Shown piece by piece: positions 1 to 64,000 of a DNA stretch of 64,000 nt. Below the pieces are notes generated by a model, which was not told the DNA's origin, made no database searches, and saw only the letters and a program-made list of their open reading frames with translations. The DNA is taken from the NCBI GenBank assembly GCA_934131005.1, contig CAKOYV010000001.1, forward strand, positions 79,868-143,867. The letters run 5' to 3'. Position numbers and translations under genes: made by a program. Numbering within the stretch: position 1 is the stretch's first letter; every line of letters starts with the position of its first letter. This DNA is from an uncultured Bacilli bacterium (lineage in GTDB: Bacteria > Bacillota_I > Bacilli_A > RF39 > UBA660).

Positions 1-279
1 ATAATTACTAGAAATAGCCGCCTCTAAGCCTTTTTCTAACTGAGGTACTAAATACTCTTCATTATTTGAATGCTGATTAACAACCTCTAAAGATAAATCA
101 GCCTCTCCCGCAGTACCTGCTATACTATTATTACTAGCTGTTAAAGCATAATAAGCATATGTTCCACCAGTTACTAACAATGCATAACAAAATATTCCTA
201 TAATTATTAAGCTAACTCTCTTTAGTTTAAGAATTTTGACCCCCCCCCAATTAACTTTTGGTTTATAATTATTTATCAT
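1..279 (-). CDS. 5' fragment of a SipW-signal/TasA-like + DUF285 surface protein paralog (runs off the window edge); ATG at 279 is out of frame with the signal peptide because of the G9 tract
   Basis: Positions 1-300 are about 90% identical to 19380-19690, the 5' end of the 17691-19665 gene. Minus strand reads GAGGT-N6-ATG ATA AAT AAT TAT AAA CCA AAA GTT AAT T-G9-TC AAA..., followed by the hydrophobic signal peptide and a GGTYAYYALTASNN motif. Confidence 0.55.
   Translation of the reverse strand, partial: MINNYKPKVNWGGVKILKLKRVSLIIIGIFCYALLVTGGTYAYYALTASNNSIAGTAGEADLSLEVVNQHSNNEEYLVPQLEKGLEAAISSNY
240..248. repeat. Homopolymer C9 (G9 on coding strand) within the first codons of the paralog
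   Basis: Nine consecutive C read directly; unusual in a genome this AT-rich. Same length and context as the tract at 19625-19633. Confidence 0.9.
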
Positions 280-397
280 AAATATACCTCTTATCTTTAT
301 CATATCTACTTACTATTTTACCAAAATATTTATAAAAAGAAAAGAGCAAATAAATCAATTTATCTACTCTCCAAAACAATTTAACTATCTATTCTAA

Positions 398-1312
398 TTA
401 CTTAGTCTTTTTTCTGCACAAAGAAATCCCCTCATTATAACTATTAGTAATTGACGGAAAAGTCTCTAGTGTATAGATATCTGGATAATGACGTAATAAA
501 TAAGAATTAATATCATAACCCTTATTATCTAATTCTATCATTTTATCAAAATAACAATAACAAACTCCAACTAAACCATTATCTTTAAGTTTAGAAAAAA
601 CATCTTTCATAATAAACTTATGAACCAAATTTTGTCCCTCTAATCCTTTTATATCATAATAATACTGTAAAACATTTGATAAATAAATAACATCAAAATA
701 TTTATCAGTAACATCCTTTAAATCAACAATATTTAAATCTTTAAAAACTACTAATTCATGTTTCAATCTTTCTCTTAAAATGGAATAATATTCTTGTTGA
801 TAGTATAAATTATATTCTTCTTGCAAATCCAAATTCTCTACTAAAGTACCTCTAATAAACATCGTCTCTCCAATCAACAAACAATTCTTGAAAACACAAT
901 CATAAACATAACTCCAAAATTTATAACTATCATCATCTAAATTACTACTTACTGCCTTAAAATTATCTCTTGCCAAAAAATCTTTACTACTTTTTGAAAA
1001 AAAACTTTTAAATGAATCTACATCAGCATAAGTCAAAATAGTTGCTTCCTTTAATGCTAACACATATTTAGCAAACTTATTATAATCAAAACTAACAACA
1101 CTATTTGCTCCTAACGAAAGAGCATTTAAAGCAAAATCTCCTCCTCCCGTAACACAAAGAACATCTTTCTCACGCACATCAAATATCTTAAAAATTTCTC
1201 TAAGTATTTCATTTGTTTCAACATAAACAGGAGAATATTCCAAAAAAGGAAACCCACTATTATCACTATTATACTTACTCTCAAGTAGACTATCTAATAC
1301 TTCTAACTTCAT
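398..1312 (-). CDS. SAM-dependent transferase, DUF3419/BtaA-like
   Basis: 304-aa ORF with motif LCVTGGGDFALNALSLGANSVVSFDYNKFAKYVLALKEA, resembling the nucleotide-binding and AVDLNxxQxxLLELK region of the DUF3419 family. Confidence 0.45.
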   Translation of the reverse strand: MKLEVLDSLLESKYNSDNSGFPFLEYSPVYVETNEILREIFKIFDVREKDVLCVTGGGDFALNALSLGANSVVSFDYNKFAKYVLALKEATILTYADVDSFKSFFSKSSKDFLARDNFKAVSSNLDDDSYKFWSYVYDCVFKNCLLIGETMFIRGTLVENLDLQEEYNLYYQQEYYSILRERLKHELVVFKDLNIVDLKDVTDKYFDVIYLSNVLQYYYDIKGLEGQNLVHKFIMKDVFSKLKDNGLVGVCYCYFDKMIELDNKGYDINSYLLRHYPDIYTLETFPSITNSYNEGISLCRKKTK

Positions 1313-1363
1313 ATCAAAAAAATACCAGTATGCCTATATAACACACTGATATTCAATCCCATC

Positions 1364-1900
1364 TTACTTCTCTTCAGCTTTAGCTTCTGTTTTCTTAGTT
1401 GCAGTCTTTTTTGTAGTTGTAGTAGCTTTCTTAGCAGTTGTTGTACTCTTCTTAGCAGTTGTAGTTTTCTTTGTAGTAGCCTTCTTAACAGTACTAGTAG
1501 TCTTAGCTTCACTCTTAGCACTAGCTTCTGGCTTATATTCCTTACCTTCTAAGCTATCACGACTAACACTAACTAACTTACTAAATCCTTCTTTATCAAC
1601 AATAGCCATTTCACTTAACATCTTTCTATTAATAGCAATTCCTGCTTTATTTAAACCATTAATAAACTTAGAATAACTAATATCATTCTCACGACATGCA
1701 GCATTTATTCTAGTTATCCATAATTTTCTAAAGTTTCTCTTATTTTGTCTTCTATCTCTATAAGCATATTGACCAGAATGCATAACTTGTTCATGAGCAG
1801 TCTTATATAATCTATGCTTACTACCAAAATAACCTTTTGCTTCTTTTAAAACTTTTTTTCTTCTTGCACGTGCAACAGTGCCACCTTTAACTCTTGTCAT
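1364..1900 (-). CDS. rplT: 50S ribosomal protein L20 with a roughly 60-aa K/T/A-rich C-terminal extension
   Basis: N-terminal 118 aa match L20 ([18 protein letters not shown]..); the tail is low-complexity [15 protein letters not shown]. Confidence 0.9.
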
Positions 1901-1917
1901 TTCTTAATATCCTCCTC

Positions 1918-2130
1918 TTAAATTACATCTTTAATTCTCTTATAATCTGAATTATGTAGTGTACTACCTTTTCTCTTTTGTCTACTTCTCTTAGCACTAT
2001 TCTTACCAGTATTATGATTTGTACCTTGACTAGTAATCTTTATAGAACCACTTTGTCTCTTCTTAAACACTTTACTAGCGCCACTATGAGATTTTAATTT
2101 AATTTTTTTCATTTTTACTTTCTTTGCCAT
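1918..2130 (-). CDS. rpmI: 50S ribosomal protein L35
   Basis: MAKKVKMKKIKLKSHSGASKVFKK is L35-like, in the conserved infC-rpmI-rplT order. Confidence 0.85.
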   Translation of the reverse strand: MAKKVKMKKIKLKSHSGASKVFKKRQSGSIKITSQGTNHNTGKNSAKRSRQKRKGSTLHNSDYKRIKDVI

Positions 2131-2150
2131 AACCTTATCTCCTTAATTAT

Positions 2151-2672
2151 TTATTTTTTAGGTGTTAGTTGCATAAATATAACACGACCTTCCATCTTAG
2201 GTCTAATTTCTACTTCTGCAATATCACTCAATGCTTCTTCAAACTTCATTAATACTTCCTTAGCAAGTTCAGGACGAGCAATTTGACGGCCTTTAAATCT
2301 GATACTTCCCTTAACTTTATCCCCACGCAATATTGCTTTACGGGCATTATTAACTCTTGTATCAAAATCATGCTTATCAATAGTAACAGACAATCTAAAT
2401 TCTTTTACATTAACAATAGACTCCCTCTGCTTCTTTTGTGCCTCTTTAGCCTTCTTTTTCTTTTCATACTTAAATCTATTATAATCCATAATCTTACATA
2501 CTGGTGGATTAGAACGATCATTCATCAACACTAAATCAAAACCAGCATAACCAGCTAAAGTCAAAGCATCTTTTTTTGACTTAAGACCCAATTGTTCACC
2601 ACTTGGTCCAATAACCATCATTTCCTTACATCTAATTTGCTCATTAATTAAGTTATCTCTATTGTTTGCGAT
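2151..2672 (-). CDS. infC: Translation initiation factor IF-3, probable non-AUG (ATC) start
   Basis: IF-3 motifs GEQLGL, PPVCKIMDY, IRFKGRQIARPE. GGAGGTG lies 6 nt upstream of an in-frame ATC at 2670-2672; the upstream ATG at 2726 has no SD and would add an atypical hydrophobic leader. Confidence 0.8.
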   Translation of the reverse strand: MANNRDNLINEQIRCKEMMVIGPSGEQLGLKSKKDALTLAGYAGFDLVLMNDRSNPPVCKIMDYNRFKYEKKKKAKEAQKKQRESIVNVKEFRLSVTIDKHDFDTRVNNARKAILRGDKVKGSIRFKGRQIARPELAKEVLMKFEEALSDIAEVEIRPKMEGRVIFMQLTPKK

Positions 2673-2917
2673 ATCAAACACCTCCATATAAACAAAAATG
2701 AATACAAGAAAGCTCGTATTCATCATCTATCCACATTATAATAATCCCAACTTAAATTATATATAACAATTGGCTTTAACCCATCACTATTCGTAATCAG
2801 GTGAGATAAATACATCTACTTTCCGCTTCGTTCTTGATAATTATAGTACAAATATATTTAATTGTCAACAAAATATTACCATTTCGAAAGAAAAGTACTA
2901 TTTTTTCTATAAAAAAC

Positions 2918-5098
2918 CTACAATCTATTAGGCTCTATATCAATTTCAACCTTAACCTTACTATTAGTCTTATAATGATTATCCAAATCAATAAGAACTT
3001 GCCTCAACTTATCATCTTTCTTATATTTTATAATACATTGCTGATAATAAACATTATTAACTCTAAAAACAGAAGCCATAGCTGGCCCTAGCACAAAAGT
3101 ACTACCTTCCAAATTATTTCTCAAATACTCTCCTACTTTATTAGCCTCCTTAAAACTAGCCTCATAATCCTTAGTACTAATACTAATTAAAATAATATAA
3201 TAATAAGGACTATAATTAAGTTTCTTTCTTATCTTCATCTCTTCCTTATAAAAAGACAAATAATCATGCTCACTAGCTAGTCTAATACTATAATGCTTAT
3301 CATTATAAGTCTGAATAACAACATATCCCAACCTATCAGCACGACCTGCTCTTCCAGCAACCTGCGATAATAACTGATAAGTACGCTCACTACTCCTAAA
3401 ATCAGGTATATTTAAACTAGCATCAGCATTAATAACTCCTACCAACGTAACTAAAGGAAAATCTAATCCCTTAGCAATCATCTGAGTACCAACTAAAATA
3501 TCATATTTATGTGAAGAAAAATCTTCAATAATTCTCTCATGTGCTCCCTTCTTAGAAGTCGTATCCATATCCATCCTAACAACCCTAGCATCATACCTAC
3601 GATTTAACTCTTCCTCCAACTTCTCCGTACCAAGCCCATAATCACCCAAATCATTACTACCACAGCAAGAACACTTCTCATATTTCAAAACAGCATAACC
3701 ACAATAATGACATCTAAGCATATTACTAGTCTTATGATAAGTTAAACTAATATCACAATTAGGACATTTAAACACCTCACCACACTTCTTACAAGTCAAA
3801 AAAGAAGAATATCCCCGTCTATTAAGAAGCAAAATTATTTGCTCACCCAACCTAAGCTTTTCTCTTATCTGCTCATCTAACAAAGAAGAAATAATAAAAT
3901 TCCCCTTCTTGACCTCTTCTTTCATATCAACTATTGAAACACTAGGCAACCTACCAGCTCCCGCTCTCTTTGTAAGCCTTAACAGCTCGTAAACATGATT
4001 ACCAGCTCTAGCCATACTCTCTAAAGAAGGCGTAGCACTCCCTAATAAAACAGGACAACTATGATAACGACTTCGCATCAAAGCAACATCTCTAGCATGA
4101 TACCTCGGATGATTATCTTGTTTATAAGTACTAGAATGTTCCTCATCAATAATTATAATCCCAAGATTCTTAATAGGTGCAAAAATAGCACTCCTAGCTC
4201 CTACAACAATATGAACATCCCCTCTAACAATACGCCTATATTCATCATACTTAGCAGCATCAGATAACCCCGAATGCAAAATAGCAACATCATCACCAAA
4301 ACGAGAAACAAACCTCGAAACTATCTGTGGTGTCAAACTAATCTCTGGCACCAACACAATAGCTCCCTTTCCCTTCTTAATAAAAGAAGAAATAATTCTC
4401 ATATAAACCTCAGTCTTACCACTTCCGGTAATTCCATATAACAAAAATGTTTTACTAACACCATAGCTATCAACAACCTTCGATACAACTAAAGACTGTT
4501 CCTCATTTAAAATAACCTTCTTATCACTAACAGAAGCTGAAAATTGGCCCCTCGAAGCCTCTTTTTCCAAAATTTTAACAAGTCCATGCTTAATAAGGGT
4601 CTTAATCGTACTATCAACCCGACTAATCTTAACACTTTCATTACTAATAAGTTGCTTAAGTATTAATACTTGTTTAGGATAACGACATTTATCTATATAC
4701 TCCATAACACAAGAAACACTACTATCAAGTACCAAATATTTATCAAACTTTATCCCTATATTAGTACCATACTTAGCCTTCAAAGCCCTAGGCAACATTA
4801 CCTGATAAGCACTAATTTTAGAACACAAAGTCTTCTTACTTATCTCATCTCCAAGCCATAGCATTTCCTTATTCAAAATAGGATAATCATCAACAAGCTC
4901 TATAATTGGCTTCAAATCATAGTCAACCGAAACATCATCTACTATCTCTAAAACAAAACCTTCTAAAGTTTGATGCCCAAATGAAACTTTAACTCGCTCC
5001 CCAACCATCACAGAACCACGCAAATTATCAGGAATACTATAAATAAAAGTCTTATCAACACTCTTAACACCAATCTCTACAATAACCTTAGCATACAA
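2918..5098 (-). CDS. priA: Primosomal protein N' (replication restart helicase)
   Basis: 726 aa; Walker A GITGSGKTEVY, DEEH box, CxxC zinc-binding pairs, C-terminal winged region. Confidence 0.9.
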   Translation of the reverse strand: MYAKVIVEIGVKSVDKTFIYSIPDNLRGSVMVGERVKVSFGHQTLEGFVLEIVDDVSVDYDLKPIIELVDDYPILNKEMLWLGDEISKKTLCSKISAYQVMLPRALKAKYGTNIGIKFDKYLVLDSSVSCVMEYIDKCRYPKQVLILKQLISNESVKISRVDSTIKTLIKHGLVKILEKEASRGQFSASVSDKKVILNEEQSLVVSKVVDSYGVSKTFLLYGITGSGKTEVYMRIISSFIKKGKGAIVLVPEISLTPQIVSRFVSRFGDDVAILHSGLSDAAKYDEYRRIVRGDVHIVVGARSAIFAPIKNLGIIIIDEEHSSTYKQDNHPRYHARDVALMRSRYHSCPVLLGSATPSLESMARAGNHVYELLRLTKRAGAGRLPSVSIVDMKEEVKKGNFIISSLLDEQIREKLRLGEQIILLLNRRGYSSFLTCKKCGEVFKCPNCDISLTYHKTSNMLRCHYCGYAVLKYEKCSCCGSNDLGDYGLGTEKLEEELNRRYDARVVRMDMDTTSKKGAHERIIEDFSSHKYDILVGTQMIAKGLDFPLVTLVGVINADASLNIPDFRSSERTYQLLSQVAGRAGRADRLGYVVIQTYNDKHYSIRLASEHDYLSFYKEEMKIRKKLNYSPYYYIILISISTKDYEASFKEANKVGEYLRNNLEGSTFVLGPAMASVFRVNNVYYQQCIIKYKKDDKLRQVLIDLDNHYKTNSKVKVEIDIEPNRL

Positions 5099-5129
5099 AA
5101 AATACCCCTCCTTCCATAAAAAATTAACT

Positions 5130-5567
5130 CTATTTAATAACTTCTACCTTAATCTTCTCATTTCTAAAACAAAACACTGTAAACTTATGTGAACACTTAG
5201 GACACTTACATACATGCTTTCCTCTTACAAGAGGCAATCTCAACACCGTCTTACATTTAGGACATTTACGATAAATATGTGTATTTCTATCACGCCATCT
5301 TACCTTAATTTTATCTATTCTTTTAAAAAATTTCTTTTTAAAATTCAAATAAACCATATTCTCACGCCTACGCTTATAAATATCACGTGACATCGCTCTA
5401 TAAACAATAATTATAATAAGTAAAGTCTCTATCAAACTAACAATTCTATTATTTGCAAAAATATTTATAAAAGACAACAAAACACATACAACAAGACCTA
5501 CTTTATAAACCTCATCAATTCCATATCTCCCCTGCATAAATTTATATACTTTATTAAAAAACTTCAC
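5130..5567 (-). CDS. Membrane protein with C-terminal zinc-ribbon (CPKC...CPKC)
   Basis: Two predicted TM helices followed by two CxxC pairs. Confidence 0.35.
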   Translation of the reverse strand: MKFFNKVYKFMQGRYGIDEVYKVGLVVCVLLSFINIFANNRIVSLIETLLIIIIVYRAMSRDIYKRRRENMVYLNFKKKFFKRIDKIKVRWRDRNTHIYRKCPKCKTVLRLPLVRGKHVCKCPKCSHKFTVFCFRNEKIKVEVIK

Positions 5568-5587
5568 AAATAATCCCTCTTTCTATT

Positions 5588-5902
5588 CTATAATTTTAAT
5601 TTCAAACGTGCTACTGGCACCTCTTGTTTATATTTTTCATTATATGCCATAATCATTCTAGAAAACATATCAAACATAACCTCATTTGTAGGAAATGGTT
5701 CAAAATAGCCATTTTCTATATAATATTTATAATAAGTATCAAATGCATTTTTAAAACCCAAACAATACCAAGTACCAAAAACATTTGGATCCAAAACAAC
5801 ACCATATACCTCTTCTTCATAAACCACTATCATATCTATAGCGTCACCAAAGCCATAACAATATTCTTGATATTCAAACGTATTTAACCTTTCTAATTCC
5901 AT
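5588..5902 (-). CDS. Hypothetical protein
   Basis: 104-aa ORF tightly linked upstream of 5130-5567. Confidence 0.3.
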   Translation of the reverse strand: MELERLNTFEYQEYCYGFGDAIDMIVVYEEEVYGVVLDPNVFGTWYCLGFKNAFDTYYKYYIENGYFEPFPTNEVMFDMFSRMIMAYNEKYKQEVPVARLKLKL

Positions 5903-6130
5903 AAAAAAGTACCTCCTAAATATTTATATAATATCACACTTTTCTCCACTTTAAAACCCGTAGTCAAAAATAATTAAATTTCCCTAAGTTTTTTAAATAT
6001 TTAGAAGGATTTTAGCTTTTTACCTAGAACAATATATTTAGAGGGACTAAATTCCCTCTAAACAGAAAGGAGGTAAATTATAGAAAAATTAACTGAAAAA
6101 GAAAGGTTAATTCCTTTAACCAAAGACTTT

Positions 6131-6994
6131 ATGTTTAAGCATATCTTTACCAACAATCCAGATATCCTAAAAAAATTCTTAATTGATGTTCTAAAACTAG
6201 ATATCAACCCTAACCTAGCTACTATCATTATCGAAAATAACGAACTTACTAAATCTAGGGAAAAAGAATATCAAAAGAACGTTGATATCTATGTTTCTAT
6301 TAATAATAACTTAAGAATTGATATTGAAGTAAACTCTGAAAAATTTAGCTCTATTAAAGCAAGAAATGTCTTATATTTAAATAAAATTGCTATTGATACA
6401 ACTGAATCAGGCTTTACTTATCAAAAAATGAACAAACAATATTTCTACCAACTAAACTTAAATGCTCATAAATCTGATAAATATTTAGACGAAGAATACC
6501 TACTCGTCTCTACAAATAAACACCAAATCTTACTAGATAATTATAAAATCATTTGCAAATCTCTTGATTATTACAAAGAACTTTATTATAATCAAGGTAA
6601 GAATTCAAGCAAAGATGTAATATGGTTATCTTTACTTGGAGCAAATAATTTTAATGAATTAGAGGAGATGGCAAGTTTAGTTATGGATGAAAATGAGAAA
6701 AACAAGTTTGTAAGTGAATGCAAAGATTCTAGTAAAAACACTAAATGGTTATCTGAATGGGGAACAGAATACTTTGCCGAAATGGTGAAACAAAACGTTA
6801 TCGAAGATGCTAAACAAGAAGGATTGCAAGAAGGATTACAAGAAGGATTAGAAAAAGGAATTAATCAAACAAAAACAGAAATGGTAAAAAAGTTATTAGA
6901 GCAAAAAGTATCTTATGAAATTATCGCTACCTCTGCATCAATTTCTGTTAAAGATGTAAAAAAGATAGAAAAATCCATACAAACTGGAGATTAA
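6131..6994 (+). CDS. Rpn/YhgA-like PD-(D/E)XK nuclease-family putative transposase (TIGR01784-like)
   Basis: N-terminus FKHIFTNNPDILKKFLIDVL and C-terminal QEGLQEGLQEGLEKG repeat are typical of this family. A strong SD (AAAGGAGG at 6066-6073) sits far upstream of the ATG with the frame open from 6077, so the true start may be a non-ATG codon near 6080. Confidence 0.6.
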   Translation: MFKHIFTNNPDILKKFLIDVLKLDINPNLATIIIENNELTKSREKEYQKNVDIYVSINNNLRIDIEVNSEKFSSIKARNVLYLNKIAIDTTESGFTYQKMNKQYFYQLNLNAHKSDKYLDEEYLLVSTNKHQILLDNYKIICKSLDYYKELYYNQGKNSSKDVIWLSLLGANNFNELEEMASLVMDENEKNKFVSECKDSSKNTKWLSEWGTEYFAEMVKQNVIEDAKQEGLQEGLQEGLEKGINQTKTEMVKKLLEQKVSYEIIATSASISVKDVKKIEKSIQTGD

Positions 6995-7021
6995 CTCTAT
7001 CTTTTTTTCTATTAATATTAC

Positions 7022-7456
7022 CTACTTTTTTCTACATTTATTATTTTTAATTAATTTCAAAATTCCAACAGAAACAGTATTATTCAAAACATCCTTATTA
7101 TTCTTACCTTTACGATTATTAGACTTAATAATCGCCTCATTAATTTCTAGTATACTACTATAATAATATCTATTAATAACCTCATCACTAATATTACCAT
7201 CACTCATCATATATTTAACTACCTCAAAATATTTAGAACAAGCTGTAAAAAAGCCAAATTTAAACCACGCTACATCTATTTCTCCTTCACCAAAACAATC
7301 ATTAATATAAAATTCCACATCAAAAAATATTTGTCCAACATCTACATAATAATTTTGCCTTTTCATATCCCTAATATATGAAATTCCATCCAAAAATCCC
7401 TTTTTATAGGATACATCACCAAATGTTTCTATCTTCTCTATTTTCACCCAAAACAC
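7022..7456 (-). CDS. Hypothetical protein
   Basis: 144-aa ORF convergent with the Rpn-like gene; no recognisable motif. Confidence 0.3.
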   Translation of the reverse strand: MFWVKIEKIETFGDVSYKKGFLDGISYIRDMKRQNYYVDVGQIFFDVEFYINDCFGEGEIDVAWFKFGFFTACSKYFEVVKYMMSDGNISDEVINRYYYSSILEINEAIIKSNNRKGKNNKDVLNNTVSVGILKLIKNNKCRKK

Positions 7457-7492
7457 ATCCTTTATTTAAATTTTAAAACGTTATACTATTTC

Positions 7493-8254
7493 CTATCCAT
7501 TTAAAAATTTTAATAGCATAAATAAAATTCCTATCACAAAAAACACCTTAGTCAAACGATTATAATTATACCTAAAAGAAGTAGGCAATAATTCAGACAG
7601 AGAAATTTCTAACATAATTCCTGCAATTAATGAAAATAACAATCCTAGTATAAAATCATTAATATAATTTATTAGAAAAAAATAAGTTATCAAAGCTCCA
7701 AAAGGCTCCGACAAAGCCGACACTAAAGTATAGAAAAATGCTCTAGCTCTACTTCCCGTAGCATAATATATAGGAACTGATATAGAAATACCCTCAGGGA
7801 TATTATGAAGAGCTATAGCAAAAGCTAAAGATGCCCCTAAAGAAATACTCTTAGTAGTAGAAATAAAAGTAGCTATTCCCTCAGGAATATTATGCATAAC
7901 AATAGCAATCATAGAAATAATTCCCACCTTATATAAAGATTTACCACCACTATCAGATAAATCAGGAACCACCCGTTCTATACCAATTGATAAAAATATT
8001 CCCACCATCACAAACAAAAAACACAACAATACTCGTACCACTTCGCCTATACCATCAAGCATTGATAAAGCTTCCGGAATAAGATCTGTAATGGAAACAC
8101 ATAACATAACTCCAGATGCAAAAGCAAGCGAACCAGCTACTACTCTATCTTTATTAGATGTTCTAACAAAAATAAAAAAAGTTCCTATCATAGTAGAAAG
8201 ACCAGCTAATATAGTTAATAAAAATGCTATCTTAATATTCATCATTATCACCAT
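7493..8254 (-). CDS. zupT: ZIP-family zinc transporter
   Basis: Eight TM segments, duplicated HNIPEG motif, histidine-rich loop. Confidence 0.8.
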   Translation of the reverse strand: MVIMMNIKIAFLLTILAGLSTMIGTFFIFVRTSNKDRVVAGSLAFASGVMLCVSITDLIPEALSMLDGIGEVVRVLLCFLFVMVGIFLSIGIERVVPDLSDSGGKSLYKVGIISMIAIVMHNIPEGIATFISTTKSISLGASLAFAIALHNIPEGISISVPIYYATGSRARAFFYTLVSALSEPFGALITYFFLINYINDFILGLLFSLIAGIMLEISLSELLPTSFRYNYNRLTKVFFVIGILFMLLKFLNG

Positions 8255-8287
8255 TAAATTATATGCTAAATCAATTACTATAATATT

Positions 8288-8644
8288 CTATTTTTTTATT
8301 ATCTTATACTTAACCTCTAACCATGAACTAAATGCTACCTGATAGGCCATTGTTCCAAATACAATTAAAACACTTCCACAAACAACCAAGAAAAATAACA
8401 AAACAAACAAATAATTATTACAAATATTAGAAACTATCATATTCATAATTGCAACTATACTAGGAACAAAACATAAAATTCCTACAAAAACACAAAAATA
8501 CATATTTAAACATGCCCGATGCCCAAATTTCTTACTTTTAAACTCAGTTTCCAACTCACAAGCTCTCTTAGAATCTAATTCATAAAAACTACTATATTCC
8601 CCATAATCTCTCTTATCACCTAATTTTTTAAACATCAATATCAC
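8288..8644 (-). CDS. Small membrane protein, hypothetical
   Basis: 118 aa, two or three TM segments; 6-nt gap to the next gene suggests an operon. Confidence 0.3.
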   Translation of the reverse strand: MILMFKKLGDKRDYGEYSSFYELDSKRACELETEFKSKKFGHRACLNMYFCVFVGILCFVPSIVAIMNMIVSNICNNYLFVLLFFLVVCGSVLIVFGTMAYQVAFSSWLEVKYKIIKK

Positions 8645-8650
8645 ACTTTC

Positions 8651-9010
8651 CTATTTTTTCATTTTTAACATATAATACCTAGCAAGTAAACCATAACAAA
8701 TTATTGTAAATAAAACAAGCAAAATAATTCCAACTACAATTCTAATTACCCAACTCCCAACTAAATACATAACAATAATATAAATAGTTGCAATAATAAA
8801 TGTATTAACTAAAGAATATGTATAAACAAACTTTTTATAATCTAAACTACCAATATTAATATTATATATCTTCTTAAGATAACTAGCCTCAGGCACTATC
8901 CTATCCTTCTGATATTTTTTATTATTTCTAACAACACCCAAATAATTAATTAAATATACTAATCCAAATACCCCTAAATATTCTAATAAAATATTCATCT
9001 CTACCTCCAA
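8651..9010 (-). CDS. Small membrane protein, hypothetical
   Basis: 119 aa, several TM segments; 3-nt gap to 9013-9594. Confidence 0.3.
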   Translation of the reverse strand: MEVEMNILLEYLGVFGLVYLINYLGVVRNNKKYQKDRIVPEASYLKKIYNINIGSLDYKKFVYTYSLVNTFIIATIYIIVMYLVGSWVIRIVVGIILLVLFTIICYGLLARYYMLKMKK

Positions 9011-9012
9011 CT

Positions 9013-9594
9013 CTAAGGAGCTAATTTCTTCATCTTTCCATGTCCAGCACTCTTAGGATCAAAATTATTTTCTAAATATCCATATCCATCGCTTTGTAAT
9101 TCTAAATAATAATCAGAGAAACCATAATAAGCTATTAAAAATAAAGTCATCATTTGATAATTATAAACAGCTTTATCAACCTCATCTTCTTTTATTTGAT
9201 CACTTATTTTCTTAAGAACATCATCATACAAATATTTAGAAATTTCCTCTCTTTGAGAATCATGATAAATAGACATTGCTAATATAGGTCCAACTGTATC
9301 ATAGCACTTTAATATATCATAATATTGCTCATCCTTCTGCAAAACATCATCTCTAAAATCTCGCAAATTATTCAAAACACAATCATCATCACTACGACCT
9401 AATATATCACAAACAATCGTCGTTATATAGCAACCACTACTTTCATTTTTCTTAAAAATAGGACATTTGCCATAGTTATAATCACGACAATATCTACGAT
9501 AAGTATCATCATCTACTCTTTTATCTTGTTTTATACACCAATAATCCCCAAATAATAATCCACTCTTATACTCATAAAATGTACAACTCACCAA
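9013..9594 (-). CDS. Cys-rich hypothetical protein
   Basis: 193 aa; eight Cys in the N-terminal 110 aa (CTF..YWC..YC..GKCP..GCY..VCD..DDC), acidic C-terminal half. Confidence 0.3.
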   Translation of the reverse strand: MVSCTFYEYKSGLLFGDYWCIKQDKRVDDDTYRRYCRDYNYGKCPIFKKNESSGCYITTIVCDILGRSDDDCVLNNLRDFRDDVLQKDEQYYDILKCYDTVGPILAMSIYHDSQREEISKYLYDDVLKKISDQIKEDEVDKAVYNYQMMTLFLIAYYGFSDYYLELQSDGYGYLENNFDPKSAGHGKMKKLAP

Positions 9595-9705
9595 ATCACC
9601 CTGCCTTTCTTAACAACTATATATTACTACGAGACCATAAACTAGTCAATAATTTAAATACTTAATCATTAGAAAAAGTAGGAATTAAGCAAAATTATCC
9701 TTACT

Positions 9706-12144
9706 TTATTTTTTTAAAACTTGCACATCTTTAGTACTTTGTAACCTATTTTCTACATAATCTAAACATCTATCATACTCATGCTTTGCCCTCTCATCAT
9801 AAGGAAGTACACAAGATGTGATAGTATTATCATTATTAAGTGCGATAAACCAATCATTATTACCAACAATATAACTAGTATCATCAACATTTATACTCTC
9901 ATAATACTCTTGTCTAAATTTAACTTCCTCTTTATCTAATCCCAAATAATTAATATTAGCATAATTTATTGCATTAACTATAAGACTAATTCTCTCTCTA
10001 TCACTCTCATTAGAGCTATCATATATATAAGGCTTAACTCTTTTTTGATAAAAATTATCACCACAATCCTCATAACTTATCTCCTTAGCACTACTACCCT
10101 TAGATACAATATAATTAGTAACTTCCTTCTTCATATAATCAGAATAAATAGTAGTATTAAGCGGTATAAATTTATCGAATACTATCTTATCATAACCTCT
10201 AAGCGCCATAAATGACTTAGCATGCATATCTGTAATTGTAACATAATCAATAGAATTATTATTATCAGAAGTCCAAACATCACCAATAGAAGAAATCACA
10301 TCCATTATCTTATTAAATTCATCTAAATCATCTATTTTAGGAGAAATACCATTAATATTAACCATATTACCTGTCCTAACACAAGGAAGTATATACTTAT
10401 TACTACCATGCCTTATAATAAGTATACTAGCATCATGATTAGTCAAACAATAACGGAAAAATTCTTCTCCTGGTCCACCAACTTTAAAACAATCCCCACC
10501 ATCAGGCCCTACTGCTAATAATTCTTCAGATGAAAAATTAGGAATTTCATATAAAACATCACCAATTTTACCACTAATAGTAGGAATCGAACTAGAAACC
10601 TTACGTTTTCTCTCTTTATGTAAATCTAAAACACGCCTAACAATAACTTCTAAAGGCTCACTAAGAAACTGACGTGAATTTAATATTTTAGATAATGTAT
10701 TTAAAGTAATATCTAACTCATCAGGTTTTAAATTATAAAGTAAAACTTTAGAAAAATCAATCAAATCTAACAAAGAAGCACTTGATAAATCAATATTTCT
10801 TAATTTATCAAAATTATTAATAACATTATAAACCTCATCATTAAGACCAAGTGCTTGTTTATTAAAAATCATTCTCATTAAACAATCATTATTCCTTTTA
10901 TAATTACCAAGCAACAACTTCGTTAAATCCCTATTCTCAATAACTTGCCCATTCTTACTTAAATCACATTTAATATCTACCCTAATAAATTTATCATAAA
11001 GCTCCCGAACACTAAGTGGCTTCTCTCTCTTAATACTATCATAATACATACTATTCTTAAGAATTTCCTTTTTCATACAAGAAATTTCTCGCTTCTTTAT
11101 CTCAGCCATAATAGTCTCTCTAACAAACTCTAACAACTCATCATAATTATAAAACTCTGGCAAAGATTTCTTTAATTTATCAAAAAATTTCTTAACATAC
11201 TCTAAATCATTACTCTTACAAATATTAAAAAGTATCTCATAATTATCCATAGAAACACTTTCTACCACTTCATTTTCCATTCCATGATAATAAAACTTAT
11301 CTTGATTCTTTAGCCTATAATCTCGTCTATCATCCAAAGCAAGCTCACAACTAGCCCGATTAATAGAAGCCTTAGTAGAATAAGTATAAAAATCCTCTAT
11401 TATTTTCTTACTATTATCATATCCAAAAATAGTATATAACTTAATAGCCGTTAAAAATAATTCCTTATTGCTACATTCTCCCTCTTTATCCATCAAAAAG
11501 CCTATTAAATTATTTACATGTTTTCTATTAATATCTACTAATAAATTATAATCCAAATAAACATCATCATCAAAATATAAATAATTACTTTGATTACGTT
11601 TAACCTCAACTAAAATATTAAATTTACTATAAATAAACAATTCATATTTATTCTTAATTTTACACAAATAAACATCATTATATAAAGAATTATTCTTAAT
11701 CAAAGATTCTAAATAATCAGAAACCTTAAATTTATCTATTTCTCTATCATCACCCATAAAATCAAAATTATACTTCTTAACTAACTCATCAAACTTATCA
11801 TAACTAATTTTTTTAAAATAATTACTAAGCATCTCTTTTCCCGGTACCGAAGAAGATAAATAAGGGCTCTTAAAAATATAATCTAAAACAGAATTATCCA
11901 AAAGTTCTAACAAAAGCTTACCTCTTACATTATTAGGAATCATCATTACTCTAGAAAATAAAATCTCATCATCTAAAATAACCTTCTTTATCTCAAAAGA
12001 AGCATTTAAAAATAATAAATTTAACTTATCTAAACTAATGTCCCTAATAGAATCTAGGGCATCCATAAATTCTTCCAAACTAATATTTCTAAAATATTTA
12101 ATTAAATCAACTATTGAAAATTCTTTAATATCCATAACTATCAC
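9706..12144 (-). CDS. Large hypothetical protein (812 aa), start abuts the tadA stop
   Basis: Long uninterrupted ORF in a 28%-GC genome; its start codon directly follows the tadA stop (12144/12145); no recognisable motifs. Confidence 0.4.
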   Translation of the reverse strand: MIVMDIKEFSIVDLIKYFRNISLEEFMDALDSIRDISLDKLNLLFLNASFEIKKVILDDEILFSRVMMIPNNVRGKLLLELLDNSVLDYIFKSPYLSSSVPGKEMLSNYFKKISYDKFDELVKKYNFDFMGDDREIDKFKVSDYLESLIKNNSLYNDVYLCKIKNKYELFIYSKFNILVEVKRNQSNYLYFDDDVYLDYNLLVDINRKHVNNLIGFLMDKEGECSNKELFLTAIKLYTIFGYDNSKKIIEDFYTYSTKASINRASCELALDDRRDYRLKNQDKFYYHGMENEVVESVSMDNYEILFNICKSNDLEYVKKFFDKLKKSLPEFYNYDELLEFVRETIMAEIKKREISCMKKEILKNSMYYDSIKREKPLSVRELYDKFIRVDIKCDLSKNGQVIENRDLTKLLLGNYKRNNDCLMRMIFNKQALGLNDEVYNVINNFDKLRNIDLSSASLLDLIDFSKVLLYNLKPDELDITLNTLSKILNSRQFLSEPLEVIVRRVLDLHKERKRKVSSSIPTISGKIGDVLYEIPNFSSEELLAVGPDGGDCFKVGGPGEEFFRYCLTNHDASILIIRHGSNKYILPCVRTGNMVNINGISPKIDDLDEFNKIMDVISSIGDVWTSDNNNSIDYVTITDMHAKSFMALRGYDKIVFDKFIPLNTTIYSDYMKKEVTNYIVSKGSSAKEISYEDCGDNFYQKRVKPYIYDSSNESDRERISLIVNAINYANINYLGLDKEEVKFRQEYYESINVDDTSYIVGNNDWFIALNNDNTITSCVLPYDERAKHEYDRCLDYVENRLQSTKDVQVLKK

Positions 12145-12567
12145 CTATCTTTGTTTTTGAAAAAAGCAACTTAATATACTAGCACATTCACTCGCAAGTA
12201 CACCACCTATTACCTCTATCTTACTATTTTCTAATTTACTTAAATAACCAAAAGCTTCATTTTTAGCACCATACACTACTTTAGATATTCTTGATTGAAT
12301 AATAGCTCCTGTACACATCATACAAGGCTCAACCGTCGTATAAAGTACACATTCATCTAAACGCCAAGTATCTAAATAACGGCATGCAGCATTAATTGCC
12401 AATACCTCAGCATGAGCAGTAGCAATCTTATCTTTCTCTTTTCTATTATAACAAGCTGCTATCACCTTATCACGCCAAACTACTATAGCTCCAATAGGCA
12501 CCTCATCTATTAAAACTGCCCGCCTTGCCTCCTTTATAGCCAAGTTCATATAATAAACATCACTCAT
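12145..12567 (-). CDS. tadA: tRNA-specific adenosine deaminase
   Basis: HAEVLAI and PCMMCTGAI (CDA zinc-binding) motifs; 140 aa. Confidence 0.85.
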   Translation of the reverse strand: MSDVYYMNLAIKEARRAVLIDEVPIGAIVVWRDKVIAACYNRKEKDKIATAHAEVLAINAACRYLDTWRLDECVLYTTVEPCMMCTGAIIQSRISKVVYGAKNEAFGYLSKLENSKIEVIGGVLASECASILSCFFQKQR

Positions 12568-12673
12568 ACACTCAACTCCATTACTTCTATTATAACAAAA
12601 AACTTAGAAAAAATCTCTATCTATAAATTTTTCTTAAAAGAAAAAAACAACCTAAATAAAAGTTGCCTCTATA

Positions 12674-13573
12674 TTATCTTTGTTTTTTCAACTTAAATAC
12701 CTTCATATTAGCTTTACCAATTTGATCATAAGTAATATCTCCCAAATAATCACCTGGATTCATATTCTCCTTATTAGAAACCAAAGAACTAAAACATTCC
12801 ATAAGATTATGATTAATACCAATACTTTCCAAATAATTTAAATATTCATAAAATTCATCTAAATTAGATCCATTAATTTTATTATATTTTGAAAAGTATT
12901 GTAATATCATCATCGTATAACAATACAAATCAGTATTTCTATCAGCTTCTACATAAGCTCTAGTATAATTAGTTTTATCATCACCAATAATTTTATACTT
13001 ACCTGAAACATTATTAAGAAGTGCCTTAGGATTCAAAAATTTAGATGCAAAAAATGTATCATTACCTATTCTACAACTATCCAAATCAATAACACTAACC
13101 TCACCATTAATTGGATTAACCATAAAATTACTCTCATGCAAATCATTTATATAAAATTTTCGAACCTCTGGATTTTTTCTAATATAATCCAACTGATGGA
13201 GAATTTCTCCAACTTTTTTTAAATAATATATCTGCATCATAGCATCAACTTTATTATCATTTAAAAGAACATTAAGATTAACTCCATCATTTTTAGGCAA
13301 AGTAAACCCAATAATTTTGCCTCCAACCACTACCAAATTATCTGGCAAATAAAAACTTCTTGGAAATAGATGACGATATTCATCTAATCTTTCTAAAGTA
13401 TATAACTTATTAGCAAGCCTAGATCCATCCTTATCATAAAGTTCCTTTAACACCTTATCTTCTCCTCTATAATGATAATTATAAATTTTACCTTCCGTAT
13501 TCCAAATATTTTTATCCAAATCCATTAAATTTAATTTAGAAAACTTACTATTAGTTAAAGATATAACATTCAC
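12674..13573 (-). CDS. Protein-kinase-like fold protein (CotS/APH-like)
   Basis: Catalytic-loop-like INDLHESNFMV and VIDLDSCRIG (HxDLHxxN ... IDxD). Confidence 0.4.
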   Translation of the reverse strand: MNVISLTNSKFSKLNLMDLDKNIWNTEGKIYNYHYRGEDKVLKELYDKDGSRLANKLYTLERLDEYRHLFPRSFYLPDNLVVVGGKIIGFTLPKNDGVNLNVLLNDNKVDAMMQIYYLKKVGEILHQLDYIRKNPEVRKFYINDLHESNFMVNPINGEVSVIDLDSCRIGNDTFFASKFLNPKALLNNVSGKYKIIGDDKTNYTRAYVEADRNTDLYCYTMMILQYFSKYNKINGSNLDEFYEYLNYLESIGINHNLMECFSSLVSNKENMNPGDYLGDITYDQIGKANMKVFKLKKQR

Positions 13574-13645
13574 AGTATCACCCCTAATGGTTAAGTATTA
13601 TAACACATAACCCGCAAGTTAGCAACTAGTAAAAAAGAAACTAAA

Positions 13646-15796
13646 TTATTTTTTAGCTTCCCTTTTCTTATCTGCTACTAAAACATCACGACGTGACAAA
13701 TTCAACTTACCTTTCTTATCATAGCCTGTAGCCTTAACTAAAATCTCATCACCAACACTAACAACATCGCTAGTTTTTCCAACACGCTTAACATCAAGTT
13801 GTGAGATATGAACAAGCCCTTCACAACCAGGCCATAACTCTACAAAAGCACCAAAGTCTTGAACTGAAGTAACCTTAACTTTATAAGTTTTACCTATCTC
13901 AACCTCACGAGCAACATCTTCAATCATCTTAATTGTTTTTCGAATAATTTCAGGATCCGTATGATAAACAATTACTCGTCCATCATCCTCTAAATCAACC
14001 TTAACAGCATCTTTATCTTGAACTGTCTTAACATGAGAAGCTTCTAAAATAATCTTCGTAATCATCTCTCCACCACGTCCAATAACGTCCTTAATCTTTT
14101 CTGGATTAATTGTTATTGTCTCTATCTTTGGTGCATACTTAGACAATTCAGTTCTAGGCACTTCAATGCACTCAGCCATAACATCTAATATTTGCATTCT
14201 AGCCTTTTTAGCTTGTGCCAAAGACTCCTCTAAAATCTCTCTAGTAACACCCTTAATCTTAATATCCATCTGCATTGCACAAATACCTTCTCTAGTACCT
14301 GCAACCTTAAAATCCATATCTCCCATATGATCTTCTAATCCTTGAATATCTGTAAGAATAGTATACTTATCTCCCTTAGTAATTAAACCCATAGCAATTC
14401 CTGCAACTGGAGCCTTAATAGGAACACCTGCTGCCATCAAAGATAAACATCCCGCACAAATAGATGCCTGACTACTAGAACCATTACTTTCCAAAACATC
14501 ACTAACAACACGAATTGTATATGGAAATTCTTCCTCACTAGGAATAACTTGAGCCAAAGCTCTCTCTCCCAAAGCCCCATGACCAATCTCACGACGACCA
14601 GGAGCCCCATATCGACCAGTCTCTCCTACACAAAAAGCTGGAAAATTATAATGATGCATAAATCTCTTTTCATCTTCAATACCTAAACCATCCAAAATTT
14701 GATGTTCTCCCAAAGCTCCCAATGTTGTCGTAGATAAAACTTGCGTTTGCCCTCTAGTAAACAAACCTGAACCATGAGTTCTTGCTAAAATATCAATCTC
14801 AGCCGAAAGAGGTCTTATCTCATCCATCTCTCGACCATCAGGTCTTATATGTTCATCAATAATCAAATTTCTAACACAATCAGCTTCAATATTATCACAA
14901 ACACTCTTAACATCCTTCAAAATGTCTGATAAATTGTCATCATCTTGATACTTATCTTCAAAATATTTTATTGTATTTTCTTTTATCTCATCAATTTTCG
15001 CATATTTTTCTAATTTATCCTTAATTTTAATCGCATCAAGCATATCATTACCTATATGATTTTGAACTTCTAAAACAAGTTCTTGTGGAATAGATTTTAA
15101 AACAACTTCAATTTTTTCACGGCCCACTTCCTTAACAATTTCTTCTTGAAAAGAAACTAGCTCACGAATAGCCTCATGTCCAAACATTAAAGCATCTATC
15201 ATTAACTCTTCACTAACTTCACTCGCTCCAGCTTCAACCATATTAATAGCATCTTTCGTACCAGCTACTGATAAATTAATATCACTACGTTCTAACTCAT
15301 CACAACTAGGATTGATAATAAATTTACCATCAACATGCCCAACAACAACCCCAGCAACTGGACCATCAAATGGAATATCACTTATCATTAAAGATAAAGA
15401 TGAACCAAACAACGCTGTCATCTCTGGCGTACAATCTTGATCAACTGACATAACAGTATTAACAACTTGAACTTCATTTCTAAAACCATCAGCAAACAAA
15501 GGCCTAATAGGTCTATCTATCAATCTAGCAGCCAAAATAGCCTGTTCCGTAGGACGTCCCTCTCTTTTTATAAAACCTCCCGGAATCTTACCAACAGAAT
15601 ATAATTTTTCTTGATAATTTATTGTAAGAGGAAAAAAGTCAGCAGAAGTAGTATTTTTACTCATGACACTAGCCGTTAATATAGCCGTATCATTATATCT
15701 AACCAAACATGCAGCATTAGCTTGCTTAGCAAGTCGTCCTACCTCAACAACAATCTTTCTACCTCTAAAATCTAATTCAAACTTTCTCTCTTCCAT
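13646..15796 (-). CDS. pnp: Polynucleotide phosphorylase
   Basis: Two RNase PH domains, KH and S1 domains. Likely start is the ATG at 15796 ([10 protein letters not shown]) preceded by AGGAGAGGA; the upstream ATG at 15820 lies in the rpsO terminator hairpin. Confidence 0.9.
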
Positions 15797-15814
15797 ATGT
15801 CCTCTCCTAAATAA

Positions 15815-15837
15815 AGACACTCGAAAATTGAGTGTCT
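15815..15837 (-). terminator. rpsO terminator / pnp leader hairpin
   Basis: AGACACTC-N7-GAGTGTCT followed by a U-rich run on the minus strand, between the rpsO stop and the pnp SD. Confidence 0.5.
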
Positions 15838-15854
15838 ACTGTATATATTTATAA

Positions 15855-16124
15855 TTATTTTCTTAAACCTAATTTATTAACTACATCTCTATATCTCTTA
15901 ACATCATTTTCTTTTAAGTAGTTAAGTAAGCTTCTTCTCTTACCAACTTTCATTAAAAGACCATGTTTAGAATGCTTATCTTGTTTATTGTTTTTTAAGT
16001 GTTCAGTTAAAGCATTAATCTCTGCAGTTAGAATAGCAACTTGAACCTCTGGAGAACCAGTATCCTTCTCATCTCTTGCATATTCTTTAATAATCTTAGT
16101 TTTAACTTCTTTCTTTAAAGCCAT
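15855..16124 (-). CDS. rpsO: 30S ribosomal protein S15
   Basis: 89 aa; [22 protein letters not shown]...[10 protein letters not shown]. Confidence 0.9.
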
Positions 16125-16345
16125 TTATTATTACCTCCTTTATTTCTTGCAACCATTTACCTAGCATTATGTAAGAGGTACAAAAACACCAAGTAAAAGG
16201 AACAAATTAATTGTAATATATTTAAGAAATATTTGCAAGTCTTTTTCATAAGATTTATTATATTTGTTGATTGAAAAGTTAAATGGAACAGTAAAAATTA
16301 CAATGTTCCATTTAATTTTGCATATATATTAAATTTTCTTAATTA

Positions 16346-16831
16346 TTATAAATTAAATAAATATAAATTCTCTTTATATTCCATATTATCAAGTTTAAAA
16401 CAACAAGTGTCAATCTGTTTACCACCACATTTTTCATAAAATTTAGTTGCGGAATTTTCTTGTAGAGTACTAATTAAAACATTATCATAAATACCTTTAA
16501 GTTTGGTAAATGAATATTCAAGCAACTTTCTTCCAATACCTCTTTTTTGATATTGAGAGTCTATATATAAAGCATACACTTCTGCATATTTTTCATTATA
16601 GCCTTTTTTGTTTTTTCCACATCTAAGGAAGCCAACCACTTTATTTTCTATCTCACAAACTATGTACTCATTTATTTTATTTTTGCACTTTTCTATACTT
16701 TCTGATTTTTTTTGTTCTAATTTTTCCAAAAATTCATTTGGAAATATCCCATGATAAGTTTTTACCCAACCATTAATATTAATATTTACTATACTTTCCG
16801 CATCTTGTTCTTTTGCTTCTCTAATTATCAT
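16346..16831 (-). CDS. GNAT-family N-acetyltransferase
   Basis: QKRGIGRKLLEY acetyl-CoA-binding motif. Confidence 0.7.
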   Translation of the reverse strand: MIIREAKEQDAESIVNININGWVKTYHGIFPNEFLEKLEQKKSESIEKCKNKINEYIVCEIENKVVGFLRCGKNKKGYNEKYAEVYALYIDSQYQKRGIGRKLLEYSFTKLKGIYDNVLISTLQENSATKFYEKCGGKQIDTCCFKLDNMEYKENLYLFNL

Positions 16832-17157
16832 AATATTCTCCCTTCAACAATTCTAACAAATTTTTAATTTCTGTCAGATTTTTTTTAAATTTTTCTTTCG
16901 AGTTTGATTTACTCAATACAAAAAAATTATATGCTAACACTTTTAATCCAATCATAAGTAAGCAACCTTTATAATCTAAATAAAAATTATTAGATTTTTT
17001 ATTATATATTTCTATATACTTCTCTAAATTATGTTTTTTTATTAATTGCTCGGAAATCGTATTTATACTATATGTCCTTTTAACTATTGTATCAACAAAA
17101 TCAACATATATTGACCCTTTTACAGAAAAATCAAAATCTATTATACATACATCATTA

Positions 17158-17451
17158 TTATGTTGGTGATAATGGAACAGCTTTTATAGGCCAATTGCCT
17201 TTATATATGTCAAAAATTTTCTTTACTGCTTCTTCACTAACTTTTTTTCCTTTATAATTATTTAGAACAAACATTTCACTTATTTCGTAATTATTTTCTG
17301 AATTGTCGTCTACTAATACAAATTCTAAAATATCATTGCCTGATTTAATAAAATATGCATAATCATTATCAAAATATTTATTCAAATCATATTCACATAC
17401 TTTTGAGTCAAAAGTAATTGGAAAATATAAACTTAAATCATGTAAATACAA
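17158..17451 (-). pseudogene. Short GNAT-like ORF with TTG start; possible remnant. The ORF-free 16860-17157 region carries an APH/kinase-like remnant (..IIDFDFS..).
   Basis: GNAT-like C-terminal pattern (FVLNNYKGKK) but only 97 aa, no ATG and no SD. Confidence 0.25.
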
Positions 17452-17690
17452 TTATAATAATTTTTCTTAATTTGTCCTTTCACTAGATGTTACTTTTTCT
17501 ACACTAATATCCATTTTTCCCTCCTCATTTTTTAGTGCTTCATTATTTTAATAAAAAAAGGGGGGACACAAAACAAGGTCCTCCTCCTCCAAAAATATTA
17601 ATAATAAAACACTAATTGAATTTAATTGAGATTTATTTTACCATTTTTTTCAACTATGTCAATATTTTTAATCTAAACTATAACTTACCT

Positions 17691-19665
17691 TCAAGATTTA
17701 ACAATAATATTACTACTACTAACTCCCGTAAAATTCTTATCAAGTATCCAATTCTTCTCAACTTCAGACTTAACATAAATAGTAGGTGTTTTTTTAGTTT
17801 TTATAAAATCATTATATGAATTAACTGTATTAAAATCAAAACCTGTTAAATCTAAAACTAAATTATCACTTTCATACCCTGTTCCACTAAACATATATGT
17901 TACATCAGTAACATTTGAAGTATCAAACTTATCATTCAATTTTAAAGAGAAATTTTCACTATTAAATCCTGTTTGGAAAAACATCCATCGCATTTTTGTG
18001 ACATTAGAAGTATCAAATTTATCACCTAAATCAAAAGTAAAATTACGACTAGAATAACCAACTTCCTTAAACATATACTCCATATTTGTAACATTAGAGG
18101 TATCAAATTTATCTCCCAAATCAAGTGTAAAATTAGAAGAATTTTTCCCAACATTTGCAAACATATTAGCCATATTTTTTACATTTGAAGTATTAAACTT
18201 ATCTCCTAAATTTAGTTGAAAAACCTTACTATTAGTACCACAGCCGCTAAACATCCCCCACATATCAGTGACATTAGATGTATCAAACTTACTTCCTAAA
18301 TCTAGAGAAAAAACTTCACTATTAGTACCACAACCATTAAAAAAATAAAACATATTTATCACATTATGTGTATCAAATTTATCTCCCAAATTAAGAGTAA
18401 AATTTTTAGCATTATTCCCTGTTCCAGCAAACATTCTCTCCATATTTGTTACACTAGATGTATCAAATCTATCACCCAAATCTAAAGTAAATACATCACT
18501 TACATTGCCAGTCGACCAAAACATCATATCCATATTTTTTACATTTTTAGTATTAAATTTATCACCTAAATCCAAAGTAAAAACAGAATCATTCTTACCA
18601 GTATTATAAAACATACCATTCATATAAATAACATTTCTTGTATCAAACTTATTACCTAGATTAAGAACAAAAACTGAACTACTACTTCCTAATTCTCTAA
18701 ACATATCTCTCATAGTTGTAGTTTGAATTGTATTTAAATTATCAAAAGATATACTATCTACCTTTGTCATATTTTGAAAAAATTTAGATAAATCTTTAGC
18801 ATATATTTCCTTCTTACTTCCTATATATAAATCATAATATCCATCACTACTATTATTATTAAGCCATGCTACTATACTATTATCCCCTAACTCTGATGCA
18901 TCCCACTGTACAACAGCATTACTTGTATCTATATAATCAACAAATGAAACATTCTTAATCTTTTCTCTATATTCATCACTTCTAAAAGTATCAGCACTTA
19001 TATTTTTCATATAATTAAACTCTCCAACCGTAGAAGTTACACCCGTTCCATTTGATGAAGAGAAATCAATCGTTGCATTATATTTTCCTGTATCTGGTTG
19101 ATTTTTATCTACTTCATCTATCCAAATAACCATATAATAAGTCTTTGATGCTCCCTTTCTCAAAGTTAAATCACTATCAAATCTAGCATCATCTAAACTA
19201 GCATAATGACTACTATACTTACCATAAGTATTTTTATCTTGAATAAGTCGCCATTTCAAGTTTGGCATTTTATCTATATTTCCAAAAGTTATAGTACCAT
19301 TTATTTTAACAGTAGCTGTCCCCGTATTAGTTATTTTAATAGAGTAAACTTGACAAACCGTATTATTATTATCATCAACACAATTATAATTACTAGAAAT
19401 GGCCGTTGCTAAGCCTTTTTCTAATTGAGGTACTAAATACTCTTCATTATTTGGATGTTGATTAACAACCTCTAAAGATAAATCAGCCTCTCCAGCAGTA
19501 CCGGCAATACTATTATTACTAGCTGTTAAGGCATAATAAGCATACGTTCCACCAGTTATCAACAACGCATAACAAAATATCCCTATAATTATTAAGCTAA
19601 CTCTCTTTAGTTTAAGACTTTTGACCCCCCCCCGAATTAACTTTTAGTTTATAATCATTCATCAT
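17691..19665 (-). CDS. Surface protein: SipW-type signal peptide + TasA-like domain + DUF285 repeats; annotated ATG (19665) is frameshifted relative to the body by the G9 tract
   Basis: About nine roughly 22-aa repeats LxLGDKFDTSNVTxMxxMF (DUF285-type). N-terminus GGTYAYYALTASNN...CVDDNNNTVCQVYSIKITN parallels the tandem paralogs at 22889-27800. GAGGT-N6-ATG ATG AAT GAT TAT AAA CTA AAA GTT AAT TC-G9-TCAAAAGTC; the signal-peptide frame begins after the tract. Confidence 0.6.
19625..19633. repeat. Homopolymer C9 (G9 on coding strand) in codons 11-14 of the DUF285 gene
   Basis: With G9 the ATG frame terminates after 17 codons (MMNDYKLKVNSGGGQKS*); G8 would fuse the ATG to the signal peptide and full ORF. 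Confidence 0.9.
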
Positions 19666-19756
19666 AAGTATACCTCTATTCCACTTATTTTCTTACCATA
19701 ATAATACCACATTTTACCAAAAATTAAAAATGTATTTCTCACTTTCTAAAAATAAA

Positions 19757-20962
19757 TTATTTCTTTTTCTTACGCTTTTTTTTCTTTCTACTCTTACTAC
19801 TAGAAATCATTTTTAACGAAATAAGCATCAAAATAATACTAATAGCAATAATACTATAAATAACTGGATGATAATATTTAAGATTTTCATTCAAATAAAC
19901 ATCATAACTAACTAAAAGCTTATCATTATATTTAACATCAACAACCCCTAATTTATCACCTTTCTTATTCTTATAATTAATCTCTTCAAGTCCCTTATAA
20001 TCATAACTAAGATCATCAGTACTAATACTCTTTTTCAAATACTTACTAACATCCTTATCACTCTTAGCCTCATAAATTTTCTTCTTTCCCCATTTAACTT
20101 TAATTTTCTTAAGTAATTGCCCCTCTTTTATAACTTTTTTATAACCATAATTTTTATCATAATAATTATATATTTCTAACGAATCACGAACAGCGTTTGA
20201 TTTAACTGTAGGTGATGCCCCTAGAACCACTAACATATAATTAACATCACTATAATTAGCAATCGATGCCAAACATAAACCAGCACCATCAGTAAATCCA
20301 CTCTTAGCCCCTTTAATATTATCAACATTCATCGTTTTACCATAAGTAAGTAAAGTACTCTTTAAAGTCAAATTCAAACTAGCTATTTTATATCTTTTCG
20401 TTGTATAAACTTTCTTAAAAGTATCATTTTTTAAAGCATATGAAAGCAACTTACCTAAATCACTAGCCGTTGAATAATTATTCTTAGAATCCATTCCAAT
20501 AGGATTATCAAATTCCGTATCCTTAAGTCCTATCTTTTTAGCCTCTTCATTCATTAAACTAACAAACTTAGCCTTCCCCCCAAAAGCATTAATTGCAATA
20601 GCATTAACAGCATCAGCTCCACTAGGAAGAAGCACCCCATACAAAAGATCCATAATACTAACCTTATCTCCAACCTTAAAACCTGCCTGAGCATAATCTT
20701 CTATTCCCTTAAGCGTCCTATTATCAATAACAACCTGCTTATTCAAATCATCAGATTTCTCAATAGCAACAATTGCTGTCATAATCTTAGTTAAACTAGC
20801 AATCTCCACCTTTTCATTACTATTTTTCTCATATATTACTTCATTATCATTCATGTTGTATAAAATAACATTCTTACTAGTAATATCAAAATCTTGAGCC
20901 CAAACATTACAACTACCAACAAAAAAAATAAATAACATTAATAATATCTTATTCTTCTTCAT
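19757..20962 (-). CDS. D-alanyl-D-alanine carboxypeptidase (peptidase S11, DacB/DacF-like)
   Basis: Signal peptide, SLTK (SxxK) active-site motif, C-terminal TM anchor plus a poly-Lys tail. Confidence 0.8.
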   Translation of the reverse strand: MKKNKILLMLFIFFVGSCNVWAQDFDITSKNVILYNMNDNEVIYEKNSNEKVEIASLTKIMTAIVAIEKSDDLNKQVVIDNRTLKGIEDYAQAGFKVGDKVSIMDLLYGVLLPSGADAVNAIAINAFGGKAKFVSLMNEEAKKIGLKDTEFDNPIGMDSKNNYSTASDLGKLLSYALKNDTFKKVYTTKRYKIASLNLTLKSTLLTYGKTMNVDNIKGAKSGFTDGAGLCLASIANYSDVNYMLVVLGASPTVKSNAVRDSLEIYNYYDKNYGYKKVIKEGQLLKKIKVKWGKKKIYEAKSDKDVSKYLKKSISTDDLSYDYKGLEEINYKNKKGDKLGVVDVKYNDKLLVSYDVYLNENLKYYHPVIYSIIAISIILMLISLKMISSSKSRKKKKRKKKK

Positions 20963-21076
20963 ATAACCACTACCTTACTATTCCAATTAAGTATATCATG
21001 CTCTGAACAAGAAGTAAACCAAAGAACAACATTTACATAAGAAAAAAGCTACTAATCACACAATCAATTAGTAACT

Positions 21077-21781
21077 TTAACTATTACGTATTCTAGTAAT
21101 ATAATTATTAACATTATTTGCCCATGCTGGATTCTCAGCATATTTAGGATTCATCGTATCAGCAGTTGTTAAACCATAAGCAACATAGTTTCTAGATATA
21201 TTATCAATAAATGCTCTAATTCCATCATCTAATGTATTAAAATATCCATAACTACCGCATCCACTTCCCTTCATACCACCAACATTATTACAAGTTTTAA
21301 TCAAATTACTACAATTATAATTACAACCTGTCTCCTCTAAAGAAATAGCTGCTGCCAAATAAGGATCAACATTTTTCTCTAAAGAATATGAAGCATACAA
21401 ATATCCCTTATTACTAAGTTCATTTTTAAAAGAACGATTAAGTTTACTAGCAAGTTCATCTAAAGTAAGTCCATCATAAACAACATTATCCTCATTCTTA
21501 TCTTCATTATCAGTGGTAAGAGCATCATCATTATTATTTGAATCATTATTATCATTATTTGTTGTATCATCATATATTTCACTTTCTTTAATATCAACCT
21601 CTTCAGCCCCTACCTGCTCTTGAGTCTCTTCTTGATTATTAGATGCAGCCAAATTTGAGCCAACATTAACTTGTGTCTTTATCTCATCATCATCAACATT
21701 AAATAAATAAACCATTGCCAAACAACAAGATACAAATACACAAAGACATGATAATAATAATCTTTTTCTAAAATTTAGCAT
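21077..21781 (-). CDS. Glucosaminidase-domain peptidoglycan hydrolase, membrane-anchored
   Basis: C-terminal domain has LAAAISLEETG...GMKG...YAENPAWANNV like PF01832. Probable start is the ATG at 21781 with the SD GGGGGGAGAA (a G6 tract acting as the SD here). Confidence 0.5.
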   Translation of the reverse strand: MLNFRKRLLLSCLCVFVSCCLAMVYLFNVDDDEIKTQVNVGSNLAASNNQEETQEQVGAEEVDIKESEIYDDTTNNDNNDSNNNDDALTTDNEDKNEDNVVYDGLTLDELASKLNRSFKNELSNKGYLYASYSLEKNVDPYLAAAISLEETGCNYNCSNLIKTCNNVGGMKGSGCGSYGYFNTLDDGIRAFIDNISRNYVAYGLTTADTMNPKYAENPAWANNVNNYITRIRNS

Positions 21782-21929
21782 TATTCTCCCCCCGAGATTT
21801 TTTTCCAAGTATCAAACCTAACAGATACCTGCACTTGTAAACAAGTGATTGATATAATAACATAAACCTATATCTTTGTCAAATTTGAAAGAATTTTGAT
21901 AATATGTTACAATACCAACTGGTGATTAT

Positions 21930-22871
21930 ATGTTCAAATATACTTTAGATAATAAAAGATATCACACCCTAAACTATCACGTTAAAACCAAGTATAACTG
22001 TAAAGTTGTTAAAGTAAGCATCAATGCAGGTTTCTCTTGCCCCAATATAGATGGACGCGTAGGATATGGTGGTTGCATTTACTGTTCAAAATCCGGCAGT
22101 GGCGAATTTGGTGGAAATGTCACTAAACCACTACCAGAACAATTTAACGATATCAAAAATAAAATTAGTAAAAAATGGCCAAACAGCAAATACATAGCTT
22201 ATTTCCAGGCTCATACAAACACCTACGCCCCCGTTAGCGTACTAAAAGAAAAGTACGAAAGTGTTCTAAAACTAAAAGATGTAATTGGCATTGCTATAGC
22301 AACAAGATGCGATGCTATCAGTGATGAATGCCTAGATTATTTAACAGAACTAAACAAAAAGACTAATCTCACAATTGAACTAGGCCTTCAAACCATTCAC
22401 CCAAAAACTTCAAAATTAATAAATAGATGCCATGATTTAAAACAATTTGAATCTATGTACTATAAATTAAAAGAAAGAAATATTGAAATTGTAGTTCACA
22501 TCATCAACGGCCTTCCCTACGAAAATAAAAAAATGATGCTCGAAACTGCCAAATATCTAAACAAATTAAAAGTAGATGGTATTAAAATTCATATGCTAAA
22601 CATTACCAAAAACACAGCCTTAGAAAAATTATACGAAAAAGAAAAATTCCATATTTTAACCAAAGAAGAATACATAGATATTACCATTTGCCAACTAGAA
22701 TTACTCAATCCCAAAATTGTAATCCATCGCATAACCTCTGATCCTGACCCAGAACAATTAATTGCTCCATCTTGGCTTCTTAAAAAGTTTTGTCTTCTAA
22801 ACGATATTGATAAAGAAATGAAAAAAAGAGACACCTATCAAGGAATATCTCTTAAAAATACTGATAACTAA
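21930..22871 (+). CDS. Radical SAM protein, TIGR01212 (YhcC-like) family
   Basis: CPNIDGRVGYGGCIYC cysteine motif and family-typical length. Confidence 0.75.
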   Translation: MFKYTLDNKRYHTLNYHVKTKYNCKVVKVSINAGFSCPNIDGRVGYGGCIYCSKSGSGEFGGNVTKPLPEQFNDIKNKISKKWPNSKYIAYFQAHTNTYAPVSVLKEKYESVLKLKDVIGIAIATRCDAISDECLDYLTELNKKTNLTIELGLQTIHPKTSKLINRCHDLKQFESMYYKLKERNIEIVVHIINGLPYENKKMMLETAKYLNKLKVDGIKIHMLNITKNTALEKLYEKEKFHILTKEEYIDITICQLELLNPKIVIHRITSDPDPEQLIAPSWLLKKFCLLNDIDKEMKKRDTYQGISLKNTDN

Positions 22872-22888
22872 AAATCAGTTTTTTTATT

Positions 22889-23623
22889 TTAATCAAATGT
22901 TGCTTTAATTTCATTACCCTCAGCCGTTACAAACGTAGCTTCTCCATTAAATACATGTTCCATTCCCTGCATATAATCTTGAGAAGTACCATCATCATAA
23001 ATCCATATCATAACATAAAAATCTCTACTAGTTGCCACTTCTAAACCACTCTTATCTGCACCACCAATTTGTTCATTAGAAACAAACAAACAATCATAAT
23101 CATCTTTATGATTAAAACCACCTTCATTACCATTTCTAGAACCAGTCTTAATCACTGCTCTCTCATCAAAACTATCATCCTTAAAATCGTCTGTCGTATA
23201 CTTAGTTGTAAATATTTCCTTATCTTCCGATACTTTTTTAGGATAAACTCTAGTAAATCTAGCCTCTACGCCATCCTTTGTCTCAAAAGTTATATAACCA
23301 TCAACAAAAAACACATCATCTTCGCCACCACTAACAGTAATTTTATATATTTGACATCCAGCATTGTTATTATCATCTAAACACAACTGTTCAGATGCAT
23401 GTGGGGCTTCACTATTTTTCATTGGAACTAAACCATTTATTATATCAGCCATTGTTACCCTTGAAATAGCCATACTAAAACTAGTTGTTTCACTTCGTCC
23501 TCTAACAGTATTTCCATCTTGACTACTAGCTGCAAAATAAGCAAATGTAGCCCCTATTATTATAATTGACAAAACCATACAACCAACAAACAAATAAAAC
23601 ATTTTCTTATTACTATTATTCAT
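22889..23623 (-). CDS. TasA/camelysin-like secreted protein with SipW-type signal peptide (divergent, short member)
   Basis: IIIGATFAYFAAS after a K-rich n-region and hydrophobic core; CLDDNNNAGCQIYKITV; C-terminal ...ATFD. Confidence 0.55.
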   Translation of the reverse strand: MNNSNKKMFYLFVGCMVLSIIIIGATFAYFAASSQDGNTVRGRSETTSFSMAISRVTMADIINGLVPMKNSEAPHASEQLCLDDNNNAGCQIYKITVSGGEDDVFFVDGYITFETKDGVEARFTRVYPKKVSEDKEIFTTKYTTDDFKDDSFDERAVIKTGSRNGNEGGFNHKDDYDCLFVSNEQIGGADKSGLEVATSRDFYVMIWIYDDGTSQDYMQGMEHVFNGEATFVTAEGNEIKATFD

Positions 23624-23644
23624 AGCATCACCCTATTCTAAAAA

Positions 23645-23673
23645 CATTATAACAAATAGGCACTAAAAAAACA
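23645..23673 (-). promoter_or_regulatory. Sigma-A-type promoter of the 22889-23623 gene
   Basis: TTGTTT-N17-TATAAT on the minus strand, followed by AGGGTGAT-ATG. Confidence 0.5.
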
Positions 23674-23705
23674 ATACAAGACTTAATTTTTGTATTGTTT
23701 TTAAA

Positions 23706-24665
23706 TTATTGACCAACTCTTTGATCAGATGGAACAGTAGTATATCCACCAAATGTAGCACTTACCTCTCCACCTTGTGCAGAATTAAATGTTACAGTAC
23801 CACTAAAGAAATTATTAGCAGCTGTACTACTACCAGTAGTATCAATAGTTTGATTAGTACCAGTCTCATGTAACCATACAACTATATATAGAATACTAAC
23901 ATTTTTATTAGTAGTATCTCCTTGTGGCTTCAAATATTGATTATATACTAAAGCATCTGCCATATCTTTAGCTCTATCATACTTACCACTAACATGCTTA
24001 CTAGTTCTAATATAATTAGTACTAATAATTTGTCTACTATTACCAGCAAAAGCAGCATTATCTGTAACAGTATTCAAATATCCACCAGCAGTTGAATAAA
24101 TTTTAGTCTTACTCATACCAGTAGCATCTGCTTTATTATCCAAATTAGCAAAAGTTTTTTCTGTATCAGCATTCAAAGCCGTCGTACCACCCGTAGAATA
24201 AGTATTACCAGTTTTAAATACTTGTGCCCATCTCATAGTAGTCTTAGCCGTTGTATCATCTGTTGAAGTACCTGTCTCAGTATTATTAGTCAAAGTAACA
24301 TAACCATCCAAGAACATACTAGCACTTGATTCGTTAGTTAAAGTTATTTTATATATCTGACAAACTGAGTTTCCATTATCATCAACACACGCTTTAGAAT
24401 GTTTAACTGCTTGTTCAACCATTGTATTAGACATTGGTATTAAACCACCATTAGTCTGATCAGTACTCTCATCTCTTTCAACTTTCAATCCAAAGTTAAT
24501 TGTAGCAGCATTACCCGTTAAAGTCGTTGTATTAGTTTGAGTTGCCATAAAGTATGCAAATGTTGCTCCTACAACTGCAACAACTAACGTAAGAATAGCT
24601 ACAACTATATATATTATTCCTTTTCTATCTCTTCCATTATCACTCATTGCTATCCTCCTTACCAT
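23706..24665 (-). CDS. TasA/camelysin-like secreted protein, SipW-type signal peptide (tandem paralog 2)
   Basis: VGATFAYFMATQTN; INFGLKVER; CVDDNGNSVCQIYKITLTN; conserved C-terminus LYIVVWLHETGTNQTI...TVTFNSAQGGEVSATFGGYTTVPSDQ. Confidence 0.6.
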   Translation of the reverse strand: MVRRIAMSDNGRDRKGIIYIVVAILTLVVAVVGATFAYFMATQTNTTTLTGNAATINFGLKVERDESTDQTNGGLIPMSNTMVEQAVKHSKACVDDNGNSVCQIYKITLTNESSASMFLDGYVTLTNNTETGTSTDDTTAKTTMRWAQVFKTGNTYSTGGTTALNADTEKTFANLDNKADATGMSKTKIYSTAGGYLNTVTDNAAFAGNSRQIISTNYIRTSKHVSGKYDRAKDMADALVYNQYLKPQGDTTNKNVSILYIVVWLHETGTNQTIDTTGSSTAANNFFSGTVTFNSAQGGEVSATFGGYTTVPSDQRVGQ

Positions 24666-24671
24666 GTATTA

Positions 24672-24719
24672 AGTATACCAAAAAAGCAAGAAAAAAACAA
24701 CACAAAATTTGCATTGTTT
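24672..24719 (-). promoter_or_regulatory. Terminator hairpin plus embedded promoter between paralogs (same layout at 25691-25738 and 26733-26761)
   Basis: Hairpin AAACAA(C/T)ACAAA-ATTT-G(C/T)ATTGTTT with a U-run on the minus strand. The 3' arm TTGTTT serves as the -35, then N17, then TATACT, then SD AAGGAGG-ATG. Confidence 0.5.
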
Positions 24720-24727
24720 AAATCAAT

Positions 24728-25663
24728 TTACTGTTGATCAGATGGAACAGTAGTATAACCACTAAATGTAGCACTTACCTCTCCACCTTGTGCTGAATTA
24801 AACGTTACAGTACCACTAAAGAAATTCTTAGCAGCCTCTTGATTACCAGTAGTATCAATAGTTTGATTAGTACCAGTCTCATGTAACCACACAACTATAT
24901 ATAATTCACTTTTATTCTTACCATCTTGGGTATTAGTAGATTTTAAATATTGATCATACACTAAAGCATCAGCTAAATCACTCGTTCTATCATACTTACT
25001 ATCCGGCTTATGTTGACTAGTCCTAATATAATTAGTACTAATTATATCTCTAGAATTACCAGCAAAATTAGCTGTATCTGTAACAGTATTTAAATAGCCA
25101 TCACCACTTGCATAAATCATATTCTTACTCATTCCTGTAAGATCACTCTTATTATCCAAAGAATTTATTGTCTTCTCACTATCAGCATTCAAAGTTGTTG
25201 TACCACCAGTAGAATAAGTATTACCACTTTTAAATACTTGTGCCCATCTCATAGTAGTACCAGCACTAGCTAAATCAGTAGATTTACCAGTCTCAGTTTT
25301 ACTACTCAAAGTAACGTAACCATCCAAGAACATACTAGCACTTGATTGATTAGTTAAAGTAATTTTATATATTTGACAAACTGAGTTTCCATTATCATCC
25401 TTACAAGGCGTTTCTGCTGTTACAGCTTTCTCAACCATTGTATTAGACATTGGAATTAAACCACCATTAGTCTGATCAGTAGTCTCAGCTCTCTCAACAT
25501 CTAATCCAAAATTAATTGATGCCGCATTACCTGTAATTGTATCATCATTAGTTTGTGTTGCTGTAAAATATGCAAAAGTAGCTCCTATTATAGCAACTAT
25601 TAATGTAGCAATTCCAATCACACCATAAAACAAACCTTTTCCGTTATAATGATTACCATCCAT
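24728..25663 (-). CDS. TasA/camelysin-like secreted protein (tandem paralog 3)
   Basis: Same conserved N- and C-terminal blocks; variable Ser/Thr-rich core. Confidence 0.6.
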   Translation of the reverse strand: MDGNHYNGKGLFYGVIGIATLIVAIIGATFAYFTATQTNDDTITGNAASINFGLDVERAETTDQTNGGLIPMSNTMVEKAVTAETPCKDDNGNSVCQIYKITLTNQSSASMFLDGYVTLSSKTETGKSTDLASAGTTMRWAQVFKSGNTYSTGGTTTLNADSEKTINSLDNKSDLTGMSKNMIYASGDGYLNTVTDTANFAGNSRDIISTNYIRTSQHKPDSKYDRTSDLADALVYDQYLKSTNTQDGKNKSELYIVVWLHETGTNQTIDTTGNQEAAKNFFSGTVTFNSAQGGEVSATFSGYTTVPSDQQ

Positions 25664-25746
25664 TCTCTCATCCTCCTCTATTATGAAATAAGTATATCAA
25701 AAAAGGAAGAAAAAAACAATACAAAATTTGTATTGTTTAAATTAAT

Positions 25747-26706
25747 TTATTGTTGGTCAGATGGAACAGTAGTGTATCCATTGAATGTAGCACTAACCTC
25801 TCCGCCTTGTGCAGAGTTAAATGTTACAGTACCAGTAAAGAAATTCTTGGCAGCTTCTGCATTACCAGTAGTATCAATAGTTTGGTTAGTTCCTGTCTCA
25901 TGTAACCATACAACTATATATAATTCATTTTTATTCTTACCATCTTGAGTACTAGCAGATTTTAAATATTGGTCATATACTAAAGCATCTGATAAATCTC
26001 CTGTTCTAGTATATTTATTATTTCCTTCTCCAGCTTTTACATGCTTACTAGTTCTAATATAGTTCTTATTTATAACTTCTCTTTTATTTCCAGCAAAAGT
26101 AGTATTTTCACTATCAGTAACTGCACTTAAATATTCTCCACCAGCTGAGTTATAAATATTTTTCTTATTCATACCAGTAGTATCAGTAGCATTATCAATA
26201 TTAGCAATTTGAACTTCTGTATCAGCATTCAAAGTTGTTGTACCACCAGTAGAATAAGTTTCACCACTTTTAAATACTTGTGCCCATCTCATAGTAGTAT
26301 TAGTAGCAGAAGTATCATCAGTAGAAGTTCCTGTAGCAGTTGCATTTGTCAAAGTTACATAACCATCCAAGAACATACTAGCAGTTGATTCATTAGTCAA
26401 AGTAATTTTATATATTTGACAAACTGAGTTTCCGTTATCATCCTTACAAGGAGTTGTAGCTGTTACAGCTTTCTCAACCATTGTATTAGACATTGGAATT
26501 AAACCACCATTAGTCTGGTCAGTAGTTTCAGCTCTTTCTACTTTTAAACCAAAGTTAATTGATGCAGCATTACCAGTAATAGTATTATCATTAGTTTGTG
26601 TAGCTGTAAAGTATGCAAAAGTAGCACCAATTATAGCAACAACTAATGTAGCAACACCAATTACACCATAAAATATTCCTCTTCCTTTCTTATTTTCATT
26701 ATTCAT
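25747..26706 (-). CDS. TasA/camelysin-like secreted protein (tandem paralog 4)
   Basis: Same blocks; variable core. Confidence 0.6.
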   Translation of the reverse strand: MNNENKKGRGIFYGVIGVATLVVAIIGATFAYFTATQTNDNTITGNAASINFGLKVERAETTDQTNGGLIPMSNTMVEKAVTATTPCKDDNGNSVCQIYKITLTNESTASMFLDGYVTLTNATATGTSTDDTSATNTTMRWAQVFKSGETYSTGGTTTLNADTEVQIANIDNATDTTGMNKKNIYNSAGGEYLSAVTDSENTTFAGNKREVINKNYIRTSKHVKAGEGNNKYTRTGDLSDALVYDQYLKSASTQDGKNKNELYIVVWLHETGTNQTIDTTGNAEAAKNFFTGTVTFNSAQGGEVSATFNGYTTVPSDQQ

Positions 26707-26852
26707 TATTATCTATCCTCCTTACTGTAACAAGTATAACAAATTTAATTTTAAAAGACAATATCTTTTTCACATTTTAAAAAAAAATTTATCTAAACAT
26801 CAAAAAAGAATACATATTTCTATGTACACTTTTTATCATAAACTAAATATTA

Positions 26853-27800
26853 TTATTGTGTTCTTGAAGTATCAGATGGAACAGTAGTATAACCACTAAA
26901 TGTAGCACTAACCTCTCCACCTTGCGCAGAGTTAAATGTTACAGTACCAGTGAAGAAGCCATCAGTTTGTCCACCTTCAGCAATTGTTTGGTTAGTACCA
27001 GTTTCATGTAACCATACAACTATATATAAATCATTAGTATTAGCATTATCAGCAGAACCCTTTGCTTTCAAATATTGATCATATACTAAAGCATCTGATA
27101 AATCTTTAGTTCTATCATATGAAGCAGCAGTATGTTTGCTAGTTCTAATATAGTTTTTATTGATTATAGTTCTATTATTACCAGCAAAAGCAGCCTCACC
27201 AGTAACAGCACTCAAATACCCATCACCAGTTCCATAAATCTTATCTTTACTCATACCAGTACCATCAGCTTTATTATCAATATTATCAATTTGAACTTCT
27301 GTATCAGCCTTTAATGTTGTTGTACCACCAGTAGAATACTTACTACCGTCATAAAATACTTGTGCCCATCTCATAGTAGTAGGAGCAGAAGTATCATCAG
27401 TAGACGTACCAGTTGCACCAGCAACTGTATCTTTTAAAGTTACATAACCATCCAAGAACATACTAGCAGTTGATTCATTAGTCAAAGTAATTTTATATAT
27501 TTGACAAACTGAGTTTCCGTTATCATCCTTACAAGGCGTTTCTGCTGTTACAGCTTTCTCAACCATTGTATTAGACATCGGAATTAAACCACCATTAGTC
27601 TGATCAGTAGTTTCTGCTCTAGCTACCTTTAAACCAAAGTTAATTGATGCAGCATTACCAGTAATTGTATCCTCATTAGTTTGTGTTGCAGTAAAGTATG
27701 CAAAAGTAGCACCAATAATAGCAACAACTAATGTAGCAACACCAATTACACCATAAAATACTCCTCTTCCTTTCATTTTATTATCATTACTCATTATCAT
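26853..27800 (-). CDS. TasA/camelysin-like secreted protein (tandem paralog 5, promoter-proximal)
   Basis: Same blocks; variable core. Confidence 0.6.
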   Translation of the reverse strand: MIMSNDNKMKGRGVFYGVIGVATLVVAIIGATFAYFTATQTNEDTITGNAASINFGLKVARAETTDQTNGGLIPMSNTMVEKAVTAETPCKDDNGNSVCQIYKITLTNESTASMFLDGYVTLKDTVAGATGTSTDDTSAPTTMRWAQVFYDGSKYSTGGTTTLKADTEVQIDNIDNKADGTGMSKDKIYGTGDGYLSAVTGEAAFAGNNRTIINKNYIRTSKHTAASYDRTKDLSDALVYDQYLKAKGSADNANTNDLYIVVWLHETGTNQTIAEGGQTDGFFTGTVTFNSAQGGEVSATFSGYTTVPSDTSRTQ

Positions 27801-27817
27801 CTATCCTCCTTACTATA

Positions 27818-27850
27818 CTAAGTATACCAAAACATTTTCTAAAAAGCAAC
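27818..27850 (-). promoter_or_regulatory. Promoter of the first tandem paralog
   Basis: TTGCTT-N17-TATACT on the minus strand, 20 nt upstream of AAGGAGGATAG-ATG. Confidence 0.5.
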
Positions 27851-27857
27851 ATCTTTT

Positions 27858-29174
27858 TTAACGTTTTTTGTTAACATAAAGATTATTTAGATTAGACGAA
27901 CTAATCAATTCATAATGAGAAGAAATATAAGAAACAATTTCCTTACTAGTCTGCCCTATTTCTTTACTAACTTCTTCATTATTAACAACAAATACACAAT
28001 TATTATTCAAACAATAATCAGAAATCTCTTTAATATATTTATAACTTCCCCCATAGCCCATATTACCATCATTAATCAAATCATATTTGGAAATCTTAAG
28101 TCCTAACTCTAACTTAGCCATATAAGCCCTAGAATCAAGCAAAAAAACACGATAACCAGAATATTCTTTATAAACATTCTTAACTAAAGAAAAATATTCC
28201 CTCATATAATTAGGCATCCTCTTATAAAGAAATTTACTATTACCATAATCATATATACCATCATATTGATTTGATTTAGGACTAATAACCGAAACAAACG
28301 ATCCCAAAAAGCCAAAAAAAACAATAATGCTAATTAAAAAAGCACCACAAAAATTAACTTTCTTATAAAGATAATAAATAACGGGACTAACCCCCAAAAC
28401 AAAATGTGAACTATCAACAATCGGAAAATCAATAATTTGAAATAATAATATATATATAAGTTGTCTATCTTTAGTCTTTATAAACATAAATAACAACCAA
28501 CAACAAATAAAAATCTCTACTACAGTTAAATATGAAAGCCCAACATTATTCTTACTACCAAAATCAAACAGTCCTAAAAAACAATAATCAATAAACTTAT
28601 ATAATCCTTCATAACTAACTAAATATAAGAGTAATACAAAAACACTAAGCATAATCAAAGCAAACATCCTCTTACGCCTCTTAGCATAATAAAGAAAAGG
28701 AATAGCCATCATAATAAATGTCTGTTTAGTTAAAAACATCAACACAATTATAATCCCAATAATTATCTCATTATTATCTCTATCTAAAAAATATAATAAC
28801 AAAAACATCAACAAAACTAAAAAAGTATTATAGCCATTATAAGGATAAATAAGCATAACCATATAAACAAAAATAGCCTTATACCCAATCATTTTATAAC
28901 AAACTAAAAAAATCATTAACAAAATTAAACTAACAAATATATGATACGCTATAAAATTATCACCAATCACTCCCATAAAAGCCCCCAAAATAATAGGAAA
29001 AAGTGGCGTAATAACCATATTAAAATCTAAATAAGGCCTAAGTCCATGCAATATATTATAACCAAATCCATAATTCCAAACACTATCTAAATTATAAGGT
29101 GCCAAATAATATAAATAAAAACAAGTACTTACTAGTAGTAAAAAAGAAAATATAATGCTTAAATATTTTCTCAT
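27858..29174 (-). CDS. Polytopic membrane protein (about 10 TM) with a roughly 130-aa C-terminal soluble domain; possible GT-C-type glycosyltransferase
   Basis: Hydrophobic profile; first loop YNLDSVWNYGFGYNILHGLRPYLDF; no decisive motif. Confidence 0.35.
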   Translation of the reverse strand: MRKYLSIIFSFLLLVSTCFYLYYLAPYNLDSVWNYGFGYNILHGLRPYLDFNMVITPLFPIILGAFMGVIGDNFIAYHIFVSLILLMIFLVCYKMIGYKAIFVYMVMLIYPYNGYNTFLVLLMFLLLYFLDRDNNEIIIGIIIVLMFLTKQTFIMMAIPFLYYAKRRKRMFALIMLSVFVLLLYLVSYEGLYKFIDYCFLGLFDFGSKNNVGLSYLTVVEIFICCWLLFMFIKTKDRQLIYILLFQIIDFPIVDSSHFVLGVSPVIYYLYKKVNFCGAFLISIIVFFGFLGSFVSVISPKSNQYDGIYDYGNSKFLYKRMPNYMREYFSLVKNVYKEYSGYRVFLLDSRAYMAKLELGLKISKYDLINDGNMGYGGSYKYIKEISDYCLNNNCVFVVNNEEVSKEIGQTSKEIVSYISSHYELISSSNLNNLYVNKKR

Positions 29175-29176
29175 AA

Positions 29177-29884
29177 CTATCTCTTCTTAACCAAAAATTC
29201 TACTTTAGAAAAAAGTTCATCATTAATACTATTAATTGACCTAATCTCATCATTAGGAGCGCAATTAATAACATCAAAATTATAAATATCAGCAAGTTCA
29301 AAATAAGTACGCTCTGCATTCATTAAATGACGACTATTAGCCTCATGTTGATCAATACTATCATGACGATTTTTCTTAAGTTCACTAGCAACCTTATAAG
29401 GAACATATAAAAATATAACTTTATCAGGCTTAGGAATCTCTAAAATATCAAACTCTAGCTTTTCTATTTTATTAAAATACTTCTCCCTCTCACTCTTATC
29501 ATCTATCTTACCACCTTGATGCGCTAAATTAGAATAAATATATCTATCCAAAATAACATTAACACCACTATCTAACAAACTAATTATTTTATCTTTATTA
29601 TATCTTCTATCAGCAGCATAATACAAAGAAGAAGTAAGATAATCAACACAACTAGCCCCTTCCTTAAATAAACCTCTAACACCATCTTTAAATAAATAAT
29701 CACAATACTCAGGCTTTCCCAAATAACAAGTAGCAACAATCATTCCCGTAGGAGTATCATACATAGGAAAAGACAATCTCTTAGCCTTTATTCCTAATTT
29801 ATTTAATCTATCCTCTAACATTAAAGTCTGTGTTTCCTTACCAGAACAATCTGTACCTTCAACTACAATTAATTTACCTCTCAT
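29177..29884 (-). CDS. tmk: Thymidylate kinase
   Basis: P-loop IVVEGTDCSGKETQ, DRY motif, lid region. Confidence 0.85.
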   Translation of the reverse strand: MRGKLIVVEGTDCSGKETQTLMLEDRLNKLGIKAKRLSFPMYDTPTGMIVATCYLGKPEYCDYLFKDGVRGLFKEGASCVDYLTSSLYYAADRRYNKDKIISLLDSGVNVILDRYIYSNLAHQGGKIDDKSEREKYFNKIEKLEFDILEIPKPDKVIFLYVPYKVASELKKNRHDSIDQHEANSRHLMNAERTYFELADIYNFDVINCAPNDEIRSINSINDELFSKVEFLVKKR

Positions 29885-30029
29885 AACTATACTATCCCTC
29901 TCTATTACCCCCTATTAATTCTACTTCTTTATGATAACATACTTTTAATTATTATACCAAAAAATTAACCAAGAAGATAATTGTCAGAAAAAGAAAAAAA
30001 TGATATACTGATAAGCATGGAGGATAATT

Positions 30030-30752
30030 ATGAGAAGTATATTATATTATTTTTTAATTTTTTTTATCTATTCTATTCTAGGGTGGATAATGGAATCATT
30101 CTACGTTAGTATTAGGCAAAAAAAGTTCGTAGACCGAGGCTTTCTAATAGGTCCCTACTGCCCAATCTATGGCTTGGGATCAACAATAATGATTCTCTAC
30201 CTAGAACAATATAAAGATAACATCCTAACCGTCTTTATATTAGGATGCGTAATCTGTTCCACCCTAGAATACCTAACAAGCTATTTTATGGAAAAACTCT
30301 TTAAAGCTAGATGGTGGGATTATAGCAAGCAAAAATTCAACCTAAATGGCCGTATCTGTGGAAGAAATTCTATTCTCTTTGGCCTAGGTGGAGTGCTTAT
30401 TATCTATGTAATTCAGCCCATAGTAGATCCATTCATAAAAGAAGTAGAAGGATCATGGCTAATTTTTGTTGCTATCCTCTTCATTATATGTTTTATAGCA
30501 GACACCATAGTATCTTGTAATATTGTAAACAAATTAAAGAAAAATCTAAGCAATATCGAAATAAAAAAAGACTCAACTCAAGAGTTAAAAAATTTAGTAA
30601 CTGAAGTTATTAATAATAATCTTAAAACTAAACAGTTAAATATTTTCCAAAAAAGAATTATCACAGCCTTCCCCAACTTCGATTTTCATAAATTTGTCAA
30701 AATAAATGACCGAAAAATTGAAAAGCTCAAGAAAATATTTAGAAAAAACTAA
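30030..30752 (+). CDS. DUF1113 / putative ABC-transporter type IV membrane protein
   Basis: ILGWIMESFYVSI...RGFLIGPYCPIYGLGS signature and multiple TM segments. Confidence 0.45.
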   Translation: MRSILYYFLIFFIYSILGWIMESFYVSIRQKKFVDRGFLIGPYCPIYGLGSTIMILYLEQYKDNILTVFILGCVICSTLEYLTSYFMEKLFKARWWDYSKQKFNLNGRICGRNSILFGLGGVLIIYVIQPIVDPFIKEVEGSWLIFVAILFIICFIADTIVSCNIVNKLKKNLSNIEIKKDSTQELKNLVTEVINNNLKTKQLNIFQKRIITAFPNFDFHKFVKINDRKIEKLKKIFRKN

Positions 30753-31562
30753 CTACATACCCTTTGTTATAAAATAACCAAGAATAACAAAAACAGTACA
30801 GATAATGCCCTCTAAAATACTAATACCTCCTTGAAAAACTCGTACTATTAAAAGAAAAACAGATGATAAAGTTACGCCTATTATAAAGGCAAAAGATAAA
30901 GATTTATAATACTTAAACATAAAATTAACAACTAAAGAAAGAACTATAATACCAATAAATAACCCCATCGAAAAAGGAAGTAAAAAGAAAAGCGTACTAC
31001 CTAACACACTAAAATCAAATATATTAGCAAGTGTTGATAAAAAAGTATTATAAATTCCCATTAGCATAAGTAATGCCGTTGAACTAATACCTGGCAAAAC
31101 AGTACCAACAGCCTCTAAGATGCCCGCTATGAAATATACAAGCAAATCAACAGCATTGTGCCTAATAGCATAACTATTATCCCCTGATATAAAAGAGATT
31201 AATGTCATTATAGCAAAAGATAGACCTATAATTAAATAATCTCCTTTTTTATGCTCTATATTTCCAAGCAAAACAGGAATTCCTCCCAATATAAGCCCCA
31301 CAAACAAAGAAGTAGTATAAACATAATAATTAACAATAAAATAACTAAGCACTCTACTAAACCCAACAATTCCAAGACCTATTCCTAATCCTAAATTAAA
31401 AAGAAACAAAAAATTCCCCTTAACATCATCAAAAAAATTAGTAATAGCACAAATAGCCTTATCATATAAATTAAAACTAATCATCAAAACTGCTCCAGAT
31501 AAACCTGGTATTATTTTCGCAACGCCAATTATAATTCCCTTTAAAAAATTTTTAATATTCAT
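30753..31562 (-). CDS. DUF368-family membrane protein (candidate polyprenyl-phosphate translocase)
   Basis: Duplicated IPGLSGA / LPGISST motifs, about 8 TM. Confidence 0.5.
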   Translation of the reverse strand: MNIKNFLKGIIIGVAKIIPGLSGAVLMISFNLYDKAICAITNFFDDVKGNFLFLFNLGLGIGLGIVGFSRVLSYFIVNYYVYTTSLFVGLILGGIPVLLGNIEHKKGDYLIIGLSFAIMTLISFISGDNSYAIRHNAVDLLVYFIAGILEAVGTVLPGISSTALLMLMGIYNTFLSTLANIFDFSVLGSTLFFLLPFSMGLFIGIIVLSLVVNFMFKYYKSLSFAFIIGVTLSSVFLLIVRVFQGGISILEGIICTVFVILGYFITKGM

Positions 31563-31604
31563 ACTAATATATATGATATTAAAAAAAATTTATCATATAT
31601 ATTA
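31563..31604. promoter_or_regulatory. Perfect 15-bp inverted repeat with 12-nt A-rich spacer in a divergent intergenic region
   Basis: CTAATATATATGATA-TTAAAAAAAATT-TATCATATATATTAG, read directly. Confidence 0.5.
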
Positions 31605-31621
31605 GTATGAGGTGAAGAAAA

Positions 31622-32116
31622 ATTATAACAAACTTCTTTCGTCAAAATATCTGTGAATATGCCTATACATTCCTTGATAAAGCATATACATCAGGAAAAA
31701 GTGGCACAGATAGTTTTGATGCTCCAGGCTTTACCTGGTATCTTTTCAACAAGCTATTCCAAATAGACATCAATAAAGATGGCTACGGTCTTGATAATAC
31801 AACCAAGCAAATGACAAATAATTTAGGAACCATTAAAATATATCCCGAAGACGATAAGAATAAAGAAAAATATCTAAAAGACATTAAACCTGGCGAAATT
31901 TTATTTTTTCATACACTAAAAAGCCAAGATAAAAAACCCGAAGCAACCAATAAATACCCTGGCCACGTCGGATTATATCTAGGCAATAACACTTTCATTC
32001 ATGCCAACTATCAAGCCGGAAAAATCACTACTAACCTACTTGATGACTATTGGCTAAAAAAACTAGTAGCAAGCCGTGATTTAATAGAATATCTAACCAA
32101 AAATTATCCTAAATAG
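31622..32116 (+). pseudogene. NlpC/P60-like domain protein lacking a canonical start and lacking the catalytic Cys
   Basis: Frame open from 31616 with no ATG/GTG/TTG before 31811. GAGGTGA SD lies 6-9 nt before ATT/ATA codons. Domain aligns with NlpC/P60 but GFDCSG is SFDAPGF (Cys to Ala) while the His in GHVGLYLGNNTFIHA is kept. Confidence 0.4.
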
Positions 32117-32124
32117 GATTTTTT

Positions 32125-32937
32125 TTATGCACCACTACCAACATTTTTTGAATCTTTACTATTACTATTCTTAAAAGAATCACTATTAGCAATATCTTGT
32201 AACTCATCTATCAATTTATTATAACCTGTTGCCTTATTATCATCAGAAAAATAAACCTCTCCCTTCTCTATCTCTAAAGAAGCATTATTAGCCTTCAAAT
32301 AATCAATAATTTCTCTCTCTTTACTAAAAAACTTATCCAAATCAACTGCTAATTTTTTCATATCACTCTTAATTTGCTTCAACTCTTGCAAATCTTTTTT
32401 ACTATACATAAGTTCCTTATATAAATCAAGATAATAATCATCATCCAACTTTTCCGAATCAACCAAAGACTTAATTTTCTTCTCATCACATAGCTCCGAA
32501 ATAGACTCCATTGCTTCCACAACCTTTGAAGATGCATCATCAATTAATTTATAACTTTTCTTAAATTCAGGCCTATCACTCTCTAAATTATCTCCCGATA
32601 ATATATTTGCCAAATCATCATCATCTAAATAATGATCAATTACCTTAACATCATCAGATAATTCCTTATAATATTTCTTAATAGCCTCCTCAATATAAGC
32701 ATAATCTCCCTTAGTTTTAATTTTTATATCATAATTATCACTACCCAAATCCTTATTATTAAGTTTAACAATCTCTTGCTTCAAAATAGCTTCCTGCTTC
32801 ATATCATCATAAACAAAATAACCAACACCTCCAATAATAATAAGTATAATCAACAATATAATTATAATAATTATCCTCTTCATAAAAACTCCATCTCCAT
32901 ATTCATTCCTTAACAATCTTTGCATTAATAAAATCAA
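32125..32937 (-). CDS. Membrane-anchored acidic coiled-coil protein, hypothetical
   Basis: One N-terminal TM, then a D/E/K-rich helical region. Confidence 0.3.
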   Translation of the reverse strand: MILLMQRLLRNEYGDGVFMKRIIIIIILLIILIIIGGVGYFVYDDMKQEAILKQEIVKLNNKDLGSDNYDIKIKTKGDYAYIEEAIKKYYKELSDDVKVIDHYLDDDDLANILSGDNLESDRPEFKKSYKLIDDASSKVVEAMESISELCDEKKIKSLVDSEKLDDDYYLDLYKELMYSKKDLQELKQIKSDMKKLAVDLDKFFSKEREIIDYLKANNASLEIEKGEVYFSDDNKATGYNKLIDELQDIANSDSFKNSNSKDSKNVGSGA

Positions 32938-33006
32938 TTATATTGTATCACATATCTTCCAAAATAGTAAAATTAATATTCCAATATATATAATTTTTCA
33001 AACATT

Positions 33007-33717
33007 TTACGAATTAAGTATCCAATCTATAATTAATTTTTTGATTTCATAATATTCACTTTCTTCAAATTGCATATTAGCTATACAAAATCGTTTAGAT
33101 GCAATATGGGAACAAAACATACATTCATATAAATCAAAACAATCTTGAATAAATAAAGAATTACTTACTTTATTAGAACAAATAACATTATAACTATTAC
33201 TACAATTTTTGGAATCATCACATCTTATACAAAAATTACACCCACCCGATCTTTGAGAAGCCAATAAAAATTCACTCTTACCACAAGAATCACAGTAAAT
33301 CATATTTCTAGAATCACTACACCCCGTACTTCTATAAATATTTTCACATCTATAAATAGTATCACTCCCAAAAACATCAATAGAATCATAAACTCTCTCA
33401 GTTGTAGTTAAATTAATAGTATTCCATATATCAATTAATTCTTGCAAATTAACTATTTTCCTCTTAGTAAGCATCCAACCACTCTCCCTATCTCTCTTTT
33501 CCATATTCTTATTTGTTATAAATTTACCACTATTAATAGAGTCTGCCCAAGTTATTTCATTTGTAACCGAATCATTTACCTGTTTAGGTAATTTAACATC
33601 AAAAGCAAATTTTTCTAACAAAATATCCATAAAAAAATTATTTTCTCTATCAAATACACTTTCAAATATTTTATTAACAATCAATAACGCCTTAGTACCA
33701 TCCATTTTATCACACAC
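33007..33717 (-). CDS. Cys-rich protein (about 20 Cys in the C-terminal 110 aa), hypothetical partner of the ATPase
   Basis: Start overlaps the ATPase stop by 8 nt (33710-33717); repeated C-x(2-4)-C / CxxS motifs. Confidence 0.35.
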   Translation of the reverse strand: MCDKMDGTKALLIVNKIFESVFDRENNFFMDILLEKFAFDVKLPKQVNDSVTNEITWADSINSGKFITNKNMEKRDRESGWMLTKRKIVNLQELIDIWNTINLTTTERVYDSIDVFGSDTIYRCENIYRSTGCSDSRNMIYCDSCGKSEFLLASQRSGGCNFCIRCDDSKNCSNSYNVICSNKVSNSLFIQDCFDLYECMFCSHIASKRFCIANMQFEESEYYEIKKLIIDWILNS

Positions 33718-35602
33718 CCTTTTTACTTGTTGAATTAGCTATCAAAATATCTTTTAAACTTACATTACCATTTAAATTAAAATTAGTTTTAGATTTATTT
33801 AAATTATCCTTATTAACTGTATTAGTACTCTTACTTGATACCATTCTCTTTATTCTAGGAATACTCGTATAATTTAATGTTCTTCCCTTAAATGCTGGTA
33901 ATAATACACCATTAGACTCTATTCTAGCAATACATTCCCTATTATTAAGCTCTGTTAATAATTTAATTTTTCTCTCTCTAGAATCATCTAATGGTATTTT
34001 CATATTAAAATTATCTACTAATATATTAGCATCTAACTTTGATACTCTAAATATAAAATAATTAATAACATTAGCAAATATAGAATTTCTTAATTCATCA
34101 GATATTTGATTAAAATATTGACCCGCTAATATTAAAGATAAATTATACTTTCTTGCCTCTGATAAATATCTAGACAAAATTGGATTTTCAACGACCGCAA
34201 CCTCATCAATAATAAAGATAATATGCTCACCTATTCCTCGTCTTTTCATTATAGTTAATAACTGTTGCATAATTAACCCTGATATCGTTTTAGTTACTTT
34301 ATCCCCCAACTTTGTTCTATCTAGTGAGAATAAAGTCAAAAAATTATCACAAATAGTATCTTTTAAATTTTTACTATTTTTATTTGAATTAAATACAGGT
34401 ATCATTTCCATCTCATCAATAAAACCTATAATTGGAGATATTGCTTCTCCATAAGCCTTAGTTTTTAAATCATTAAAATCAGATAAAAAAAAGTCTATTA
34501 CACTAATAGGTAAATTACATTTTAATTCCTTTATTAAGCTATTCCTATATTCCAAATCTAATATAAGTCTTCTTAAATTTTTAAAATTAAACTCCCCATA
34601 AGTCAATAGCAAATGTATAGAATGTCTTAAAACTCTCTCTAATTTAGAATTATATTGATAAGCAATTAATGATTTTAATAGCTCTAACAAAAGTTCTGTT
34701 GATGCAACAATATCACTACTATCATTAATAAACAAATCTATACTATCTAAATCACTTTTAAAATCAATTATTTTTCCAATACCACCTATATCATCTTCAA
34801 GAGAAGCATGAGGATCTATTACTACAACTTTATACCTTTCTCTAAGCTCTTCGCATTTATTAATATTATTAATTAATAAGCTTATAAATTTAGATTTACC
34901 ACATCCTGAAGACCCCATTATAATAGAATGCTTAGCAAAACTAAAATTATTTTGTTTTAAATAAAAATCTTCCTGTAAATAAGGAAATGTATCAACTGAT
35001 AATAAAGCATTATTAGAATCATTAGTTAATAAATATAATATTTTACTTACATCTAAATATTTAGGAAAACTCTTATAAAAGTATCTTTTATTTCCTTCAA
35101 AATCTACTGATAATATACTAGTCGCAACAGCAAATATAGCATTATACCTCTTTATTACCCCATCTTTATTAAGGTAAAAACATATTTTAGACTTAATCTT
35201 ATCTTCATACAATTTCCAAAAACTAATTTCTAAATATTCTAAAGTACCTTTATTTCTAACTTCATTATAATTTATTAAATCTATAATACTACTCCCAACT
35301 TTAATTAATGAAAAGAACGTATATTTTGGATTATGAACCTCTACTAACTTTCCTTCCTTTAACAAAAAAGAATTCAAATTATTTACCGTAGCAGGCAAAT
35401 TACATCTAGTTTTAATAAAATATCTTATTTGATTTCTATCATTAGTAATAATTATTTTCCATCCCTTTAAAATACCATTATAATCTGATATTGTCTTAAT
35501 TAATTCTAACCATTCTTCTTTTGTAACAAATTTTTTAGTTAGATATATTTCTGAAGTTACCCCATAACAAATCGCCTCACAAAAAGTATACCAAAATGGC
35601 AA
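33710..35602 (-). CDS. HerA/FtsK-superfamily (DUF87-like) P-loop ATPase
   Basis: Walker A IMGSSGCGKSKF followed by VVIDPHASLED (HerA-like iDPHGEY), Walker B IIFIIDEVAVV, LILAGQ sensor-like motif; 230-aa N-terminal domain without TM. Confidence 0.5.
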   Translation of the reverse strand: MPFWYTFCEAICYGVTSEIYLTKKFVTKEEWLELIKTISDYNGILKGWKIIITNDRNQIRYFIKTRCNLPATVNNLNSFLLKEGKLVEVHNPKYTFFSLIKVGSSIIDLINYNEVRNKGTLEYLEISFWKLYEDKIKSKICFYLNKDGVIKRYNAIFAVATSILSVDFEGNKRYFYKSFPKYLDVSKILYLLTNDSNNALLSVDTFPYLQEDFYLKQNNFSFAKHSIIMGSSGCGKSKFISLLINNINKCEELRERYKVVVIDPHASLEDDIGGIGKIIDFKSDLDSIDLFINDSSDIVASTELLLELLKSLIAYQYNSKLERVLRHSIHLLLTYGEFNFKNLRRLILDLEYRNSLIKELKCNLPISVIDFFLSDFNDLKTKAYGEAISPIIGFIDEMEMIPVFNSNKNSKNLKDTICDNFLTLFSLDRTKLGDKVTKTISGLIMQQLLTIMKRRGIGEHIIFIIDEVAVVENPILSRYLSEARKYNLSLILAGQYFNQISDELRNSIFANVINYFIFRVSKLDANILVDNFNMKIPLDDSRERKIKLLTELNNRECIARIESNGVLLPAFKGRTLNYTSIPRIKRMVSSKSTNTVNKDNLNKSKTNFNLNGNVSLKDILIANSTSKKGV

Positions 35603-35640
35603 AAGAAAAAATTGACTTTTTAATAATCAATTTTGTCAGT

Positions 35641-36444
35641 TTAATAAATTGCTACTAGAAAATCAGTTATACCATCATGATAATATTCTAACTCAGGTAA
35701 TTCTTTCAAATTATATTTAACTGATGGTAAAAACTCGCCATAAAACTTATGCGATATTTCTTGAATTTCTTTAGGATTTTGTGAATTAATCCTAAACTTC
35801 AACCACTTACTTTTAGGTATTTTAATTTGTTCAAATCCTTCAATTTTCTTATCATATAAACAATAATATCTTTGACTCTCTTTATGCAAAAGATCATAAG
35901 TAATCATTCCATATATAACACTACCACATGTACTTAAATATTTATCCTCAACACTCTTAAAAAAAATTGGAGCATACTTACCGATTTCATCATTATTAAC
36001 TATAATACTAACACCATACAAATCCATCTCATCTAGAGTAACTATTTCATAATCTAACTCAGTAGTAAAATTTATATTTTCATTAAAAACTATCCTAGGA
36101 AAATTTTTTAACTTTGTCTCTTTATTTACTAAACTAGGCTTAATACCATGAAATTTTTCAAATGCTCTTGAAAAAGATGTAGCATTCCCATATTGGTATT
36201 TAAACGCAACATCTATTACCTTTAAATGTCCTTCATATAAATCATATCCAGCACTAGATAGCCTTCTTTTTCTAATATATTCAGCCAAGGAAATACCCGC
36301 TATCATAGTAAATAACCTCTGCATCGTATAAACATTTACACCCAATACTTTGGCCAAAACTTCATAATTAATCTCTTCTTCTAAATTTTCATCAATATAT
36401 TTAGTAATTTCATTTAAACTTTTATAGATATTCAAAATAATCAC
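35641..36444 (-). CDS. AraC-family transcriptional regulator with C-terminal GyrI-like effector-binding domain
   Basis: N-terminal AraC HTH (VNVYTMQRLF...ATSFSRAFEKFHGIKP) followed by a roughly 150-aa GyrI-like domain. Confidence 0.7.
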   Translation of the reverse strand: MIILNIYKSLNEITKYIDENLEEEINYEVLAKVLGVNVYTMQRLFTMIAGISLAEYIRKRRLSSAGYDLYEGHLKVIDVAFKYQYGNATSFSRAFEKFHGIKPSLVNKETKLKNFPRIVFNENINFTTELDYEIVTLDEMDLYGVSIIVNNDEIGKYAPIFFKSVEDKYLSTCGSVIYGMITYDLLHKESQRYYCLYDKKIEGFEQIKIPKSKWLKFRINSQNPKEIQEISHKFYGEFLPSVKYNLKELPELEYYHDGITDFLVAIY

Positions 36445-36556
36445 CTATATCTCATTTTACCATAAAATTAATAACTTTAATGATTTTTACTAATTTTAGC
36501 ATCAAATCTCCAACCAGAATTTAAATTTTGCAAAATATCCTAAAAATGAAAATTTA

Positions 36557-37486
36557 TTATTTAACAATCTTTGTATTAATAAAATCAACTATATCATTAT
36601 AAACCTCTAAATATTTAGCTTCATGTAATATATCATGACGCATACCAGGATATATTTTCATATCAACTGAAGCTATTTTAGCCTGTTTAAATTTATTATA
36701 AGTTTTAATAACTCCCTTACCAAAATTGCCAACCGGATCATCTCCACCAGACAAAAGCAAAATTGGCATCTCTTTACTCATTTTTTCTATATTTTTCTTA
36801 AAACAGGCAACCTGCATACTATTTAACATCTCTCTAAATAAACCTACTGTAAAATCTCCTCCTCTATGTACATCAGCTATATATTCATCTAATTGCTTAT
36901 TATCAGCACATAACCAATCATAATCAGTTCTATTTGGCTTAAATTTCTTATTATAAGTACCAAACGTTAATTTCCTTATACCAGGACTAGTCTTATTATC
37001 ATCTACATGCCTTCCCTCATTCCATACAGCCATTCTAGCAAGCTTTAATTCTATAGACGAAATATCACCAGTTCCCATAATAATAGCCCCATCTACCAAT
37101 CCAGGGTACTCAATTAATAAATCTCTAACTAAAAATGATCCCAAAGAAAAACCTATCAGACAATAAGGAACATTATCATATTCACCACTCCCCTTAAGAT
37201 AACAAGTATATAAATCACCAACCGCATCTTCATAACTGCCATCAGTCCCAAAATACATAACATTATCTTTATTTAAAACTGATTCTCCATGTCCCAAATG
37301 ATCATTCCCAATAACCACAAAACCACGTTCTGTCATATATTTAGCAAATCTATCATATCTAAGAATATATTCTGTAACTCCATGTGCTATTTGAATAACA
37401 CCTCGAACCTTACCATCAGGAACCCATTTTACCCCATGAATCTTTGTCTTACCATCACAAGAATCATAATAAAAATCCTCTCTCAT
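36557..37486 (-). CDS. Alpha/beta hydrolase (lysophospholipase/monoacylglycerol-lipase-like)
   Basis: HG oxyanion motif, GFSLGS nucleophile elbow, C-terminal His. Confidence 0.7.
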   Translation of the reverse strand: MREDFYYDSCDGKTKIHGVKWVPDGKVRGVIQIAHGVTEYILRYDRFAKYMTERGFVVIGNDHLGHGESVLNKDNVMYFGTDGSYEDAVGDLYTCYLKGSGEYDNVPYCLIGFSLGSFLVRDLLIEYPGLVDGAIIMGTGDISSIELKLARMAVWNEGRHVDDNKTSPGIRKLTFGTYNKKFKPNRTDYDWLCADNKQLDEYIADVHRGGDFTVGLFREMLNSMQVACFKKNIEKMSKEMPILLLSGGDDPVGNFGKGVIKTYNKFKQAKIASVDMKIYPGMRHDILHEAKYLEVYNDIVDFINTKIVK

Positions 37487-37693
37487 TCTATCCCTCCATT
37501 ATATATAATTATATTGTATCATGTATACCTTAAGATGTAAATTAATGTTCAAAAAATCATTAGGTTATGATAAAACAAAACATAAATTAAACCATACATT
37601 ACATGTAGTTGACAAGCAGTTAATTAACAATATAAATTCTGTTATGATAATTGTATAAAAATTAAAAATAGTGTATCATTATAATAGGAGGAA

Positions 37694-38530
37694 GTGAATG
37701 AAATGAATGAAAAGAAGTATTTAAATGAAGAAAATTATGAAAAAGGAAAGAGAAAAGTTAAATTAATTGCATTGATTGTTTTGGTTGTAGGATTATGTAT
37801 AGGTGGAGGATTAATTGCAAAAGGTTTAATCACTCAAAATAGTGTTAATTCTAAATATTCTGAAAAGAATAAAGCAGATTTGCAACAAAAATTAGAAACA
37901 GAAAAGCAAAATCTTATCTCCAAAAAAACAGAATTAGAAAAAGAAATAAAAACAAAAACAGATACCATTCAGAAACAAATAAATACATTAAACACTAAAT
38001 TAGCTAATTTAAAAGCACAACAAAGTACTGAATTTCATGCAAATGGTTTTTCTGAAAAATATTATTCTTTAGAAAGCGAAATTAATAGTATCAACAATGA
38101 AATAAACACTTTAAAATCAAATATTCAAAATGAAAATTCATCAACTGATATCATTGACAAAGCATTAGATGATAGTTTTGATTATTGCAAATTAGAAGCA
38201 AAAAGTAATTCTTATACCGCTAATTATTGTTCAATAAAAAATCAAATTAATAACTTAACTGATTTTAACAAAGAATTTGATTCATTTGATAGTATTCCAT
38301 TTTATATTTCTGGAGCATTTATAATTATTGTAAGTTGTATGATTTCTGGATCTATTTATGCGTTTGCTAAAAGAAGAGAACTTGTTGCATTTACAACTCA
38401 ACAAGTTATACCAGTTGCCAAAGAAAGTATAGATGAAATGGCACCTACACTTAGTAATGCTGCAGGTGAAATTGCTAAAGGCATAAAAAAAGGATTAAAT
38501 GATGATGAAAATAAATCGAGTAGAGATTAA
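37694..38530 (+). CDS. Membrane protein with long coiled-coil (TM-coiled-coil-TM), hypothetical
   Basis: Topology from hydrophobicity; heptad-rich middle. Confidence 0.3.
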   Translation: MNEMNEKKYLNEENYEKGKRKVKLIALIVLVVGLCIGGGLIAKGLITQNSVNSKYSEKNKADLQQKLETEKQNLISKKTELEKEIKTKTDTIQKQINTLNTKLANLKAQQSTEFHANGFSEKYYSLESEINSINNEINTLKSNIQNENSSTDIIDKALDDSFDYCKLEAKSNSYTANYCSIKNQINNLTDFNKEFDSFDSIPFYISGAFIIIVSCMISGSIYAFAKRRELVAFTTQQVIPVAKESIDEMAPTLSNAAGEIAKGIKKGLNDDENKSSRD

Positions 38531-38582
38531 ATAATTAATTTATTTAATCCCTCAGAGTATTGAACTTTGTCAACACTCTGAA

Positions 38583-38610
38583 CCATCAACTATGTTGATG
38601 GTTTTTCTCT
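38583..38610 (+). terminator. Rho-independent terminator
   Basis: CCATCAAC-TAT-GTTGATGG followed by TTTTTCTCT. Confidence 0.6.
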
Positions 38611-38782
38611 AGCCCCTATAAAGATTATTATTCTAATTACAATTAAAAGCTACCTTTTTATTAACCGTAAATTAACACTCCAATAGTTTAGAAAATCACT
38701 ATAAAAAAACAAAGAGACAAAAAAAAACAACTATTTCTAGTCAGTTTATTAAAAACTCAAACTTGAGCTAATTATCATTAAT

Positions 38783-38856
38783 TGGAGGGCCTAGTCGGAT
38801 TTGAACCAACGATCAGGGAGTTGCAGTCCCATGCCTTACCACTTGGCTATAGACCC
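38783..38856 (-). tRNA. tRNA-Cys (anticodon GCA), CCA encoded
   Basis: Cloverleaf folded by eye: acceptor GGGTCTA/TAGGCCC, D-arm GCCA..GGCA, anticodon loop CTGCAAC, T-arm GTTGG-TTCAAAT-CCGAC, 3' TCCA. Confidence 0.85.
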
Positions 38857-38973
38857 AATAACAATTAATATTATATAATAAATTAAAGCTAAGTGTCAAC
38901 ACCTTTGAATTATTTTTTAAAGAAAATTATCTCGTATAAATAATTACCATAATAATCAAAAAGAAAAAAAGAG

Positions 38974-39414
38974 TTAGTCCCTATTTCTCATAGCATACCT
39001 CTTTTTTTCTTTTATCATATATTCAGACATAATAGTCTCAATCTCTTCCAAAGCATTACGACTTATATGAGATAAGAAAACTTCTTCCTTAACTGTATCA
39101 AGAATAACACTCCCCCATAAAAGTCCACGATGAATAGTTAAATCATTAAACATATCAGGTGTTATAGAAATAAAGAAATACCCCCATACAATTCTCTTAG
39201 TTGCTACTATAATTCTCTTATTAGTCAATGCTATAACATTAGTATAAAACATCTCATAAAATTTACTACTCTTCTGAGCCGGAAAAGCATAAAGAATCTC
39301 TTCATCTGGATTCAAATGCATATCCACAACCTCACAATGACGTGCTAATCTAAAAGCAACAGTCGATGGATATTTACTTTTAAAACGCTTAACCATTTCA
39401 TAACACTTACTCAT
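38974..39414 (-). CDS. Bacterial PH-domain (bPH_2/YdbT-like) protein
   Basis: LNPDEEILYAFPAQKSS ... NKRIIVATKR ... GSVILDT pattern. Confidence 0.4.
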   Translation of the reverse strand: MSKCYEMVKRFKSKYPSTVAFRLARHCEVVDMHLNPDEEILYAFPAQKSSKFYEMFYTNVIALTNKRIIVATKRIVWGYFFISITPDMFNDLTIHRGLLWGSVILDTVKEEVFLSHISRNALEEIETIMSEYMIKEKKRYAMRNRD

Positions 39415-39430
39415 ATCTAATCACCAACTT

Positions 39431-39946
39431 TTATTCACTTTTACTATTTTTATATTCATCAATATCAAAATACTTTTTATAAGTTTTTAATAAATTACTA
39501 GCGGTTGTCTCTCCTTCAATATAATTTACAGTTTGCTTACCAACTTGTATTAAAGTAGTAGGAGTTCCCCAATTATTACCTTTTTCTTTAAAGAAAGTCG
39601 TAGATTTTTCTAATTTTGTCCAATCAGCTTCTTTCATTTCATCAGTATCAATATAATACATAGGTAATTTATTATCCTTAGCAAATTTTTCTGCAACTGG
39701 CATAAAGTTTTGACAGTGTGAACAAGTAGTTCTTTCAATTATAACAACAAAAGAATCTTTATTATCAATCTTCTTTTGATACTCATCATAACTTAACTTA
39801 ACAAGTCCACTATCACCACTAAGCTTCAAAGGTAAATCATACTTAATTTCCTCTTCTTTATTTCCTTTCATTACAAAACACCCTAATAATATTACCAATA
39901 CTACTCCAACTATTAGAGCAATATCTGTCTTCTTAATCTTCTTCAT
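39431..39946 (-). CDS. Membrane-anchored thioredoxin-fold thiol-disulfide oxidoreductase (TlpA/ResA/Bdb-like)
   Basis: N-terminal TM; CSHC active site. Confidence 0.7.
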   Translation of the reverse strand: MKKIKKTDIALIVGVVLVILLGCFVMKGNKEEEIKYDLPLKLSGDSGLVKLSYDEYQKKIDNKDSFVVIIERTTCSHCQNFMPVAEKFAKDNKLPMYYIDTDEMKEADWTKLEKSTTFFKEKGNNWGTPTTLIQVGKQTVNYIEGETTASNLLKTYKKYFDIDEYKNSKSE

Positions 39947-40030
39947 ACTTACCTCCTAAATTCATTTTACTATGTTTTATAACTAAAATCAAGAAAAAGC
40001 TTTATAAAATAAAAAGAAGATAAATATAAA

Positions 40031-40861
40031 CTACTCATCTTCTACCTTAGCATCTATTACTTTCTTAAGCCTTCTACCTCTTAACCTTGTATCATTACTA
40101 TTACTACTAACTTTAGAATCATTAAATATTACCTTAGTATTAGATAATATCTCATGTAATCCTCTATTATCAAGCCTAACCATTACCATAATCATAATAA
40201 TTGCACTCAAATAATTTCTAATATTACCAAGTATTATACTTGAAGTATAAAAAGTATTAGCATCACTTATCATACTAGCAATTACTACCCCCAAATAATA
40301 AAGTGGATTATATAAAATAAGTACTCTTACTAAATATTGCCAATTCAAAACACTACCATCTTGTACTGAAACAATTCTAAGTCCCATTATCTTCTTACCA
40401 ATAGTAGCACCCTTCATAAGAATATTACAAGCCATAAAATAAACAGTAATAACTAAAGCTCCAATAATATTTCCCGCAATAGAATATTTACTCAACTTAT
40501 AGTTAATTTTCTTATATTTATCTTCATACTCACGACTAATATCCTTAGATAATTTTTTATAATTACTAGAAGTAAGCTTTCCATCATGATAATATTTTGA
40601 CACTTTATCCTTAAACGAAGGATATTTAGAAATAAGCACCTTATACTCTTTATTACTCAAATCCTTATCTTGATAATAATCAGACAAATCCTTAGCAAAA
40701 TTAGTATACTCGCTATAAATCTTAACATACTTATGATAATAAGTATTATATTTAGAATTACTAGGATTAAGAAAAGGAATACTAGTAAGTCCCATAATAA
40801 TAGTATATACAATCAACATATCAATAATATATGCTAAAAAACGTTTAAAAATCTTCTTCAA
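40031..40861 (-). CDS. RDD-family membrane protein
   Basis: N-terminal RFLAYIIDMLIVYTI motif and TM segments. Confidence 0.45.
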   Translation of the reverse strand: MKKIFKRFLAYIIDMLIVYTIIMGLTSIPFLNPSNSKYNTYYHKYVKIYSEYTNFAKDLSDYYQDKDLSNKEYKVLISKYPSFKDKVSKYYHDGKLTSSNYKKLSKDISREYEDKYKKINYKLSKYSIAGNIIGALVITVYFMACNILMKGATIGKKIMGLRIVSVQDGSVLNWQYLVRVLILYNPLYYLGVVIASMISDANTFYTSSIILGNIRNYLSAIIMIMVMVRLDNRGLHEILSNTKVIFNDSKVSSNSNDTRLRGRRLKKVIDAKVEDE

Positions 40862-40872
40862 AACACACCTAC

Positions 40873-42759
40873 TTACTTAGAAATAATATCACAAATCAAA
40901 TTACTAATCTCTGTTGGATTATCAATAGGAAGACCTTCAATAAGTCTAGCCTCAGAATACAATATCTTTGTATATTTCTCTAATTCTTCCTTATCTTCTT
41001 TATATAATTTTTCTAGCTTTTTAGCAATAGGATGACTATCATTTATCTCCATAATCATCGAAGCATTAACTTTTTGATCATTAGGTAGAGCATTAAGAAC
41101 TTTCTCCATTTCAACAGACAACTCTCCTTCAGTGGTTAAACATACAGGATGATTCTTAAGTCTATGTGTAAATCTAATATCTGATATCTTACTATCACTC
41201 AAAGCCTTCTTCATTGTATCAAACATATCATGAGATTTCTTATTAAGCTCCTCCAAAGCCTTCTTTTCTTCTTCTGTATCCAAATCAACATTATCATTAG
41301 AAACATTAACAAACTTTTTATCTTTATAAGTAGTCAAACTTTGTAACGCAAACTCATCAACATATTCAGTTAAATATAAAATTTCATATCCCTTATCCTT
41401 AATAAGTTCTACTTGTGGCATATTATCAACCTTATCATTAGACTCTCCACAAGCATAATAAATACATTCTTGTCCTTCCTTCATTCTATCAATATACTCA
41501 CTCAAAGTAACAAGATGCTTCTCTTTTGATGAATAAAACATCAATAAATCTTTCAAATTATCCTTATTTACACCATAATCAGCATAAACACCAAACTTAA
41601 TTTGCATACCAAAAGTCTTAAAGAATTCTTCATAACTACTCCTATTATTTCGTAGCATATTCTCTAATTCTCTTTTTATCTTCTTCTCAATAGATTTTGC
41701 TATCAACTTAACTGAATGATCTTGTTGTAATATCTCTCTTGAAATATTTAAAGACAAATCTTCTGTATCAACAATTCCCTTAACAAAACTAAAATAATCT
41801 GGAAGAAGTTCTGAACACTTATCCATTATCAAAACTCCATTTGAATATAATGAAAGTCCTTTCTCATACTCTTTAGTATAAAAATCAAAAGGTAAATGAC
41901 TAGGTATATATAATAATGCATTATAGCAACAATTACCTTCAACAGAAGTATGAATAGTCTTTAGTGGCTTATCATAATCCATAAATTTATCACTATAGAA
42001 TGAATTATACTCATCCTCTGTAACATCACTCTTACTCTTCTTCCAAATAGGAATCATACTATTTACAATTTCCTCTTCAACATAAGTTTCATATTCCTTA
42101 TCACTACCCTCTTTCAATCTAGATTTTTCAATCAGCATTTTAATTGGATATCTAATATAATCAGAATATTTCTTAACAATACCACGAACACGGAAACTAT
42201 CCAAAAATTCTGAATACTTATATTCATCAGTATCATCTTTAAGTTTTAAAGTTATCTTAGTACCAACATCATGCATCTTACCTTCGCGAATAGTATAGCC
42301 ATCAGCACCTTCACTCTTCCATACATAACTCTTATCAGCACCACTAACTCTACTCTCAACCTTAATCTTCTTAGCCACCATAAAAGCAGAATAAAATCCT
42401 ACCCCAAATTGACCAATAATATCAACTTCATCACTCTTAACATCAGACTTAAAATCTAATGAGCCGCTCTTAGCAATAGTACCTAAATTATTTTCCAATT
42501 CATCACGACTCATACCACAACCATTATCGGTAATAACTAACTTACGCTTATCTTTATCTATATCTATCTTAATACACAAATCTTCCTTATTAACCTTTAT
42601 AGCCTCATCAGTTAAAGAATTATAATACAACTTATCAATAGCATCACTAGCATTAGAAATTAATTCTCTTAAAAATATTTCTTTATTAGTATAAATTGAA
42701 TTAATCATTAAATCTAATAACTTCTTTGATTCAGCCTTAAACTGTTTTTTCTTTTCCAT
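40873..42759 (-). CDS. htpG: Chaperone HtpG (Hsp90)
   Basis: NKEIFLRELISNASDAIDK, GQFGVGFYS. Start placed at the ATG at 42759 (MEKKKQF), which has a GAGAGGA SD. Confidence 0.9.
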   Translation of the reverse strand: MEKKKQFKAESKKLLDLMINSIYTNKEIFLRELISNASDAIDKLYYNSLTDEAIKVNKEDLCIKIDIDKDKRKLVITDNGCGMSRDELENNLGTIAKSGSLDFKSDVKSDEVDIIGQFGVGFYSAFMVAKKIKVESRVSGADKSYVWKSEGADGYTIREGKMHDVGTKITLKLKDDTDEYKYSEFLDSFRVRGIVKKYSDYIRYPIKMLIEKSRLKEGSDKEYETYVEEEIVNSMIPIWKKSKSDVTEDEYNSFYSDKFMDYDKPLKTIHTSVEGNCCYNALLYIPSHLPFDFYTKEYEKGLSLYSNGVLIMDKCSELLPDYFSFVKGIVDTEDLSLNISREILQQDHSVKLIAKSIEKKIKRELENMLRNNRSSYEEFFKTFGMQIKFGVYADYGVNKDNLKDLLMFYSSKEKHLVTLSEYIDRMKEGQECIYYACGESNDKVDNMPQVELIKDKGYEILYLTEYVDEFALQSLTTYKDKKFVNVSNDNVDLDTEEEKKALEELNKKSHDMFDTMKKALSDSKISDIRFTHRLKNHPVCLTTEGELSVEMEKVLNALPNDQKVNASMIMEINDSHPIAKKLEKLYKEDKEELEKYTKILYSEARLIEGLPIDNPTEISNLICDIISK

Positions 42760-42893
42760 ATATTTAATCATCCTCTCTTGCAATTGTTAATAACTTTTAT
42801 TAACTATAAATAATATAACACCTCATTTAGCAATTGTCAATAAAGATTGCTAATTTCTTAAAAAAGAAAGATAAGCCATCAAAATAGCCTATC

Positions 42894-43142
42894 TTAATAA
42901 GAGTCTACATTTATTCTAACTCTTTTTTTCAAATTCAAACTAGCAGAAGCTTGAACAACATTTCTAATCGAATTAATCGTTCTTCCACCCTTACCAATAA
43001 CCTTACCCAAATCTGCATTAGAAACTAAAACTTCTATTTGAATAACATTATCATCACTAGTTTCAAATTCTTTAACTGATACAGAATCTTTATTATCAAT
43101 TATTCCTTTTACAATATACTCAGTAAGTACTACTAAATCCAC
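42894..43142 (-). CDS. KH-domain RNA-binding protein (UPF0109/YlqC-like)
   Basis: VIGKGGRTINSIR GXXG loop; downstream of rpsP. Confidence 0.7.
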   Translation of the reverse strand: MDLVVLTEYIVKGIIDNKDSVSVKEFETSDDNVIQIEVLVSNADLGKVIGKGGRTINSIRNVVQASASLNLKKRVRINVDSY

Positions 43143-43144
43143 AA

Positions 43145-43417
43145 TTACTTACCTTGACGCATATTATGAAATTTTTCCATAATACCAGCTTTACTTAAAA
43201 TATTCTTAACAGTATCAGTAGGTTGAGCTCCCTTAGATAACCAACTTAAAGTCTCTTCTTCTTTAATAGAAATCTCAGCTGGATCTGTAAGTGGGTTATA
43301 AGTACCTAAAGTTTCAATAAATCTACCATCCCTAGGACTTCTAGAATCAGCTACTATAACTCTATAAAAAGGTCTCTTCTTAGCTCCCATTCTCTTTAAT
43401 CTAATCTTAACAGCCAT
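43145..43417 (-). CDS. rpsP: 30S ribosomal protein S16
   Basis: [35 protein letters not shown]. Confidence 0.9.
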
Positions 43418-43499
43418 TTATTACTCCTCCTTTGCTTTTAATCATGACCTATCATACCATAAACTACAAGCCATTGTCAACCTTTTTGTGTTACAAGCA

Positions 43500-43920
43500 A
43501 AAAATTATTTGTAAATCTCTTGATTATTACAAAGAACTTTATTATAATCAAAGTAAAAATTCAAGCAAAGATGTAATATGGTTATCTTTACTTGGAGCAA
43601 ATAATTTTAGCGAATTAGAGGAAATGGCAAGTTTAGTTATGAATGAGAAAGAAAAAAATAAATTTGTAGATGAATGCAAAGATTTTAGTAAAAATACCAA
43701 ATGGTTATCTGAGTAAGGAACAGAATACTTTGCCGAAATGGTGAAACAGAATGTTATCGAAGATGCTAAACAAGAAGGAATTAATCAAAATAAAACAGAA
43801 ATGGTAAAAAAGTTATTAGAGCAAAAAGTATCTTATGAAATTATTGCTACATCTGCTTCTATTTCTGCCCTAGACGTAAAAAGGATAGAAAAATCCATGC
43901 AAAATGTGGATTAACTCTAT
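43500..43920 (+). pseudogene. Decayed 3' copy of the Rpn-like transposase gene
   Basis: About 90% nucleotide identity to 6575-6990; premature TAA (TGAGTAAGG vs TGAATGGGG) and a 33-nt deletion removing the QEGL repeat; ends with the same TTAACTCTATC motif. Confidence 0.6.
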
Positions 43921-43951
43921 CCTTTTCTAATTTAAATAACTTTATCTAATA

Positions 43952-45052
43952 TTAATTACTACTTCCCTTAGATAATGTAACTTTAATTGTATGTTCCTTA
44001 TTATCTCTAATATATTTAACTGAAACTTTTTCGTTTACTTTATGCTTATATAATTCATATCTAAATTCAGCCGCAGAACTAATCTTCTCACCACCTAATT
44101 CAACGATAATATCTCCTTTTTTAATACCAGCCTCACGTGCAGGAGATTTATCACTAACCTCCATAACAACAATTCCCTCACGAACATTATCAGGAATTGT
44201 TATCTTGTTTTGCCATAAATAATAACCATTAGAAACATCTACCATACTTATTCCAAAATAAGGTCTCTCTATCTTTTTACCATTTTCCATAACTCCAGCA
44301 TAATATAGAGCATCCTCAATAGGAATAGCAAATCCCATCCCCTCTACTGAATTATCTACCAATTTCATATTAGTAATACCTATTACTTCACCATTAATAT
44401 TACAAATAGGGCCTCCACTATTACCAGGATTAATAGCCGCATCTGTTTGTAATACTTTCATATAATAATCAGAAGTTTTACTATTAGATAAAGCAACTGC
44501 CACTAATCTATCTTTACCAGAAATGATTCCCTTGGTAACTGTTCCCGCATAATCAGCCCCTTCTGGAGAACCAACGGCAAAAACAGTATCCCCAACTTTT
44601 ACCTTACTACTATCACCAGCAATCGCAACTTTAATATTCTTACTAGTCTCTATACTCAAAACAGCAATATCCGAATAAGCCTCACTTCCCTTTACTGAAG
44701 CATCAATTTCTGTTTTATCAGATAAAATAACCTTAACATTATCACAACCACTAACAACATGATGATTAGTCATAACATAAAATTTATCACCATTTTTCTT
44801 ATAAATAAACCCCGTTCCCGTAGATGCTAATTCATTCTTTTTATAGCCCTCAATTACTACAACAGAATCATATACTTTATCAACTGATGCCGAAATACTA
44901 TCTGACTCACTAAGTGTTATATTACTAGTCTTAATAATTGTTCCGCCATCACTACTACTATTCATAACAACAAAATAAGCACTAAATCCCCCACATAAAA
45001 ATGATACTAATAATACTACTACGATTATAATTCCTATATTACTCTTCTTCAT
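43952..45052 (-). CDS. htrA: HtrA/DegP-family serine protease with PDZ domain
   Basis: N-terminal TM; His and Asp of the triad; GNSGGPICNINGEVIGI; C-terminal PDZ. Confidence 0.85.
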   Translation of the reverse strand: MKKSNIGIIIVVVLLVSFLCGGFSAYFVVMNSSSDGGTIIKTSNITLSESDSISASVDKVYDSVVVIEGYKKNELASTGTGFIYKKNGDKFYVMTNHHVVSGCDNVKVILSDKTEIDASVKGSEAYSDIAVLSIETSKNIKVAIAGDSSKVKVGDTVFAVGSPEGADYAGTVTKGIISGKDRLVAVALSNSKTSDYYMKVLQTDAAINPGNSGGPICNINGEVIGITNMKLVDNSVEGMGFAIPIEDALYYAGVMENGKKIERPYFGISMVDVSNGYYLWQNKITIPDNVREGIVVMEVSDKSPAREAGIKKGDIIVELGGEKISSAAEFRYELYKHKVNEKVSVKYIRDNKEHTIKVTLSKGSSN

Positions 45053-45066
45053 TTCTATCCTTCTTT

Positions 45067-45993
45067 CTATAAATCAATTAATTTCATATAATTACTAGGC
45101 ATTCCCATCTTATCAAGAATTTTCTCTATTGGAATTGAATTAACAATACCATCTAATTTTTCTATCTCATACTCAACTTCTTTCATCATCATCCGAAATT
45201 CATCTTCCCGAAGTAAATATTTAAGGATAATAAAGACCGAAAACATATCATTTTTTCCATATATATATTCATTATCCATTCTAGGTATTTCTAACATCTC
45301 ATGATAAGGCGTATTAATAATTGACTTCTCTGTTCTATGTTCATAAACAATATCTTCATGAGCACATAAATTTCTATAATTAGATAAAATTGGTAAAAAG
45401 CTTTCCATATAATCAGTATTTATTCCAAAGATATCAGCAATTGCAATTTGATCTTCTGGTTTTAAAATAGAATAAAACTCACAAACAATCCCAAAAGACA
45501 AAACTTTAACTAAAACCCATAATGGAATATAACCATAATTATTAATATAATGCATCGTAGCCATATGATGAGCTCCATTAACTCTAACTTGTCTCTTAAT
45601 TTTCTCAATAACATCTTTAACTCTTCTAGCCTTAAGTCTATCATTGGTAAAATTCTTAGGATTTAAATAATCTTTATCACGATATCCATACTTCTTAGAT
45701 AATTGATAAGATATAATAGACTTTAAATTATTTTCAATAATCATTAAATTCTTAAACAAAATATTTCTAATATATCTATCAAATAAGAATATAGAATAAA
45801 GTTCTCTAAAAGTAGAACCTATTATAAAATTCCTATCTGCATAAGAATTCATAAGTAATCCTCTATATCCATTGATAAAAAAATAATTCTCTCGAAGAAG
45901 TATCTCTTTAGTTTGCTCTTCATCTTCTATTATTAAGCCTTTATCTTTAAGGATAGATAATTGCTCATCTAAAGTTTTAAATAGCTTCTCCAC
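45067..45993 (-). CDS. Abi_2 (AbiD/AbiF-like) abortive-infection protein
   Basis: LSFGIVCEFYSIL ... RNLCAHEDIVYEH matches the Abi_2 signature RNxxAHHxR. Confidence 0.6.
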   Translation of the reverse strand: MEKLFKTLDEQLSILKDKGLIIEDEEQTKEILLRENYFFINGYRGLLMNSYADRNFIIGSTFRELYSIFLFDRYIRNILFKNLMIIENNLKSIISYQLSKKYGYRDKDYLNPKNFTNDRLKARRVKDVIEKIKRQVRVNGAHHMATMHYINNYGYIPLWVLVKVLSFGIVCEFYSILKPEDQIAIADIFGINTDYMESFLPILSNYRNLCAHEDIVYEHRTEKSIINTPYHEMLEIPRMDNEYIYGKNDMFSVFIILKYLLREDEFRMMMKEVEYEIEKLDGIVNSIPIEKILDKMGMPSNYMKLIDL

Positions 45994-46056
45994 TAGCGCA
46001 CCACCTTACCATAACAGTATACCATAATATAGAGAAAAAAGATATCTTTTTAATTT

Positions 46057-47109
46057 TTAATGTAAACTATTTTTCTTCTTCTTAGCCTTAAAGCGGCCAA
46101 ATCTTGCCTCTATATAATCATTAATAGATTCATAGTCATAAAGTCTAAGTATTCCTAAAATAGTCTTCTTATTAAGGGAAGTCATTATCTCCCTAGGATT
46201 CCCCATATCTCTAGTAAAACACTTAACATCACCACTATCAAGATACTCATGAAAAATAGCTTCTACCTTAGTATAATCATTATATTTATCAAACAGACAA
46301 GAAATAACATAATCAAGCATTGCTATTGAAGAATAGTAAAAAGAACAATCTCCCGTCATAGGATAATCTGCATCAACAATTCCTTCCTTAACTAAATATC
46401 CTCTCATATAATATCCCAAATAAGCAGCCGCTCCAAAAGTATTCTCAATCTCACGAGAAAGACTATCATCAAGATTTAAACTTTTAATATTATTTGTATT
46501 CAAATATTCATCTATAACCCTATAACCAGATTCATAATAATTACCACTAATACATTGATACTTACTCATAACAGAAATTACCATTCGATTAATAATATCT
46601 AGCTTCTCATCATAACTCATAACTTTAGCAATTACTTCTTTCGTATTATTCACCTTAACATTATTTTTAGAAGATGTTTTAGAAGAAGGCAATATCTTAT
46701 CTTTTTTCTTTCTTTTATAACCCTTAACATATATATAATTAGCACGTAAAGCCTTAAAATCTCTATTACTAAGACTATAATTATCATCGCTAATTTTCTC
46801 TAATAACAAAGAAAGCTTATTTCCCTCTTCATCTTTATAACTAGGACTCTTTTTTATAACTTCTCTAATCTTTTTATTATCAACCTCTCCCTTAACAATA
46901 AATATTCCATTATTGCAAAGAAGCTTCATATCATTATCCGTAAGTCTATAATTAACTCGTTCATTAATTCTAAGAAGTAAATTAAGTAAATCATTCTCTT
47001 GCATATATCCCGATTCCTTTAAATGAATACCATTATTAATATCCATCAAGTAAGAATTAAGCTTTTTTTCAATTAACTTCTTAACTTCTACACCCTTCAA
47101 TATATCCAC
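46057..47109 (-). CDS. Hypothetical two-domain protein immediately upstream of the Abi gene
   Basis: 350 aa; basic linker KRKKKDKILPSSKTSSK between two domains; 63-nt gap to the Abi_2 gene. Confidence 0.3.
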   Translation of the reverse strand: MDILKGVEVKKLIEKKLNSYLMDINNGIHLKESGYMQENDLLNLLLRINERVNYRLTDNDMKLLCNNGIFIVKGEVDNKKIREVIKKSPSYKDEEGNKLSLLLEKISDDNYSLSNRDFKALRANYIYVKGYKRKKKDKILPSSKTSSKNNVKVNNTKEVIAKVMSYDEKLDIINRMVISVMSKYQCISGNYYESGYRVIDEYLNTNNIKSLNLDDSLSREIENTFGAAAYLGYYMRGYLVKEGIVDADYPMTGDCSFYYSSIAMLDYVISCLFDKYNDYTKVEAIFHEYLDSGDVKCFTRDMGNPREIMTSLNKKTILGILRLYDYESINDYIEARFGRFKAKKKKNSLH

Positions 47110-47266
47110 CTCAATTCTAACTATCTATATTAATTATTATTATACCAAAAAATTAAAAAATAAAAAATTATCTTAGAGCTATTTTGACAATAATTTACAT
47201 AAATTCAAAAAATATTACAAATAATTAAAAAATTAATATATAATTATAACAGAAAGAAGTGATAAA

Positions 47267-48250
47267 ATGCCTAGTTCTATGACTCATACTTACTTTAGTA
47301 ACGATGTTTATAATACTCTTCCTCCTACATGTCAAAAGAAAGTTATAAAAACTTCTTACTACTACCTAGCAGCCCAAGGTGCTGACCCCCTAATGTTTTA
47401 TAATTTTTTTATAGGCCCAAAAAGCAATTACTACAAAAAACTCCAACATCTAATCCATACAACAAATACTAGAGACTACTTTCTAAATCTTATTAATTAT
47501 ATTCATAAAAATAAGCTAGAAAAAAACAAGCAAGTAATGTCCTACCTCTATGGTAATATTTGTCACTACTACCTCGATCTAAATACTCATCCCCTAATCT
47601 TCTATAAAACTGGCCTTTTCCAAAAGGGTAAAAAAGATACTTATAAGTATAATAGCCTTCATGCTCTAATGGAATACACCATCGATTGCTACTACATTGA
47701 CAAAAACGAAAACATATCGCCCCAAAAATTCCCTATTTGGAAACATATCTTTACCTACAAACCATTTAGTAAAGAACTTACAGACACCATTAACTACGTT
47801 TTTGATAAAACCTATAATATTAAAAATATAACTCGCCACTACATAAAATCCATAAAAGACATGCAATTATTTTTTAAATACATAAACTATGATAAGTATG
47901 GCTTAAAATTAAAAGTTTATAAATTAATTAATCATCTAACCCCAGCATCAACTCCTAATTTATCTGTTCTATCTTATGCAAACAATTACAAAAAGAATCT
48001 TAATTATCTAAATCTTTCTAATAAAACTTGGAATCATCCTACCAATTATCAAGAAAAATATAAATCTTCTTTCAATGAGTTATACCAAAAAGCCCAAAAA
48101 GAAGCAAGCCAAGCAATTATTGACGTAACAACTATGCTAGATAATAAACACTTAAACCAAACTAAACTAAAACTTATTTTCCAAAATATCTCCTATACAA
48201 CGGGCAAAGATTGCACTTTAGAAGAAAATTTCAAATATTTTGAATTCTAA
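47267..48250 (+). CDS. Hypothetical protein, possibly zinc-dependent phospholipase C/P1-nuclease-like
   Basis: His-rich spacing (MTHTYF...HLIHT...CHYYLDLNTHP); weak. Confidence 0.3.
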   Translation: MPSSMTHTYFSNDVYNTLPPTCQKKVIKTSYYYLAAQGADPLMFYNFFIGPKSNYYKKLQHLIHTTNTRDYFLNLINYIHKNKLEKNKQVMSYLYGNICHYYLDLNTHPLIFYKTGLFQKGKKDTYKYNSLHALMEYTIDCYYIDKNENISPQKFPIWKHIFTYKPFSKELTDTINYVFDKTYNIKNITRHYIKSIKDMQLFFKYINYDKYGLKLKVYKLINHLTPASTPNLSVLSYANNYKKNLNYLNLSNKTWNHPTNYQEKYKSSFNELYQKAQKEASQAIIDVTTMLDNKHLNQTKLKLIFQNISYTTGKDCTLEENFKYFEF

Positions 48251-48262
48251 AAAGGAATATAC

Positions 48263-48625
48263 TTACTGTAACTTAAAGTATATTCCTTTTTTTATCAATT
48301 TATCAGAAGATTTATAATCCATAGGATAATATCCTTCCTTAAGTAATTTCTCAATAATCATCATATTATAATTTGAGGCAAACAAAAAATTTATCACCAC
48401 AATCATAATTAAACATAATAAAAGCCTAAACATCATAGCAACTGGTACCAATATAAGAATTAATGTACATATTGACATTTGCAATAACAATGTTATAAAG
48501 AAATAATAATAATCTTTCTTCTTATACGGATACATAAATCCTAAATATAAAAAAGGTGCTGCAAATCCATAATCACATTCCACATAAGGCTTAACATTAT
48601 CATATTTTAAATAAACTTTCTCCAT
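48263..48625 (-). CDS. Small membrane protein, hypothetical
   Basis: 120 aa, two TM. Confidence 0.3.
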   Translation of the reverse strand: MEKVYLKYDNVKPYVECDYGFAAPFLYLGFMYPYKKKDYYYFFITLLLQMSICTLILILVPVAMMFRLLLCLIMIVVINFLFASNYNMMIIEKLLKEGYYPMDYKSSDKLIKKGIYFKLQ

Positions 48626-48680
48626 CTATACCACCTCTACTATGTTAATAGTATACTACATTTTTTAAAACTTTTAAACC

Positions 48681-49343
48681 CTATTTATTAAAATAATCAA
48701 CAACACCATCTACAATATTATTAGTCAAAATATCCTGATACTTACTTTGCCTAATTTTGTAATTATCCTGACTATTACTAATAAAACCAGCCTCTACCAA
48801 AATACCAGGTACCTTTATTTTAGAATACATATAATACCCATTTTCTTGTTTATAATCTCTAACATTTGACATATTACTAGACAACTTCTTAGTTACACTC
48901 TCGGCAAGAAGTTTATTATCCCTAACAACATTACTATAAAAAACTTGTATTCCATGCCACTTACTACTAGGACTAGCATTAAGATGCATAGAAATATACA
49001 CATCACAACCTGCACTGTTAATGAATCTAGCTCGCTGATATAAATCATTTCGCTTCCGGTTAATCTCTCCTTCTGCCAAATCATAATCCCCATCACGTGT
49101 CAAAAATACCATAGCACCTCTATTAAAAAAATTAATCGCAAGCTTTGAAGTAAGCTCTAAATTCATATCTTTTTCCAAAATATTAGAAGAAATAGCTCCC
49201 GCATCAACGCCACCATGACCAGCATCAAGACAAATACTCTTCCCCACCAAATCATAGCCTCTAATCTTAGCATTAACAACACCAAAACAAAATACACAAA
49301 TAAAAAATATAATTAACATAAGTGTTTTATATTGTCTCATCAA
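48681..49343 (-). CDS. cwlD: N-acetylmuramoyl-L-alanine amidase, CwlD-like (germination-specific type)
   Basis: LDAGHGGVDAGA, ISMHLNASPSSKWHGIQVFY, LVEAGFISN; short family-3 amidase with signal anchor, as in CwlD. Confidence 0.7.
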   Translation of the reverse strand: MMRQYKTLMLIIFFICVFCFGVVNAKIRGYDLVGKSICLDAGHGGVDAGAISSNILEKDMNLELTSKLAINFFNRGAMVFLTRDGDYDLAEGEINRKRNDLYQRARFINSAGCDVYISMHLNASPSSKWHGIQVFYSNVVRDNKLLAESVTKKLSSNMSNVRDYKQENGYYMYSKIKVPGILVEAGFISNSQDNYKIRQSKYQDILTNNIVDGVVDYFNK

Positions 49344-49493
49344 ACTTCACCTATCTAATTATATTAATATAAAATTATATTTATTATACATACATTCTTC
49401 CTAGTCATTTATAAGTTAATTAATCTATATTTAGTATAAAAAGAAAAATACTTTTTTAATATATTAAAACCTAATATTTATAAAAACTAACTT

Positions 49494-50939
49494 CTAACTT
49501 ATACCATTAAATTCCTTTATTCTACTCCTAGCCTTTGTAGTTTGCACATCTCCTAACCATTCTTCTCTAGGGCCACGAGACTTAACATCAGTAATAATTT
49601 TAACTCTATCTTTATTATGTAAAACATAATTAGCATCAACCAACTTATCATTAACAATAGCCCCGATAATCATATTACCAATATCTGTCTGAATTTTATA
49701 AGCAAAATCAATTGCTGTTGAACCACGAGGCAATTCTATAACTTGACCACGAGTAGTATAAACATATATCTTATCAGCAAATAACTCTTCACGTACCTTT
49801 GCAACAAACTCCTTACTATCCGAAAATGCATCATTAATCTCTACTAACGAATTATAAAATTGAAACTTATTCTTCAAATCATTTTGCATAATATCCCTCG
49901 TATTTTTCTTCAAATTCCAATAAGCAACAATTCCAAACGATGCAACCTTATCCATATCAAAAGTCCTAATTTGAGTTTGAACTAATCTATCATCCTCGCC
50001 AAAAACAGTAGTATGAAGAGAACTATACATATTAGTCTTAGGATTAGCTATATAATCTTTAAACTTATTATTAATAGGACGATATTTAGAATGAACAAGA
50101 CCTAAAGTTTGATAGCAATTAATTGTATCATCAACCATAACTTTCAAAGCTAGCAAATCATGAATATCACTAATATTATGCCCAGCCTTAAGTCTCTTAT
50201 AAATACCATAAACATTCTTCGTTCTAACTTTTATCTCATGTGGAATATTTTTATCACTAAGAACTTCATCTATCATTTCATACATCTGCTCTAAACAATG
50301 CTTACTATCATCACAAACTCTCCTCTGAATATCACAAGTTCCCTGATAAACATTAGGATATAAATATTTAAAAGACAAATCTTCTAACTCACTCTTAATT
50401 CTATATGCCCCTAAATAATAAGCAAAAGGCACAAAAATATCCATTGTCTCCATCGCATTCTCTTTTTGCTTAAGCTCTGACTTAAAGCCTAATGTTCGCA
50501 TATTATGAAGTCTATCAGCAAGTTTAATAATTATTATTCTAACATCATTCATAACCCCTGTAATAATCTTTCGCGTATTAGCATTTACTCTATCCTCCTT
50601 AGAAGAAAAATTCAATTTAGAAATCTTTGTAACCCCATCTACCAGATTAGCAATAACTTCATTAAAGTAAATACTAATCTCCTCATAAGTAGCTTTTGTA
50701 TCTTCTAAAGTATCATGCAAAAGAGCTGCACAAATCGTTTGAGTATCAGCATTCATTTGCGCTAAAATATAAGCAACATTAAGAGGATGCGTAATATAAT
50801 CCTCTCCACTCTGTCTAACCTGTCCATGATGCATATAATCAGCAAAATCATAAGCTCGCTCAATCATTAATAAATCATCTATATTCTTATTATACTTTAA
50901 AACTTCCTCTTTTAAATCTTCTAACCTTATATTACTCAT
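49494..50939 (-). CDS. RelA/SpoT-family protein: intact HD hydrolase domain, degenerate synthetase motif, TGS domain, no ACT/C-terminal regulatory region
   Basis: HD: HHGQ...HD..ED intact. Synthetase: VQTQIRTFDMDKVASFGIVAYW, whereas canonical sequences have EVQIRTxEMHxxAExGxAAHW. TGS: YVYTTRGQVIELPRGSTAIDFAY. Only 481 aa. Confidence 0.75.
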   Translation of the reverse strand: MSNIRLEDLKEEVLKYNKNIDDLLMIERAYDFADYMHHGQVRQSGEDYITHPLNVAYILAQMNADTQTICAALLHDTLEDTKATYEEISIYFNEVIANLVDGVTKISKLNFSSKEDRVNANTRKIITGVMNDVRIIIIKLADRLHNMRTLGFKSELKQKENAMETMDIFVPFAYYLGAYRIKSELEDLSFKYLYPNVYQGTCDIQRRVCDDSKHCLEQMYEMIDEVLSDKNIPHEIKVRTKNVYGIYKRLKAGHNISDIHDLLALKVMVDDTINCYQTLGLVHSKYRPINNKFKDYIANPKTNMYSSLHTTVFGEDDRLVQTQIRTFDMDKVASFGIVAYWNLKKNTRDIMQNDLKNKFQFYNSLVEINDAFSDSKEFVAKVREELFADKIYVYTTRGQVIELPRGSTAIDFAYKIQTDIGNMIIGAIVNDKLVDANYVLHNKDRVKIITDVKSRGPREEWLGDVQTTKARSRIKEFNGIS

Positions 50940-51135
50940 TCCTTAAACCTTCCTTTTCAACATAAATATAAACAAAAAAAGACAGCATCAAAATACTATC
51001 TCCAATTAACTGTATAAATATTAAAAAACTTAATAATAAAACCCATCCACATACTTATACCTCCAAAAAATATTTAATTTAATATACTCTCCTTTATAAT
51101 AATTGTCAACTATTTTTATCTAAATTTATACAAAT

Positions 51136-52737
51136 TTATTTAAAACTTTTATATAAAGATGCAATGTGTTCAAATACTAAGACACCATCCATAGCTGCTG
51201 AAGTAATTCCTCCCGCATAACCAGCACCTTCTCCAGCTGGAAATATCCCTCTATAATTAGCCTCTCCATGTTCATCTCTAATAATTCTAACTGGCGAAGA
51301 AGTTCTACTCTCAACACCAGCAACAATTACATCATCATCACCAAAACCTTTTATCTTCCTAGAAAAAGCATTCATCCCTTCTACAAAAGCTAAATTAACA
51401 TACTCAGGAAAAATATCCCAAACCTTAGAAAAATTATATTCTCCCTTAAAAATAGGCTTTATTTTACCAAATTTATGAGAAAGTTTTCGCATACGATAAT
51501 CACCATATAAACAAACAGGAATACGACCATTGCCAACAAGGTAAGCCCTACGCTCCAAATCTTCTTGAAATTTAATACCTGCCATGGGATTAGTACCAAA
51601 ATCATCTGGCCCAACCGTTACAATAACAGCACTATTAGCATTACCACTATCACGTTTATAATTACTCATTCCATTAATAGCAAGCCTCCCTTCTTCACTA
51701 GAAGCATTAACAACATAACCACCGGGACACATACAAAAAGTATAAACTCCCCTATTATTAGAAGCCCTATGAACAAGCTTATAACTAGCCTCCTTCAAAA
51801 TATCATGCTTTAAAACTCCATATCTGCTCATATTAATCATAGATTGTGGATGTTGAACTCTAACTCCTACCGCAAAAGGCTTAGCCTCCATACAAACTCC
51901 TCTTTCATATAACATCGAAAAAGTATCTCTAGCACTATGACCAATTGCCAACACTAAAGCATCACATAAAATCTCTTCTCCATTATCAAGAATAATAGAT
52001 TCTAACTTATCATTATTAACTTTTATATCAACAAGCTTTGTATTAAATCTAATTTCTCCTCCTAACGAAATAATTTTCTTATCAATATTACTAACAATTT
52101 TCTTTAAATTATCCGTCCCAATATGTGGTTTAGCTTCATACAATATCTCTTCATTAGCTCCTGATGCAACAAAAGTTTCAAATACTAATCTTTGTCTATT
52201 GCCCTTATCTCGAACTAATGTATTAAGCTTACCATCAGAATAAGTACCAGCCCCTCCTTCACCAAATTGCACATTTGAATCTAAGTTAAGTTTATCATTC
52301 TTCCAAAAATTATTAACATCAACATCCCTCTTACTAACCTTACTCCCTCTTTCAATAACAAGTGGCTGATAACCATATAATGCCAACATATATGCACACA
52401 TAAGACCACAAGGACCACTTCCTACAACAACTATTTTGTTCTTAATAGCAACTTCTCCTGTAGGAGTAAATTTATATTCTAAATCAGGAGCCTTAACTAT
52501 ATCATTATTATTATAATTCTTCTTAAGAAGCAACTCCTCATCTAAAACATCAACATCTACTGTATAAATATAATAAATATTAGGCTTATGTCTAGCATCA
52601 ACAGAACGTTTAAAAATCCTTAACCCCAAAATATCCGAAGACTTAATTTTTAATTTATTACTTACTTCCTCTTTTAATAATAAATCACTATTTGCACTAA
52701 CTAAAATTTTAACTTGTCTTACTCTAATCATTAACAA
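51136..52737 (-). CDS. FAD-dependent dehydrogenase (COG2509-like)
   Basis: VVVGSGPCGLMCAYML Rossmann motif; C-terminal FAD-dependent domain. Confidence 0.65.
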   Translation of the reverse strand: MLMIRVRQVKILVSANSDLLLKEEVSNKLKIKSSDILGLRIFKRSVDARHKPNIYYIYTVDVDVLDEELLLKKNYNNNDIVKAPDLEYKFTPTGEVAIKNKIVVVGSGPCGLMCAYMLALYGYQPLVIERGSKVSKRDVDVNNFWKNDKLNLDSNVQFGEGGAGTYSDGKLNTLVRDKGNRQRLVFETFVASGANEEILYEAKPHIGTDNLKKIVSNIDKKIISLGGEIRFNTKLVDIKVNNDKLESIILDNGEEILCDALVLAIGHSARDTFSMLYERGVCMEAKPFAVGVRVQHPQSMINMSRYGVLKHDILKEASYKLVHRASNNRGVYTFCMCPGGYVVNASSEEGRLAINGMSNYKRDSGNANSAVIVTVGPDDFGTNPMAGIKFQEDLERRAYLVGNGRIPVCLYGDYRMRKLSHKFGKIKPIFKGEYNFSKVWDIFPEYVNLAFVEGMNAFSRKIKGFGDDDVIVAGVESRTSSPVRIIRDEHGEANYRGIFPAGEGAGYAGGITSAAMDGVLVFEHIASLYKSFK

Positions 52738-53962
52738 TCTCTCCCGTACAATTAATTCCAGCTATTAGACCAGTTGTCCAAGCAAAAGTCAAGTTATAAC
52801 CACCACAATCTCCATCTACATCAACAACTTCCCCAGCTATATAAATACCAGGAACCTTCAAAGATTCCATTGTTAATGGATTAATATCTTCTAAACTAAC
52901 TCCTCCTGAACAAACTTGAGCTTCATGAAAAGTATTAGTTCCATTAATCTCTATTTCAAAATTAACAATAGCATTAATAAGCTTTCTTTTTTCATCCATA
53001 TCAAGCTCATCATATTTTTTATCTTTACCAATCCCTACATACTTAATTAAAAAGTTAGATAGTTTATAATTCATAATATTATCTAGCAAATCGGTAACCT
53101 TTCTTCCTCTTAATTTCTTAGCATAACTATCCAAAAATTCTTCTAGCTCCGAAGCACAACTTACTAAATCAGCAACAAAATTTATTCTAACAAAAACACG
53201 ATTTCCATTATCTAAATATCTAGCAGCATCTCCACCAAGCTGCATCGCACATATACCACTTATTCCATATATTGTAAGTAAAATCTCCCCAACACAACTT
53301 CTAATAACTCTATCATCAACAACTAACGAAATATTAGCATTACTTCTAATTCCAAGCCATCTTTTACATAACTTACTATCATCAATCCTAAGTTGTACCA
53401 ACGCTGGTAACGGCTTAATAATTTTATGACCTAACTTCGCTATAATATCATAGCCATTATTAACTGCATTCTTATAATAAGCATAACTACCAGTAGCCAT
53501 TATAACTCTATCACAGCAATATCCACGCTTATCAGTATGAACAATAAACTTATCACCAGATGCTACTATATCACTTGCCCAAATATTATTAACAATCTTA
53601 ACTCCTAAAATCTCACACTCTAACAACAAAGCATTAACAATACTAACAGCCTGATTAGAAAAAGGATAATAATAACCATCCTTAACTCTAGGAACTACCC
53701 CAATAGAATCAAAGAAATCAAGTACCATCTTATTACTTTTATCATTAATAATATTTTTTATATATAAATCTTCCCCGTTTGTATGATAATGACTAATATT
53801 TTGATCATCATTATAATAATTACATCTTCCATTTCCCGTAACCAAAAGTTTCTTACCACAATTCTTCTCTTTTTCTAAAACAATAACATTTCCTCCATGT
53901 CTTGCTGCCGTTATCGCACTAACTAATCCAGCAGCACCTCCACCTATTACAACAATATCCAT
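52724..53962 (-). CDS. HI0933/BaiN-family flavoprotein
   Basis: IVVIGGGAAGL..LEKEKNCGKKLLVTGNGRCN signature. Confidence 0.75.
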   Translation of the reverse strand: MDIVVIGGGAAGLVSAITAARHGGNVIVLEKEKNCGKKLLVTGNGRCNYYNDDQNISHYHTNGEDLYIKNIINDKSNKMVLDFFDSIGVVPRVKDGYYYPFSNQAVSIVNALLLECEILGVKIVNNIWASDIVASGDKFIVHTDKRGYCCDRVIMATGSYAYYKNAVNNGYDIIAKLGHKIIKPLPALVQLRIDDSKLCKRWLGIRSNANISLVVDDRVIRSCVGEILLTIYGISGICAMQLGGDAARYLDNGNRVFVRINFVADLVSCASELEEFLDSYAKKLRGRKVTDLLDNIMNYKLSNFLIKYVGIGKDKKYDELDMDEKRKLINAIVNFEIEINGTNTFHEAQVCSGGVSLEDINPLTMESLKVPGIYIAGEVVDVDGDCGGYNLTFAWTTGLIAGINCTGEIVND

Positions 53963-54075
53963 ATACTTCCCTCCAAACTAATATATATATAGTATATCAT
54001 AAATAAGTCATTGATTATTTTTAAAATTAATTTTATAATAGAAGATATAAAAATATAAAAGAAAGGTGTTAGTTT

Positions 54076-54570
54076 ATGAAAGAAATAAATCCTGATAATT
54101 TTGATTTTAATCCTTTTAATTTAAAAGAAAATTGGGCTCTACTTACAAGTGGAGATGAAAATAAAATAAATACAATGACTATATCTTGGGGAACATTTGG
54201 TTTTCTTTGGAATAAAAATATTGTAACCATCTACGTAAGGCCTCAAAGATACACTAAAAAATTTATTGATAAAACCGGCTATTTTACTTTATCATTTTTT
54301 GATAATAAATATAAAAGTGAATTAACTCGTCTAGGTAGAGTTAGTGGGGCTAATATTGATAAGTTAAAAGACAGCCCTCTTTCTCCTTACATAGATGGAA
54401 ATATAGTATCTTTTAAAGAAGCTAATATTATAATAGTTGCTAAAACTTTATACGTATCAGAATTAAAAGAAAACGATTTTCTAGATTCTAATATCAAGAA
54501 TATTAATTACCCAAACCAAGATTACAGTTATCAATATATCGCTGAAATAGAGAAGATTTTAATCAAATAA
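54076..54570 (+). CDS. Flavin-reductase-like FMN-binding split-barrel protein
   Basis: LLTSGDENKINTMTISWGT pattern. Confidence 0.55.
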   Translation: MKEINPDNFDFNPFNLKENWALLTSGDENKINTMTISWGTFGFLWNKNIVTIYVRPQRYTKKFIDKTGYFTLSFFDNKYKSELTRLGRVSGANIDKLKDSPLSPYIDGNIVSFKEANIIIVAKTLYVSELKENDFLDSNIKNINYPNQDYSYQYIAEIEKILIK

Positions 54571-54590
54571 TCTTCTCTATTTTTTATATT

Positions 54591-54857
54591 CTAATTACTA
54601 GCTATAACATAAGGATTAGCCTTCGTCCCATTACCTTCACTAATTAATGTATCTTTTTTCAAATTAATAACAGGCCTTACGCCAAGCCAATAACAATCTG
54701 TCCACCCATCATTATGCAACACTCCATCGGAAGCCACATTCCACATTACACTAGAAACCCTATAATTAGAAAAATAAGAAGGTGACATTGTCCAAAAAGT
54801 CTGACCCGTTATTAACCAATTAAGAGGATTGGCGGTCTTATCAGAAATTCCTGCCAA
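54591..54857 (-). CDS. Short ORF with TTG start; possibly the 3' remnant of a gene truncated at the adjacent Rpn fragment
   Basis: No ATG; the Rpn-fragment repeat lies immediately 5' of it on this strand. Confidence 0.2.
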   Translation of the reverse strand: MAGISDKTANPLNWLITGQTFWTMSPSYFSNYRVSSVMWNVASDGVLHNDGWTDCYWLGVRPVINLKKDTLISEGNGTKANPYVIASN

Positions 54858-54877
54858 AAATGCCTCATCTACAGTTA

Positions 54878-54982
54878 TTAAAGCAAAAAGTATCTTATAA
54901 AATTATTGCTACATCTGCTTCTATTTCTGCCCTAGACGTAAAAAAGATAGAAAACTCCATGCAAAGTGGAGACTAACTCTAT
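54878..54982 (+). repeat. Third, about 105-bp 3'-terminal fragment of the Rpn-like transposase gene
   Basis: Near-identical to 43820-43918; ends TAACTCTATCTTTT. Confidence 0.55.
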
Positions 54983-55021
54983 CTTTTTTATTTATAACAA
55001 ATTTAAGTTTCATAATATTCA

Positions 55022-56473
55022 TTACTTAATCAAATCTGATTTATCTTCATATTTAGTATGTAACAATTCATGAGCTACATTACTAAGAGGACTCTCTAAA
55101 AACTCAGCATATAACTTTTTAATCTCTGGATTTTCATAACTGCACCTAATTTTTTGTGCTTTATCCCTATTATAAAGTGCCTTCATTCTCTTTTCTTTTA
55201 TTTCTTTCTCATGATAAATTTCTATCTTAGGTTGACCTCCACCACCTATACAGCCACCCTGACAATTCATAACCTCAACAAAATGATATTTTCTCTTACC
55301 ATCTCTAATCTCATCTAATATCCTACGAGCTTTTCCTATTCCATGAATAACACAAACATCAATTTTCTCATTTCCAATATTAATAGAAGCCTCTTTAACA
55401 TTATCATAACCTCTAACACTATTAAAATCCAATTTATCTATATCTAAATTTTTACCTGTAATCAAATAATAAGCCGTTCTAAGAGCTGCTTCCATTACAC
55501 CACCAGTACTACCAAAAATAACACCAGCACCACTGCCCTCTCCAAACATAGAATCAAAATCACTATCTGGAATATCTTCATACTTAATTTTTTTCTCTTT
55601 AATAACATCTATTAACTCATTAAGAGTAATAACCAAATTAGTTCCTCTAATCTCATCTCTTTTGATTTCGTACTTCTTTGCTGTACAAGGAGTAATTGCT
55701 ACAGTATACATATTATCTTCATCTATATTCTTAAACTTAGTAAAATACTTACTAATAACACTCCCCATCATGGCAATTGGACTCTTACAAGTAGAAATAT
55801 TAGATAAAAGACTTGGATAAAACTGCTCTGCATACTTAACCCAAGCAGGGCAACAACTAGTAAACATTGGCAAATTAGAATTATTATTAATTCTCATAAC
55901 TAACTCGCTAGCTTCTTCCATAATAGTCAAATCAGCTCCAAAAGTAGTATCAAAAACATAATCAAATCCTAACATTCTAAGCAAACCAACAACTTTTTTC
56001 TGTTCAAAAGAACCATATTCAAGCCCAAATATTTCCCCTAAAGAAACTCTAACTGCAGGAGATATATAAGCAATACACACTTTTTTATTTAAATGTGCTT
56101 CCTCAAATAAAGAAAATTCATATCTAGCACTAAGCGCCTTCGTCGGACAAGTTTGAATACATTGACCACAGCTAACACAAAGTTCACTATTACTATCAAA
56201 CTGCATTCCCTCACGAATAACACAAGTCTGTGTACAAATTCCACAATTAACACATAAATCATTATTTCGAACAACCCCCTTATTATCAAGAGATATTTTA
56301 ACCGCATTAGAAGGTGTCATATCACTAGATGAATTATCACTAACAGAAGAAAATAAATTTATTGTAGCACCACACATAGGACAAGTCCACTCACTAGATA
56401 ATTTATCAAATTTAATATCTTCCCTATCTTCATCATAAACATAACCACAAATCATACATTTATATTTACTCAT
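55022..56473 (-). CDS. [FeFe]-hydrogenase with N-terminal rubredoxin domain and two [4Fe-4S] ferredoxin motifs
   Basis: Rubredoxin CMICGY...CPMCG; CVNCGICTQTC and CVSCGQCIQTCP; H-cluster motifs TSCCPAW, TPCTAKKYE, VEVMNCQGGCIGGGGQP. Confidence 0.8.
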   Translation of the reverse strand: MSKYKCMICGYVYDEDREDIKFDKLSSEWTCPMCGATINLFSSVSDNSSSDMTPSNAVKISLDNKGVVRNNDLCVNCGICTQTCVIREGMQFDSNSELCVSCGQCIQTCPTKALSARYEFSLFEEAHLNKKVCIAYISPAVRVSLGEIFGLEYGSFEQKKVVGLLRMLGFDYVFDTTFGADLTIMEEASELVMRINNNSNLPMFTSCCPAWVKYAEQFYPSLLSNISTCKSPIAMMGSVISKYFTKFKNIDEDNMYTVAITPCTAKKYEIKRDEIRGTNLVITLNELIDVIKEKKIKYEDIPDSDFDSMFGEGSGAGVIFGSTGGVMEAALRTAYYLITGKNLDIDKLDFNSVRGYDNVKEASINIGNEKIDVCVIHGIGKARRILDEIRDGKRKYHFVEVMNCQGGCIGGGGQPKIEIYHEKEIKEKRMKALYNRDKAQKIRCSYENPEIKKLYAEFLESPLSNVAHELLHTKYEDKSDLIK

Positions 56474-56534
56474 ATCACTAATTCCTTACTATTTAACAAA
56501 AGAGTTCCTAAGAAAAGAACTCTTTATTATAATC

Positions 56535-57077
56535 TTAATAATTTTCACTCTTAATCTCAAAGAAACTTTGAGGATGAGAACATATAGGACAAACCTTAGG
56601 AGCTTCCTTACCAATAACCACATGGCCACAATTACGACAAATCCAAATCTTTTCTCCATCCTTAGAAAATACTAAACCATTCTCAACATTATCAAGTAAT
56701 TTTCTATATCTTTCTTCATGCTCTTTTTCTATTTTAGCAACTCCCTCAAAAAGAAATGCTAATCTATCAAATCCTTCTTCACGAGCTGTCTTAGCAAACT
56801 CTGCATACATATCAGTCCATTCATAATTTTCTCCCTCAGCAGCTGCTAGTAAATTACCCATAGTAGAAGGAATTTCTCCACCATTTAATTCTTTAAACCA
56901 TAACTTAGCATGTTCTTTTTCATTATTAGCAGTCTCTTCAAAAATAGCTGCTATTTGCTCATAGCCATCCTTTTTAGCTTTTGAAGCAAAATAAGTATAC
57001 TTATTTCTAGCTTGACTCTCACCAGCAAAGGCAGTCATTAAATTTTGATACGTTTTACTATCTTTAAGTTCCATCAA
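56535..57077 (-). CDS. rbr: Rubrerythrin
   Basis: Di-iron ferritin-like EKEH motifs plus C-terminal rubredoxin CxxC...CxxC. Confidence 0.85.
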
Positions 57078-57142
57078 TATTACCTCTTTTCTTAATTAAA
57101 ATACTCCTTAATTATAACAAATAAGATTTAAAAAAGCAACCA

Positions 57143-57706
57143 TCATTGCTTTTTATCTTCAGCTTTTTCATCTGTTTTTATATAATCATCTCGAACACTA
57201 TTATCTATCTCATTAGAAACTTCATCATCATAACTAACATCATCTATTACATCCCATGGATCTTCATCTTCTTCAACAGCAACTTTAACCTTTGTATCTC
57301 CAACTATTTCTACTCCTAATTCTTTTTCAATTTCAATCGAAATACTCTTACCATCTTCATGTGCTTTAATACAATTAGGTTGTTTCAAACTTCTAACTAT
57401 TATATCTTTACTAGAAGTTGAACTAGATTCCCTCTGCCTTACCATCACAGCTTCTGAATATTTAATTTTCTTTGTAATAACAGTAGTCTTAGTATCATTA
57501 TTATAAGAATACCAAATATTAACATCAAAACTACCATCTATTATAATCTTTCCTCCAACATCACTTCCTTTAAATTTATGATTAATAACCCAACATCCTA
57601 AAACAGTACTAGGCTCCTGCTCTGTATCCAAAACATATGTATTTTTATAATATTTTTTACCTTTACCAATTATCGCTTTCGTAACTATTTCTTTATACGC
57701 AGCCAA
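57143..57706 (-). CDS. cotE: Spore coat morphogenetic protein CotE
   Basis: AAYKEIVTKAIIGKGKK...PSTVLGCWVINHKF...VNIWYSYNNDTKT aligns residue-for-residue with the B. subtilis CotE N-terminus, and the tail is acidic. Likely TTG start at 57706 after AGAGGGGTGA. A sigma-K-like -10 (CATAAATTA) lies upstream. Confidence 0.75.
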   Translation of the reverse strand: MAAYKEIVTKAIIGKGKKYYKNTYVLDTEQEPSTVLGCWVINHKFKGSDVGGKIIIDGSFDVNIWYSYNNDTKTTVITKKIKYSEAVMVRQRESSSTSSKDIIVRSLKQPNCIKAHEDGKSISIEIEKELGVEIVGDTKVKVAVEEDEDPWDVIDDVSYDDEVSNEIDNSVRDDYIKTDEKAEDKKQ

Positions 57707-57896
57707 GATAATCACCCCTCTAATTTAATTTATGATGATCATCCCAAAAAAGTACTATAAAAATTATATATATACACTTTAACAAAAAAATATAGATATA
57801 AAAGCATAAACCAAAATTTTAAATTATGCTAATATATCTATTACTCTTAATTTATATACTATCAAGCTATTAATTATAAAATCTATACTAAAGCCC

Positions 57897-58715
57897 TCAA
57901 TAATCCCTTTTCTTAATTAATTTCAAAACATCATATCTCATATAACTATATTCATCAACCCCCACATCATAATCATCCAAATTATTCCATAACAAATCAT
58001 TATCTATGATATCATCAACAGATACTCCAAAAGTTTTATATACTCTTTCAACGGGATATGAAAATTTAATAACCCCTTTATTTAATAGACTTGTAAGTTT
58101 TTGTTTAAATTTAACATATTCAACTATCAACCTCATCTTAACTATATCTACATCACTATAACCATAACCATTATTAATACAATCCGTCAAAATTAAATTT
58201 ATTTTTTCCATAAACTCAATACTAAGCTTTTTATTTTTAATAATATATGCCAAAAGTTGTAATCTTTTTTCAACCATATCATATCTTTTATAAAAAATAT
58301 TTCCATCATCTTCTATTCCACTAAATCCATACATCCATTCATCTATCATACTGTAAGTACAATTATCATCATTTGACCTAATTTCAACTAAAACATCATA
58401 GTGATAAAGTAAATACTCCATTAAATCTAATGCTAAATTTTGTGGATTAGTAGAAAGTACTCCAAATAAATTTTTTTGATAGCAAATTCTTCTATTATCA
58501 TGCATTTTATAAAAATTAAACATTTGATTTAAATCTAATTTATTTTTTAACTTACAATCTACAACACCAACATCCGTCAAAATTAAAAGTTTTAAACATT
58601 TAAGTGCCTCGGGACGACTATCACCCGCAAGCATCACAGCAACTTTCTCATATCCTACATCGTTATAAAAAACTCCATTCAAAAGTTGCAAACTTCTTTT
58701 TGTATAATCATTCAA
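57897..58715 (-). CDS. Hypothetical protein, paralog of 59476-60258
   Basis: Shared blocks LKxLKLLxLxD...NPQNxALExxxYxxxxYDV...NIFYKRYDM. Confidence 0.35.
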   Translation of the reverse strand: MNDYTKRSLQLLNGVFYNDVGYEKVAVMLAGDSRPEALKCLKLLILTDVGVVDCKLKNKLDLNQMFNFYKMHDNRRICYQKNLFGVLSTNPQNLALDLMEYLLYHYDVLVEIRSNDDNCTYSMIDEWMYGFSGIEDDGNIFYKRYDMVEKRLQLLAYIIKNKKLSIEFMEKINLILTDCINNGYGYSDVDIVKMRLIVEYVKFKQKLTSLLNKGVIKFSYPVERVYKTFGVSVDDIIDNDLLWNNLDDYDVGVDEYSYMRYDVLKLIKKRDY

Positions 58716-58754
58716 TCAAATCACCCTTATTCAAAAAAACTAGTAACAAATATA

Positions 58755-59231
58755 CTAGCGTCTTCTTGCTCCACTTTTCCATTCACCAATAAATTGTGAA
58801 GCATAAATATCCTCAACATCAACAAAATCTGTTACTTTTTTATCACAAAGTTCTTCTTCCAACATTACAATTCCTTTATCAACAGTATCAACAAGCATAT
58901 CCTTAAATACTTCTCCTCCCCAAGAAAGAGTTACCTTAATTTTATCTTCATTAAATTTAGAAAAATTAATAACAAAACCATTTCCTAAAAAAGAATCTAA
59001 ATTTATATCTTGCATCAATTCTTTATGATTTTTATTGTTTGAAAGAAATGCTAATGAATTTAATAATCCTCTACCATTAGCAAACTCTAAAATTTCTTCT
59101 TTCTTTGTTTTTTTATTATATTTAGTAACAAATGTATCAACCTCTGTTCTTTTATCAAATTTACACAAAGATTTAACATTACATCCCATTTTTATAATTT
59201 TATCTAAACTACTAAATCTCTCTTGTTCCAT
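58755..59231 (-). CDS. Hypothetical protein
   Basis: Start placed at the ATG at 59231 after AAGGGGGAGA SD. Confidence 0.3.
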   Translation of the reverse strand: MEQERFSSLDKIIKMGCNVKSLCKFDKRTEVDTFVTKYNKKTKKEEILEFANGRGLLNSLAFLSNNKNHKELMQDINLDSFLGNGFVINFSKFNEDKIKVTLSWGGEVFKDMLVDTVDKGIVMLEEELCDKKVTDFVDVEDIYASQFIGEWKSGARRR

Positions 59232-59475
59232 ATTTATCTCCCCCTTAGAACGAGTAATATAATACACTAACCATTAACAAAAGTCAAGCATAATTACCAA
59301 AATAGTCTTCAATCAAAGCAATAAATACATACGTTAATTTCTTTTAATTAACCTCTTTCTTTTGCCATTATCAACAAGCAAATTATCCCATAATGCTCTA
59401 ATAGCACGTACATTAATTTTCTCACCTGAATTGCAAATCTCACTAGGATCAACAAAATAGCCATCTAATAATTCA

Positions 59476-60258
59476 CTAAATTTTCCTCTCTTTTATTAAC
59501 CTAGGAATTTCATATTCAATATAACTTACCTGATCATAAGACAATCTATAATCTTCTAATAATTCTTTTTTTGCTCTCCTTTTAATAGTAATTTCATCAT
59601 CTTGCGAAGAATAAAGACTACCTCCAGATAATCCTTTAAATGACTTATCATTCATAATACCTTCTAATTTACAAATATATTTTTGAATATCAATAAAATA
59701 TTTTATTTTCCATAATTGTTCTTTTGAAAAAGCATGAGAATTTTCTAATAAATATTTATATTGATTTCTAACTCTATTTACTTGATTCTTACTCAAAAGT
59801 CTATTACTTACTAAATAATCAATAATCTCTAATTTATAATCAATCATATCATATCTCTTATAAAATATATTTTCACAATCATCATCAATATTTATAAAAG
59901 AATTAAGCCATAAATCTATAATAGATTCTCCTGTTAAATATGTAAAATTATATTTAACATCATAATTTTTAACAATATAATCAAATATTTCCAAAGCATA
60001 GTTTTGAGGATTAATAGCCAAACAACTAACAATATTTTCTTTTTGTTGAACACCTCTATAAATATAACTACACAAAAAATTTACATCTACTTCCTTAAGC
60101 AATTTGCCACTTTTATCTAAAAGCAACAATAATTTTAAAGTTTTCAATGCATCTATATCCCTCTCTTCTGCTAAATAAACACCTAGTTTATTATAATTTT
60201 TCAAATCCTTAGTTACATTATTAAAAATCGTTATTGCATTTTTAACTCCTTCAGTCAT
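59476..60258 (-). CDS. Hypothetical protein, paralog of 57897-58715
   Basis: Start placed at the ATG at 60258 (MTEGVKN) after AGGAGGAG SD; the longer ORF-track start lacks an SD. Confidence 0.35.
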   Translation of the reverse strand: MTEGVKNAITIFNNVTKDLKNYNKLGVYLAEERDIDALKTLKLLLLLDKSGKLLKEVDVNFLCSYIYRGVQQKENIVSCLAINPQNYALEIFDYIVKNYDVKYNFTYLTGESIIDLWLNSFINIDDDCENIFYKRYDMIDYKLEIIDYLVSNRLLSKNQVNRVRNQYKYLLENSHAFSKEQLWKIKYFIDIQKYICKLEGIMNDKSFKGLSGGSLYSSQDDEITIKRRAKKELLEDYRLSYDQVSYIEYEIPRLIKERKI

Positions 60259-60499
60259 ATCTCTCCTCCTATAATCTCTAACTAGATTTTTTAAATTCAA
60301 TGGTTCATTTTTATTTTTCACAAAAACATACTTAAATTTTTTTATAAAAAAACGAACTATACAAGTCCGATTGTAATCAATTTGGTGCGAATGACGAAGT
60401 AGTTTACAACTCTTTCGCATAAAAACGATTGATTTATATCAATCATTATATTCATTTTACCATAAATAAGAAAAATTAAAAGTACTTTATTAAATTTTG

Positions 60500-60531
60500 T
60501 TAAAAAAAGAAAATACTTCAAACGAAGTATT
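60500..60531 (-). terminator. Rho-independent terminator of the 60534-61430 gene
   Basis: AATACTTC-GTTT-GAAGTATT followed by TTCTTTTTTT on the minus strand. Confidence 0.5.
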
Positions 60532-60533
60532 AA

Positions 60534-61430
60534 CTATTTTGTTCTCAACGATTGATTATTATTTGTTGGTTGATTCTCTTTTTGAGTTTGCAATTCAATT
60601 TTCTTTAAAAGAATGTCAGCAATTAATTGATTTCCTGTTGTATTAGGATGAAAATCCATAGGAGCACAATAATCTTTTAAAAATGTGATATCGCAATGTT
60701 CAACATAATCATATTTTTTACTTGCTTCTAATAACATTTCATTATATAAATTTATTACTTCCATAAATTTATTTATATATTTCTTATTTCTATTTTTCAC
60801 TTTTTCTTGAAGATAAATTAATTTTTGAATTTTGTCATATAGTGGAGAATAATAATAACTTAACGAATATATTTTAACATTTGGATTTAATTGATGAAGC
60901 AACTGCCAATTCTTTTCAATATTACTAATACATTGCTCTAATATAGGTCTAATATCTTTTGGTAATTTTGCTCTAACATTTTTATCAGTCAATTCAACAG
61001 GACCAGCTTTTATATATGTAAAAAAGTCATTAGGCCCCGCACTATATATGAATATTGGATTTTCAGCATTCACATATAATGATTTCAATGTATTATCATT
61101 ATCTGTTGAGTTAATTTTAAAACTTTCTTTATACTTTTTGGGAACTACTAATTTGAATAATATATTTGTATTTCTTAAATCATCTATTGATTTTACTTGT
61201 AGCCTTTTTATATATGCAAGGCTTTTATCTTCATTTAGATTACTTTCTAAATCCCATGTGTGATTTTTATTTAATCTTGAAAAATTAAATCCAGATACAT
61301 TGTATCCTTTACTTTTCATAGTTCCTACAATAATATCATAATAACCTATATGATTCTTATTTTCTTTTGTAAAAGGCATTCCTAATGAAGAAACACCACA
61401 AAATATTTCTACATTTGTCAATACAATCAC
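60534..61430 (-). CDS. SGNH/GDSL-type hydrolase-like protein
   Basis: C-terminal block MDFHPNTTGNQLIA resembles GDSL block V (DxxHP); short intergenic gap to the next gene. Confidence 0.45.
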   Translation of the reverse strand: MIVLTNVEIFCGVSSLGMPFTKENKNHIGYYDIIVGTMKSKGYNVSGFNFSRLNKNHTWDLESNLNEDKSLAYIKRLQVKSIDDLRNTNILFKLVVPKKYKESFKINSTDNDNTLKSLYVNAENPIFIYSAGPNDFFTYIKAGPVELTDKNVRAKLPKDIRPILEQCISNIEKNWQLLHQLNPNVKIYSLSYYYSPLYDKIQKLIYLQEKVKNRNKKYINKFMEVINLYNEMLLEASKKYDYVEHCDITFLKDYCAPMDFHPNTTGNQLIADILLKKIELQTQKENQPTNNNQSLRTK

Positions 61431-61445
61431 AATCCTTATTAATAA

Positions 61446-62594
61446 TTAACGACTTTTTTTCATATCATTTAAGTCTTTTGCAATATTATTATCTGTTGAA
61501 CCTCTATAAAAATCAAATGGATATCTACCTTTTAAATAAGTTTTAATAAAGTCAATGAAGTAATTATAATCTCCTGTTTTGCTCTCATATTTTTTAGCAA
61601 TTTCATCAATAACATCTTTTATATCATTTTTAGAATAATTTGTACCATTTACATCATTATCATTACTCATTTGGAATAATATTCTGTCTAAATCAATCAT
61701 TAAATCTCTAATGAAATAATTATCAATTATTTTGTTTTCTATTTCTGCTAGAAAATGATAATATTCTGCTTGATTATAATGTGGATCTGGAATAATACTT
61801 CCACTAGGTGTTTTATAAAATGCTTGTCTAGGGAATGATGGCACATATGTAACATTAGCAAATGTAGCTCCAACTTTTTTAATTTTAAAATTCATAAACA
61901 TATCAGTTAGTGCTGTATTAACTATTCTAGGGGCACCACATAAATAAATTTGAGTATTTGAATTATTATTTCTGTTATTATTTTGTATTAATTCAAGTAT
62001 AGCATTTATACCATATATATCTCTATCAACTGAACCAAAAATATTTGGAATAGATAGAGAACCATGTCTAGTTACAACATCTAAAAATGAGCCTGTTCCT
62101 AAATTTAGAATCACTATATTTGCATTTGCTTTATTTGTGTCAAATATAACATCTTGTATTTTTTTATCAGAACCACCTGCAAAGAATTCATTGATTTCTT
62201 CTTCAGTTAAAAGTGGACTTCCATTTTCTATAGCTCTTCTATAATCGACTATATTCCAATTATGTGAGTCCTTTTCACAACAATTTTGTGTAATCCAGTT
62301 AGATACTGCTAATGCATTATTATTTTCACTTCTTGATAATTGATATGTTTGAACATCTAATCCTTTACTTTTTCCAAAGTCAATTAAACCTAAATTTCTA
62401 TCTAATAATAACCTTCCAGGCTCTGACATAGAAAATCCATCACTTATTGAATTACCTATTGCAGTAAGAGATAATTTATCTTTCGGATAATCTCTCATAA
62501 ATCTTACTAATTCTTCATTAACTTGTTCTAATTTTTCTTTTTCTTCACTTTTATCATATTTCAAAGTTAAACACCTCGTATATAATTTTACCAT
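61446..62594 (-). CDS. Hypothetical protein, weakly SGNH-like
   Basis: TAIGNSISDG resembles GDSxxxG block I with N for D; weak. Confidence 0.3.
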   Translation of the reverse strand: MVKLYTRCLTLKYDKSEEKEKLEQVNEELVRFMRDYPKDKLSLTAIGNSISDGFSMSEPGRLLLDRNLGLIDFGKSKGLDVQTYQLSRSENNNALAVSNWITQNCCEKDSHNWNIVDYRRAIENGSPLLTEEEINEFFAGGSDKKIQDVIFDTNKANANIVILNLGTGSFLDVVTRHGSLSIPNIFGSVDRDIYGINAILELIQNNNRNNNSNTQIYLCGAPRIVNTALTDMFMNFKIKKVGATFANVTYVPSFPRQAFYKTPSGSIIPDPHYNQAEYYHFLAEIENKIIDNYFIRDLMIDLDRILFQMSNDNDVNGTNYSKNDIKDVIDEIAKKYESKTGDYNYFIDFIKTYLKGRYPFDFYRGSTDNNIAKDLNDMKKSR

Positions 62595-62719
62595 ATTTAA
62601 AGTTATTTTCCTATACTATCGGTCGAAGTCATCATGATTTTTTTCTATTTTTAATAGCATTATACTATGATAATATCAAAAGGCAGTTACATTAATCTAT
62701 AATTATTGCATAAAAAAAC

Positions 62720-62810
62720 GATGGGATACCCTAGGCAAGATGAATGCTCACATATAAAATATGCTTACTGGCATTGCCAACACATCGTTAATCCTTCACA
62801 AGTATCCCAT
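62720..62810. other. Structured element: 10-bp perfect long-range inverted repeat enclosing nested hairpins (strand undetermined)
   Basis: GATGGGATAC (62724-33) and GTATCCCATC (62798-807); inside, GGCAA...TTGCC and CATAT-AAAA-ATATG stems; GC content above the local background. Confidence 0.3.
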
Positions 62811-62831
62811 CTACAAATATATTACATCATA

Positions 62832-63341
62832 TTAATATAAATTATTCATTTTTTTTTGCTTTTTATTTTCTTCAATGTAAACTTGACTTATATATTCTAT
62901 TGCTAAATCACTATACATATTAATATTTGTATTATAATATTTAAACTGATAACAATATTCTTGGTTAGTTTTAATATTTTTTCTTTTGCAAATATCATGA
63001 AATTTATTTGATGTAAATCCATGGTTTGGTCCTAACGCCAATTCTATCGTTTCACTTATCTTATTTACTATTTCTTTTGTTTTATATGGATGAGATTTGT
63101 CTATATCTTTTGGAACATTAATTATTTTTGCACTTTCGCTACCATCTTTTACGATAGTATATTTTAAATCTGCATCTGTTTCTTTTTTTGTTGATACTAA
63201 TTTTAATGTTTGTACTAAGTTTTCATCTGTATCTAATTCATTTTTTAATTTATCAAATAGTATTAGATTTGCTGGATTGAATACTAATGATGAAACATCT
63301 TGATTATCTCCAGGATTTACGAGTGCTATATATGGTGTCAC
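62832..63341 (-). CDS. Hypothetical protein
   Basis: 169-aa ORF. Confidence 0.3.
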   Translation of the reverse strand: MTPYIALVNPGDNQDVSSLVFNPANLILFDKLKNELDTDENLVQTLKLVSTKKETDADLKYTIVKDGSESAKIINVPKDIDKSHPYKTKEIVNKISETIELALGPNHGFTSNKFHDICKRKNIKTNQEYCYQFKYYNTNINMYSDLAIEYISQVYIEENKKQKKMNNLY

Positions 63342-63354
63342 TTTTTCGTTTAAA

Positions 63355-63717
63355 TTATAATCAGAAAAAGAATTTTATGGTGCTGAAGAAATTGAATCTA
63401 GTTTGAAAACAAATCGCAAAATTACAAATTTATTTCATTGTAATCCAGGTGCTTCATATCAAAAAGGAGCAATAGAAAAAAATCATGAATATATTAGACA
63501 CATTCTTCCAAAAGGTTCATCATTCGATAATCTTACTCAAGAAGATTGTAATATAATCATGAGTCATATTAATTCAACACCTAGAAAATCTTTAAAAAAT
63601 AAAACACTTTATCAAGCAATACACACAATATTTTCACAAAAAGAATCGTTTGATTTAGGGGTTAGAAAGATTAACCCTGACAAAGTTAATCTAACAAAAA
63701 AAGTCATTAAAAGATAG
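63355..63717 (+). pseudogene. IS30-family transposase C-terminal fragment (remnant)
   Basis: CNPGASYQKGAIEKNHEYIRHILPKGSSFDNLTQEDCNIIMSHINSTPRKSL matches the IS30 DDE-domain C-terminus (..YASWQKGxxEN..R..PKG..F..NNRPRK). No N-terminal HTH or catalytic core, and no ATG. Confidence 0.6.
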
Positions 63718-64000
63718 TAAAAAACTTAATTACTATCAACGGCACATAAACATAGTATAACTAGCACAATACGTGCATTTACTTTTGAAAGCATTAACTT
63801 ATAATTAAGGTAATGTCTTTTTGCCGTGCTATTAAACTCTAAAAAATTTAATAACAATACAACCTTACTACAAAAATGAACTGAAATTAATCCTTAAAAG
63901 TTAAAAAAAGTCATAAATTGCAAAGAATTTTTGACTTTTTTTAGCTAACGTGCGTTTACTTTTTAATTCAACCTATATAATTTTCTAGTTCTGATAGTTT

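Follow-up and report, generated by a model that had tools for sequence, protein, structure and literature searches.

The window analysed here is a 64,000-nucleotide stretch of DNA from a gut bacterium with a reduced genome, a member of the RF39 group. Three open reading frames, encoding a regulator, an ATPase and a partner protein, lie co-oriented on its minus strand (Table 1). The GC content of this unit is 24-26%, slightly below that of its flanks, and the base composition of the window revealed no clear compositional island.

Table 1. Position of the unit's features and of the nearby tRNA gene in the window
Feature	Position	Strand	Basis or remark
AraC-HTH/GyrI-like regulator, 267 aa	35641..36444	-	Pfam and NCBIfam profiles
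Conserved control region	35564..35640	-	Alignments of spacer DNA
FtsK-HerA-superfamily ATPase	33710..35602	-	P-loop motifs and homologs
Partner protein, 232 aa	33007..33705	-	Homolog lengths and start
tRNA-Cys	38783-38856		2.3 kb upstream of the unit

The start of the partner gene was assigned to the ATG at 33705, which stands behind the Shine-Dalgarno sequence AAGGGTG, because its homologs are about 232 aa long and begin with MDGTK (among the close homologs listed, nearly all were of 231-234 aa and most of exactly 232). The original prediction had given this protein 236 aa and had placed its start 8 nt inside the ATPase gene; as the ATG at 33705 follows the ATPase stop codon (TGA, 33712-33710) by 4 nt, that overlap is absent. 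The translational coupling itself proved real, since the spacing between the two genes ranges from -11 to +5 nt across loci. The ATPase frame is open from a TTG at 35602 (630 aa). Its relatives begin with MGLTSEIYL at an orthologous start about 13 codons inside this frame (ATG, 35565-35563; Shine-Dalgarno sequence GAGG, 35578-35575), at which the window carries a 1-nt deletion, and the conserved ATPase begins near 35563 (617 aa).

The regulator is an AraC/XylS protein with a GyrI-like effector domain (Rob type), matching the profiles HTH_18 (1e-16; 61 bits against a cut-off of 33.6), GyrI-like (3e-11; 44 bits against 26) and Cass2 (3e-10). Its best NCBIfam matches, RobA, RamA and SoxS, were all far below their cut-offs, and orthology to Rob/SoxS was rejected (62 bits against 380). 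As originally proposed, this gene belongs with the pair; it lies directly upstream of the ATPase gene in 96 loci, all of the RF39 type, across a conserved spacer that measured 60-100 nt in 88 of 99 loci. This spacer contains a near-palindrome, ACTGAC-N18-GTCA(A/G)T (35640-35611), followed by a T-run, and an extended -10 box, TGgTATACT (35593-35585), from which the palindromic element lies at about -30 to -60. The control element recurs together with the AraC/GyrI gene and persists down to loci with 53% identity of the partner protein. The arms of the near-palindrome do not change in a compensatory way, thus a protein-binding site is likelier than an RNA hairpin, and we infer that the AraC/GyrI regulator binds there. 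A scan for terminators and promoters, uninformative in such AT-rich DNA, found no terminator. A regulator gene and an operon of two genes make up the unit; in RF39, as we show, this operon stands behind a conserved promoter-like region beside a regulator gene of the AraC/GyrI type.

A hydrolase gene near the unit (Hydrolase_4, 5e-35 by profile search) and the tRNA-Cys gene had been counted as part of one accessory block with it. Both are indeed nearby, but the hydrolase gene was present in none of about 160 loci, which places the two outside the conserved unit. The order HtpG-RDD-Trx-bPH-AraC-ATPase-solenoid in locus L031, without the hydrolase, shows the ancestral arrangement; a Trx-like gene lies three genes upstream both there and in the window.

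Distribution, inheritance and neighbourhood of the pair

In RF39 Bacilli and Saccharibacteria, about 156 loci have the ATPase and partner genes side by side. A check of their co-occurrence found the partner next to the ATPase in essentially every locus in which both genes were visible, down to 26% identity, as a two-gene module would have it. Distant relatives form at least five units on a contig from Micrarchaeota (DPANN). One ATPase gene followed by 5-6 partner paralogs was seen in L169 and in L171, the latter an unclassified MAG with six such paralogs in tandem, and HTH genes also flank the pair in these two loci. In about 100 genomes of RF39 species the pattern of the trio is that of vertical inheritance, and the regulator, ATPase and partner genes have a dN/dS of about 0.1 and similar dS. 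The seven Saccharibacteria loci represent at least five different genomic contexts, and the pair is apparently absent from the gene tables of Southlakia epibionticum ML1. Viral copies were found neither in IMG/VR nor by tblastn of both proteins against INPHARED, and a fold search of BFVD was empty. Our search of the literature on DUF87 or HerA in Saccharibacteria or Patescibacteria found nothing. Together, the data show that strong purifying selection acts on the ATPase and partner genes, which are inherited together and coupled in translation.

Two independent contexts in Saccharibacteria place the pair within ribosomal operons, str and spc, and one pair is co-oriented between rpsH and rplF. 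The gene immediately upstream of the pair encodes SOD in L146 and L161, where it shares the strand of the pair, and thioredoxin in L151. The downstream flank in RF39 is variable and sometimes holds QatA, a mad3/LmuB-like ATPase (beside the pair in L031 only), DUF3800 or recombinases. The downstream neighbours matched 62 PADLOC models, many of them on the same few proteins; in a raw count, only a minority of 149 distinct downstream neighbour families had a strong PADLOC match. Neighbours from conjugation, FtsK/SpoIIIE or NurA systems did not recur, nor did membrane, T4SS (about 170 loci), T7SS or relaxase genes near the pair.

The ATPase and its solenoid partner

The HerA-type motifs on which the original prediction was built are all present (Walker A GSSGCGKSK, VVIDPHASLED and Walker B IIFIIDEVAVV). 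In sets of 34 and of 97 homologs, the catalytic residues K223, D453, E454 and R471 (617-aa numbering) never vary; Walker A, Walker B and the Arg finger are likewise invariant. The protein was also correctly described as lacking a TM segment, since its highest 19-residue Kyte-Doolittle mean is 1.17. Judged from its sequence, the ATPase is soluble and has its catalytic residues intact. A family-specific N-terminal domain without detectable relatives does precede the P-loop, over some 200-215 aa, against the 230 aa first estimated. Structure prediction was run on database proteins. The RecA-like core carries an all-alpha insert (about 285-392); after it come a disordered linker and a C-terminal tail motif that is conserved between RF39 and Saccharibacteria. 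With Walker A, a Walker B of the form hhhhDE, an Arg finger, a sensor Gln and the RecA-like core, the protein is a member of the FtsK-HerA superfamily, in its VirB4/HerA/T4CP/DptH branch, and the core is about equally similar to DptH, VirB4, HerA and TrwB. The proteins of the unit had only weak matches to PHROG 5156 and 15341, the latter to the repeat region of the partner (2e-5).

The partner belongs to no Pfam, NCBIfam or PADLOC family, and none was found over all 43 family members. The description of the module as uncharacterised holds. It is predicted to comprise an alpha/beta N-domain (1-102), a Ser/Cys-ladder beta-solenoid (about 103-213; pLDDT >90) and a C-terminal helix (215-231), and in the model its fold is a rod-shaped beta-solenoid. 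A fold search with this model returned only generic solenoids in the PDB and nothing in BFVD; single-sequence and profile searches of the PDB found no relatives of the partner or of the ATPase N-domain, and profile-profile comparison revealed no relation between the partner and ATPase families. Tenebrio antifreeze and ice-binding proteins, CsgA and the pentapeptide-repeat DNA mimics are likewise compact solenoids with stacked ladders; the partner is acidic, with a pI of about 5. It has no signal peptide, and no nuclease, NADase, pore or other effector domain was recognisable in either protein. Domain fusions among family representatives were uninformative, one of them resembling an assembly chimera.

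Between RF39 and Saccharibacteria the partner is 50-52% identical, above the conservation of the ATPase itself. Six of the seven Saccharibacteria loci encode a partner of 232 aa, and L167 one of 236 aa. The C-terminus is the most conserved part of the partner, and ECMFC-x8-YCIANMQF-x3-EY its best-conserved motif. The six tandem paralogs of L171 are 40-53% identical to each other; their N- and C-termini are constant and the middle varies.

The partner had been taken for a Cys-rich CxxC effector of metal type with about 20 cysteines. We counted 13, all within the last 120 aa, with CxxC-type spacing at 138/141, 156/159/162 and 195/198. In the RF39/Saccharibacteria subfamily 9-10 of the 13 are conserved at ≥84%, and C195, C198 and C207 are invariant in 80 non-redundant sequences. 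Family-wide, only C207 and N210 are invariant, with C198 nearly so. Distant relatives have Ser at most Cys positions and as few as 4 Cys, thus making a conserved metal site unlikely, and cysteines about 18 residues apart are what ladders running along the predicted solenoid would give. Neither Pfam nor PDB fold nor all-family scans gave a zinc-ribbon or HNH match, and the zinc-ribbon/CxxC metal-binding class, defined by four conserved Cys/His ligands, was rejected for a protein in which Cys and Ser alternate.

Comparison with described systems

The pair matches no described system. In contrast to Sir2-HerA/Nezha, DUF4297-HerA and HerA-NurA, the partner is neither Sir2, DUF4297 nor NurA and carries no enzymatic domain. 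The ATPase was not assigned to HerA proper (HerA_antiphage, 17 bits against a cut-off of 800), the partner being of an unrelated solenoid family; its N-domain, where HerA proper carries a HAS barrel, matched nothing. DptH/DndH, TdpA and MADS differ in that no other Dpt, Tdp or MADS gene recurs beside the pair, and DptH is a far larger multidomain protein. A match to mad8 (1e-14) did not place the unit in MADS, the neighbours being the AraC and solenoid genes only. No PADLOC v2 defence system was recovered, the partner matching none of its families and the ATPase only generic HerA and mad8.

Unlike VirB4 and TrwB/VirD4/TcpA, the ATPase has no TM anchor and no VirB3, VirB6, relaxase or T4SS neighbours. 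The VirB4/TraC conjugation ATPases were rejected at 28 bits against a cut-off of 643 (TIGR00929, VirB4_CagE), and the type IV coupling proteins VirD4/TrwB/TraG on the missing TM segment and relaxase/T4SS neighbours; the match to TrwB_AAD_bind was marginal (21.3 bits against 20.5), no single domain stretch passing. FtsK/SpoIIIE and EccC/EssC were set aside for a protein with a single ATPase domain and no TM segment, the EccCb match (21 bits against 347) spanning the P-loop only. No grouping with conjugation or FtsK/SpoIIIE proteins emerged, in keeping with the original prediction. A 2025 preprint reported that CPR genomes contain thousands of VirD4-like hits located far away from virB4, and raised possible exaptation; the T4CP-like gene of S. 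epibionticum in that preprint encodes a different protein, of 921 aa.

Possible functions of the pair

Our preferred reading, which we hold tentatively, is that the pair is an inducible ATPase-adaptor machine of the conflict or defence type that would act on nucleic acid, with the solenoid protein as sensor or adaptor; an anti-phage role is possible. By analogy with its structural relatives, the ATPase would assemble as a ring motor. The solenoid protein would dock on it through the constant N-domain and C-terminal helix, possibly at the ATPase N-domain and/or the tethered C-terminal tail, leaving the variable solenoid face as a putative recognition or effector surface, and the regulator would switch the operon on upon a small molecule or stress. 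The adaptor idea stems from the constant ends and variable middle of the L171 paralogs and from the conserved ATPase tail motif. The varied Saccharibacteria contexts, the apparent absence from ML1 and the variable RF39 flank with defence and mobile genes point to accessory behaviour.

Several observations speak against a defence reading. The partner is unusually conserved for a conflict protein, inheritance in RF39 appears vertical, and neither phage or viral copies nor an effector domain were found. The positions in ribosomal-protein operons, the SOD or thioredoxin genes upstream in three loci and the mere minority of downstream neighbour families with a strong PADLOC match run the same way.

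It is somewhat unlikely that the pair is instead a stress or housekeeping machine of reduced-genome organisms, in which a Rob/SoxS-like regulator induces the ATPase-solenoid complex. Its target could be oxidative or xenobiotic stress or the translation apparatus, and the Cys/Ser ladder could be redox-sensitive or target-binding. This would suit the architecture and RobA, RamA and SoxS matches of the regulator, although these matches are far under the family cut-offs, and also the SOD and thioredoxin genes and the Trx-like gene of the window and L031, although redox neighbours occur in only 3 of about 25 contexts without AraC. The conserved cysteines of the RF39/Saccharibacteria subfamily, the str and spc positions, the strong purifying selection with vertical RF39 inheritance and the very high cross-phylum conservation also favour it. 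However, at least one Saccharibacterium in culture seems to lack the pair, tandem arrays of paralogs that differ in their middle part would be odd for a housekeeping factor, and we know of no stress system with a HerA/VirB4-class ATPase.

On the doubtful side, too, is a reading of the pair as an unrecognised machine typical of lineages that have reduced genomes and depend on a host or partner, namely RF39 Bacilli, Saccharibacteria, Micrarchaeota and perhaps more. It would serve neither defence nor conjugation nor DNA repair, with the solenoid as a new type of ATPase-driven adaptor; the ribosomal operons, SOD and thioredoxin hint at a possible translation- or redox-linked role.

An orphan coupling-protein or VirB4-like translocation ATPase, with the solenoid proteins as substrates recognised by their C-terminal helix and fed to secretion or assembly, is quite unlikely. 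Weak Pfam matches to TrwB_AAD_bind and TraG-D_C, the VirD4-like hits in CPR genomes, the high conservation of the partner C-terminus and the single ATPase with 5-6 paralogous 'substrates' in L171 and L169, reminiscent of T7SS substrates, favour it; the lack of a TM segment in the ATPase, of a signal peptide in the solenoid protein and of recurrent membrane, T4SS, T7SS or relaxase genes argues against it. We regard as very unlikely a small protein acting as a metal-binding (Zn or Fe-S) Cys-cluster effector. Its 13 Cys with CxxC units, three of them invariant in the 80 sequences, would fit such a role, but family-wide the usual substitute is Ser, a poor metal ligand, and neither the Cys-poor relatives, the solenoid-like spacing nor the failure to match zinc-ribbon or HNH domains agrees with it. 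Finally, a remnant of a conjugative, plasmid or phage element integrated near tRNA-Cys, suggested by that gene, the low GC and the weak PHROG matches, is highly improbable and largely refuted, as neither integrase nor repeats turned up, the stretch between tRNA and unit carries genes that are not conserved with the unit, IMG/VR, INPHARED and BFVD gave no hits and the trio is syntenic and apparently vertical in RF39.

Ring ATPases of the HerA/VirB4 class power DNA repair, conjugation and secretion as well as several anti-phage systems that were solved recently, and in each of these the function is set by the partner protein. The partner described here is a family without an entry in Pfam, NCBIfam, PADLOC or the PDB, and it occurs in mostly uncultured organisms whose minimal genomes should retain few dispensable genes. 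Once the role of the complex is solved, a recurrent part of microbial dark matter would have a function. The work may also uncover a novel way in which ring ATPases use effectors or adaptors, or else a novel defence system amenable to testing in tractable Saccharibacteria.

Conservation of the ATPase-solenoid gene pair

The AT-rich, chromosomal DNA of the window derives from an RF39-type gut bacterium (class Bacilli) whose nearest genome records are MAGs labelled 'uncultured Bacilli', 'Candidatus Coprovivens', 'Mollicutes/Tenericutes' or 'Ventrenecus'. Four co-oriented genes on its minus strand encode a hydrolase, a regulator, an FtsK-HerA-superfamily ATPase and a small solenoid protein, neither of the latter two containing a TM segment. 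The original prediction of an uncharacterised two-gene module was borne out, as the ATPase gene was found immediately upstream of the solenoid gene in all 80 species-representative genome loci and in approximately 76 of 82 metagenome loci, the exceptions being truncated contigs. This pairing was retained in L081, a member only 26% identical, and in Saccharibacteria, where the ATPase is annotated as 'DUF87 domain-containing protein'. An unclassified MAG (L171, 602-6726) carries an HTH gene, one ATPase gene and then six tandem, translationally coupled solenoid paralogs (40-53% identical), constant in their N- and C-terminal parts and variable in the middle, and in a Micrarchaeota contig (L169, 2554-7690) the gene after the ATPase encodes a fused double unit, with three or more additional units behind it. 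Distant solenoid-family orphans lacking the ATPase were found at three loci (L170, L172 and L173).

The solenoid protein was always more conserved than the ATPase (50-52% against 37-38% identity between RF39 and Saccharibacteria). Regulator, ATPase and solenoid genes alike displayed dN/dS of ~0.1 against their nearest relatives, with similar dS, and it is firmly supported that the ATPase-solenoid operon is functional and co-inherited. No viral or phage copies of the module were found; that the pair is the remnant of a mobile element is poorly supported and highly improbable.

Features of the module and its surroundings in the window, in the two protein models and at homologous loci (handles beginning with L)
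Feature	Location	Strand	Remarks
Alpha/beta hydrolase	window 36557-37486	minus	Hydrolase_4, 5e-35
AraC-HTH + GyrI-like regulator	window 35641-36444	minus	domain matches
ATPase, 630-aa ORF	window 33710-35602	minus	Walker A GSSGCGKSK, VIDPH, Walker B IIDEV
Small ORF	window 33007-33717	minus	
tRNA-Cys	window 38783-38856		
ATPase N-terminal region	residues ~1-200		family-specific (AF2)
ATPase RecA-like core	residues ~285-392 (insert)		all-alpha insert (AF2)
ATPase linker	residues 574-597		disordered (AF2)
ATPase C-terminal helix			short; F-x7-L-x-D-I/F-L-x-S-x-S-x-S-R/K-K (AF2)
Solenoid protein N-domain	residues 1-102		alpha/beta (AF2)
Solenoid protein beta-solenoid	residues ~103-213		last rungs pLDDT >95 (AF2)
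Solenoid protein C-terminal helix	residues 215-231		(AF2)
QatA	L026 7358-9175		downstream neighbour
mad3/LmuB/GajA-like SMC ATPase	L031 6701-9661		downstream neighbour
DUF3800/PDC-M04A	L001 6844-7728		downstream neighbour
Serine recombinase	L008 ~4302		downstream neighbour
Transposase	L002 4320		downstream neighbour
Saccharibacteria pair	L164/L165 6382-9792; L159, L163, L167		inside ribosomal-protein operons
Superoxide dismutase	L146 5209-5823; L161 5055-5648	same as ATPase	directly upstream of ATPase
Thioredoxin	L151 5736-6050	same as ATPase	directly upstream of ATPase

Gene starts, regulator and control region

The small protein's close homologs span 231-234 aa, most of them being exactly 232, and begin MDGTK, so its start was assigned to ATG 33705, which is preceded by the Shine-Dalgarno sequence AAGGGTG and lies 4 nt past the ATPase TGA. 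The 8-nt overlap originally proposed thus disappears, since the GTG that produced it is not the start. Spacing at other loci ranges from -11 to +5 nt, so that tight coupling is a family trait. ATPases of relatives begin MGLTSEIYL, ~13 codons inside the 630-aa ORF. At the orthologous ATG (35557-35565, minus strand) the window runs into GGG TAA because of a 1-nt deletion (ATGGGG-TAAC, against ATGGGGTTAAC in 27 other loci), which is not an assembly error, as the identical ORF is present on 79 contigs. A -1 slip on GGGG before the stop would yield M-G-V-T-S-E-I-Y-L, nearly the orthologous N-terminus. In the window the sole start codon in frame, TTG 35602, is located 5' of the conserved -10 box. 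L024 (~4150), another homologous locus, shares the deletion, there with GTG.

An AraC/GyrI gene lies directly upstream of the ATPase gene in 96 loci, all RF39-type, and the linkage of this ligand-sensing regulator to the pair in RF39 is firmly supported. Of the accessory block first envisaged, the regulator therefore stands and the hydrolase falls away: none of these 96 loci was found to contain the hydrolase, the NlpC/P60 fragment or the 270-aa protein encoded downstream. The order at the homologous locus L031 (HtpG-RDD-Trx-bPH-AraC-ATPase-solenoid) matches that of the window once the hydrolase, the coiled-coil gene and tRNA-Cys are left out. The AraC-ATPase spacer, 60-100 nt in 88 of 99 loci measured, retains a near-palindrome (ACTGAC-N18-GTCAGT) with a T-run, an extended -10 box (TGnTATAnT) and the Shine-Dalgarno sequence GAGGTGA. 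Because changes in one arm of the near-palindrome are not balanced by changes in the other, we read it as a putative site for protein binding around the -35 position, plausibly occupied by the AraC protein.

Elsewhere in the window, five tandem paralogous genes (22889-27800, minus strand, also 17691-19565; 244-319 aa) have N-termini like GVIGVATLVVAIIGATFAYFTATQTN, which we take to resemble SipW/TasA-type signal peptides; a similar N-terminus is encoded downstream of the module at locus L015. A rubredoxin-fused oxidoreductase and rubrerythrin, typical oxidative-stress genes of anaerobes, were recognised by eye at 55022-57077 (minus strand).

Structure and relatives of the two proteins

None of the catalytic residues of the ATPase varied, either among 34 or among 97 homologs. 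Its AlphaFold2 (AF2) model (pLDDT 78.5) gave comparison values of 29.4 with the DptH/DndH C-domain, 28.4 with the VirB4 C-domain, 24.8 with Sulfolobus HerA (20% identity), 24.0 with TrwB, 22.9 with Deinococcus HerA and 22.2 with DUF4297-associated HerA. The best PDB matches of the family profile were defence-type HerA proteins (8xau, 3e-6), and the top match in any library was PADLOC mad8 (1e-14). Scores on all curated families were far below cut-off and the N-domain had no relative in PDB. Taken together, these results place the ATPase in the VirB4/HerA/T4CP/DptH branch of the FtsK-HerA superfamily, yet in no described family; membership of the superfamily is firmly supported. The C-terminal tail motif is kept in both RF39 and Saccharibacteria and is lacking in the ATPases of the L171 and L169 arrays.

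Searched exhaustively with HMMER, a set of 1.84 billion representatives yielded only 260 relatives of the solenoid protein, mostly 228-245 aa, with identity down to ~22%; some, of ~525 aa, comprise two units each. Rather than the approximately 20 cysteines first counted, the protein has 13, all within the last 120 residues. Among 43 diverse aligned members, C207 and N210 alone were invariant, most window Cys positions were Ser in other members, and relatives had 4-15 Cys. Conservation reaches at least 84% at 9-10 of the 13 Cys when only the RF39/Saccharibacteria subfamily is considered, Ser again being the commonest replacement; an effector built on a conserved metal cluster is poorly supported and very improbable. 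The small protein is a beta-solenoid rather than a conserved metal cluster, a predicted fold that is firmly supported by a three-part AF2 model (pLDDT 83.8), and its family is undescribed. At L173 (525-4014), two tandem ~580-aa proteins carry treble-clef zinc fingers at both ends and solenoid repeats ending in K-x-YCI-x-N-x-Q-Y-x-x-x-(D/E)-Y, a motif common to the partner protein; with no ATPase gene in the vicinity, they are a related yet distinct architecture.

Genomic context and possible function

Beyond the regulator, ATPase and solenoid genes, every neighbour is confined to 20 or fewer of ~170 loci. The flank directly downstream of the RF39 solenoid gene looks like a variable hotspot, holding housekeeping genes and occasional defence-type or mobile genes, a Sir2-family gene among them; only a minority of 149 distinct downstream families had a strong PADLOC match, a figure that stands without a background rate. 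The seven Saccharibacteria loci place the pair in at least five contexts: in three loci it is flanked by fusA and rpsG and lies on the opposite strand; elsewhere it sits in the spc operon, co-oriented and flanked by rpsH and rplF, or follows SOD, or follows RNase Y and TsaD, and one further context is unrelated. Superoxide dismutase directly precedes the ATPase in two unrelated lineages, L146 being RF39-type. For Southlakia epibionticum ML1, a Saccharibacterium in culture, the gene tables (PMC10633639 supplements) list only VirB4 and an unlike T4CP-like protein of 921 aa with DUF87/HerA features, and as far as these tables go the pair is probably absent.

Every functional reading of the ATPase-solenoid unit is inferential. 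Our tentative preference is for an ATPase-adaptor machine that is inducible and serves conflict or defence. Four observations speak for it: the closest relatives of the ATPase are defence ATPases, the pair behaves like an accessory element in Saccharibacteria, members of the paralog arrays differ in the middle but not at their ends, and the flanks are variable. Against such a machine, and for a stress or housekeeping role, which appears rather unlikely, speak the absence of a recognisable effector domain, the extreme conservation, the vertical inheritance of the trio in RF39, and the location in ribosomal operons and beside redox genes. The absence of any membrane component counts against translocation of a substrate by the ATPase, which is improbable.

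In its manner of working the unit comes closest to HerA-plus-partner modules, but it fell outside HerA-NurA, Sir2-HerA, DUF4297-HerA, DndFGH, MADS, VirB4, T4CP and FtsK/EccC when membership of each was assessed. It follows the known principle by which a ring ATPase has a partner of its own, the partner family itself being undescribed, and may, though this is less likely than not, represent a cellular machine that is new and characteristic of lineages with reduced genomes.

What the first reader, a model, noticed from the sequence alone, without database searches (positions are those of the whole stretch)
49494..50939. Short Rel/SpoT homolog with intact hydrolase but degenerate synthetase catalytic motif
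The HD-domain residues (HHGQ, HD, ED) are intact. In the synthetase domain the conserved EVQIRTxEMHxxAExGxAAHW segment reads VQTQIRTFDMDKVASFGIVAYW. The glutamate whose E-to-Q change is the standard synthetase-dead mutation in Rel enzymes is Q here, and the downstream His and Glu residues are also replaced. The protein stops after the TGS domain (481 aa), lacking the ACT/RRM regulatory end. This predicts a hydrolase-only, ribosome-uncoupled SpoT-like enzyme, with alarmone synthesis supplied by another gene.
Basis: partly seen in the sequence, partly recalled or inferred. Interest (0 to 1): 0.5.

Follow-up and report, generated by a model that had tools for sequence, protein, structure and literature searches.

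The report
Short hydrolase-only Rel of gut Bacilli
This gene encodes a shortened form of the bacterial stress-alarm enzyme Rel that keeps its alarm-degrading half intact, carries natural versions of known synthesis-killing mutations, has lost its ribosome-sensing tail, and is conserved in this form across a whole lineage of uncultured low-GC gut bacteria.

Summary
ORF 49494-50939 (-) encodes a 481-aa RelA/SpoT homologue with HD, SYNTH-fold, Core and TGS regions and nothing after TGS. The catalytic Glu of the synthetase (RelSeq E323, B. subtilis E324, E. coli RelA E335) is Gln. The His of AAHW (RelA H354) is Tyr, and R269 is Lys.

This is a family trait, not a lesion in one genome. All 120 close database homologues and all 46 species-level genomic homologues have Gln and end just after TGS. 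Among 50%-identity cluster representatives, the short forms make one clade of 35 (31 Q, 2 K, 1 H, 1 L, no E). By contrast, 102 of 104 full-length Rel proteins have Glu. Every hydrolase catalytic residue is retained.

The dead SYNTH domain is under purifying selection as strong as the HD domain (dN/dS 0.075 against 0.063). The tRNA-sensing His of TGS is relaxed, and is Gln in this protein.

Best reading: a ribosome-independent, monofunctional alarmone hydrolase derived from Firmicute Rel. It arose independently of the Moraxellaceae hydrolase-only SpoT, and it resembles engineered B. subtilis Rel truncations that gain hydrolase activity.

Whether another synthetase exists in these genomes could not be tested. 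No activity has been measured.

The parts
49494..50939 (-). Complete gene for the 481-aa short RelA/SpoT homologue (HD, pseudo-SYNTH, Core, TGS)
   Evidence: ORF; Pfam and NCBIfam domains; the exact protein is found in 91 blocks of public assemblies.
50409..50855 (-). HD (alarmone hydrolase) domain, residues 29-177, with all catalytic residues intact (R42, H51, H75, D76, E79, D80, D142, R143, N146)
   Evidence: Pfam HD_4 E=3.8e-38. Catalytic residues are retained in 32-35 of 35 short-clade representatives. dN/dS 0.063.
49902..50225 (-). Pseudo-synthetase (SYNTH-fold) domain, residues 239-346
   Evidence: Pfam RelA_SpoT E=7.2e-29. All six clade-specific replacements of otherwise invariant Rel residues lie here. 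dN/dS 0.075. The residues equivalent to RelSeq K297, D298, K304, N306, Y308, S310 and H312 are 100% conserved in 46 species.
49977..49979 (-). Codon CAA = Q321, at the position of the catalytic Glu (RelSeq E323, B. subtilis E324, E. coli RelA E335)
   Evidence: Alignments; codon. Q in 120/120, 46/46 and 31/35 homologues, against E in 102/104 long forms. E323Q abolishes RelSeq synthetase.
50142..50144 (-). Codon AAA = K266, at the position of the invariant Arg R269
   Evidence: Long forms have R in 104/104. The short clade has K in 28/35 and in 46/46 species. The equivalent RelTt R277 is listed among the adenosine/guanosine-coordinating residues; the equivalence rests on my offset inference.
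49920..49922 (-). Codon TAT = Y340, at the position of the His of AAHW (E. coli RelA H354)
   Evidence: Long forms have H in 102/104; the short clade has Y in 27/35. Numbering verified. H354Y reduces RelA synthesis.
49770..49901 (-). Core / linker helices between pseudo-SYNTH and TGS, residues 347-390
   Evidence: Predicted helices 348-371 and 375-387, at low to moderate confidence. dN/dS 0.118. In A. baumannii SpoT the Core helps align the hydrolase site.
49590..49769 (-). TGS domain, residues 391-450; Q417 (49689-49691) replaces the tRNA-CCA-stacking His (B. subtilis H420, RelA H432)
   Evidence: Pfam TGS E=2.3e-20. H is 104/104 in long forms and 14/35 in the short clade. Role of H420; codon.
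49494..49589 (-). C-terminal tail, residues 451-481 plus stop: the conserved end of the protein in the whole clade. No helical, ZFD or RRM region follows.
   Evidence: All 49 genomic homologues stop within a few residues of this point. No CTD remnant by tblastn.
51081..51109 (-). Promoter-like site TTGACA-17-TATATT upstream of the gene (consensus match only)
   Evidence: 11 of 12 matches.

Best explanation
The gene encodes a monofunctional, ribosome-independent alarmone ((p)ppGpp/pGpp) hydrolase descended from the bifunctional Rel of low-GC Firmicutes. I write it here as Rel[Hs]-deltaCTD.

Shown by sequence: the HD active site is fully intact and strongly constrained. The synthetase site has lost its catalytic carboxylate (E to Q) and carries R269K and H to Y. 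The helical, ZFD and RRM regions that anchor Rel to the ribosome are gone. The TGS His that reads the tRNA CCA end is no longer constrained.

Inferred mechanism: the protein sits permanently in a hydrolase-competent state. The retained pseudo-SYNTH, Core and TGS modules serve as the intramolecular scaffold or allosteric partner that the HD domain needs for activity. This would explain why they are kept under purifying selection while the rest of the CTD was discarded. Alarmones would be made by a separate enzyme, most likely a RelQ/RelP-type small alarmone synthetase, and removed by this protein. The lineage would then have no amino-acid-starvation (ribosome/tRNA) input through this protein.
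For: (1) Residue equivalence is confirmed against three solved Rel/RelA proteins.

(2) The same changes have known effects. E323Q and D264G eliminate detectable RelSeq synthetase activity (Hogg 2004, as cited in PMC13299517). H354Y reduces E. coli RelA synthesis (PMC4154780).

(3) Comparing 35 short-clade representatives with 104 full-length ones, only six positions fixed in Rel are systematically replaced, and all lie in SYNTH (B. subtilis R269, E324, E337, H343, Y346, K347). All nine HD catalytic positions are kept.

(4) Relaxation of Rel-invariant sites by domain: HD 4/37, SYNTH 15/36, TGS 4/11, the last including H420.

(5) The short forms are monophyletic in an NJ tree. None has Glu at the site, and all are 402-545 aa.

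(6) Purifying selection holds in every retained module: dN/dS is 0.063 for HD, 0.075 for SYNTH, 0.105 for TGS and 0.118 for Core.

(7) Experiments on B. subtilis Rel fit this design. Deleting RRM and ZFD raises hydrolysis and compromises synthesis. The NTD alone is nearly hydrolase-dead. A synthetase-dead mutant (D264G) has elevated hydrolysis. tRNA inhibits hydrolysis through H420 (PMC7797070).

(8) In the hydrolase-only A. baumannii SpoT, Core and TGS align the HD site, while HEL/ZFD/RRM only fine-tune it (PMC9974481).

(9) The AF2 model (pLDDT 83.5) superposes its NTD on S. aureus Rel NTD at TM 0.94 and rmsd 1.9 A.
Against: No activity has been measured, and E to Q is a conservative change that could leave residual catalysis.

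Unlike A. baumannii SpoT, almost all other substrate-contacting residues are strictly conserved (R241, K243, D264, K297, K304, N306, Y308, H312, Q325, R327). That is more than a mere scaffold would seem to need.

The presence of any alarmone synthetase in these genomes is unverified.

The predicted position of TGS relative to HD is low-confidence. Core pLDDT is about 51-55, and the TM to the SpoT tau-state is only 0.54. The scaffold role is therefore inferred from other proteins.

The NJ tree has no support values.
Confidence: 0.7

Rival explanations
1. The protein is still bifunctional. With Gln in place of Glu it retains a weak or differently regulated pyrophosphokinase activity, possibly with another acceptor or metal, and supplies basal alarmone itself, as E. 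coli SpoT does.
For: Nearly every other substrate-binding residue of the SYNTH site is invariant in 46 species. The domain is as constrained as HD. D264 and Q325, the two residues called catalytic in RelTt, are kept. R269K and K251R preserve charge.
Against: E323Q abolishes detectable synthesis in RelSeq and H354Y lowers it in RelA. Glu is present in 102/104 full-length forms. In the short clade the site also tolerates K, H and L, which cannot substitute chemically for a carboxylate. The cluster with K has 23 members, all but one 489-491 aa (one 238-aa fragment), so K is a real variant.
Confidence: 0.12
2. These reduced genomes have no alarmone synthetase at all. The conserved HD domain then works on another substrate, for example NADPH as in metazoan Mesh1, (p)ppApp, or alarmones delivered by competitors or phages. 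The protein would not be part of a stringent-response circuit.
For: No second RSH or SAS in the window or in about 0.8 Mb of related loci. The genomes are small; one complete relative is 1.52 Mb. The model's HD domain also matches Mesh1 structures at TM about 0.76. Animals keep Mesh1 without any synthetase (my own knowledge).
Against: The loci sample only about 1% of each genome, so the absence says little. SAS genes are common in Firmicutes (my own knowledge, and Atkinson 2011, PMC3153485). The HD residues are those of (p)ppGpp-hydrolysing Rel enzymes, with no clade-specific change at the active site. Keeping an entire SYNTH fold plus TGS fits a Rel-type regulated alarmone hydrolase better than a generic phosphatase.
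Confidence: 0.1
3. The short ORF is a pseudogene or an assembly/frameshift artefact of a full-length rel gene.
For: Individual fragmentary or split copies do exist. L045 has the gene in two ORFs, and the P0137 cluster contains members of several lengths.
Against: Nearly all of about 170 homologues from independent assemblies share the same stop position, the exceptions being a few fragmentary or split copies. No CTD remnant follows the gene. dN/dS is 0.06-0.12 throughout. The exact protein recurs in 91 assembly blocks.
Confidence: 0.01

Closest known systems
Bifunctional Rel of Firmicutes (B. subtilis Rel, S. aureus Rel, RelSeq)
   Same: It is the nearest sequence and structure relative. HMMER E=2e-114 to B. 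subtilis Rel 6yxa. The NTD model matches S. aureus Rel NTD at TM 0.94. The HD site is identical, domain order is the same up to TGS, and there are no indels in HD. The closest full-length proteins are about 44-52% identical and come from other low-GC gut Bacilli.
   Different: The catalytic Glu is Gln, with R269K and H343Y. The helical, ZFD and RRM regions are missing. The tRNA-sensing His is relaxed. The gene is not in the rel-dtd operon that the full-length sister forms keep.
Hydrolase-only SpoT[Hs] of Moraxellaceae (A. baumannii SpoT, PDB 7qpr)
   Same: It has the same functional outcome: a long RSH with an active HD and a retained, non-catalytic pseudo-SYNTH domain. Core and TGS support the hydrolase site, and the enzyme is insensitive to ribosomes.
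   Different: The origin is independent (Rel of Firmicutes, not gammaproteobacterial SpoT). The route to inactivation differs. SpoTAb replaced D272, Q347, R249, R277 and Y329 (RelTt numbering) and no longer binds GDP. This clade keeps four of those five and changes the Glu instead. SpoTAb keeps the full CTD, which this protein lacks. The partner synthetase (RelA) is known there and unknown here.
RshC[HS] of Bacillus (Atkinson et al. 2011)
   Same: The architecture is similar. [quoted passage not shown]
   Different: RshC was found in six Bacillus strains as a second copy beside Rel and was classed as [HS], with both sites intact. This clade has a dead synthetase site and occurs in uncultured low-GC gut Bacilli. 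I had no RshC sequence to compare directly.
Engineered B. subtilis Rel truncations and D264G (Takada et al. 2021)
   Same: Deleting RRM and ZFD raises hydrolysis and lowers synthesis, and a synthetase-dead mutant has elevated hydrolysis. Removing the whole CTD including TGS nearly abolishes hydrolysis. The natural protein combines the two hydrolase-favouring changes and keeps TGS.
   Different: Those are laboratory constructs. The deltaZFD-RRM construct (1-583) still has the helical domain, whereas this protein ends at about the equivalent of B. subtilis residue 484.
Small alarmone hydrolases (Mesh1, RelH, PbcSpo and others)
   Same: They are monofunctional HD-domain hydrolases with no ribosome link. 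The HD domain of the model matches them at TM about 0.7-0.77.
   Different: SAHs are single-domain proteins of about 180 aa. This one retains the SYNTH fold, Core and TGS under selection.

Membership tests
RelA/SpoT homologue superfamily, long RSH class | N-terminal HD domain followed by a RelA_SpoT (SYNTH) fold | tested here: met
   PF13328 E=3.8e-38 and PF04607 E=7.2e-29. TIGR00691 scores 516 bits against a cut-off of 499. Structure matches.
RelA/SpoT homologue superfamily, long RSH class | TGS domain after the catalytic half | tested here: met
   PF02824 E=2.3e-20 at residues 391-450.
RelA/SpoT homologue superfamily, long RSH class | Helical, ZFD (CC) and RRM/ACT C-terminal domains | tested here: not met
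   The protein ends 31 residues after TGS. TIGR00691 is matched only to position 447 of 687. No remnant by tblastn. Full-length sister forms carry PF19296, PF28438 and PF13291. Atkinson 2011 lists such truncations as rare exceptions within long RSHs.
Bifunctional Rel [HS] | Intact hydrolase catalytic residues (HD, ED, R44, H53, D144, N148 in RelSeq numbering) | tested here: met
   All are present here and in 32-35 of 35 clade representatives.
Bifunctional Rel [HS] | Intact synthetase catalytic carboxylates (D264 and E323) | tested here: not met
   D261 is present, but E323 is replaced by Q321. No member of the clade has Glu there.
Bifunctional Rel [HS] | Descent from Firmicute Rel (nearest relatives are Rel) | tested here: met
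   Best PDB hits are Firmicute and actinobacterial Rel. The adjacent group in the NJ tree is 700-720-aa Rel proteins; the closest full-length proteins come from low-GC gut Bacilli and carry a rel-dtd operon. The tree has no support values.
Bifunctional Rel [HS] | tRNA-CCA-sensing His in TGS (B. subtilis H420, RelA H432) | tested here: not met
   Q417 in this protein. H in 104/104 long forms and only 14/35 short-clade representatives.
SpoT[Hs] (Moraxellaceae-type hydrolase-only long RSH) | Active HD together with a synthetase site lacking catalytic residues | tested here: met
   Met at the sequence level. Activity was not measured.
SpoT[Hs] (Moraxellaceae-type hydrolase-only long RSH) | Member of the gamma/beta-proteobacterial SpoT lineage, paired with RelA | tested here: not met
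   The nearest relatives are Firmicute Rel. A. baumannii SpoT (7qpr) scores far lower, E=8e-65 against 2e-114 for B. subtilis Rel. A partner synthetase could not be searched for.
SpoT[Hs] (Moraxellaceae-type hydrolase-only long RSH) | Full-length CTD forming the compact tau-state | tested here: not met
   HEL, ZFD and RRM are absent. TM to 7qpr is 0.54.
RshC (Atkinson 2011) | Truncation within the helical domain with TGS retained | tested here: met
   compared with the description.
RshC (Atkinson 2011) | Both catalytic sites predicted active [HS]; second copy beside Rel in Bacillus | tested here: not met
   The synthetase Glu is lost. Hosts are uncultured low-GC gut Bacilli MAGs, not Bacillus. 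Whether a second RSH co-exists is not testable here, and no RshC sequence was available for a tree.
Small alarmone hydrolase (SAH) | Single HD domain only | tested here: not met
   There are three further conserved modules.
Functional alarmone circuit (hydrolase plus separate synthetase) | A gene with an intact SYNTH site elsewhere in the same genome | not testable with these tools
   None in the window or in 49 loci.

The most novel reading that the evidence does not exclude
The dead SYNTH domain is not just a scaffold but a ligand sensor. The clade keeps the residues equivalent to RelSeq K297, D298, K304, N306, Y308, S310 and H312 at 100% identity, keeps D264 and Q325, and selects specifically for Gln at the catalytic position. 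That is a classic 'bind but do not turn over' substitution. The domain would bind GDP/GTP (or an alarmone) and allosterically gate the hydrolase, reusing the antagonistic SYNTH-HD coupling of Rel as a nucleotide-pool sensor in place of ribosome and tRNA sensing. A stronger version: if these genomes lack any synthetase, the enzyme acts on a non-alarmone or foreign substrate.
Probability: 0.18. Interest if true: 0.7.

Novelty: new variant of a known kind. Interest (0 to 1): 0.45.

Why it matters
Hydrolase-only long RSH enzymes have so far been characterised in one proteobacterial family, the Moraxellaceae SpoT. This would be an independent, naturally minimised example in Firmicutes.

Evolution has here performed the two manipulations that biochemists use to push Rel into its hydrolase state, killing the synthetase and deleting the ribosome-binding tail. 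It kept exactly the modules (pseudo-SYNTH, Core, TGS) that experiments say the hydrolase needs.

That makes it a compact natural test case for models of intramolecular control in Rel/SpoT enzymes. It also suggests that a widespread group of uncultured, small-genome gut bacteria has given up the classical ribosome-triggered stringent response.

There is a practical side too. Members are currently labelled 'RelA/SpoT family protein' by NCBI and 'GTP pyrophosphokinase' by JGI. The second label probably names an activity the protein does not have.

Tried and rejected
(1) Search for a second synthetase. I ran phmmer with the whole protein and with the B. subtilis SYNTH domain against all ORFs of 50 aa or more in the window and 49 loci. 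Nothing scored below E=1 apart from the RSH genes themselves. This is uninformative for whole genomes.

(2) Supplementary tables of the RSH census (Jimmy et al. 2020) were checked for the CAG:776 and CAG:451 genomes. The tables are not held.

(3) A literature search for RF39 together with ppGpp found nothing relevant.

(4) Conserved operon partners. Neighbours of the window gene are not shared with the other loci, and no neighbour family occurs in more than 8 of 49 loci. dtd is absent beside every short form.

(5) Co-occurrence of the short form with the full-length sister Rel in one genome. I looked up encoding contigs for P0117 and P0335 and compared flanking proteins. There was too little overlap to decide.

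(6) 'Short form that still has Glu' as an evolutionary intermediate. The P0137 cluster has members of 370-537 aa and the gene sits at a contig end, so it is probably a fragment. P0232 is a genuine short form with Glu, but in an unrelated Gram-negative organism.

(7) Domain arrangement from AlphaFold. Two models were made (pLDDT 74.5 and 83.5). The Core linker stays at low confidence, so I draw no conclusion about TGS docking.

(8) A conserved upstream leader peptide. The 18-codon uORF in the window has no counterpart in the other loci.

(9) Pseudogene or artefact: rejected.
Full report
**1. What is in the sequence**

The ORF at 49494-50939 on the minus strand is intact (ATG start, 481 aa). A purine-rich AAGGAAGG stretch lies just upstream of the start. 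A near-consensus promoter-like site (TTGACA-17-TATATT) lies at 51109-51081.

Pfam finds three domains: HD_4 (29-177), RelA_SpoT (239-346) and TGS (391-450). The NCBIfam RelA/SpoT subfamily model TIGR00691 is matched only over positions 1-447 of 687. The best solved relative is B. subtilis Rel (6yxa, E=2e-114), followed by mycobacterial and S. aureus Rel.

**2. Residue equivalence**

In the HMMER alignment the query segment LVQTQIRTFDMDKVASFGIVAYW lies gap-free on [23 protein letters not shown] of B. subtilis Rel. I checked the numbering on E. coli RelA (5iqr, native numbering): E335 is the Glu of EIQIRT and H354 is the His of AAHW. RelSeq E323 is the same column.

The catalytic Glu is Q321 (codon CAA, 49977-49979), the AAHW His is Y340, and the Glu of AExG is S334. 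I add R269 to K266. The hydrolase residues are all there (R42, H51, H75-D76, E79-D80, D142, R143, N146).

**3. It is a family, not an accident**

- The 120 best database homologues (67-99% identical, 469-497 aa) all have Gln at the site.
- A scan of one genome per species found 49 loci, 46-69% identical. The record titles read 'uncultured Bacilli bacterium', 'Mycoplasma sp. CAG:776', 'Clostridium sp. CAG:451', 'Bacillales bacterium UBA660' and 'Candidatus Onthousia'.
- Every homologue stops within a few residues of the same point after TGS. All 46 complete ones have Gln.
- From memory these names belong to the GTDB order RF39, but I could not verify that.
- The exhaustive search of 50%-identity representatives returned 40 short and 104 full-length proteins among the top 150.
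- In a neighbour-joining tree the short forms make a single clade of 35. It contains 31 Q, 2 K, 1 H, 1 L and no E, and all members are 402-545 aa. 102 of 104 full-length proteins have Glu. The tree has no support values.
- The cluster with Lys has 23 members, all but one 489-491 aa (one 238-aa fragment), so it is a real variant.
- Both Gln codons occur, CAA 45 times and CAG 5 times. This fits retention of Gln through synonymous change.

**4. Where the clade differs from Rel**

Over the whole protein, only six positions that are at least 90% fixed in full-length Rel are systematically replaced in the short clade. All six lie in the SYNTH domain: B. subtilis R269K, E324Q, E337S/T, H343Y, Y346L/I and K347x.

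With a looser criterion (Rel-invariant residue kept in fewer than 70% of the clade), the affected sites are:

| Domain | Relaxed / Rel-invariant sites |
|---|---|
| HD | 4 / 37 |
| SYNTH | 15 / 36 |
| TGS | 4 / 11 |

None of the four HD sites is catalytic. The TGS set includes B. subtilis H420. That His stacks on the CCA end of the A-site tRNA, and its substitution abolishes activation by deacylated tRNA (PMC7797070). It is His in 104/104 full-length forms, in 14/35 of the short clade, and is Gln in this protein.

**5. The retained modules are under selection**

Nei-Gojobori dN/dS was computed on 60 pairs of genomic homologues (80-97% amino-acid identity):

| Region | dN/dS |
|---|---|
| HD | 0.063 |
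| SYNTH | 0.075 |
| TGS | 0.105 |
| Core | 0.118 |
| HD-SYNTH linker | 0.148 |

Column entropy across 46 species tells the same story, 0.67 for HD and 0.77 for SYNTH. The dead domain is therefore not decaying.

Most substrate-contacting residues are strictly kept: R241, K243, D264, K297, D298, K304, N306, Y308, S310, H312, Q325 and R327. This contrasts with the hydrolase-only SpoT of A. baumannii. There the equivalents of R241, D264, R269, Y308 and Q325 are all replaced and GDP no longer binds (PMC9974481). The mapping from T. thermophilus numbering to RelSeq numbering is my inference from the offset at D272/D264.

**6. The truncation is clean**

tblastn with the C-terminal halves of seven full-length relatives finds nothing in the window or in the loci. 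The downstream gene is an Amidase_3 protein.

The full-length sister proteins (716-721 aa, in about 25% GC gut Bacilli contigs) keep the classical rel-dtd arrangement. No short form has dtd next to it. The neighbourhoods of the short forms are not conserved.

**7. Mechanism**

Established from the literature:
- E323Q and D264G abolish detectable RelSeq synthesis.
- H354Y lowers RelA synthesis.
- In B. subtilis Rel, deleting RRM and ZFD raises hydrolysis and compromises synthesis.
- The isolated NTD is almost hydrolase-dead.
- The synthetase-dead D264G variant hydrolyses faster.
- tRNA inhibits hydrolysis through H420 (all four points).
- In A. baumannii SpoT, Core, TGS and Mn2+ align the hydrolase site, whereas pseudo-SYNTH, ZFD and RRM tune it.

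Inference: the short protein is a constitutively hydrolase-competent Rel derivative. It kept the parts the HD domain needs and dropped the parts that couple Rel to the ribosome. The AlphaFold models agree with a canonical Rel NTD (TM 0.94 to S. aureus Rel NTD). They do not place TGS with confidence. I put this reading at about 0.7.

**8. What remains open**

No SAS or second RSH occurs in the window or in about 0.8 Mb of related loci. With unconserved synteny, each locus samples only about 1% of a roughly 1.5-Mb genome. Whole genomes were out of reach.

Three readings therefore stay alive:
- residual synthetase activity (about 0.12);
- a non-alarmone or foreign substrate in genomes without a synthetase (about 0.10);
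- a nucleotide-sensing role for the conserved dead site (about 0.18), which is compatible with the main reading.

**9. Comparison with known families**

The protein is a long RSH by domain content and a Rel derivative by descent. It fails the defining features of bifunctional Rel: the synthetase Glu, the full CTD and the tRNA-sensing His.

It works like the Moraxellaceae SpoT[Hs] but is not a member of that lineage. It was inactivated by different substitutions and lacks the CTD.

Its architecture resembles RshC[HS] of Bacillus, which is truncated in the helical domain with TGS kept (Atkinson 2011). RshC was classed as having both sites intact and is a second copy in Bacillus. I had no RshC sequence for a direct test.

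Truncation after TGS has also happened elsewhere with the Glu kept (P0232, 484 aa, next to lpxB in a Gram-negative organism). Truncation and inactivation are therefore separable events. I found no paper describing this clade.

**10. Verdict**

This is a new variant of a known kind: an independently evolved, C-terminally minimised, hydrolase-only Rel. It is of moderate interest to specialists and readily testable.

Noticed in passing
window 50996-51052 (-): An 18-codon ORF (MWMGFIIKFFNIYTVNWR) with a GGAGG ribosome-binding site lies between the promoter-like site and the RSH start codon. No comparable upstream peptide exists in the other 49 loci, so it is probably not a conserved leader.
   Followed up: partly
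window 57143-57715 (-) and 48681-49343 (-); L050 3234-3797: A CotE (spore coat) homologue lies a few kb upstream of the RSH gene and an Amidase_3 protein lies directly downstream. A spore-coat homologue raises the possibility that this small-genome, low-GC gut bacterium forms spores.
   Followed up: no
window 45067-47109 (-): An Abi_2 (abortive infection) protein sits next to a 350-aa protein with no Pfam match. This could be a small phage-defence locus. It is not shared with the related loci.
   Followed up: no
window 51136-56473: There is a redox gene cluster upstream of the RSH gene: an FAD-dependent protein (PF21688), an HI0933-like flavoprotein, a flavin reductase-like protein, and an [FeFe]-hydrogenase with an N-terminal rubredoxin-like segment. 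Rubrerythrin follows at 56535-57077.
   Followed up: no
L045 9991-11436 ('Clostridium sp. CAG:451', FR901071.1): In this genome the short RSH gene is split into two ORFs (356 and 150 aa) with a disrupted sequence after FGLTA. This is either a frameshift or assembly error, or a real pseudogene in that strain.
   Followed up: no
L064 4001-5455 (protein P0232): This is a genuine 484-aa HD-SYNTH-TGS protein with a fully canonical synthetase motif (EIQIRT...AAHW). It lies next to lpxB on a 192-kb contig. It represents an independent truncation after TGS in a Gram-negative lineage, without loss of the Glu.
   Followed up: partly
L054-L062 (protein P0335 and relatives): Full-length Rel (716-721 aa), 52% identical to a short-clade member (L046) over 476 residues, occurs in other ~25% GC (L054) gut Bacilli contigs in the classical rel-dtd arrangement. 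Whether these organisms are a sister lineage or also carry the short form is unknown.
   Followed up: partly
whole window: GC content is 24-34%, with strongly negative GC skew (-0.17 to -0.52) throughout. Nearly all long ORFs are on the minus strand. This is as expected for a stretch of one replichore with genes co-oriented with replication. There is one tRNA-Cys at 38783-38856 (-) and no other Rfam match.
   Followed up: no
short-clade representatives P0139, P0155, P0260, P0135: A minority of the short clade has Lys, His or Leu instead of Gln at the catalytic-Glu position. The Lys variant is a populated cluster of 23 sequences. This argues that catalysis is truly dispensable, although Gln is preferred.
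   Followed up: partly
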